Of a DNA stretch of 32,000 bases, positions 1 through 32,000 are shown one piece after another; within the stretch, counting starts at the first letter, position 1, and the number at the start of each line of letters is the position of its first letter. The notes under the pieces are model-generated. The model saw only the letters and a list, made by a program, of their open reading frames with translations. It was not told the DNA's origin and made no database searches. This DNA is from Thermofilum pendens Hrk 5 (GTDB lineage Archaea; Thermoproteota; Thermoprotei; Thermofilales; Thermofilaceae). Made by a program: the position numbers and the translations under genes. Where the stretch lies: contig NC_008698.1 in assembly GCF_000015225.1 (NCBI RefSeq), positions 450,001 to 482,000 on the forward strand, read 5' to 3'.

Positions 1-419
1 GCTCTCCGATAGCTATAACGCCAAGGCAACTGGAAGCTCTTATCAGGCTCTCGGAGGCTCACGCTCGCATGCATCTCCGCGACGTGGTTACTGCTCGTGA
101 CGCGGAAGTCGCTATTAGCCTTATGGAATACTTCCTGAGAAACGTCGGCATAGACACGCAAACAATGACCATCGATATCGATACTATAATGACTGGGCAG
201 CCTAAGTCTCAGCGCGAGAAGCTGATCGCCGTGCTGGACACGGTTAAAAACCTCGTTAGACAAAACAACGGCGAGCCTATAAAGGAGGAGGACCTGTACT
301 CCGAGTTGGAGAAAAACGGCATTGACAGGAACTTCGCTAGGAAAGCTATAGAGAAGTTGCTTGAACAGGGAGAATTGATGCAGCCGTCACCGGGGCGCAT
401 TAGCGTTGTTTCTCTCTAG
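1..419 (+). CDS. mcm: MCM replicative helicase, C-terminal part (5' end lies outside the window)
   Basis: The frame is open from the window edge (SPIAITPRQLEALIRLSEAHARMHLRDVVTARDAEVAISLMEYFL...). This is the conserved MCM post-AAA+ helix, followed by a winged-helix-like tail. Stop TAG at 417-419. Confidence 0.85.
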   Translation, partial: SPIAITPRQLEALIRLSEAHARMHLRDVVTARDAEVAISLMEYFLRNVGIDTQTMTIDIDTIMTGQPKSQREKLIAVLDTVKNLVRQNNGEPIKEEDLYSELEKNGIDRNFARKAIEKLLEQGELMQPSPGRISVVSL

Positions 420-482
420 CGCGTGCGCAGAGAAAAGCAAGGATTTATTGATGCAATCCTTCTCTAACGCGCGGCGCGACGC

Positions 483-2702
483 ATGAAGCCAACGAGAGCT
501 GTGCTGTCAAGGTACTTCCCCGATGAGGTTGTCCGTAAGATAGAGGAGCGCTTCAACATAAAGACACTCTACCCAACACAGGTAGCAGCGGTTGAGAAAG
601 GTGTCCTAGACGGGAAAAACATCGTTCTAAGCGCTCCCACAGCTTCAGGGAAGACCCTGGTGGCAGAGCTCGCCGCACTTAAACACCTTTTAAACGGAGG
701 AAAGGTGCTCTACCTTGCACCCTTAAGGGCTCTCGCCTCGGAGAAGTTCAAAGAGTTCAAAGAGTTCTTCGGGGAGTTTGGCTATAGGTCTGTTCTAAGC
801 ACAGGAGACTACGACACGGCAGACCCCTCGCTGGGTAAATACGACGTGATAGTGACTACGAACGAGAAGGCTGACAGCCTCCTGCGCCATAGCGCGCCCT
901 GGTTTCCCGACGTAACTTTAGTGATAGCAGACGAGGTTCACCTGCTTGGCTCGGAGAAACGTGGGGCGACGCTCGAAGTCCTGCTTACGCGTATACTTCT
1001 GAGCGAGGATCCTCCGCAGATCCTGGGCCTGAGTGCGACTATAGGGAACCTTGAGGAGGTGGCAAGATGGCTGAACGCTACACCCGTGAGCGTGGAGTGG
1101 CGCCCAGTCCTCCTAAGGGAAGGAGTATACTACGATGGAACAATATTCTACGCTGATGGAGCGTCGAGGAGCGTCGAGGACGTGGGCTCGGCTCTCGCGA
1201 ACCTTGTTCACGACGTGTTAAGAGAGGAAGGGCAAGCCCTAGTATTTTCGCCTACGCGGAGAGCCGCCAGCAGCGACGCCAAAAAGCTGTCCGTATATAC
1301 ACGGAAGTTCCTTCGAGACTCGGAGAGGCGACACTTAAAAGAGGCAGCGCGCAAGGTGCTCTCGTCCCACGCCGACAAATTAACGAACGAGCTGGCAGAG
1401 CTCATGCTTCATGGAGTCGCATTTCACCATGCGGGACTCTCCGGAGATGCCAGGGAGACTGTTGAACAGCTTTTCCGGGAAGGCTTCCTGAAGACTGTTG
1501 TCGCTACACCCACTCTAGCTGCAGGAGTGAATCTACCGGCAAGGCGAGTAATCATAACGGATTACCGCAGGTATAACGTAGAGCTGGGCTACCACGAAAG
1601 CATCCCGGTCATGGAGTACAAACAGATGGCTGGGCGCGCCGGGAGGCCTCAGTACGACAGGGAGGGCGAAGCCATTTTAATAGCGCGTAACATGGAAGAG
1701 GTGGAGTTCCTTTTCAAAAGGTACGTCTACTCTGCACCCGAGACCCTTCAGTCCCAACTAGGCTCCGAGCCTGTCCTCAGAGCGCAGGTTCTAGCTGTAA
1801 TCTCGACTGAAAGCAGGATTAAAACTACGGAGGATCTGGACAGGTTCCTGGAGAGAACGTTCTTCGCTTTAAAGTTCGGTACCTTCAGCCTTAGTACTCT
1901 TTCGAGAAAAGTTTTGCGAAGGCTCGTGGAGGGAGGATTGGTGGAACTTAACGGGGAAGCTTTGAAGCCGACGTTCCTTGGACGCCGTGTGGCTGAACTC
2001 TACATAGACCCTGAAACGGCGCTGGAAGGGTTAAGGTTCTTTAACTCAACGCCCGCCTCCTCGGAGCTAGCGTACCTCTTCCTGGTTTCGAAGACGCCAG
2101 ACATGGTTACGCTCAGCGTTAGAAGGAGCGACTACGAATTTTTAGAGACGGAGCTAGAAAACAGGAAAAACGAGATACCTTACCAGGTCCCGGAAGACGA
2201 GATAGAGTACGAATTCTTCCTGTCGTACCTCAAAACAGCCCTCCTTCTCAGCGACTGGATCAACGAGGTTCCAGAAGATGTTATCGTTGAAAAGTACGAC
2301 GTGGGCCCGGGCGACATATACTCCATGACGCAGACCGCCGAGTGGATAGCGTATTCTCTCTCGCAGATAGCCGACGTAACGGGCCATAAGGAGCACTCCT
2401 CCAGGCTTGGGGTCCTAAGCAAGAGGATCGCTCACGGAGTGAAGGAAGAACTACTGGAGCTCGTCTCGCTGAGAGGTATTGGACGCGTGAGAGCCAGGAG
2501 GCTATACGAGCACGGCTACAAGTCCCTCGTAGACCTTATACTCGCCGATGAGCGCGACCTTACGAGGATCCCGGGGATAGGACCCAACCTCGCGCGCTCC
2601 ATAAAGCGGCAACTAGGCGCGGTGGGAGAGAAAGAGGAGGAAAATGAAGAAGATTACGGGCCGGTGGAAGAGGGTCAGCTCAACCTAGACTCGTACCTGT
2701 AG
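483..2702 (+). CDS. hel308: Hel308/Hjm-type Ski2-like DNA helicase
   Basis: 739 aa. Walker A APTASGKT, DEVH box (IADEVH), SAT motif, and C-terminal helix-hairpin-helix (LRGIGRVRARRLYEHGY...IPGIGPNLA). TATA-like ATTTATT about 35 nt upstream of the ATG. Confidence 0.9.
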   Translation: MKPTRAVLSRYFPDEVVRKIEERFNIKTLYPTQVAAVEKGVLDGKNIVLSAPTASGKTLVAELAALKHLLNGGKVLYLAPLRALASEKFKEFKEFFGEFGYRSVLSTGDYDTADPSLGKYDVIVTTNEKADSLLRHSAPWFPDVTLVIADEVHLLGSEKRGATLEVLLTRILLSEDPPQILGLSATIGNLEEVARWLNATPVSVEWRPVLLREGVYYDGTIFYADGASRSVEDVGSALANLVHDVLREEGQALVFSPTRRAASSDAKKLSVYTRKFLRDSERRHLKEAARKVLSSHADKLTNELAELMLHGVAFHHAGLSGDARETVEQLFREGFLKTVVATPTLAAGVNLPARRVIITDYRRYNVELGYHESIPVMEYKQMAGRAGRPQYDREGEAILIARNMEEVEFLFKRYVYSAPETLQSQLGSEPVLRAQVLAVISTESRIKTTEDLDRFLERTFFALKFGTFSLSTLSRKVLRRLVEGGLVELNGEALKPTFLGRRVAELYIDPETALEGLRFFNSTPASSELAYLFLVSKTPDMVTLSVRRSDYEFLETELENRKNEIPYQVPEDEIEYEFFLSYLKTALLLSDWINEVPEDVIVEKYDVGPGDIYSMTQTAEWIAYSLSQIADVTGHKEHSSRLGVLSKRIAHGVKEELLELVSLRGIGRVRARRLYEHGYKSLVDLILADERDLTRIPGIGPNLARSIKRQLGAVGEKEEENEEDYGPVEEGQLNLDSYL

Positions 2703-2717
2703 CCACTCGTCTCGCTA

Positions 2718-2776
2718 GGTCAGTGGTACTCCTGGTCTTCATCGCGTAAAGCTCAGGAGGCGCATCTCATCACCTC
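2718..2776 (-). ncRNA. C/D-box sRNA candidate (between convergent hel308 and infB)
   Basis: Boxes read on the minus strand: C box GUGAUGA (2767-2773), 10-nt spacer, D' CUGA (2753-2756), C' AUGAAGA (2736-2742), exactly 12-nt spacer, D box CUGA (2720-2723). TATA-like ATAGAATA (2796-2803, minus) lies about 26 nt upstream of the C box. Confidence 0.5.
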
Positions 2777-2786
2777 CGCGCATGCC

Positions 2787-4592
2787 TTAAGGGTATTCTA
2801 TCTCCTTGCTTAAACCCATTTTGAACCTCATGAGCTTCCTTAAGTAGCTTTTCTCGTTCTCTGCCAGGTACTTTTCGTACTTCTCCAGAAGACGGTTTAT
2901 CTCCTCGATCGAAAGGTTGGAGTATAAGTAGTCTCCTTCCTTTACCTGCCGCCCTACTATAGCCTTGCTCCTAATCGAAATAGCTACCTCGGCCCCCTCG
3001 CTCACCACGTCCAGCACTTTGTCGTGTTCTTTTATCTGCATGATCTCTCCTATCTCCCTACCGTCCTTCGTTATCAGCGGTACCCCACTGCGTATCCTGC
3101 CGCAGACAACCCTTACACCCACGATTATCGGGTCACGCCTGCGGAAGACGTACCCCGGCAGGATCTGTACCACGGCAGGCGGGGTTATCTTTTCGAACGC
3201 CTTCCTCACTTCAGCGTCTCTAGTTTCCTGCAACCATTTCTGGTAGTTTTCAACTAGCTTGTACATGATTCTCTCCTGGAACACCGGGATACCATGGCGG
3301 GCTGCTTCATCCTGCGCCTCTGGTAGAATCTTCACGTTGAAGGCTAGTATAGCCGCGTAAAGCGGATCCTTCTCTTTAACCATGCTCGCCTGAACGACGT
3401 CCCTTTTAACGACCGGTCCTATATCTGCCACGCGTATCGGTATCCCCTGTTTCTTCAGGTAACCTACGAGCGCCTCTAGCGTTCCGAGAGTATCCGCCTT
3501 GACAACAACGCCCACAACGTCCCTCTCGAACTTCACGCCGGAGATCTCCTCCTCTACTAGTTGCTTTAGACGACCCACTTCTTCCTCGCTTACCGCGACG
3601 AAGAGCGGCGCGCCGGGCACAGCCTTTTCCAACCCCTCGGCTACCAGCTTCACGCCCGCGGCAGCTACTATCCTTTCCACTTCGAGGAATCTGTCCTCCG
3701 GAGACCTCATCTCGTCGAGAGGTTTTGGCATAAGTAGTGCGCGAACCCTTGTAGAAAAAGCCCCCTCAATCCCACCGGTTACCACGATGTCGCCTCTTCG
3801 AATAACCCCATCGTAGAGAATCAGCGTGGCGGTCATTCCCAGCCCAGCCTCCTCCTTAAGCTCCAAAATAACCCCTTTTCCCGGAGCAATGCTCGCGAGA
3901 AGCCTGCCCTTCAGGTATCGCTGAGCAAGCCCGGCCAATACGAGCAACAGGTCCGGTATACCTTCCCCTGTTACCGCGCTTACAGGGACCAAGGCGAGTA
4001 CCCTGGTAAAGTCCCGTATTCTGTCGTACCTGTCGCTCCTAAAGCCCAGCGACGCGAACTGCTGGATTATATAGCTTAAAAGCTCCTCCAGTTTTAGCTG
4101 AGCGGCTTCACTCTGCCTTTTCACCGACTCTACAAACGGGGTATTCGGAAAACTCTTCCACCCGGGGATCTTATCGATCTTATTCACCGCTACAATGAAC
4201 GGAACCTTCCTCTCTCTCAGGATATCTATAGACTCGAAGGTTTGTTGCTCAAGACCCCTCAAAACATCTACTACCAGTATCGCTATGTCCGCTATGCTCC
4301 CTCCGCGCCTCCTCAGATTGGAGAAAGCTTCGTGGCCAGGCGTATCGATAACCAGGAAGCCTGGAATCACAACCTCGGCTCTTATCTGCGAGACAAGACT
4401 GCCGCATACGGCTTCTAGGGCCTTCCAGGGGAGAAAAGAAGCGCCGATATGCTGCGTCATCGTACCGGGTTCTCGCTTAGCTACAGCCGTCCCCCTGATC
4501 TTGTCCAGCAACGTAGTCTTGCCTGCATCAACGTGCCCCAGAACAACGACTATTGGAGCCCTAAGAAATTGAGAGCCCTGGTCATTGCTCAT
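2787..4592 (-). CDS. infB: Translation initiation factor aIF5B (IF-2 family GTPase)
   Basis: 601 aa. G1 GHVDAGKTTLLD, G3 DTPGHEAF, G4 NKID. Length and domain order are typical of aIF5B. An 11-nt gap separates it from the upstream L24e gene. Confidence 0.95.
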   Translation of the reverse strand: MSNDQGSQFLRAPIVVVLGHVDAGKTTLLDKIRGTAVAKREPGTMTQHIGASFLPWKALEAVCGSLVSQIRAEVVIPGFLVIDTPGHEAFSNLRRRGGSIADIAILVVDVLRGLEQQTFESIDILRERKVPFIVAVNKIDKIPGWKSFPNTPFVESVKRQSEAAQLKLEELLSYIIQQFASLGFRSDRYDRIRDFTRVLALVPVSAVTGEGIPDLLLVLAGLAQRYLKGRLLASIAPGKGVILELKEEAGLGMTATLILYDGVIRRGDIVVTGGIEGAFSTRVRALLMPKPLDEMRSPEDRFLEVERIVAAAGVKLVAEGLEKAVPGAPLFVAVSEEEVGRLKQLVEEEISGVKFERDVVGVVVKADTLGTLEALVGYLKKQGIPIRVADIGPVVKRDVVQASMVKEKDPLYAAILAFNVKILPEAQDEAARHGIPVFQERIMYKLVENYQKWLQETRDAEVRKAFEKITPPAVVQILPGYVFRRRDPIIVGVRVVCGRIRSGVPLITKDGREIGEIMQIKEHDKVLDVVSEGAEVAISIRSKAIVGRQVKEGDYLYSNLSIEEINRLLEKYEKYLAENEKSYLRKLMRFKMGLSKEIEYP

Positions 4593-4603
4593 CGAGGTCC
4601 ACT

Positions 4604-4810
<207 letters not shown>

Positions 4811-4901
4811 CTATCTTGTATCTATCCTGTTAAAAACATTTTCGCGCGCACAGAGCTTTACTCACTAGGCACGCGCGTTTTAAACCGGAGCAATTTTTGG
4901 A

Positions 4902-5135
4902 GTGATGAAGAAAAAAGGCAAGGCGCGGAAAGGCGACGACAAAGCCGAGGCGTGGAGCACGGTTCCTTTCGACTTCTCCTTCGCCGATACCATGAGGCAG
5001 TACGAGGCCGACTTCGAAGAACCCGAGTACTTCGACCCTGATCTCCACGCGGAGTGGTGCAGAGAATTGAGGGAGTCATGTGGGAGAGGCGACGAAGTAG
5101 CGTGTGAAAAGTTCAGAGAAGAGTGCGAGAAGTAA
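4902..5135 (+). CDS. Small acidic cysteine-containing hypothetical protein
   Basis: 77-aa ORF. TTTTAAA box about 25 nt upstream of the ATG gives leaderless geometry. The C-terminal half has 4 Cys spaced CX6C-X7-C-X6C within predicted helices. I recognise no family. Confidence 0.45.
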   Translation: MMKKKGKARKGDDKAEAWSTVPFDFSFADTMRQYEADFEEPEYFDPDLHAEWCRELRESCGRGDEVACEKFREECEK

Positions 5136-5156
5136 GCAAATCTTTCTCTCAATGTG

Positions 5157-5183
5157 CCTTGCGCGCAAGGCGCTACGTTTTTT
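5157..5183 (+). terminator. Perfect 14-nt palindrome CCTTGCGCGCAAGG followed by a T6 run
   Basis: It starts 22 nt after the stop of the 4902-5135 ORF. Hairpin 5157-5170, T-run 5178-5183. The same T-run plus ACA could double as the TATA-like box for the downstream sRNA candidate. Confidence 0.4.
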
Positions 5184-5207
5184 ACATGCTTGCTTCTTTG
5201 TATTCAA

Positions 5208-5265
5208 GGCGATGAAGAGACTGACCTGGGCAGATTTAGTGACGACATGCACCTATGCTGAGCAA
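5208..5265 (+). ncRNA. C/D-box sRNA candidate
   Basis: C box AUGAAGA (5212-5218), 12-nt spacer, D' CAGA (5231-5234), 4-nt linker, C' GUGACGA (5239-5245), 12-nt spacer, D CUGA (5258-5261), then a T-run. This is the canonical archaeal 12-nt guide architecture. A/T box at 5178-5186 lies about 27 nt upstream. Confidence 0.55.
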
Positions 5266-5315
5266 GTATTTTTCCTGTAGAAAACAGGGAAAAACTCTGC
5301 GGCTCCTGGCTATAG

Positions 5316-6596
5316 CTAGGGGCTCGTCTGAGCGCTCTCACCAGTGCTTACACTTTCCTGGATATTCTCCTCGCTCTTTTTCACCGAACTGAAGGTTGCT
5401 AGCACAATGTTGTCTGGCTTCCTTATTATCTCTCCTATCCTGACTCCAATAAGTGATTTAAGACCCTTCGTATACGCAACGTCCACTAAGCGCTGAGTGA
5501 TAATTCCGTCGAGCACTACGTGCGCCGCTCGTTCAACCTCCTTAAGCCTGTTGACAAGGTCCCTTACAGGAACTTTTTCAACGACCTGCCAGTTTTCATC
5601 GTAGATAACGGCTTCCAGCGTACCTTTAAGCTCTTCGAGTTTCTCGTAAACCTCAGCTGGTACTACGATTTCCTGCGCGATCTCCGGGTTCTTTTTAGTA
5701 GCAGACTTTATCAGCTTTGCCGGGGGGACTACTATCTCTGCTTTTACCTCTTTTTGTTGCTTTTTCTCCCTTTCTAGAGCTTGCAGAAACTCGTCAACCG
5801 GGATCTTATTCTGGAGCGCCCTCGCTATCTCCTTTGCAGTTAGATCCTCGACTTCCCTTCCCGGCGGAGCCCTTGCAACAAAGTCGACTTTCAGCGCGTT
5901 GATAACGTTTCTCGCTATGAGCTCTCCTCCCCGATCACCGTCAACGAAAAGTATAACCTTCTTGTTCTCCACCAAACTCTTGATGCTCTTAGGTATGGTA
6001 GCTCCTCCAAGCGCTATAACGTTCTTATATCCATGTCTAAGAAGGTTTTGTACGTCGGCACGCCCCTCCACAAGGATTACAGTATCGGATGTTTCAACTT
6101 CGGGGCCTCCTGGCAGCTTTTCCTCTCCGTACTCCACTATCTCTGCTACCCTTACACGCCTTAAGACCTCCTCGACGAGCTCCCTGGACTCCGGCACGCT
6201 CTCCAGGAGCTTTTTGTAAAGCTCAACCGCCCGCTCAATTATCTTCTGCCTCTTCTCCGCCCTTACATCCTCGATCGAGACTACCTCCGTCTTTGCAGGG
6301 TAAGGACCCACCTTGTCAATGCTCTCGATCGTAGCGGCGATGATAGCAGTCTCAGCCATGTCGAGGTTCGTCGGTATCTCTATCTCGGCTACTAGGGTGC
6401 CATCCTGCGATCGGGTGTTCACCTCTATGCGTCCAACTCTGCCGGTCTTTTGAAGCTCCCTCAAGTCGAGCTCTGATCCGAGCAAGCCTTCTGCCTGGCC
6501 AAAGATAGCCCCTATTATGTCGTGTTTTTCGACGGATCCTTTTATCTCCATCTTAGCCTTTATCACGTACTTAGGTGAGACAGGTAAACCTCCCAT
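5316..6596 (-). CDS. dnaG: Archaeal DnaG-like primase (TOPRIM; exosome-associated)
   Basis: 426 aa. N-terminus KYVIKAKMEIKGSVEKHDIIGAIFGQAEGLLG is typical of archaeal DnaG. TOPRIM motifs ILVEGRADV and FVDGDRGGE. Confidence 0.9.
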   Translation of the reverse strand: MGGLPVSPKYVIKAKMEIKGSVEKHDIIGAIFGQAEGLLGSELDLRELQKTGRVGRIEVNTRSQDGTLVAEIEIPTNLDMAETAIIAATIESIDKVGPYPAKTEVVSIEDVRAEKRQKIIERAVELYKKLLESVPESRELVEEVLRRVRVAEIVEYGEEKLPGGPEVETSDTVILVEGRADVQNLLRHGYKNVIALGGATIPKSIKSLVENKKVILFVDGDRGGELIARNVINALKVDFVARAPPGREVEDLTAKEIARALQNKIPVDEFLQALEREKKQQKEVKAEIVVPPAKLIKSATKKNPEIAQEIVVPAEVYEKLEELKGTLEAVIYDENWQVVEKVPVRDLVNRLKEVERAAHVVLDGIITQRLVDVAYTKGLKSLIGVRIGEIIRKPDNIVLATFSSVKKSEENIQESVSTGESAQTSP

Positions 6597-6849
6597 CCTC
6601 GCACACCTTTACCTTGACACACCAAGACCAGTATATGAACTTTCATACACACGACGCGGGACGCTGTAGCCGCCAGGCAACACGCCTTTTCACGGCTACC
6701 GGCGGTACACCGCCTTTTGCTTGAGACGCTCTCTGCTGGCGGCAACGGCGCGCCCCGCTCTGTAAAACGTTAAGAAGGCCCACTTTTTACTTTTTCGCAT
6801 CCGCTCGATGTTCAAACGAGCTTATTCTGCAACAAAACATTGTTATACT

Positions 6850-8145
6850 TTAAAATCCCCTAGGCAACCCCCTCATTCTCGACCTAGAGAGTTGCCTCAT
6901 AACTTTCTTCATGTTTCTATACGCTTCAAGTAACTGCTTTACATCTCTTGGAGAAACGCCGGAACCTCTCGCGATTCTACGCATCCTGGAGGAATCTATG
7001 ATTTCCGGGTTTAGCAACTCCTCCATGGTCATAGAATTCATTATGTTTATCCACTTATCGATGTTAAGGTCCTCCTCCGATACTTTCACCTGCAACCCCA
7101 TCATTTCGGCTATCTTTGAGAGAGGTCCCATCTTCCTCAACCCCTCGAGTTGTTCCTTAAGGTCCAGCAATGTTATCTTCCCAGAAGCTATAGCTCTAGC
7201 TCTCTCCTTTTCGAGCCTGGCGAACTCTGAGAATCTCTGTAGAAGCGCCTCTAAGTCCGGCATTCCTAGAAGTCTCGCTACAAATTTCTTCGGGTTGAAC
7301 TCCTCTAGATCCTCGATCTTCTCTCCCGTACCTATGAAGATTACTCTAGCCTTAGAGGATGCTACGGCCGAGAGAGCCCCTCCGCCCTTAGCAGACCCAT
7401 CCATTTTAGCCACAATGACGTAGCCAAACGGCATGGCTTCCTGGAAGGCTCTAGCTTGGCGTGCCACAGCGCTTCCCTGAGTTGCGTCAACGACGAGAAC
7501 CACGGCATCGGGTTTCACCTCTCTGTATAGGGTTTTCACCTCCTCCATGAGCGCTTCTTCATCCTTGTGTCTACCGGCTGTATCTATCAAGATCATCTGT
7601 ATACCTTTGTCTGATAGCACTTTCACGCCCCTCAAGGCTAGACTCACGGCATCTCTTTCCTGGGGGTCTCCGTAAAAGGGGACGCCTACCTTCTCAGCTA
7701 ACGATCTTAGCTGTTCGTACGCCCCAGGTCTATACGTATCAGCAGCTACTACACCCACCCTGTAGCCTTTCCTCTTATAGTAGTTCGCGACTTTGGCAAC
7801 AGTGGTAGTTTTACCAGAGCCCTCGAGCCCCACAAACATGACCTTGAAAGGCGTCGAAGACACTTTGAGCTCGGGAGTCTCCTCGCCTCCCAGGAGGTTG
7901 ACAAGCTCCTCGTACAGTATTTTCACCAAGACCTCCTTCTTGGAGAAACCCGGCGGTTGTTCCTCCTCGAAAAACCTCTTCTTTATCCTCTCAGAAACGC
8001 TTAAGACAAGCCCTACATCAACGTCAGCCTTCAGCAAAGCCCTTTGAAGCTCCCTTATAACGAGGTCCACTTCTCTAGAGTCAAGGAGTACCGAAGACCT
8101 AATCCTCGAGACAACACCCATCAAGCTCTCTTTTAGGCTTTCCAT
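6850..8145 (-). CDS. srp54: Signal recognition particle protein SRP54
   Basis: 431 aa. N domain, then G domain (GLEGSGKTTT, DTAGRH), then a Met-rich M domain (KIAEMMGL...INIMNSMTMEE). Confidence 0.95.
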   Translation of the reverse strand: MESLKESLMGVVSRIRSSVLLDSREVDLVIRELQRALLKADVDVGLVLSVSERIKKRFFEEEQPPGFSKKEVLVKILYEELVNLLGGEETPELKVSSTPFKVMFVGLEGSGKTTTVAKVANYYKRKGYRVGVVAADTYRPGAYEQLRSLAEKVGVPFYGDPQERDAVSLALRGVKVLSDKGIQMILIDTAGRHKDEEALMEEVKTLYREVKPDAVVLVVDATQGSAVARQARAFQEAMPFGYVIVAKMDGSAKGGGALSAVASSKARVIFIGTGEKIEDLEEFNPKKFVARLLGMPDLEALLQRFSEFARLEKERARAIASGKITLLDLKEQLEGLRKMGPLSKIAEMMGLQVKVSEEDLNIDKWINIMNSMTMEELLNPEIIDSSRMRRIARGSGVSPRDVKQLLEAYRNMKKVMRQLSRSRMRGLPRGF

Positions 8146-8347
8146 CCATGCTCTCCTTTAGGCTTACACTATCCTGGAAATAAGGTTAGCGCGTGCACGT
8201 TCACAGGGAAGAAAACGACACCTTCTTTCGTTGTTTTCCGTTTCAAGGCTTCTCTCCCAGCCCTTCTAAAGCCCTATGGAACACTGGGCTCTGCTGTCTT
8301 CGCGCGCTACGCAGCCTTTGTGAGAATTACGGATACCCACAAGTGGG

Positions 8348-9553
8348 TCATAGAGACAGAAGACTGTCCAGAGCCTTTTTCAGATTTTCCTTCACGTTCT
8401 CCGGGGCGTAGCCTTGCACTTCGACGCTACTTACGCGTTGGAAGCCATGCCCCTTAAGCGCCTCTGCTACCAGCTTGCCCGCCGTCCCGGCCCAACCGTA
8501 GCTTGAGAGTAGCAGAACGGCAAGCTTGTCGGACCTATATTCGAGCTTTTCCGCTATTAACCGAACCACGTAGTCCAGTACCGGTTGAACCCCGGCCTCG
8601 TAGGTTGCTCCGCCGAGTACTAGCAACTCAGCATCTGCGAGTTCTCCCAGGATATCGGAGATTCTAGGCCTGGAGGTATCCGTGAAGGCGTAAACCCTTG
8701 TCTCAAAGCCTCTCTGCGAAAGCTCTTCTATAGCCAGGCTTACCAGACGTTCCACGAAGCCATACATTGACACGTATACGACCACTGCTTTACCCTTAAC
8801 CGGCTCCCCGAGCGCTATACGTCGGTACTCGTCCAGTATTCTCTCGGCGTTTCTCCTAAAGATCGTACCATGAGATGGTGCAATGATGCGCGGCTTTACC
8901 CCTAGACTGCCGAGCTTTTCCAGGGCCTTCAATACGTGGGGAGAGTAATGCCCGATCACCGTTACATAGTACTTCTTGATGAACCATGCCAGTTTTTCGA
9001 AATTCTCAACGCTCTCATCGTAGAGAGCTGGAACGGAGTACGACCCGAAAGCGTCGCAGCTCAGAAGTACGCCGTCATCTCTAAGGTAACTCATTATTGT
9101 TTCGGGCCAGTGAAGCCACGGGGTGTACACGAAGTGAATGCTACGCTCCCCCACCTTTAACTCCTCTCCGTCCTTCACGGGCCTGAACCTGGTAACCCCG
9201 TAAAAAGAGGACAGCATCCTCCCGGCGATAGGGTGTCCCAGTGCGACTGCCTTCTCGGATACCCGCAGAACGTCCGGCACGCTGCCCGAGTGATCCGGCT
9301 CAGCGTGGTGAACAACTACATACCTGATATCCCCATAGTCCACTATTTCCCTAATTTTCTCCAAGAATAGCTCAGAAAACCACTTCTTCCACCCATCGAA
9401 GACCACTGCCCCCTCGCCGGTTAACAGGAGGTACGCGTTGTACGTAATGCCTTCTTCTATTTCCCACAGCGCCTCGAAAAACCTTGTCCTGTCGTCGTCA
9501 ACTCGGAGTACGTACAAATCGTCTACTACCTTGTCTACAAAAACTCTAGGCAT
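8348..9553 (-). CDS. Flavodiiron protein (FprA-like: metallo-beta-lactamase fold plus flavodoxin domain)
   Basis: Di-iron ligand motif HHAEPDHSG and a C-terminal flavodoxin-like domain. I chose the ATG at 9553 (MPRVFVDK) over the GTG at 9562. It lies 8 nt downstream of the hsp20 stop, suggesting an operon. Confidence 0.85.
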   Translation of the reverse strand: MPRVFVDKVVDDLYVLRVDDDRTRFFEALWEIEEGITYNAYLLLTGEGAVVFDGWKKWFSELFLEKIREIVDYGDIRYVVVHHAEPDHSGSVPDVLRVSEKAVALGHPIAGRMLSSFYGVTRFRPVKDGEELKVGERSIHFVYTPWLHWPETIMSYLRDDGVLLSCDAFGSYSVPALYDESVENFEKLAWFIKKYYVTVIGHYSPHVLKALEKLGSLGVKPRIIAPSHGTIFRRNAERILDEYRRIALGEPVKGKAVVVYVSMYGFVERLVSLAIEELSQRGFETRVYAFTDTSRPRISDILGELADAELLVLGGATYEAGVQPVLDYVVRLIAEKLEYRSDKLAVLLLSSYGWAGTAGKLVAEALKGHGFQRVSSVEVQGYAPENVKENLKKALDSLLSL

Positions 9554-9561
9554 AGCGTTCA

Positions 9562-10029
9562 CTACTCTACCTTTACTTCTACTTCCTTCTCGGCGCCACT
9601 CTTGGGTACAAGCACCACGAGCACTCCGTCCTCAAACCTTGCACGAGCCTGCTCGGGCCTCACCTTAACCGGTAGCGAGATCTTCTTGTAAACCTGCTTG
9701 TAAAGCCTTTGCCTTTGAATGTACTTCCTAGAATCCTCATCCTTAACTCTTTCCTCGCTCTTCTCCGCGAAAACTTCCAGAGAGTCTTCGGTAACCCTTA
9801 TCTTGATCTCGTTTTTCCGGAAGCCCGGCAAATCCACGTAGACAGCTAAGGAGTCGCCCCTATCCTCTATATCGTAGAGCGGATCCAGCATTCTAAGCTT
9901 GTCCGGGTATAACGCGAAGTGCTTCGCCCATATCTCCCTCAGTGAATCGTTCAGCTCTTTCTGTATTCTAGCAATAGCTTCTGCCAGCTCAGCGGCAACC
10001 TTACCAGTATCATCACTCATGCTTCTCAC
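9562..10029 (-). CDS. Small heat-shock protein, Hsp20/alpha-crystallin family
   Basis: 155 aa. Alpha-crystallin domain (LAVYVDLPGFRKNEIKIRVTEDSLEVFAEK ... ISLPVKVRPEQARARFEDGVLVVLVPK). Confidence 0.9.
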   Translation of the reverse strand: MRSMSDDTGKVAAELAEAIARIQKELNDSLREIWAKHFALYPDKLRMLDPLYDIEDRGDSLAVYVDLPGFRKNEIKIRVTEDSLEVFAEKSEERVKDEDSRKYIQRQRLYKQVYKKISLPVKVRPEQARARFEDGVLVVLVPKSGAEKEVEVKVE

Positions 10030-10071
10030 CTAATGATGCTTAATACAAGTAAAAAATCTTTTCGGAGATTT

Positions 10072-10359
10072 TTACTCGACGACTATGTTGCTCTCCGGAA
10101 AACCGTTGAGCACTAGAAACTCTTTAACTTTGTACCTATGGTCTCCCTGTAGCTCTACGTGGTCATCCTTTATTGTACCTCCGCAGGCAAACTTTGCCTT
10201 CATCTCCGAGACCATTCTTCGAAGCTCTGGATCTTTAACATCGAGGCCCGTTATAATGGTAACGTCTCTGTGACCCTTGCGCTTCTCTACGCGAATCTTG
10301 ATCAGCTGTTGCTCCTTGAACACTCCCTTTAATATGTTATCTAATAGCTCCGCGCTCAT
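10072..10359 (-). CDS. sui1: Translation initiation factor aSUI1/eIF1
   Basis: QQLIKIRVEKRKGHRDVTIITGL...ACGGTIKDDHVELQGDHRYKVKEFL. The ORF is open to 10434. However, a perfect TTTATAAA box at about 10398-10405 (minus) and the usual ~95-100 aa length favour the ATG at 10359 (MSAELL). Confidence 0.85.
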   Translation of the reverse strand: MSAELLDNILKGVFKEQQLIKIRVEKRKGHRDVTIITGLDVKDPELRRMVSEMKAKFACGGTIKDDHVELQGDHRYKVKEFLVLNGFPESNIVVE

Positions 10360-10511
10360 TGTCTCCCGTGTCTGAATGGATTCTTCAACGTGCCTGTTTA
10401 TAAACATTTCGTCGCGCGCGTGGAATGCATCCAAGACTAAGGCAGTAGCATACCCGCGAAGTCAGGCGCATTAAGTTTAAATGCGCTTACCTTTTTCAGT
10501 AATAATGCAAG

Positions 10512-10588
10512 AGCCCGGTGGTGTAGCGGCCAAGCATGGCGGGCTCTGGCCCCGCAGATCCGGGGTTCGAATCCCCGCCGGGCTACCA
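10512..10588 (+). tRNA. tRNA-Gln (anticodon CUG), CCA encoded
   Basis: Acceptor AGCCCGG/CCGGGCU (A1-U72, typical of archaeal tRNA-Gln). Anticodon arm GCGGG-CUCUGGC-CCCGC. T arm CGGGG-TTCGAAT-CCCCG. TATA-like GTTTAAAT centred about 33 nt upstream. Confidence 0.9.
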
Positions 10589-10737
10589 CGGCATTCTACA
10601 CCCACATTCTCATAGTCTCTCAATCTTTCCCACAACCACGGTCGCGCGCAAACCGGGGAGCGCGCGTTACTTTTACGCGAGTTTAGCGTGCATTGCGGAG
10701 GAGGGGGCCGGGCACCTTTCCCTGCCGGTCTTACTCT

Positions 10738-12156
10738 TTAGTCTCCTGTCCCCAGCTTTTCGAGGCGTTCTACGAGGCTTTGCGCCTTGGGGTACTGCTC
10801 GGCTTTCGCCTTCGCGAAGGCGAGGAGTGTTTCTCGCAGAGCCGCGTCGTAGCGGGCGTGCTCGAACAGGGAGCAATGTGTAACCTGGTAGTATTCCTTG
10901 CTCCCCATTCGAACCACCCGGACGTCCCAGCCTTCCTCCAGCGCGCGCCCGTACCAGCCTGGAGGCACGCCGTCCACAGCTATACGGGCGTAGATATTGT
11001 TCTTCGTAGAGATGTAGACTAGGACTAGTCTAGCTCCCGCTACCTCGGCGTAGAATGGGCTAGGGCTTTGCCCGTTTTTCCTGCCCCTCCTCTGCGGTGC
11101 TCCGAAGCCGACGAAGAGGAAGTGTTTGATCTTAGCGCATCTCGTTACCAGTGATACGAACTTTGTGTACTCTGGTGCTAGCTCGACGGCAAGCCTAGCG
11201 TTGATTATGGCGCTCTCAGCCGGTAAGTAGATGTGCTCCTGTCCAACCCTGAAGTAGAGCCATCTAAGCCTTAGAAAGTATTCGAGCTCGCCGTCCCCTA
11301 GGAAAGCGGTCGCCAGTGCCACCGAGTCGCCGTTGAGCGCCCTGCACTCCTCAACCAACCTGCGGAACTCTACACGTTTAACCTCGCCGATAAGCCTTGA
11401 AGCCCAGCCTAGCTCATCCGCGTAGCCGTAGACGTTTGCGCGCCACTCAATGCTCATCCTGGTACTGCCGAGGACTCCTGCCGTGACACCTACGTCAACG
11501 TGGTCGCTTGGAAAAGCCGCGAGCGTACTGGGGAGTTGCCACGGTTGCGTCGTGGCGAAGCGCACGTCGCTGATACGCCCATGAGGGGGTGTCACATCCG
11601 TTAAGACCCACCCTTTCTGCAGGCTTCTAAGCACGTCTGGCGATGTCCTCGCGAGAACCTCCGGGAAACTAGCCTCGGTCCAGAAGCCCTCCAATGGGAC
11701 GTGTACGATCCAGTCATATGTAGGCTTGTGTGCGATGACGTGCCAGTTCTCTCCAGGTATGTATACATGCCAGACTTTACCCTTCTTCTCAGCTCTAAGA
11801 CCGTCGGCGCCGGCGTCGACTATTGCCTGTAGCCTTCCTCTGAGCTCCGTCACCGCGCTTCCCTCTCTCGGCTTCTCGTCGTCGTTCAGCAAGAGATACT
11901 TCCTCAAGTCATAGTCGATGAACCTGTAGAACCTGGAGTAGACTTCGTCCGGCACTACGCTGTAGCCGTTCACCAGGAAGCGCGTAAAGTCCCAGTTAAT
12001 CCCAGACACCGTATCGTAGAGGCCGCGGTAGTGTACCCTGCCCTTCCTCTTATCCTCGACCTCGGTCGAGTAGAGGCTTAAAGCCGCCCTCCTCCACGTC
12101 TCCTCCCTAACCTCTCCCTCGACCCCCTCATACCCCATCATCTTCTCTCCAACCAT
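10738..12156 (-). CDS. Hypothetical 472-aa protein (orphan to me), in a GC-rich inter-tRNA segment
   Basis: Long uninterrupted ORF with a divergent TATA (TTAAATA, 12170-12176). I recognise no catalytic motif. The segment RSLQKGWVLTD...ATTQPWQL vaguely recalls PaREP2-type Thermoproteales paralog families, but that is an unverified recollection. Confidence 0.6.
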   Translation of the reverse strand: MVGEKMMGYEGVEGEVREETWRRAALSLYSTEVEDKRKGRVHYRGLYDTVSGINWDFTRFLVNGYSVVPDEVYSRFYRFIDYDLRKYLLLNDDEKPREGSAVTELRGRLQAIVDAGADGLRAEKKGKVWHVYIPGENWHVIAHKPTYDWIVHVPLEGFWTEASFPEVLARTSPDVLRSLQKGWVLTDVTPPHGRISDVRFATTQPWQLPSTLAAFPSDHVDVGVTAGVLGSTRMSIEWRANVYGYADELGWASRLIGEVKRVEFRRLVEECRALNGDSVALATAFLGDGELEYFLRLRWLYFRVGQEHIYLPAESAIINARLAVELAPEYTKFVSLVTRCAKIKHFLFVGFGAPQRRGRKNGQSPSPFYAEVAGARLVLVYISTKNNIYARIAVDGVPPGWYGRALEEGWDVRVVRMGSKEYYQVTHCSLFEHARYDAALRETLLAFAKAKAEQYPKAQSLVERLEKLGTGD

Positions 12157-12218
12157 AATTAACCCCTCCCTTAAATAGTGGAAAGAGGCGCTCTGCGAGG
12201 GCGTGCTCGAGGGTTATC

Positions 12219-12428
12219 GTGCAGACGATAGGCGCGTTGTCGAGGCTACTGGCGAGCACTCTTAAGGGGGACGGGCTCTACAAGGCTAGGCTCGTCGAGG
12301 CGTTGGACGCGATCGAGGAGTTTCTAGCCTCCGTGGGAAGCGCCCCAGCGAGGGTCGAGGAGGACGAAGAGCTAGCAAGAGAGCTGGAAGAGGAGGCCGA
12401 GGAGCTGAGGAAGCTCGGGTTGATTTAA
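12219..12428 (+). CDS. Small helical acidic hypothetical protein (69 aa, GTG start)
   Basis: Divergent from the 472-aa ORF. Glu-rich C-terminal helix (EEDEELARELEEEAEELRKLGLI). Coding status is uncertain. Confidence 0.35.
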   Translation: MQTIGALSRLLASTLKGDGLYKARLVEALDAIEEFLASVGSAPARVEEDEELARELEEEAEELRKLGLI

Positions 12429-12474
12429 CTTTTTTCTCCCCCCTCTCTTTCTTCACGTTGGGCATGCCGCAGTT

Positions 12475-12648
12475 CTCCTGTGCGTTCCCGTGCTTGCCGA
12501 GGAGGAGCTCCCCGTCGACGTAGATCCCAGCGCCTATTCCCGTGCTTATAGTGACGTAGACCAGGTTCTCCAACCCCCTCCCCGCGCCCCAGTACTTCTC
12601 CCCAACCGCCGCCGTCACTGCGTCGCCCGCAAGGTTTATTACCCTTGG
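12475..12648 (-). pseudogene. Internal fragment of a ROK-family sugar kinase (glucokinase/hexokinase-like)
   Basis: Minus-strand translation is PRVINLAGDAVTAAVGEKYWGAGRGLENLVYVTISTGIGAGIYVDGELLLGKHGNAQE. This matches the ROK signature region (TxGTGIGxGxxxxGxLxxGxxGxAGE). It then degenerates (NCGMPNVKKERGEKK), and no N- or C-terminal kinase parts are present. Confidence 0.5.
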
Positions 12649-12670
12649 GTACTCTTAGAAAAGACTAGCA

Positions 12671-12800
12671 GGGCCCGTAGTCTAGTGGTTAGGATTCGTG
12701 TGCACGTGCACACGACTGAAGCCGCCCTTACAAGGTTGAGGCCGGGGGTTGACCCTGGGAGCGGCGGTGGTCCCGGGTTCGAATCCCGGCGGGCCCACCA
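12671..12800 (+). tRNA. tRNA-Val (anticodon UAC) with two introns, CCA encoded
   Basis: Acceptor GGGCCCG/CGGGCCC, D arm, anticodon stem CCGCC/GGCGG with loop CUUACA|..|C, variable loop TGGTC, T arm CCGGG-TTCGAAT-CCCGG. It is 130 nt rather than 76 nt. A ~25-nt insert sits after position 25/26 and contains the 20-nt perfect palindrome TCGTGTGCACGTGCACACGA. A ~29-nt insert sits at canonical position 37/38 and has a relaxed bulge-helix-bulge (CUUA/UGGG central helix). Confidence 0.8.
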
Positions 12801-12861
12801 ATTTTCTGCGCGCTAGAGATCGGCGCTATTCATTTAAAACGTTGTAACAGAGCTTGGGGTA

Positions 12862-13797
12862 ATGCGTATGTATGGAGCATTGGAGCTTTACTCGCGGAGT
12901 GTGTCTCCAAAGCTCTTCGGAAACGAGTGTAGCTTTGAAGAGAGTGCTTACGTCGTCGTGGGTGCTCCTTTTGACTCAACGGCGACCGGTGTACCCGGAC
13001 AAAGGTTTGCGCCTCAAAGAATACGTGAAGTCTCGGTAGAGCTCGAAACCTTTCTTCCCGACTTGCAAATAGATGTAGAGCGCCTCGCCGTCAACGATGC
13101 TGGAGACCTACCCGTATTAACCAGCGTAGAAGCCTTGATAGATATCCTGGGCGGAGTCGCCAGGGAAGTCTTGTCGTCCGGGAAAGGGCTCATCATGCTC
13201 GGTGGGGACCATTTCTCGTCCTTCCCCGTCCTCGTTGAAGCAGCAGGCAACGTGGACGAACTAGGCGTGCTCGTCTTCGATGCCCACCTAGATCTTCGAG
13301 ACGAATACCCCGTCAAGTGCAGGTACAGCCATGCTACGGTCTTCCGCCGGTTAATCGAACAAACGAAAAACGTATACATCGCGTACTACAAGCCGCGCGG
13401 ATGGAGCAGCGAAGAGTACGAATTCATGCGTCAATCGCCCAGGAAGCTCGCCGTTCTAAACACCCGGGAAGAGGTAGAAAGCTGGGTAAAGGAGCACAGG
13501 ACGGTATACGTATCTATCGATATCGATGCATTGGACCCCGCGTATGCCCCCGGGACGGGTACTCCTGAACCTATCGGCCTCGCTCCCAGGGAGCTCGTTG
13601 ACTCCCTACGCGCGGCGGTTCTCGGCTCAGAAAAACTCCTAGGAATAGACGTAGTAGAGGTTAACCCGCTAGTGGATGTTAACAACTTGACGTCAAGGGT
13701 TGCCGCGAAAATACTACTCGAAGCACTCGCAGCCATGTACGAGGCTAGGAAGATAGGCGCCTGCACGCGAACTTCTAAACACTTCTTAAACGGTTAA
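12862..13797 (+). CDS. speB: Agmatinase (arginase/ureohydrolase family)
   Basis: 311 aa. Mn-ligand motifs GGDH, DAHLDLRD and SIDIDALDPAYAPGTGTPEP. TATA-like TCATTTAAAA about 27 nt upstream of the ATG. Confidence 0.9.
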   Translation: MRMYGALELYSRSVSPKLFGNECSFEESAYVVVGAPFDSTATGVPGQRFAPQRIREVSVELETFLPDLQIDVERLAVNDAGDLPVLTSVEALIDILGGVAREVLSSGKGLIMLGGDHFSSFPVLVEAAGNVDELGVLVFDAHLDLRDEYPVKCRYSHATVFRRLIEQTKNVYIAYYKPRGWSSEEYEFMRQSPRKLAVLNTREEVESWVKEHRTVYVSIDIDALDPAYAPGTGTPEPIGLAPRELVDSLRAAVLGSEKLLGIDVVEVNPLVDVNNLTSRVAAKILLEALAAMYEARKIGACTRTSKHFLNG

Positions 13798-13798
13798 A

Positions 13799-13818
13799 GC
13801 CGCGCGCGAGATTTATTA
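13799..13818 (+). promoter_or_regulatory. GCCGCGCGCGAG element plus ATTTATTA TATA box (rpoP promoter)
   Basis: The CG-alternating run 13801-13808 lies 2 nt upstream of TATA 13811-13818. The TATA centre is about 28 nt from the in-frame GTG at 13842. Confidence 0.55.
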
Positions 13819-13820
13819 AC

Positions 13821-14009
13821 ATGGCTAGAAATGTAGCCCACGTGGTCGAGGCTGACTACTCCCTAAAGACGTACAGGTGCCTTAGATGCGGCCAAGTCTT
13901 CACTAAGGAAGAGCAGGAGAGACTACCTGGTGTACGGTGTCCATACTGCGGTTTTAGAATAGTCGAAAAGGTACGGCTACCCGTACCCAAAAGAGTCAAG
14001 GCACTTTAG
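13821..14009 (+). CDS. rpoP: DNA-directed RNA polymerase subunit P (Rpo12/RpoP)
   Basis: Zinc ribbon YRCLRCGQ...RCPYCGFRIVEKVR typical of RpoP. The true start may be the GTG at 13842 (leaderless, 55 aa), because the TATA box sits only 3 nt before the ATG at 13821. Confidence 0.85.
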   Translation: MARNVAHVVEADYSLKTYRCLRCGQVFTKEEQERLPGVRCPYCGFRIVEKVRLPVPKRVKAL

Positions 14010-14025
14010 CGCGCGACTTATATAA
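14009..14025 (+). promoter_or_regulatory. GCGCGCG-AC-TTATATAA promoter for the downstream sRNA candidate
   Basis: Perfect TATA octamer 14018-14025, preceded by GCGCGCG that overlaps the rpoP TAG stop. The predicted transcription start at about 14048-14052 coincides with the C box at 14052. Confidence 0.55.
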
Positions 14026-14049
14026 CCTAGGGGTCAAACTAGAGCTTAG

Positions 14050-14102
14050 CTGTGATGAGCCTTGCGAGATCTTGAAAGGTGACGAGTCGAACCCCTCTGA
14101 GC
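14050..14102 (+). ncRNA. C/D-box sRNA candidate
   Basis: C box GUGAUGA (14052-14058), 12-13 nt spacer, degenerate D' (CUUG/UUGA, 14071-14075), C' GUGACGA (14079-14085), 11-nt spacer, D CUGA (14097-14100). Dedicated TATA about 30 nt upstream. Flanked on the 3' side by GCGCGCG. Confidence 0.55.
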
Positions 14103-14107
14103 GCGCG

Positions 14108-15001
14108 TTAATATGGGCTACGCCGCGGTTTCTCCGCTATTACCCCGTAATCCTTGATTACCCTGACTATACGGAACCCCGCGCGTCTAAGCCTCTCAAC
14201 TACGCCCCTCTGGATGTTTACCCCTCGGTGCTTTCCCGGAGCACCCGTGTAGTGGAAAACCCTTCCTCCTTTTTTCAAGACTCTCCAAAGCCTCGTGTAG
14301 AATTCTGCGCTGTAGAGGTGCCCAGCGAAGGCGAACACCGGCGGGTCGTGGAGCACTTTGTCGAAATACTCCTCGGGAAGCTCTCCGACCACGTCAAAGG
14401 CGTCTCCCAAGAGTATACTTGCTCGCGAAAGCTTTTCCGAGAACGGGTTATGCTCAGCAATATACAGCACGTTCGGGTCTTTCTCTATAGAAACCACTTC
14501 CGCTCCTCTCTCCAGTGCGCGTATAGCCGTGTAGCCGAGACCCGTACACACGTCCAGCACTTTCTCCCCCCTGGCTACGCCGAGCATCCTCACTTTTCTC
14601 TCAGCATCGCTCAGCGGGTCTATACCCGTGATGTTGTGCATATGCACACCGTTGATTTCAAGCGTGGGGGCTACCCTCTCCCCGAGATACTTCAACTTGT
14701 AGTAGCCCTTTTCATCTCGTACCTCGACGAAGTACACTCCCTCGGGTCCAACGTATAACAGCTTATCCGAGCCCGCGAGCCTCTCCAGGATGCCTAACGT
14801 CAACCTATGCGTCGCACCCTCCAGGTTTAGAGAGACTTCTGACACGGTTTTAACTGCGCGGGCAATACCTAGCCCTATGTCTACTGGGAGCTCAAATTCA
14901 CCTGTAGGCGACTCTAAGACCTTTACCGCAGAGACCGGTGAGAGTACAAACCCCTTCCTCCTCCTGAACGCAAATGTGTCCACGTTTAACTGTACAGGCA
15001 T
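14108..15001 (-). CDS. Class I SAM-dependent methyltransferase (archaeal, N-terminal extra domain)
   Basis: 297 aa. SAM motif I VLDVCTGLGYTAI, acidic motif II VVSIEKD, and post-I/IV region ...LHDPP. The + strand ORF 14072-14758 is its antisense shadow. Confidence 0.8.
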   Translation of the reverse strand: MPVQLNVDTFAFRRRKGFVLSPVSAVKVLESPTGEFELPVDIGLGIARAVKTVSEVSLNLEGATHRLTLGILERLAGSDKLLYVGPEGVYFVEVRDEKGYYKLKYLGERVAPTLEINGVHMHNITGIDPLSDAERKVRMLGVARGEKVLDVCTGLGYTAIRALERGAEVVSIEKDPNVLYIAEHNPFSEKLSRASILLGDAFDVVGELPEEYFDKVLHDPPVFAFAGHLYSAEFYTRLWRVLKKGGRVFHYTGAPGKHRGVNIQRGVVERLRRAGFRIVRVIKDYGVIAEKPRRSPY

Positions 15002-15060
15002 CAGCGGAAAAAGCTTATTAACTCGGTTTCAGCAGTGAATATACGCGCGGAGACGCGCGG

Positions 15061-15148
15061 GCGGGGGTGCCCGAGCTAGGTCAAAGGGGGCGGACTGAGG
15101 CTCCGCTGGCGTTGGCCTGCCCGGGTTCGAATCCCGGCCCCCGCACCA
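15061..15148 (+). tRNA. tRNA-Leu (anticodon GAG), class II long variable arm, CCA encoded
   Basis: Acceptor GCGGGGG/CCCCCGC. Anticodon arm GCGGA-CUGAGGC-UCCGC. Long variable arm. T arm CCGGG-TTCGAAT-CCCGG. Confidence 0.9.
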
Positions 15149-15261
15149 TTCTCCCCAGCAATTCAAGAACTGGGCCCGGTCTTTCCGCTTTTCATCCTCG
15201 AATCGAGCACTGCAACGCAGTAAGAGATAAGTGTACGGCGGCGTTGATTATTAGAGTCTCT

Positions 15262-15855
15262 ATGCCTGAGGAGGGGCAGGGTGTAAGCCCTCGCGGGAAG
15301 CTCCCAGTACCGGTTGAGCAGTCAAGGATAGGCTACATTATAGGGAAAGATGGGTCCAATAAACGTCGATTGGAGGAAACCTTTAACGTAAAGCTGGACG
15401 TGGACTCTGCGACCGGAGTCGTGTACGTTGAGCCTGGCGAGGGTGCAACCCCTTACAACGTTTTCAGGGCTAAAAAAGCCCTGGAAGCAATATCGATAGG
15501 CTTTACGGTCGACGACGCGTTGCTGCTGGGGGACGATGCTTACGACCTAGAGGTTATCGACCTGTCCGAGGTTTCCAAGCGTCGCGAGGATCTCTCGAGA
15601 ATTAAGGCTAGAATTATAGGAACAGAGGGGCGCTTTAAAAAGACCCTCGAAGACATGACTGGGGCTAGGATCGTTATAGGCGAGAAAGCCGTGGGTATTA
15701 TCGGAGACTTCGAGCAAAACAAGGTCGTAAAGGAAGCACTCGAAAGGCTAATCGCCGGTCAGAGCCACCAGAGCGTTATGAAGTTTCTCGAAAGGATGAG
15801 CTTCGAGCTTAAGCGCAGGAGGACCCAGCTATGGGAGCGAATGCAGGGAATGTGA
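15262..15855 (+). CDS. KH-domain RNA-binding protein (archaeal Dim2/Pno1-like)
   Basis: Two KH GXXG modules (IGYIIGKDGSNKRRLEE; IIGTEGRFKKTLEDMTGARI). It lies immediately upstream of a RIO kinase, as in many archaea. I chose the start at ATG 15262 because the longer ORF (15067) runs through tRNA-Leu. Confidence 0.8.
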   Translation: MPEEGQGVSPRGKLPVPVEQSRIGYIIGKDGSNKRRLEETFNVKLDVDSATGVVYVEPGEGATPYNVFRAKKALEAISIGFTVDDALLLGDDAYDLEVIDLSEVSKRREDLSRIKARIIGTEGRFKKTLEDMTGARIVIGEKAVGIIGDFEQNKVVKEALERLIAGQSHQSVMKFLERMSFELKRRRTQLWERMQGM

Positions 15856-15867
15856 GGGCGAACACAC

Positions 15868-16593
15868 TTGGCTGAAAAAGACTCGTCCGTACGCGAGGTT
15901 CTCGAAGACGTCTTCGATCAGAGAACCGTGCTCGCCGTTCTCCACTTGATGAATCGAGGAGTACTGGCAAAGCTCTATGGAACCGTGTCCACGGGAAAGG
16001 AGGCCAGGGTATACTGGGGTAAGGATAGAGATGGGAGAGACCTCGCGGTCAAGATATACCTCATTGTTACCGCGGAGTTCCGTCGTGGAAGGTTGAAGTA
16101 CATCTTGGGAGACCCCCGCTTCGAGGGGGCAAGCCTGAGGGGAAGGGAGCTGATATACGCTTGGGCACGTAAGGAGTACCGCAACCTTAGGAGGGCTAGC
16201 CAGTTCGGCATTCCTTGTCCTAAGCCTATCGCGGTGTACGAAAATATTCTCGTGATGGAGTTTATAGGTAGAGATGGTGTCCCGGCGCCGCTCCTAAAAG
16301 ACTCTCCTCCAAGCAGGCCCTACGAGGCCTTTAGAGAGCTGCAATCGTACATCGAGAGAATGGTTCTAGAGGCCGGGTTGGTGCACGCCGATCTCAGCGA
16401 GTACAATATACTCGTCGAGGACGATCGTCTAGTGATAATAGACTGGGGTTCCGCTGTGCTGTCTTCCCATCCGAACGCCGAGGAATTCTTACTCAACGAT
16501 ATAAGAAATGTCTACAGGTTTTTCAGAGAGCTTGGAGTAGATACCGGGAGACCCGAAGAATTCTTCGAACATATACGTTCGCAGATGAGGTAG
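15868..16593 (+). CDS. rio1: RIO-type serine/threonine protein kinase (Rio1-like, no N-terminal wHTH)
   Basis: 241 aa. STGKEARVY nucleotide loop, catalytic LVHADLSEYNILV, metal-binding IIDWGSAV. TTG start 12 nt after the KH gene. Confidence 0.9.
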   Translation: MAEKDSSVREVLEDVFDQRTVLAVLHLMNRGVLAKLYGTVSTGKEARVYWGKDRDGRDLAVKIYLIVTAEFRRGRLKYILGDPRFEGASLRGRELIYAWARKEYRNLRRASQFGIPCPKPIAVYENILVMEFIGRDGVPAPLLKDSPPSRPYEAFRELQSYIERMVLEAGLVHADLSEYNILVEDDRLVIIDWGSAVLSSHPNAEEFLLNDIRNVYRFFRELGVDTGRPEEFFEHIRSQMR

Positions 16594-16618
16594 CCGTGCT
16601 CAAGGTTGCATAAGAGCA

Positions 16619-18016
16619 CTACAGGTGTTCTAGGAGAGCTTTGAGCTTATCCCTGCTCACGACGGCTCCGCCTGCGGCCGGGTGTCCTCCGCCTTCTATC
16701 CCTATCTTCGCCGCGATGTCTTGTAGTGTTCTGCCTATGTCTACCTCTTCGGTTAGCCTTCGGAAGGAGATTTTCAGCGTGCTATCCTCCTTCGAGAGGG
16801 GTGCCGCGACCCCTAGTAGCTTCTTGTCCCTGAACTTCTGGGAGAGTAGTGACGCGAGTATGCTCGAAAGAGGTCCCGTGAGCTTGGGGTTTGCGTCCCT
16901 GACCTCGATTATGACGGAAATCCTGCCCTCGTATACTTTGACCTTTTCACTGTCGCCGCTTAGAACGCTCTCTATGAGCCGCGCGAGAGTCTTCCTGTAA
17001 TTGTTGGACACGTCCTCGGCTATGGCGAGCAGACTTCCTCTACCTCCGAGGTTTATGGCTACGGCGACCTCGTAGTTTTCCATGCGTCCAAGCGCGTTTA
17101 GAATGTAGGCATACTCTCTGAGGTCTCTGAGTGGGCTTTCCGGTTTTTCGCTTGCAAGGTAGTAGTTGTAGCCAATTATCTTCTGTGCATCCTTGACGGA
17201 TAGCCCGGCGGACAGCATGTACTTCACTAGCTCCGTGGCCAGCTTCTTCACTTCCTCGCTGCTCAGAGACCCCACCGTTCTAAGCTCTTCACCGGCCTTG
17301 GGCTCTATGCCTATTTTCTTCAGGAAATTGTAGCACGCAGTCTCGTTGCCCGTGAGCCCGGGTAAGAAGGGGTCGGTTGTCCTCGCAATGGCCTTCACCA
17401 AGGGCCTCTTGGGACCTCCGAAGAACCTTAGCCCTAGGGACGCCTCAACGACTTTCCTGTCGAGAGCTTCCCTCAGTACCCGCTCGTTTAACCCTTTAAA
17501 AGAATAACGGGGTCCCAAGTCTAGCCTGTCACCCAAAGCTCCTACCAGTGCCACGTGAACCATCTTCTCCACTTTCTCGTCGAGCGACCGTAGCAAAAGG
17601 TATGTGAGTGTCGAAGCGCTAGCCTCCTCTGACCCGTTGAGCCCGACCCTGTAAGGGTTTATCTCTACGCAACATTCCTCGCCCTTAGGAGAAGAGGGCA
17701 CATGGTGGTCGATCAGCAGGATGTTTTTGCCCTCCGCGTACCTCTCTATGAGGTGTTTGTAGCCGCTCCCGAGGTCAAGGAAGATAGCGTAGTCGTACTC
17801 TCCTAGCGGGAGCTCTTCGAGAGTTCTGGGATCCACTTGCTCCACGAGCCTGGCGTGGAAGGGTACCCCGTGGCTCCACAAAAAGTACAGCATGAGCGAC
17901 AGAGAGGATAAGCCGTCGGCATCGTAGTGAGAAACTACGAGCACCCACTCCCTGCTCTCCAACAACTTGGACATGAATTCGGCAAAAGAGGACGTTAGCT
18001 CCTCGATTCTAGCCAA
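16619..18016 (-). CDS. DHH/DHHA1 phosphoesterase, RecJ/Cdc45-like
   Basis: 465 aa. DHH motifs VVSHYDADGLSS, DLGSG and LIDHH. DHHA1 GGGHPAAGG near the C-terminus. TTG start in the same frame 33 nt after the S15 stop, so it is probably co-transcribed. Confidence 0.8.
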   Translation of the reverse strand: MARIEELTSSFAEFMSKLLESREWVLVVSHYDADGLSSLSLMLYFLWSHGVPFHARLVEQVDPRTLEELPLGEYDYAIFLDLGSGYKHLIERYAEGKNILLIDHHVPSSPKGEECCVEINPYRVGLNGSEEASASTLTYLLLRSLDEKVEKMVHVALVGALGDRLDLGPRYSFKGLNERVLREALDRKVVEASLGLRFFGGPKRPLVKAIARTTDPFLPGLTGNETACYNFLKKIGIEPKAGEELRTVGSLSSEEVKKLATELVKYMLSAGLSVKDAQKIIGYNYYLASEKPESPLRDLREYAYILNALGRMENYEVAVAINLGGRGSLLAIAEDVSNNYRKTLARLIESVLSGDSEKVKVYEGRISVIIEVRDANPKLTGPLSSILASLLSQKFRDKKLLGVAAPLSKEDSTLKISFRRLTEEVDIGRTLQDIAAKIGIEGGGHPAAGGAVVSRDKLKALLEHL

Positions 18017-18049
18017 CCCGGGGACACCAGCAATTTAAGAGCTGGGACT

Positions 18050-18496
18050 CTACGTGTAGAGTGCGATTTTCGATGGTTCGTACTTCCAGTCCGGCGGCAG
18101 TATACCCTCTCTCTTGTAGTACTTGACAAGCCTGTGGATCTTGCTCTCGATCAACTGGAGTCCTCTCTTGGAGTGGTAGTCCTTGGGGTGCTCCTCGAGG
18201 TGTTTCCTTACGCGAATAGCCCTCTTCATTAAGTTCATGAGGTCTTCGGGAATTTCGGGTGCAAGCCCTCGTTCCCTGAGTATTTGAAGAACGCTTTTGC
18301 CGGTAACAGCTTTGACCATGGGGATTCCGTACTGGTCGCGTAGAATGACTCCAATCATTGATGGTGGATAACCCTTCCTGTAGAGTGACACGACGAGCTC
18401 TTCTACTTCTTCGGGTCTCATTTTCACCCATTCGGGCTTCTTGAGCTGTGGCGGCCTCGTGGAGCCAGATCTACCCTTCTCCTTACTTTTTCTCAT
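18050..18496 (-). CDS. rps15: Ribosomal protein S15 (uS15; S13e-type)
   Basis: [16 protein letters not shown]...[32 protein letters not shown]...[21 protein letters not shown] prefer the ATG at 18496 over the upstream TTG at 18523. TTTAAAT box about 35 nt upstream. Confidence 0.9.
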
Positions 18497-18693
18497 TACA
18501 GCCCCCTTTCCTAACTCAGTCAAACGTCATTTAAACCTTGCGCGTCGCGCGCGTGCTATCGGTCTTCAGTCACGGGTTCCTAACCGTTCTCGTAGCCACG
18601 TTGCAAAGTAGATATTCTAGAGGCTTGACACAGTACCGTATATGTTTCGCCTTGCGCTAAAAATATTTAAACTGAAAAACAAGGTTGATAGCG

Positions 18694-19812
18694 ATGATTC
18701 CTTACGAGTTTGAAGTGAAAGATATTTTCGAGAAGTTCCAAGTTCCCGTCGAGAAGTCCTGCCTGCTAACTCACGAAGCTTTGAAGGATTCCTTGGGATG
18801 CATAAAGGGCCTGAGAACACCTTTGATTGTTAAAGCGCAGGTTCGCGGATGGGGTAGAGGGAAGGCGGGGTTAGTGAAAAGCGCCGAGAACCCCGAGGAG
18901 GCTTTGAAGGTTGCGCAGGAATTCTTCCTTCGAGAGTTTAACGGAGAGAAGATAAGGTACGTGCTGGTGTCTGAGAGAAAGAGGATACTCAGGGAAATGT
19001 ACCTGTCCTTTATGGTTTCCTCTAACCCTCCGGGGTTCCTACTGCTGGCATCCAAGCACGGTGGTGTTGACGTCGAAGAACTTTCGAAAACTCCTGGAGG
19101 ATTGCTGAAAATATTCATAGACCCCTTTGAGGGGTTGCGGGACTACATGGTTAGAACGGTTGCGGGTTATCTCGGTGTGCCGCAGGAGCACATAGAGAAG
19201 ATTTTGAGAAGCCTTTGGCAGATATTCAGAGAGTACAACTTCACCTTGCTCGAGGTAAACCCTCTAGCGCTAACCGAGGATGGGGTACTGGCTCTCGACA
19301 GGAAGGGAGTCATAGATGATGATGCCTCTAGGAAAAGCTCCCTGACGGGGATCTTCGCGCGCTACTTCTCGGAGCTCGACGAGCTTAGCCTCTCGGCATT
19401 CCAGAAGGGGTTCTCCGTCGTGAAGCTCGACGGAGACACTGCCGTGGTGGGCAATGGCGCCGGGCTGACCATGGCTACGCTTGACGCCGTTCTCGAGGCG
19501 GGTGCAAGGCCAGGGCTTTTCCTAGACTTGGGCGGGGGAGCTGACGCCGAGAGAGTCAGGGAGGCCCTCCTACTCGTACTGAAACAGCAGAACATTTCGA
19601 AGATCCTCCTGAACATCTTGGGAGGGATAACCCGGTGCGACGAGGTGGCCAGAGGAGTAGTACAAGCCTTGTCGTCCGCTAAACCGAGTAGCGTGAAAGT
19701 AGCCGTGAGGCTTTCCGGTTTCATGGAGGACGAGGGCAGGAGGATACTGAGAGAGGCGGGTCTAAGCGCGTTTGATAGCCTGGAAGAAGCTGTAGCGAGC
19801 TTGTTAGGCTGA
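18694..19812 (+). CDS. sucC: Succinyl-CoA synthetase (ADP-forming), beta subunit
   Basis: ATP-grasp N-terminus (YEFEVKDIFEKFQVPV...LIVKAQV..GRGKAGLVK) and C-terminal CoA-ligase domain (NILGGITRCDEVA). The ATG at 18694 lies about 27 nt from the AAATATTTAAA box, giving leaderless geometry. The track start TTG 18685 is too close to that box. Confidence 0.85.
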   Translation: MIPYEFEVKDIFEKFQVPVEKSCLLTHEALKDSLGCIKGLRTPLIVKAQVRGWGRGKAGLVKSAENPEEALKVAQEFFLREFNGEKIRYVLVSERKRILREMYLSFMVSSNPPGFLLLASKHGGVDVEELSKTPGGLLKIFIDPFEGLRDYMVRTVAGYLGVPQEHIEKILRSLWQIFREYNFTLLEVNPLALTEDGVLALDRKGVIDDDASRKSSLTGIFARYFSELDELSLSAFQKGFSVVKLDGDTAVVGNGAGLTMATLDAVLEAGARPGLFLDLGGGADAERVREALLLVLKQQNISKILLNILGGITRCDEVARGVVQALSSAKPSSVKVAVRLSGFMEDEGRRILREAGLSAFDSLEEAVASLLG

Positions 19813-19826
19813 GGTGAGTGGTGCCC

Positions 19827-20711
19827 ATGGCTATACTCGTAGACGAGAAAACCCGCGTGCTCGTACAGGGGATCACCGGCAAGCAGGGAATGCTCCATAC
19901 CGAGCAAATGCTACGCTACGGAACGCGGATTGTTGCCGGTGTAACCCCGGGAAAAGGTGGCTCCACGATAGTCGGCGTACCCGTTTACAACACGGTGGCG
20001 GAGGCAGTGGATAAGCACCCGGAGATAAATACCTCTATAGTATTCGTCCCCGCCCCCTATGCGCCCGACGCCGTTTACGAGGCTCTCGACGCCGGTATAA
20101 AGAAGGTGGTCGTCATAACGGAGCACATACCCGTTCACGAGACCATAGAATTCGTGAGGTATGCGCTGAGCAAGCAGGCGGTAATCATAGGCCCAAACAC
20201 GCCCGGCGTGATATCGCCTGGAAAGTCCAAGGTGGGTATAATGCCCGGGGAGTACTTTAAGCCGGGTAACGTGGGTGTAGTCTCGCGAAGTGGAACGCTC
20301 ACGTACGAGGTTTCCCTGAGGCTTCTCGCTAGCGGTTTCGGCGTATCCACAGCTGTTGGGATAGGAGGAGACCCCGTCACCGGCCTATCCTTCGAAGATG
20401 TCTACGAGTTATTCGCGCGCGACGATGAAACAAGGCTCGTGGTTCTCGTCGGCGAGATAGGCGGGACAAAAGAAGAGAGATTCGCGGAGTACTACGCTAA
20501 GCTCTCCTCGAAAAAACCCGTTGTAGCGTTCATAGCTGGTAAATCCGCCCCGCCTGGACGCAAAATGGGGCATGCCGGCGCGATAGTCTTCGGCTCGGAA
20601 GGTTCCTACGAAAGTAAGGTTAACGCGCTGAGAAGAAGCGGTATCTACGTCGCCCAGAGCCTAAGGGAGATCGCGGAGATCGTGGCGCGTGTACTGTCTA
20701 CGCCTCGATAA
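19827..20711 (+). CDS. sucD: Succinyl-CoA synthetase, alpha subunit
   Basis: MAILVDEKTRVLVQGITGKQG, SRSGTLTYE, and phosphohistidine loop MGHAGAIV. GAGGTGA Shine-Dalgarno-like sequence 9-10 nt upstream of ATG 19827. Confidence 0.9.
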   Translation: MAILVDEKTRVLVQGITGKQGMLHTEQMLRYGTRIVAGVTPGKGGSTIVGVPVYNTVAEAVDKHPEINTSIVFVPAPYAPDAVYEALDAGIKKVVVITEHIPVHETIEFVRYALSKQAVIIGPNTPGVISPGKSKVGIMPGEYFKPGNVGVVSRSGTLTYEVSLRLLASGFGVSTAVGIGGDPVTGLSFEDVYELFARDDETRLVVLVGEIGGTKEERFAEYYAKLSSKKPVVAFIAGKSAPPGRKMGHAGAIVFGSEGSYESKVNALRRSGIYVAQSLREIAEIVARVLSTPR

Positions 20712-21396
20712 AAGTCCCGGCGACCCTCTCCCCTCTTAGAGCTCTAAAGATGTTTCCCGGAGGGTCTCCTTTGAGTACAAAAACCTTCACCTTACTTCTT
20801 TGAATAACGTTCAGCGAGAGAACATCTATCATCCTATACTCTCCCGCTACTTGTTCCCGCTGAAACATTCTTCTAAGCTCTTCAACCGAGACCCTTTCCA
20901 TTAGGGTAGCCGCGGGGTTGCGCTTAGGGTCATCCGTGTATATGCCCTCGACGTCCGTGGCTATGATTAGCGATCCATTAAGAGACTCCGCAACTAGAGC
21001 TGCGGTAGTTGTCGTAGACTGCCCTGGCTGTAGTCCCCCCATGAAAACCACTCTCAACCCGCTTGCGAGAAGCTTGTGGACATCGAGCAAAGTCTCAGGT
21101 ATGAGGGGCGGAGAGTTGTAGAAAGCAGCGTACATTGTTGCCGCGTTAAGCCTTGAAACCAGTATTCCCAGGTAGTCTAATACGCCCTCGTTCACACCCA
21201 ACCTTCTTCCGAGCTGGATGTAGTTCCTCGCATAGCGCCCTCCCCCCACTACTACTACGACTCTCCCGTTAGACTCCGCTAGGTACTCGCGTAGCTCCCG
21301 GAGAAACCCCCTAACATAACCTTCCTTAAGCGACCCTTCATCTTCGAACAGTAGCGACCCCCCAAGCTTAACCACTGCGAGTGCAGCCTCACCCAT
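20698..21396 (-). CDS. pyrH: Uridylate (UMP) kinase, archaeal type
   Basis: 232 aa. Amino-acid-kinase fold with VVKLGGSLL N-terminus, VVVGGG and ATDVEGIYTDDP. Its 3' end overlaps sucD by 14 nt (convergent). Confidence 0.9.
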   Translation of the reverse strand: MGEAALAVVKLGGSLLFEDEGSLKEGYVRGFLRELREYLAESNGRVVVVVGGGRYARNYIQLGRRLGVNEGVLDYLGILVSRLNAATMYAAFYNSPPLIPETLLDVHKLLASGLRVVFMGGLQPGQSTTTTAALVAESLNGSLIIATDVEGIYTDDPKRNPAATLMERVSVEELRRMFQREQVAGEYRMIDVLSLNVIQRSKVKVFVLKGDPPGNIFRALRGERVAGTFIEA

Positions 21397-21557
21397 AACT
21401 CCTCCACAGAAAGCCGTACTCCTACATCCTTATATCACTTCGCTTCGCGCGCCTGCGCAGGCATATGCGTGGAGTTAGGTTGTAAAGAACTATAGAAAAT
21501 GCTAAAAGCAGTAGAAATAAAAGACGCATGAGAGGTATCTGCGCGTAGCGTGGTGGC

Positions 21558-22796
21558 GTGAAGATGCAAGAAAGCATCGAGAGGTATAAGCTCGAAAAAC
21601 TAGTGGAAGAGCTCAAGAAGAAAGAGGGTAGGGGCACAGAGCTCGTGTCACTGTATATACCGGCTGGTAGACCGATAAGCGACGTTCTGAACACCCTGTA
21701 CTACGAGTATTCGACGGCTTCTAACATTAAGGACAGGGTTACCAGGCACCACGTACTAGACGCCCTGGCAACAATAATCAACAGGCTTAAACTGTTCCGC
21801 GAAACCCCGCCGAACGGGCTGATAGTCTTTGCGGGCTATGTTGCTGGAGACGTGCCTGGCAGGGAGAAGATGGAGGTGCACCTAATAGAGCCTCCGCAAA
21901 AGCTCAACGTATGGCTCTACAGGTGCGACTCCCGTTTCTACACGGAGATACTCGAAGAGATGATCAGGGTAAAGGAGGTTTACGGGCTGATAGTGATAGA
22001 GCGCGACGAGGCCGCGATAGCTATACTCAGGGGAAAATCCCTCGAGGTGGTCGATGAGCTAACGGCCGGCGTTCCGGGCAAGCATAGAAGCGGTGGCCAG
22101 TCTGCTAGGAGGTTTGAGAGGATAATAGAGCAACTCGTCCACGAGTTCTATAAGAGAGTCGGAGAACATGCCAACAAGATCTTCCTCCCGTTGAAAGACG
22201 AGCTCAGAGGCATAATCATAGGTGGTCCCGGCTTCTCCAAGAAGGAGTTCGCCGAGGGAGATTACCTCCACTACGAGCTTAGGCAAAAGATACTAGGCCT
22301 GTTCGACGTAGGGTACGGAGGGGTCTCGGGCTTGTACGAACTTCTAGAAAAGTCGAAGGACCTTATAAAGGATGTCCAGTTTATGAAGGAGAGAGAGGCG
22401 GTGAACCAGTTTCTCTACCATCTAGCAAGGGATACAGGGCTCGCAGTTTACGGTGAGGCTGAAGTTCGAGAAGCACTACAGCTAAACGCGGTCGAAAAAC
22501 TACTCCTATCAGAAGACCTGGAGAAAATACGGGTACGTGCGAAGTGCACGTCGTGCAAGCACGAGTTCGAAGCCACCTTGCACAGTGAGTCAGAGGTCGC
22601 TCAGCTGAAGTGCCCTAAGTGCGGCGGAGAAGTGGAGATAATTGAGAACAGGTCTGTCGTAGAGGAGCTCGCGGAGCTCGCGGAGAAAACAGGAGCGGAG
22701 GTAGTGCTAGTCTCCACTCAGTCAGCGGAGGGAAAAGAGTTCTTCAAGACCTTCGGGGGTATAGGCGCTATTCTAAGGTACAGGCTACAGCGATGA
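21558..22796 (+). CDS. prf1: Peptide chain release factor aRF1
   Basis: 412 aa. GGQ motif (HRSGGQSARRFER), NIK-type decoding motif (TASNIKDRV), and a CxxC...CxxC mini-domain in the C-terminal domain. Confidence 0.95.
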   Translation: MKMQESIERYKLEKLVEELKKKEGRGTELVSLYIPAGRPISDVLNTLYYEYSTASNIKDRVTRHHVLDALATIINRLKLFRETPPNGLIVFAGYVAGDVPGREKMEVHLIEPPQKLNVWLYRCDSRFYTEILEEMIRVKEVYGLIVIERDEAAIAILRGKSLEVVDELTAGVPGKHRSGGQSARRFERIIEQLVHEFYKRVGEHANKIFLPLKDELRGIIIGGPGFSKKEFAEGDYLHYELRQKILGLFDVGYGGVSGLYELLEKSKDLIKDVQFMKEREAVNQFLYHLARDTGLAVYGEAEVREALQLNAVEKLLLSEDLEKIRVRAKCTSCKHEFEATLHSESEVAQLKCPKCGGEVEIIENRSVVEELAELAEKTGAEVVLVSTQSAEGKEFFKTFGGIGAILRYRLQR

Positions 22797-23425
22797 GCCC
22801 TTTGAGGAAGAAATGGCTGGAGATTCTGCTAAACAGGATACCTAGGCATCCCTCGCCAAAGATAGAGCTCGAGCAGTATGCTACCCCATCGACGCTCGCC
22901 GCAACGTTGCTGTGGATCGCCCAGGAACATTTCCAGGACATAAGCGGGAAAAAGGTGCTGGACCTAGGATGCGGGACAGGCAGGCTGGGGATAGGTGCCG
23001 CACTTCTCGGCGGCATTGTTGTGATGCTGGACCTGGACTTTTCCGCAGTAAGCGAGGCTAAGAGCGCGGCGATAAGACTCGGGGTCTACGAGCGCGTAGA
23101 TCTCCTGGTGGCGGACGTCAGGCTGATACCTCTACGCGAGGGTATCCTCTTCGACACAGTCGTAGAGAACCCTCCATTCGGCGTGCATGCGAGGGGAAGC
23201 GATATCACCTTCTTATCGCGTGCTGTGATGCTTGCCGGCACGGTTTACAGCATACACAAAAGCTCGAGCGTAGACTTCGTTAAATCATACCTAGAGAAAA
23301 TGTGTGGAGACATTAGGGTCCAAGTTCTCTTCGAGGAGAGAATGTGTCTGCCCCCCGAGTACCCGTTCCACAGAAAGAGGAGACACTGTTTCAACGTGGC
23401 GGTTATCAGGGTCGTGAAACTGTGA
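22793..23425 (+). CDS. N6-adenine-type RNA methyltransferase (METTL5/COG2263-like)
   Basis: 210 aa. SAM motif VLDLGCGTGRLGIG and catalytic ENPPFG. Its start ATG overlaps the prf1 stop (ATGA), consistent with translational coupling. Confidence 0.8.
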   Translation: MSPLRKKWLEILLNRIPRHPSPKIELEQYATPSTLAATLLWIAQEHFQDISGKKVLDLGCGTGRLGIGAALLGGIVVMLDLDFSAVSEAKSAAIRLGVYERVDLLVADVRLIPLREGILFDTVVENPPFGVHARGSDITFLSRAVMLAGTVYSIHKSSSVDFVKSYLEKMCGDIRVQVLFEERMCLPPEYPFHRKRRHCFNVAVIRVVKL

Positions 23426-23516
23426 ATTGCGGTTCCGAGTGTGCCAGAAGGGGTAACCGAGCGCCAACCGGAAATCGCATATATATCTGCGCGCGTTAAA
23501 GCTACGGTGTTTCGTA

Positions 23517-24083
23517 GTGAGGGAAGACAGGGTAGTGATCCCCGGAGAAAACGTCGGCGTAGCGGAAGAGTACTTGCCGGGTGAAAACGTATATGTTGAC
23601 GAGGAGACTGGCGACTTAAAAGCCAAGAGGGTCGGCGTACTGAAAGAGGAGAGAGCTCAGCACATCGTCAAGGTTTTTCCCTTCAAGCCCGACGGTCAGC
23701 TCGGGAAGGGCGATGTGGTTTACGCTGTAGTCAAGCAGATAAGAGACCCCGTAGCTATAGTCGAGATTTTCTACGTTGAAAACAAACGTAGGAAACTGAT
23801 ACCCCCGCTAACCGGGATACTGCACGTGTCTAACGCAAGTAGCTCGAGGGTTCGTCTACTCTCGGACGTGATAGGCTACGGGGACGTAATAAGAGCGACT
23901 ATAGCTGACGAAGGAGGACCTCCTTACTACCTCTCCATAAGGGGGAGGGAGTTTGGAGTCGTCGTGGCTAAGTGCCCCAGCTGCATGACACCAATGAGAA
24001 AGCGCGGGGTAATACTGCTCTGCCCGAACTGCAGGTATAAGACCCGTAGGAGAAAGGTGAGCTCTAGGTACATGCTGAAGTAG
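23517..24083 (+). CDS. csl4: Exosome complex RNA-binding subunit Csl4
   Basis: 188 aa. N-terminal VVIPGENVGVAEEYLPG, S1-like central domain, and C-terminal zinc ribbon CPSC...CPNC. GTG start about 35 nt from the CATATATAT box. Confidence 0.85.
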   Translation: MREDRVVIPGENVGVAEEYLPGENVYVDEETGDLKAKRVGVLKEERAQHIVKVFPFKPDGQLGKGDVVYAVVKQIRDPVAIVEIFYVENKRRKLIPPLTGILHVSNASSSRVRLLSDVIGYGDVIRATIADEGGPPYYLSIRGREFGVVVAKCPSCMTPMRKRGVILLCPNCRYKTRRRKVSSRYMLK

Positions 24084-24096
24084 CGCGTGGCGCGCG

Positions 24097-24741
24097 GTGT
24101 CTGCCTTGCGTGGAGTCACGTTAACGTTCACGTTTAACGATTCGGGAGAGGCGGTTTCCTTCCTGTCCATGCTTAAAAAGGAGCTTGGAGACGCCCGCCT
24201 CTACGGCGAGATTAAAGGAAAAAAGCTCAAGGTGTTTATCCCAGAAGGAGAGCGGACAGATGACATTGTGAGAAGGGTAAAGACGCTGTACCGCGAGATC
24301 CACGAAAAAACTTTAACAGTGCGCCCCAGGAAGCTCGGCGTATCTACGATCCTCTCGATGGCTAACCTCGAAGTAGCCATACCGGTTCCCGCCCTTGCAG
24401 ATGTCCTCAACATGGTGGGGAAAAAAGCCGTGCTTAGAGGAGAATACCTAGAGACCAACGCCTCCCTGAAGGAGGCGGTAGAGTTCGCAGAAAAACTTTC
24501 CCGCGCGTATAAGAGCCTACTTCACGAGCCGCTCACCGCTACCGCGAGAAGACTTGCCGCCGTAGCTTCCGTTGTACTAGGGACAGAACCCGACAAGGCT
24601 GTTGACCTCCTAGTTTCCAAGGGCATTTTAAAACAAGTCGAGGGCAACGTCTCGCTGTCCGAGGAGTACACGAAGAGCCTTTCAAGGCTTAGGAGTCTGC
24701 TTGAAGAGAGACGAGACGACGTACGAGAGACCTCTATCTAG
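24097..24741 (+). CDS. Hypothetical protein (214 aa) downstream of csl4
   Basis: GTG start 13 nt after the csl4 stop, immediately after GCGCGCG. The composition looks coding. I recognise no motif. Confidence 0.55.
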   Translation: MSALRGVTLTFTFNDSGEAVSFLSMLKKELGDARLYGEIKGKKLKVFIPEGERTDDIVRRVKTLYREIHEKTLTVRPRKLGVSTILSMANLEVAIPVPALADVLNMVGKKAVLRGEYLETNASLKEAVEFAEKLSRAYKSLLHEPLTATARRLAAVASVVLGTEPDKAVDLLVSKGILKQVEGNVSLSEEYTKSLSRLRSLLEERRDDVRETSI

Positions 24742-25569
24742 CACTCTTCTCGCAAGCTTCTCGGGTAGAGGAGTCTCGTACTTCTCCACGTAAATAAACC
24801 TTAGCGACTTCGAGGATGGACGCACCGTAACCTTAGAGGCTTCCTGTAGCTTCGAGTATACCTGTCCGTCCACCACCAGGTTCGCCGGGTGCGCGATTAC
24901 CTTTACAGCTATCGAGCCGCCGTGAACTATTAACGGACGGATGAGGGGTGAGAGAGCCCCGGGAAAAACAACTTCTAGAGCCCTTTGACCTGTGTCGATG
25001 ATTACTGGACCGCCGTACGAAAACGCATGGCCCGTGCTTCCGGCTGGCGTTGCTACAATTACGCCGTCCCCTCTGACTCTGTACAAGCTTTCATCGTTAA
25101 GCAATACTTCGAACTCTACTATCTTCCCGGGCTCCGACCACACGCATACTTCGTTGAGAAAAACTCCTGCCCTTTCTCCCGCAATGAACTCTCCGAGAGC
25201 CACGTCCCGCTCCGAATAGTTGCCCCTCAAGACCTCCTCGAGAACCTCCCTTGCAACGTCTACCCTGTGGGGAAGCAGGTAGCCGAGGCTATCGGAGGAA
25301 AAGCCTAGAATCGGAGGAAGCACCGCGTTGCTCTTCTGAACGGTTCTTAAAAGAGTCCCGTCACCTCCAACGACTATACCCAGGTCAGCTTCGCGGGCTT
25401 CTAGCTCCGAAAGGCTACGCCCAGGTATAACGTGGCCGAGCAAGGGGTCTACGTACACGTCTAGCCCTCTATCCGTCAGGTATCGATAAAGCAGGCGCGC
25501 ATGTTCCAACACTACTGGATCGTTAGCCCTAGCCTTCATCCAGACCTTTCTGAAGCTCATTACGAACAC
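24682..25569 (-). CDS. nadK: NAD kinase
   Basis: GGDGTLLR motif, NE...W region and conserved ATPAGSTGHAFSYGGP. The start is GTG 25569 or ATG 25560. The 3' end overlaps the convergent 24097-24741 ORF by 60 nt. Confidence 0.9.
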   Translation of the reverse strand: MFVMSFRKVWMKARANDPVVLEHARLLYRYLTDRGLDVYVDPLLGHVIPGRSLSELEAREADLGIVVGGDGTLLRTVQKSNAVLPPILGFSSDSLGYLLPHRVDVAREVLEEVLRGNYSERDVALGEFIAGERAGVFLNEVCVWSEPGKIVEFEVLLNDESLYRVRGDGVIVATPAGSTGHAFSYGGPVIIDTGQRALEVVFPGALSPLIRPLIVHGGSIAVKVIAHPANLVVDGQVYSKLQEASKVTVRPSSKSLRFIYVEKYETPLPEKLARRVLDRGLSYVVSSLFKQTPKP

Positions 25570-25652
25570 TCCCAGAAGTAATGTGTCAAAGGCGGTTAAT
25601 TTTAATTTTTATTATCTTTTAACGTGCTCCTCTAACATGCGAACTTGTTGGT

Positions 25653-26747
25653 CTAAGCCCCTCTCCTTAAGCGTGCAAGGTAGTCGCTGAGCGGCTCCCT
25701 GATAACTATACCCTTCCCCGATACAATGTCGAAGATATACTTGCTGGGCTTTACCGGGGCCCATCTAGCCTTCCTTATGTACATGACCCTTTCGACGTTA
25801 CCGTATATCTCCTCTATTCCGAGAACTATTATTCCCGACGCCAGGAACTCCTCCACGCCGAATCTGCTGAGCTTGGTGCTGCCAGTGGGTATCTCGCTCG
25901 TCATTATGGTTGTTAGCTCCCCAGTCTTTTCGATAGCGAAGACCATCTCCCTGAGGAACTCCCTGGCGTAGAGCACGTCCTCTTCTTTGCCGCCGTAGAC
26001 TAGCGGTGCAATGGGATCTATGACTAGCCTTTTAGCGTTTATTTTCTTGGCGGCGTTAAGTATCTGCTCGATAATATACCTGGGCTCGATGTGCTTTCTC
26101 TCGTCCCTCATGTAGATCTTGCTGAAGTGCGTCCTCATGTCCAGGAACATCAGCTTCCTAGCCGAGATTAAGTCGCCTAGGTCCCAGCCGAACAGCTTCA
26201 ACCCGCGCAACAACTGGTTCGTAGGCTCGTCTATAGCTATATAGAGCCCGGGCTCGCCGTTTAACGCTCCATTAATCAGGAACTGAATAGAGAATATCGT
26301 TTTACCGCAACCCGCCTCCCCAGCTACCAAGTACGTCTTACCGCGTAGAAAACCTCCTGCGAGGATCTCGTCAAGGCCAGGTATGCCGGTAGGCGCGTAA
26401 AGTGCTCTCTTCGACAGCAAAGCCTGATTAGTCGACATGACCTCATATGCCTCATCCGTATAGGGTATTTCCTCGACAGGATAAGGCTCCTGGGCAACGG
26501 GATAAGCATTACCAGCGACGCTGGCAACCGGTTGCGGGTACTGCACTGCTGTCTGCGTCGCCTCGACGACAGTAGCCTGAGACACCTGGACAGCCTCTGC
26601 TGGCTGGGCTACCCTGCAGGGCGGGCTGTAGGGGTCCGCGACTCTCGTTTTAAGCTTTAAACAGTACTGCCTGGACTTTATGTAGAGAGGGCATCCTATG
26701 CACGAAGACCTAGCAACCCTATCCATGCCTGCCAAGTCAAACCCCAT
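25653..26747 (-). CDS. KaiC/RadA-superfamily single-domain ATPase with an N-terminal Cys cluster and low-complexity linker
   Basis: Walker A GEAGCGKT and Walker B LVIDP. The KaiC-like core begins at GIPGLDEILAGGFLRG. The N-terminus has CIGC...C...C (4 Cys), followed by a Q/A/V/P/Y-rich segment of about 70 aa. Confidence 0.8.
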   Translation of the reverse strand: MGFDLAGMDRVARSSCIGCPLYIKSRQYCLKLKTRVADPYSPPCRVAQPAEAVQVSQATVVEATQTAVQYPQPVASVAGNAYPVAQEPYPVEEIPYTDEAYEVMSTNQALLSKRALYAPTGIPGLDEILAGGFLRGKTYLVAGEAGCGKTIFSIQFLINGALNGEPGLYIAIDEPTNQLLRGLKLFGWDLGDLISARKLMFLDMRTHFSKIYMRDERKHIEPRYIIEQILNAAKKINAKRLVIDPIAPLVYGGKEEDVLYAREFLREMVFAIEKTGELTTIMTSEIPTGSTKLSRFGVEEFLASGIIVLGIEEIYGNVERVMYIRKARWAPVKPSKYIFDIVSGKGIVIREPLSDYLARLRRGA

Positions 26748-26836
26748 TTCTGAATTTTAGAAAAGTGGTGTTTATATATGTGTTGATTAGCGCGCGTAGC
26801 AGTCGAGGAGTAATGACCCTCCCTTTCCATAGCGCT

Positions 26837-27148
26837 TTATTCCGGTGGAGAATCTCTTAGGCGCGCCCCTTCTCCCACAACTCCCTGAATTTCAAGCAAG
26901 GCTAGAAGGATTCGAGAATAGGTATTGAGAGAGGCCCTCAAGCTTGACACTTTAGACGAAACGATGGTTAAGGTTAGGGAGCCCCCTTCGACGCTGAGAG
27001 ATACCTTGGACCGATACCTAGGCACTTCCTCCGTTTCAGGCTTCAGAGAACGGTAAATGATGGACACCTCCTCTTCGGTTCCAAGTACCCTGACCACTGC
27101 CTTCAATGGGGCGCCACTCTTCGACACACAAGCACAGGACGCGTGCAC
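26837..27148 (-). CDS. pcc1: KEOPS complex subunit Pcc1-like
   Basis: LKAVVRVLGTEEEVSIIYRSLKPE...LTLTIVSSKVSSLRASLNTYSRILLALLE matches the Pcc1/CTAG pattern (A.D..aLRAslNs..R). A TATA-like CTTTATTTG directly abuts the ATG at 27148, so the real start may be the GTG at 27127. Confidence 0.7.
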   Translation of the reverse strand: MHASCACVSKSGAPLKAVVRVLGTEEEVSIIYRSLKPETEEVPRYRSKVSLSVEGGSLTLTIVSSKVSSLRASLNTYSRILLALLEIQGVVGEGARLRDSPPE

Positions 27149-27182
27149 AAATAAAGCTTGTTTTCAAACACTAAGGCGCGCG

Positions 27183-27758
27183 CTAGGCAATACCTTCCAA
27201 GCTTCTACTACGTATGCGTACCAGAGATTCTATGAGTAGCTTTGGACCTATGGCTGACCCACCCTCGTAGAACTTTATAACGTAAGCAAGGGAGGGACGA
27301 TCAACCTTCTCCACGACCATCAACCTCCCGGGGTATTTCGCTACAGCTTCTTCTCCCATCGCCCCGAGGTAAGTAACGTCGAGCATCACGGATAACTCCT
27401 CGGCGAGCTCCGTCTCCGAGCCTAGAGAGACTACTGGGACCTCTCTCGCAGGCCTTCTCGAAGCCGCACTGCCGGGGGAGAAAACCACGCCTCTAAGCCT
27501 GATCAGGTAAGGAAAAACCCTCGGAGCGTCACCGCTCAGATCGAAGAACACCATTCTCCCGGGGTTGCCGCCCCGCCCCCTATAGATCACCACTAGTCTG
27601 CTCGCCTTCCGGGCCCTCGCCAGCGCGAGAACCTCGGGAAGACTTCTACCACCCCTGTTAAGCCTAGCCGCCGAGTAAAGCATTGTGGCTAGTTCCCGGG
27701 CAAGCCTTCTCAGAGGCACTGTATCGTGGCGAGAAGTCGTGAATATGATCCTCGGCAT
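27183..27758 (-). CDS. Brix-domain (Imp4-like) ribosome biogenesis protein
   Basis: MPRIIFTTSRHDTVPLRRLARELA...RLVVIYRGRGGNPGRMVFFDL is typical of archaeal Brix proteins. ATG 27758 lies about 36 nt from the ATTTATC box (minus). Confidence 0.8.
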   Translation of the reverse strand: MPRIIFTTSRHDTVPLRRLARELATMLYSAARLNRGGRSLPEVLALARARKASRLVVIYRGRGGNPGRMVFFDLSGDAPRVFPYLIRLRGVVFSPGSAASRRPAREVPVVSLGSETELAEELSVMLDVTYLGAMGEEAVAKYPGRLMVVEKVDRPSLAYVIKFYEGGSAIGPKLLIESLVRIRSRSLEGIA

Positions 27759-27790
27759 ACGCAACTACTCTCAGCTAAGGCATACTTTAA

Positions 27791-27821
27791 GATAAATCTC
27801 GCGCGAGCAAAAGTATTTATA
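27791..27821. promoter_or_regulatory. Divergent promoter: TATA (minus) - palindrome CTCGCGCGAG - TATA (plus)
   Basis: GATAAAT (27791-27797; ATTTATC on the minus strand, for the Brix gene), the 10-nt perfect palindrome (27798-27807), 6 nt, then TATTTATA (27814-27821) centred about 33 nt upstream of tRNA-Arg. Confidence 0.55.
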
Positions 27822-27849
27822 CGCATGGATGGCGTTTCTGAGGAAATGT

Positions 27850-27946
<97 letters not shown>

Positions 27947-27991
27947 GTGCACACGTAATAAGCTAATATATCAGGGACTCAAGCTCTAAAA

Positions 27992-28048
27992 ATGGATGAT
28001 GAATAGGAAGAACGTGTGATTGATGATCTCGTGAGCAGCCACTGACAC
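27992..28048 (+). ncRNA. C/D-box sRNA candidate (irregular internal spacing)
   Basis: C box AUGAUGA (27996-28002), second box UUGAUGA (28020-28026) and terminal CUGA (28042-28045), 50 nt from C to D overall. TATA-like CTAATATAT (27963-27971) lies about 27 nt upstream of the C box. D' is unclear (GUGA 28016-19 abuts C'), and the C'-D spacer is 15 nt. Confidence 0.4.
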
Positions 28049-28071
28049 ATTATAGAAAGCATAAATAACCC

Positions 28072-28236
28072 GTGTACACGAAGTGCCACGTGACTAAGTG
28101 GAAGTTAAAGTGCGATAGGTGCGGAGGTATACAAGTGAGGGACTTGGGGTTTAACCTCTACGAGTTTAAAAAAGTGCACATTTACTGTCCATACTGTAGG
28201 GAGAACACGCCGCACACAGTACTAGGCCACGAGTGA
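28072..28236 (+). CDS. Small zinc-ribbon protein (54 aa; below the ORF-track cutoff)
   Basis: GTG-YTKCHVTKWKLKCDRCGGIQVRDLGFNLYEFKKVHIYCPYCRENTPHTVLGHE-TGA. CxxC...CxxC pair (KCDRCG / YCPYC). A/T boxes at 28050-28068. An alternative GTG start is at 28090. Convergent with the SMC-like gene. Confidence 0.4.
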   Translation: MYTKCHVTKWKLKCDRCGGIQVRDLGFNLYEFKKVHIYCPYCRENTPHTVLGHE

Positions 28237-28243
28237 GGGGGCG

Positions 28244-30619
28244 CTACATCCGGGAAAGCCTTACCAGGGAAACTCCTTCAACTCTTCCCGCTATGTCTTC
28301 TGCCTGGGTAGTAACAATCGCCTGCCTCAGACCCGTTACCAGCAACATTGACTTAAGCAGGGATGCTTTGATAGCGTCATCAACGTTCGGAACTGGCTCG
28401 TCGAGCACTAGGAAGCCTACCCTTTTGTTAAGCAACCTGTTAAGCCCAATGAGCAACGAGAGGAAAACCACCGTTTTTTGACCGTCGCTCAGCCTAGAGG
28501 AGTACGGGTACCACTCGCCGCCCACTTTAACCTCGACTTGGTAAATGCTTCGTCCTCCAACTCTTCGCGAGGGAGAGACAACCCTCACTCTAACTTCCTC
28601 GATATCCGTGTAGGGGTAAATCCCCCTTACAATCTCGTTGACAACCTTGTTTAGCTCCATTATCTTCTGGCTCCTCAAATCCGCGTGCACCTCTATTAAT
28701 GCCTCCTTAACTCTCCGAACTTTTCCCAGAACTTCTTCAAGCCTTCTCTCCCTGGCTAAGCGCTCCTCGAAGCTCTCCAGCATGGCTCTCTTTTCATCGA
28801 TGTCTTTCCTGATACCCTCCAATCTATGCCTCTTGTCCTCTATTTCCCGCGACAACGCTTCAATTCTTTTCTCAAGCTCCAAGTACTTGTTGTACTGCGG
28901 CTCAAGCCTTTGAAGCTCCGACCTGAGACTTGAGACTTCTTGTTCCAATTTCTTTATCTCGTCTAGCAACGGCAACTTGGAGTACGAGGTTCTAAGCCTT
29001 AAGAAATCTTCCCTAACAACTTTCAGCTCTGCTCCTATAACGCTTAACCCGCTCTTGGCCCTTTCTAGCTCCTCCCTCTCGGCGTCGAGTGCCGCCTGAA
29101 GGTTCTTCCTTTCCTCTAGTAGCCTTTGGTACTCCTCGTACGCCGCCTCGTAGTTTATAAGGGTAAGCTTGTACTCCCTGAGGTCCTCCAGCTTCTTCTT
29201 AAGCACATTTATTCTCTCCCTAAGCTTACCTATGCTCTCCTCTACGTCCTTTAGCTCCTTAACCGATTTAGAGACCTTCTCCCTCACCCAGTCGAGAAAT
29301 TCCTCCGAAAGCCTGTTCCCGCATACGTAGCACTCCGCCTCGCCCTTCTTCGCGACCTCCTCCGCTAAGACCCTCCTCACCGAGGAAACACACCTCTCGA
29401 GCTCGCTCCTTCTTTGAAGCATGCCGAGCTCGCTCTCAAGCCTCCCTATTTCTTCGCGTAGCTTGTTCTCGTCCCCGTACTCCGACTTTATCTTCTCGAT
29501 CTCGCTCTCCGCGCGCTCATAGTCACTCACATGCTCCTCTAAGCCTACGAGCCGGCTTTCGATCTCCCTTAGTTGCTTCTCGTAGACTTCTACCTGTGCG
29601 CTTAGCCCCTTTATCTCCCTGTACTTCTCGGAGTAGATCTCGTCCAGCTGGTGGAAAACCCTCTCAAAAGCGCTGAAAACCTCTCGAAGGTTATACTCAG
29701 AGACCTCTATGCCTTCTATTTCCTTGATGAGCTTGGAAGGTGGCAGGAGCTTTTCTGCAGCGCGTAGTAGTTTATCTCTCAGCTCTTCGAGCCCCACCAC
29801 CAGGGCGTCCAGGCTAAGAACTCCTTTAACCCTGTCCCTCAGGTCCTCCAGTAGCTTTTCCTTCGCGTTCAGCTCGCTTTTGAGCTCCTGGTACTTCTTA
29901 GCCGCGCCTTCGAGGTCGGAGGCTTCCTTTTTTAGCCCTTCAAGAAGCCTCTCGCCTTCGATTAGTTCCTGCTCAAGCCTGCGCTCCTCTTCTCTAAGGA
30001 TATTCAGGTTCTCCTCCGAGAAACCCGCTGAGCGTAGAAAGTCGACATCCCCTTTGAGGCTTCTCATTTCGTCGAGGATAGGTTTCGCGGTTATGGCTCG
30101 TGCGAGCTTCTCAACGGCGTCTATGCCGAGCAACCTGTCTAAAACCCTGCTTCTAACGCTTTGACTCCCGTGCGCGAGTAAAAACAGCGTTACGTAGTTT
30201 ATCGAAACACTGCGGGAAAACTCGAAGAAGTCCATCCCCAGAAGCTCCTCTACTTTCTCCAGTACCTTTGAAGACTCTCTCAGAATACCCCCGTCCGGGA
30301 GCAGAACCTCCACTCTCTCCCTGCCCTCCTTCGAAAGTCTCCTCTCGATCCTGTAAACTCCTTCACCCTCCACTTCTAATTCGAGTAGAACCCTGAGAGA
30401 CGCTGACGCCGAGTTAACTAGGTCCTTCTTCGTGTAGACCCTTCTCTCGATGTAGGAGTCGGTCCCGTACAGGGCATACTCTACTGCCGATAAAAGGCTA
30501 CTCTTACCCGAGCCAACAGGCCCGGCAATGACTGTTACTCCGTCTCCAAACTCGACGCGAAAAGGATCTTTAAAGAACCTGTAACCCTCAACCTCCACCC
30601 TCCGCAGGAGTACAACCAC
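28244..30619 (-). CDS. Rad50/SMC-like coiled-coil ATPase (arcadin-4 position in a crenactin operon)
   Basis: 791 aa. N-terminal Walker A GPVGSGKSS, about 550 aa of heptad-rich coiled coil with a central CYVCG hook-like CxxC, and C-terminal signature LSDGQKTVVFLSL plus Walker B FLVLDEP. No mre11, herA or nurA nearby. Confidence 0.85.
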   Translation of the reverse strand: MVVLLRRVEVEGYRFFKDPFRVEFGDGVTVIAGPVGSGKSSLLSAVEYALYGTDSYIERRVYTKKDLVNSASASLRVLLELEVEGEGVYRIERRLSKEGRERVEVLLPDGGILRESSKVLEKVEELLGMDFFEFSRSVSINYVTLFLLAHGSQSVRSRVLDRLLGIDAVEKLARAITAKPILDEMRSLKGDVDFLRSAGFSEENLNILREEERRLEQELIEGERLLEGLKKEASDLEGAAKKYQELKSELNAKEKLLEDLRDRVKGVLSLDALVVGLEELRDKLLRAAEKLLPPSKLIKEIEGIEVSEYNLREVFSAFERVFHQLDEIYSEKYREIKGLSAQVEVYEKQLREIESRLVGLEEHVSDYERAESEIEKIKSEYGDENKLREEIGRLESELGMLQRRSELERCVSSVRRVLAEEVAKKGEAECYVCGNRLSEEFLDWVREKVSKSVKELKDVEESIGKLRERINVLKKKLEDLREYKLTLINYEAAYEEYQRLLEERKNLQAALDAEREELERAKSGLSVIGAELKVVREDFLRLRTSYSKLPLLDEIKKLEQEVSSLRSELQRLEPQYNKYLELEKRIEALSREIEDKRHRLEGIRKDIDEKRAMLESFEERLARERRLEEVLGKVRRVKEALIEVHADLRSQKIMELNKVVNEIVRGIYPYTDIEEVRVRVVSPSRRVGGRSIYQVEVKVGGEWYPYSSRLSDGQKTVVFLSLLIGLNRLLNKRVGFLVLDEPVPNVDDAIKASLLKSMLLVTGLRQAIVTTQAEDIAGRVEGVSLVRLSRM

Positions 30620-30809
30620 ACTCCCTCACCTTCTCCTCGATGACAGCCCTAACCCCCCTAGCACCACCCGTAGCAAAAGCCTCCAGCAACTCGTACGCGA
30701 GCTTGAGCGCCTCAGGATCCTCTGACAGCCTACGCGCCAGCTGCTCTCTCAGGTAAGCCTCCACGCTCTTCCCAATGTACCTGCGCTCCGGACCCTCACG
30801 CTCCTCCAC
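30588..30809 (-). CDS. Small helical protein (73 aa, GTG start), arcadin-3 position
   Basis: It sits between the arcadin-2-position gene (24-nt gap) and the SMC-like gene, overlapping the latter's start by 14-32 nt. This suggests translational coupling. I recognise no family. Confidence 0.5.
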   Translation of the reverse strand: MEEREGPERRYIGKSVEAYLREQLARRLSEDPEALKLAYELLEAFATGGARGVRAVIEEKVRECGCTPAEGGG

Positions 30810-30833
30810 TACTTCACCCCGGCGACCAGCCTC

Positions 30834-31583
30834 CTACCCGGATCCTCCCCGCCTCCTGGAGAGGAAGTCGAGCCAGGGATTATCGCGGGCAAAGGACGGA
30901 AGCTCGGACTCATCGCCTCTCTCTGGGACCTTTTCCTCCGCGCGCCCCGCCCCTCCAGACGAGAGAATGCGCAACCAGGGGTTATCACGCGCGAAGGACG
31001 GTAGGTCGCCTGTCGATACCCCAGTAGCCTCGCCGCCCGGCACGGACACCGCTCGAGTCTCTCTTGCCTGCTCCGCACCTACAGAAAGGTCGCGTGTCGG
31101 AGAGTAGCCCAGGGGCGGGGGTAGCTGCTGAGCCCTGCTCTCTGAGGAGTAGCCTCCTAGAGCTGCGGGGTGCTTGTAGCTGGGCGTCCTGAGGGGGGCT
31201 GGAATTATCTCCACGACTCCCCCCTCCTCGGTAACGAGCAGTAAACCAGCTTTGTATTCGTCTTCAAACTCTCTCCTCAGAGAGTATCCCGTAAGCTTCA
31301 CCCAACCCTCCTCGTCCACCACTATGTACACTTTCCCATAGGAGGCATCGGCGCAAGTAGCGCCGGCACTCTTAACTCTTTGAAACATACTTCCCGTAGC
31401 CCCTGACCCTTCCGCGCCGGGCGCACCGCTCACGATCTTGAAGGCCACCCTAACCCCCGACCCATCAACCGCGGAGGCGTCGAAAGGTGGCTCCGCCTTC
31501 TCGAAGGCGCTCATACCAGCTTCCTTGGCGAAACGCTCGAGAGAGCGTATGATTCTCCGGCGCTTAACCTCCCCGCTATACAT
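30834..31583 (-). CDS. Arcadin-2-position protein: globular N-domain, disordered linker and two C-terminal LPSFARDNPWL motifs
   Basis: 249 aa, located directly downstream of the crenactin gene. The N-terminal ~135 aa look structured, followed by a G/S/P/A-rich linker and then the duplicated motif. Assignment is by gene order and architecture only. Confidence 0.6.
   Translation of the reverse strand: MYSGEVKRRRIIRSLERFAKEAGMSAFEKAEPPFDASAVDGSGVRVAFKIVSGAPGAEGSGATGSMFQRVKSAGATCADASYGKVYIVVDEEGWVKLTGYSLRREFEDEYKAGLLLVTEEGGVVEIIPAPLRTPSYKHPAALGGYSSESRAQQLPPPLGYSPTRDLSVGAEQARETRAVSVPGGEATGVSTGDLPSFARDNPWLRILSSGGAGRAEEKVPERGDESELPSFARDNPWLDFLSRRRGGSG
30870..31004 (-). repeat. Tandem in-frame duplication encoding LPSFARDNPWL twice (period 102 nt / 34 aa)
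   Basis: Copy 1 is 30972-31004 and copy 2 is 30870-30902. The peptides are 11/11 identical, and the DNA differs at 7 of 33 positions, all synonymous. Both copies are followed by x-(I/F)-L-S. Confidence 0.85.
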
Positions 31584-31628
31584 CCCCTCCCATTTTCAGA
31601 ATATCCCGCGAATATAAAAAGAGCGCGA

Positions 31629-32000
31629 CTAGTAGTGGACCCCTCTCTTGTACCAGCCTTCACGCCTCTTCCAGTCCCACTCTACGTCCTCGGGTACCGC
31701 TATGCTGTAAACGATCGTACCCTTCCAGACGGAGTATAAGGGGTCTGAGACCAACCTCACGTTGCTTTCAATGCCGAGCCTCTTAAGCTCCAAAGCGACC
31801 TTCGTAGCACTATCGACCGCGACGTCCTCAAGTCCCTGGGGGACCTTCCAGGCGAAGTTCCCTCCGCTCAGAATTATGTCCTTGTAGAGTGCCGGCTGTA
31901 GCTCAGTGCTAGTCCTTGAAACCGAGTGGGTAATTGCCTGTACCAGCGGCATGGTGCCCCTCACTCTCTCGCCGCCCACCACCGTGTCCTTGGGCCTGGG
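31629..32000 (-). CDS. Crenactin (archaeal actin homolog), C-terminal part (5' end lies outside the window)
   Basis: The frame is open to the window edge. DIILSGGNFAW corresponds to actin IVLSGGTT (phosphate-2/adenosine region), and PLYSVWKGTIVYS corresponds to actin KYSVWIGGSILAS. Confidence 0.8.
   Translation of the reverse strand, partial: PRPKDTVVGGERVRGTMPLVQAITHSVSRTSTELQPALYKDIILSGGNFAWKVPQGLEDVAVDSATKVALELKRLGIESNVRLVSDPLYSVWKGTIVYSIAVPEDVEWDWKRREGWYKRGVHY

Follow-up and report, generated by a model that had tools for sequence, protein, structure and literature searches.

To our knowledge, no prokaryotic protein outside the Asgard archaea is more closely related to eukaryotic F-actin than crenactin, and we know of no crenactin regulator other than arcadin-2 that has a known mechanism. 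In eukaryotes, sequestering proteins (thymosin) are divided from nucleators and cappers (tandem WH2 proteins) by multivalency, and the copy number of WH2 sets whether a protein acts in sequestering or in nucleation, capping or severing.

The gene for arcadin-2 of Pyrobaculum calidifontis (Rkd2; Ettema 2011; Izore et al. 2016, PDB 5LY3) follows the crenactin gene and precedes the genes for arcadin-3 and arcadin-4. In the protein, a disordered linker of non-conserved sequence connects a folded N-domain to a short, conserved C-terminal helix that contains a tryptophan. The last 17 residues (187-203; WP_011850311.1) form this helix, which lies in the hydrophobic groove of crenactin (Izore 2016; PMC5173319). 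The helix with its key tryptophan is the sole crenactin-binding element of the protein; it binds with a Kd of 31 nM in a 1:1 complex and leads to depolymerisation of the filaments, and in the crystal model the peptide is ordered through its last residue, R203 (PMC5173319). ParR, a DNA-binding adaptor, likewise docks by a C-terminal peptide in the hydrophobic groove of an actin-like protein that forms filaments, and this peptide is oriented as in arcadin-2 (PMC5173319).

Gene order at the Thermofilum locus

We analyzed a stretch of 32,000 nt from Thermofilum pendens Hrk 5 (the window). The genes of interest are all located on the minus strand (Table 1). The order is crenactin, the gene with two motifs, the arcadin-3-like gene and the arcadin-4-like gene, which matches the arcade cluster and was found alike at five related loci. 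The two-motif gene lies directly downstream of crenactin and occupies the same slot as arcadin-2 in P. calidifontis. A small gene similar to the arcadin-3-like gene is present at the equivalent position in loci L001, L002, L004, L005 and L008. The full-length crenactin of the same organism (locus L010, 4029-5303) reached 688 bits on NCBIfam NF053560 (cut-off 630) and matched crenactin of P. calidifontis (4CJ7/5LY3) with an E-value of 3.7e-117. The score of the arcadin-4-like protein was below the Rkd4 equivalog cut-off of 860 bits. An arcadin-2-like protein of Caldivirga maquilingensis (P0031) was not encoded beside crenactin at the one location shown and thus gave no support from synteny.

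Table 1. Features of the arcade cluster in the window; positions are counted from the first nucleotide of the window.
Feature	Position	Strand	Remarks
Crenactin gene, 3' end (last 123 codons)	31629..32000	minus	Gene continues past the window; the fragment matches Pfam Actin weakly
Arcadin-2-type gene	30834..31583	minus	249-aa ORF
Motif copy 1 (internal), LPSFARDNPWLRILS, aa 194-208	30960..31004	minus	PSSM 50.1 bits; predicted helix aa 202-209
Inter-motif linker, SGGAGRAEEKVPERGDESE, aa 209-227	30903..30959	minus	pLDDT <50 at aa 207-223; sequence not conserved
Motif copy 2 (terminal), LPSFARDNPWLDFLS, aa 228-242	30858..30902	minus	PSSM 38.8 bits; RRRGGSG and a stop codon come next
Arcadin-3-like gene, 73 aa	30588..30809	minus	NCBIfam Rkd3 (arcadin-3), E 4.6e-6, under the curated cut-off
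Arcadin-4-like SMC/Rad50-type ATPase gene, 791 aa	28244..30619	minus	NCBIfam Rkd4 (arcadin-4), E 1e-87, 295 bits; Pfam SMC_N, AAA_23

The 249-aa protein has the architecture of arcadin-2

The layout of the 249-aa protein is the same as that of arcadin-2 from P. calidifontis: a folded N-domain (aa 1-~130) is followed by a disordered linker (aa ~135-193), two motifs of the crenactin-binding type and a short basic tail. AlphaFold2 predicted the N-domain with a pLDDT of about 90 (aa 1-130), while values below 50 were obtained for aa 141-147, 158-195 and 207-223. Copy 2 was modeled with two helices, aa 230-233 and aa 236-245, at a pLDDT of about 64-76; the value for copy 1 was about 50. A disordered linker and a conserved C-terminal helix with a tryptophan, as in arcadin-2, are thus present, the helix motif twice. 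Residues N235 and W237 do not vary in either alignment, and in alignment A3 the same is true of D234, P236 and L241.

The relation to known arcadin-2 proteins was also seen when the motifs were removed. The N-domain (aa 1-137) was aligned by hhalign to an arcadin-2 profile (A4) of 15 arcadin-2-type proteins, which included members hitting Rkd2 and excluded the query, with a probability of 96.1% and an E-value of 2.8e-9. By phmmer, the protein matched another Thermofilum protein, P0002, across aa 1-209 (E 3e-21). The NCBIfam model NF053561 for Rkd2 (arcadin-2 equivalog, cut-off 290 bits) did not match the 249-aa protein even at E <= 1. This model was matched by 3/9 sequences of alignment A1 and separately by P0031 from Caldivirga, with a best E-value of 6.5e-14 and all scores far under the cut-off, and it appears to be tuned to Pyrobaculum-like sequences. 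In contrast to the P. calidifontis protein, the N-domain from Thermofilum is too divergent for the model, and the two are linked by intermediate sequences and profile comparison. We concluded from gene order and architecture, together with the profile match of the N-domain and the motif, that the protein is the arcadin-2 of an arcade cluster, as presumed in the initial annotation.

The best Foldseek matches of the N-domain were 3dnx (E 7.9e-5), XisH (2inb/2okf), SfsA, YaeQ, NucS, a splicing endonuclease and Hjc. Solved structures of the PD-(D/E)xK-like type gave target-normalised TM values of about 0.5-0.57 when compared by Foldseek with the predicted model. The predicted fold may be PD-(D/E)xK nuclease-like, in contrast to the ribbon-helix-helix of ParR. 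A (D/E)xK triad would have its acidic residue two positions ahead of the motif Lys; when the conserved Lys is taken, by eye, as this Lys, the position is occupied by Gly, Ala, Leu or Phe in the alignment. A sequence search with the 249-aa protein against PDB chains of at least 20 residues, a set that excludes the 17-residue arcadin-2 peptide of 5LY3, gave no match. Pfam matches at E <= 0.1 comprised no WH2 or thymosin family, and the motif reads LPSFxxDNPWLxxLS, unlike the WH2 signature of an amphipathic helix with LKKT/V after it. A weak, sub-threshold match of the motif region to Pfam L51_S25_CI-B8 was dismissed as a chance match to a short helix.

Two copies of the motif differ by synonymous changes only

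The peptide LPSFARDNPWL occurs twice in the ORF, at aa 194-204 (30972-31004) and aa 228-238 (30870-30902), with 34 aa from start to start. The initial annotation had placed the pair at 30870-31004, which is the exact span of both copies, and had counted 7 differences in 33 nt, every one of them synonymous. Our comparison gave the same numbers: six differences are at third-codon positions and one is at a first position (Leu pair TTG/CTC). The repeat is longer than the 11 aa noted at first and comprises 15 aa, LPSFARDNPWL-RILS and LPSFARDNPWL-DFLS (15-16 codons). At the DNA level, a direct repeat of 48 nt with 75% identity and a spacing of 102 nt was found. When every frame of the window was scanned, no third copy was present. 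Copy 1 runs into SGGAGR instead of the basic tail that follows copy 2.

By the Nei-Gojobori method, the 11 codons comprise 8.0 synonymous and 25.0 non-synonymous sites. The pS value was 0.875 with non-synonymous changes at 0/25 sites, so synonymous sites between the copies are at saturation. The probability that 7 randomly placed substitutions are all synonymous is 2.5e-5. A PSSM derived from the tails of 18 arcadin-2 proteins with a single motif, excluding the 249-aa protein, gave 50.1 bits for the internal and 38.8 bits for the terminal copy. By this measure both copies agree with the consensus of the family, and the internal one does so more closely.

An identical 249-aa protein was present on two independent read-set assemblies. 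One of these has 99.2% DNA identity to the window and shows 3 differences in the arcadin-2 gene, all synonymous, 1 of them within copy 1; arcadin-4 has 8 amino-acid changes in the same comparison. The earlier proposal of an old duplication held by purifying selection is upheld by the synonymous (7/8) versus non-synonymous (0/25) changes, the PSSM match of both copies and the exclusively synonymous strain differences. The evidence for long-term conservation of the pair consists of the comparison within the gene and of two near-identical strains.

Relatives of the protein have a single motif

An exhaustive representative search was used to find relatives; a word-indexed protein search returned the 249-aa protein only. 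It had been suggested that motifs be counted in arcadin-2 homologs and that the repeat should be conserved. The pair is present in the window protein, but about 25 other distinct arcadin-2-type proteins, including those of three other Thermofilum lineages, have a single motif. Their lone motif is at the position of the terminal copy, and basic residues follow it in almost every relative. No orthologs with more than 41% identity to the 249-aa protein were found. A search of metagenomes for closer orthologs in which the two-motif state might be shared gave none; 17/17 loci were matched via the motif alone. In 23 proteins, no non-terminal PSSM match exceeded the shuffled controls, and relics of a second motif were thus not detected. 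The peptide TDFRDERTSLEE of P0002, which was placed opposite copy 1 by MAFFT, was considered as a relic motif and rejected, since its PSSM score was not above those of shuffled controls. The sequence DNPWLRILS is common to the internal copy and P0002, which is the nearest ortholog.

Among the relatives found, the two-motif arcadin-2 of Thermofilum is unique by sequence, and the literature searched contained no description of such a form, in line with what the initial annotation had assumed. Since about 25 other proteins have exactly one motif and show no trace of a further copy, and since the two copies diverged by synonymous changes only, the doubling appears to be lineage-specific, old and under purifying selection.

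The motif is present in other protein families

Outside the window, tandem copies of the motif were found in a Zn-ribbon/winged-helix family encoded on virus-like contigs from metagenomes (P0003, P0005, P0008, P0010 and P0034-P0039). The members have 2-3 C-terminal motifs LPSFxxDNPWLxxL(S/A) with a spacing of 30-40 aa, compared to 34 aa in the window protein. As in the window protein, Gly/Ser-rich linkers follow the internal copies and the cores differ by synonymous changes only: P0037 has three identical LPSFAVDNPWL cores separated by just 5-6 synonymous changes. In contrast to arcadin-2, the genes are located on probable mobile elements and not in an arcade cluster, and the N-terminal part is unrelated (a Zn-ribbon matching PSV_ORF131-like, a coiled coil and an ArsR-like winged helix). 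The motif is wholly absent from a sister group (P0040-P0057) that is alike in its N-terminal part. Judged by sequence, this family is an independent precedent for arrays of the helix motif.

The designation of the family as viral is based on the gene content of a few metagenomic contigs. An assignment of L012 to the rudiviruses was rejected, since just one gene is clearly common to the Rudiviridae, and we, therefore, use the term virus-like. The 1023-aa protein of L012 has only a ConA-like lectin domain in common with other viral proteins, and no match was found for the neighboring 138-aa ORF. Among IMG/VR viral contigs, neither a relative of the multi-motif family nor a DNA match to the full motif was detected.

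Single copies of the motif terminate several unrelated small metagenomic proteins, some of which have zinc-finger, ribbon-helix-helix-like or winged-helix parts and resemble DNA-binding proteins. Their general layout is like that of ParR. The helix looks like a portable module.

Discussion

We consider it probable that the window encodes a Thermofilaceae arcadin-2 with a C-terminal helix that was duplicated in tandem within the gene, that both copies are invariant at the protein level and that the molecule is most likely bivalent for crenactin. The duplicated unit would comprise about 34 codons. Judged from the homologous arcadin-2 of P. calidifontis, each copy would fold as an N-capped amphipathic helix (DNP-W-L-x-x-L), and its Trp, Leu and Phe side chains would enter the hydrophobic groove that lies between subdomains IA and IIA of crenactin. 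The inserted helix would compete with the D-loop of the next crenactin subunit, and by analogy both groove occupation and D-loop competition are expected as for the P. calidifontis protein. In this respect the initial annotation, which stated that arcadin-2 acts through a C-terminal helix in the crenactin groove, agrees with the work on P. calidifontis (PMC5173319).

With about 19 residues of predicted disordered linker between the two helices, the arcadin-2 molecule is most likely bivalent. One arcadin-2 could hold two crenactin monomers, or it could bind with avidity at the barbed end of the double-stranded filament, where two grooves are free, and the two-helix form would thereby be stronger at sequestering or capping than the form with one helix. 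While the published complex of P. calidifontis is 1:1, a 1:2 complex is predicted for the Thermofilum protein, which has two helix motifs instead of one. We infer crenactin binding by either copy, and likewise bivalency and its consequences for the filament, by analogy to P. calidifontis. As it has no free C-terminus and no basic residues after the motif, the internal copy may bind crenactin more weakly than the terminal copy.

The comparison to tandem WH2 repeats made in the initial annotation would apply to function only, with two motifs on a short disordered linker; thymosin/WH2-type peptides have the opposite orientation in the groove to arcadin-2 (PMC5173319). Like the predicted arcadin-2 helices, those of the tandem WH2 regulators of eukaryotes and pathogens (Spire, Cordon-bleu, VopL/VopF) and of the single-motif sequesterer thymosin beta-4 are short and amphipathic, and they bind an actin-fold protein on its barbed face, in the hydrophobic groove. 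In the tandem WH2 regulators, they are strung on short disordered linkers, as in the Thermofilum protein; there is no sequence relationship to its motif. ParR of the ParMRC plasmid partition system binds the filament end in a multivalent manner because it oligomerises on parC DNA, whereas the Thermofilum protein would do so by tandem repeats in one chain.

A broader reading, which we propose tentatively, is that LPSFxxDNPWLxxLS is a portable short linear motif for binding to the crenactin groove and that its copy number tunes the action. A single copy, the usual state of arcadin-2, would act by sequestering monomers, while 2-3 copies at a spacing of 30-40 aa would bind both barbed-end grooves or template a crenactin dimer or trimer. 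The window protein would then be a cellular bivalent capper or nucleator, and the Zn-ribbon/winged-helix proteins of the virus-like contigs, together with the single-motif proteins that have zinc-finger, ribbon-helix-helix-like or winged-helix parts, would be ParR-like adaptors, by which mobile elements would couple their DNA to the host actin cytoskeleton. If this is true, the motif arrays would be an independently evolved archaeal counterpart of tandem WH2 arrays.

It seems unlikely that only the terminal copy is a working crenactin-binding helix and that the internal copy is kept for another partner, for auto-inhibitory docking in cis on the N-domain, or as a spare. Other arcadin-2 proteins manage with one motif at the extreme C-terminus together with basic residues, and the P. 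calidifontis complex is 1:1 with a peptide ordered to its final residue (PMC5173319). The internal copy is followed by SGGAGR and was modeled with lower confidence than the terminal copy. However, a low pLDDT is expected for copy 1, since it is an insertion that the alignment used did not cover. Moreover, the internal copy is nearer to the consensus of the family, has DNPWLRILS as in P0002 and shows no non-synonymous change against saturated synonymous change, and the internal copies of the multi-motif family, also without a basic tail, are conserved to the same degree.

Still less probable is an origin of the second motif by recombination from a mobile-element gene with tandem motifs, in which case the divergence of the DNA would reflect separate origins and not age. 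Virus-like contigs do encode proteins with 2-3 such motifs, and P0010 agrees exactly with the window protein in both the LPSFARDNPWL core and the spacing of 34 aa. However, the linkers have no similarity, and the two window copies are alike at 26/33 nt, which is at least as much as their likeness to any mobile-element copy (20-26/33). The Ser codon of PSF is TCC in both window copies but AGY in both Thermofilaceae orthologs with DNA available and in the virus-like family (AGC in 9/9 copies). An internal origin of the duplication is supported by this common TCC codon. Recombination would concern the origin alone and leave the proposed selection on both copies unaffected. Finally, an artefact from mis-assembly, from a wrong frame or from non-coding repeat DNA mistaken for a gene is effectively refuted already: although an antisense ORF (30775..31107, plus strand) likewise has a repeated peptide (SQGLSRAKDG / NQGLSRAKDG), the gene is present in three independent assemblies, the differences between the copies are synonymous in the minus-strand frame, and only this frame gives a protein that has homologs, a conserved order of neighboring genes and the motif of the family.

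With a tandem-duplicated helix in arcadin-2 as the preferred reading, the new aspect is an arcadin-2 with two selected copies of the actin-docking helix in place of the usual one, so that one molecule may grip two actin subunits. A natural two-helix arcadin-2 would provide a direct handle on multivalency in archaeal actin regulation. The motif arrays on virus-like contigs, together with the single C-terminal tags, suggest a wider set of candidate crenactin-binding proteins, possibly including those of mobile elements that exploit the actin cytoskeleton of their host.

Arcade Locus and Identity of the 249-aa Protein

In minus-strand order, the gene for the 249-aa protein follows the 3' end of an actin-family gene and precedes genes for a 73-aa protein and a 791-aa SMC/Rad50-like protein. 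The full-length actin gene was taken from a near-identical contig; its product scored 688 bits on the NCBIfam model 'crenactin' (cut-off 630), matched P. calidifontis crenactin (4CJ7/5LY3) with E 3.7e-117, and was closest to crenactins of Thermofilaceae (76-78% identity). The 73-aa protein matched the arcadin-3 model (E 4.6e-6) and the 791-aa protein the arcadin-4 model (E 1e-87), both under the strict equivalog cut-off. The locus is an arcade cluster, and the same gene order was seen in Thermofilaceae, Thermoproteales and Thermoproteaceae MAGs among the loci retrieved with the crenactin C-terminus.

The 249-aa protein, whose closest relatives carry the annotation 'Thermofilum sp.', did not match the curated arcadin-2 model even at E <= 1. 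The N-domain alone (aa 1-137, motifs removed) matched a profile built from 15 further arcadin-2-type proteins with 96.1% probability (E 2.8e-9), and members of the arcadin-2-type alignment matched Rkd2, the NCBIfam arcadin-2 model, down to E 6.5e-14. Due to these matches the link to arcadin-2 is sound despite the missing curated-model match. Together with the arcade gene order, the profile match supported the arcadin-2 identity proposed in the initial annotation, and the protein is regarded as a positional ortholog that has diverged.

Downstream of arcadin-4, after a few other genes, comes a gene for a KaiC-family ATPase (Pfam KaiC, E 1.2e-67) whose N-terminus is extended by ~115 aa. A KaiC-like gene also comes after arcadin-4 in the Thermofilaceae locus L001, separated from it by a small RHH-like gene, and the association with the arcade cluster may be conserved. 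The arcadin-2-like protein P0031 of Caldivirga maquilingensis matched Rkd2; in the one place shown, its gene does not adjoin crenactin but has isochorismatase and raffinose-synthase-like genes as neighbours. The length called for tRNA-Ala, 97 nt, suggests an intron.

Table. Location of the features discussed (L loci are outside the window).
Feature	Position	Strand	Product or residues	Remark
Actin-family gene, 3' end	31629->32000	-
249-aa ORF	30834..31583	-	249 aa
N-domain	31194-31583	-	aa 1-130
LPSFARDNPWL copy 1	30972-31004	-	aa 194-204	internal
LPSFARDNPWL copy 2	30870-30902	-	aa 228-238	terminal
Antisense ORF	30775-31107	+	110 aa
11-nt tandem repeat	30825-30857
KaiC-family gene	25653-26747	-
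tRNA Ala-CGC	27850-27946	+
tRNA Leu-GAG	15061-15148	+
tRNA Gln-CTG	10512-10588	+
KaiC-like gene	L001:13742-14578
P0031 gene	L032:5001-5624
Motif-tailed gene overlapping crenactin	L009:8169-9017
Multi-motif family	L012:10001-11212, L013:4802-5893, L014:311-1267, L015:636-1934
C2H2 zinc-finger/coiled-coil proteins			139-147 aa	over Pfam cut-off
Ribbon-helix-helix-like proteins			103-107 aa	weak Pfam matches
Winged-helix-like proteins			133 aa	weak Pfam matches
Small motif-tailed protein			77 aa
Coiled-coil protein			276-292 aa	adjoins Hjc resolvase gene

Duplication of the C-Terminal Motif

The two LPSFARDNPWL copies described initially were confirmed, with 30870-31004 as their exact span, and so was the statement that they differ only synonymously (7 of 33 nt, all seven silent). 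The 11 codons comprise 8.0 synonymous and 25.0 non-synonymous sites, and 7 substitutions placed at random would be silent throughout with a probability of 2.5e-5. Synonymous sites between the copies are effectively saturated (pS 0.875), versus zero non-synonymous change. The peptide repeat is longer than first noted (LPSFARDNPWL-RILS and LPSFARDNPWL-DFLS); at the DNA level the direct repeat has 48 nt, is 75% identical and has a spacing of 102 nt. The protein was unchanged in two other assemblies. One of the two was 99.2% DNA-identical, with three differences in the 249-aa gene, all silent and one of them at codon 204, within copy 1; in the same comparison arcadin-4 differed by 27 nt and 8 aa. 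The repeat is both genuine and old, and the substitution pattern supports the proposed purifying selection on both motif copies.

The antisense ORF mirrors the repeat (SQGLSRAKDG/NQGLSRAKDG) and was rejected as a second gene, being a by-product of the minus-strand repeat. The 11-nt unit ACCCGCCTCCT, present in ~3 tandem copies, covers the last codons of arcadin-2, the stop and a short spacer ahead of arcadin-3, and is GGAGG-rich on the coding strand.

Motif Number among Arcadin-2 Relatives

We examined ~25 distinct arcadin-2-type sequences and 24 members of three 90% clusters, collected by exhaustive representative search, profile search and from syntenic loci. Besides three further Thermofilum lineages (37-41% identical), the set covered other Thermofilaceae, Caldivirga, a Thermoproteaceae MAG and MAGs of Bathyarchaeia, Geothermarchaeota and Brockarchaeota. 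All of these had exactly one motif, always terminal. Scanning with a PSSM from 18 single-motif tails gave 50.1 bits for the internal and 38.8 bits for the terminal copy, and none of the 23 other arcadin-2-type proteins scanned showed relics of a second motif. DNPWLRILS is common to the internal copy and the nearest ortholog, and the metagenome scan yielded no ortholog closer than those already found. From these sequence comparisons, the doubling is specific to the window lineage among the relatives examined, and both copies look fully functional. A literature search turned up neither a two-helix arcadin-2, in line with the initial annotation, nor tandem arrays of the motif.

Predicted Structure and Putative Mode of Action

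The arcadin-2 of P. calidifontis has a conserved C-terminal helix after a non-conserved linker (Izore et al. 2016, PMC5173319). Its C-terminal 17 residues (R187-R203) are as effective as the full-length protein in depolymerising crenactin filaments, and the complex is 1:1 (Kd 31 nM); in 5LY3 (1.6 A) the peptide occupies the hydrophobic groove between subdomains IA and IIA, the site bound by the D-loop of the next subunit (PMC5173319). The groove-docking helix described in the initial annotation is thereby confirmed for this species. In the 249-aa protein and its relatives the Trp is invariant, every relative has the motif at its extreme C-terminus, and the motif length (15 aa plus a short tail) agrees with the 17-residue peptide. 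We infer that the two are equivalent.

AlphaFold2 predicted an N-domain (pLDDT ~90), then a disordered stretch, and a short helix over each motif (aa 202-209; aa 230-233 and 236-245). The predicted N-domain fold resembles PD-(D/E)xK nuclease-fold proteins (3dnx, XisH, SfsA, YaeQ, NucS, Hjc). In the alignment, read by eye, the acidic residue expected two positions ahead of the conserved Lys is not conserved, and the fold may be that of an inactivated nuclease, serving to bind nucleic acids or proteins.

Each copy would form an N-capped amphipathic helix (D-N-P, then W-L-x-x-L) after an extended LPSF segment. The linker between them, 19 residues (aa 209-227) predicted to be disordered, has a contour length of ~65 A. 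In the crenactin filament the rise is 25.6 A from strand to strand and 51.3 A within one strand (PMC5173319), and equivalent sites on adjacent protomers were calculated to be ~40-56 A apart with assumed groove radii of 15-25 A, so that the helix pair could reach two adjacent protomers. Inside the filament the groove is occupied by the D-loop, and it is free only on monomers and the two terminal barbed-end protomers. Most likely, each molecule would sequester two monomers or cap the barbed end with high avidity. Templating of a cross-strand dimer, i.e., nucleation, would be possible but less likely, given the depolymerising effect of a single helix. Bivalency has one main caveat: the internal copy has neither a free C-terminus nor the basic tail that trails the motif elsewhere. 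Bivalent crenactin binding by a two-helix arcadin-2 is plausible.

Tandem Arrays and Single Motifs on Unrelated Proteins

The exhaustive search also matched a family unrelated to arcadin-2, with an N-terminal Zn-ribbon (Pfam PSV_ORF131-like), a coiled coil, an ArsR-like winged helix and 2-3 tandem LPSF(A/V)xDNPWLxxL(S/A) motifs spaced by 30-40 aa. In member P0010 the spacing is exactly 34 aa and the LPSFARDNPWL core is identical to the window copies; P0037 has three identical cores that differ by 5-6 silent changes, a pattern also seen in the window gene. The N-terminal part recurs without the motif in a sister group (P0040-P0057). The 23 kb contig of P0037 consists mostly of ORFans; it also contains a gene whose product is 52-57% identical to a conserved protein of the Rudiviridae, and one for a 1023-aa ConA-like lectin-domain protein similar to those of other archaeal viruses. 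Other members adjoin PAPS-reductase, QueF and RHH genes, and no member was found in IMG/VR. These contigs resemble archaeal viruses or mobile elements of another kind, and the multi-motif proteins could hijack host crenactin.

Capture of the second copy from such an element would fit the shared core. The Ser of PSF is encoded by TCC in both window copies and by AGY in every copy of the virus-like family and in the two Thermofilaceae orthologs whose DNA could be compared. A switch between TCN and AGY serine codons takes two substitutions. Due to the common TCC, the window copies most likely arose from one copy in place, by a tandem duplication of ~102 nt, and capture from a mobile element is the less likely route.

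Single LPSFARDNPW(L/I) tails also appeared in the metagenome scan, on C2H2 zinc-finger, ribbon-helix-helix-like, winged-helix-like and coiled-coil proteins and a 77-aa protein (L016-L031; Table), with SFARDNPW and a basic tail at the extreme C-terminus. On locus L009, from a MAG labelled Thaumarchaeota, a gene overlaps the crenactin end and its product ends in the motif LPDAAIDNPWMNVLKNRKRGKR. Besides a coiled coil, this protein contains two or more segments of strong hydrophobicity that are probably transmembrane, and it could be a membrane anchor for crenactin. With its occurrence in the arrays, on unrelated small proteins and on the L009 protein, the arcadin-2-type helix appears to behave as a portable module. 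The motif is often joined to parts resembling nucleic-acid-binding domains, a layout like that of ParR-type adaptors in the ParR/ParM system. The portable motif and the virus-like arrays raise the interest of the two-helix arcadin-2.
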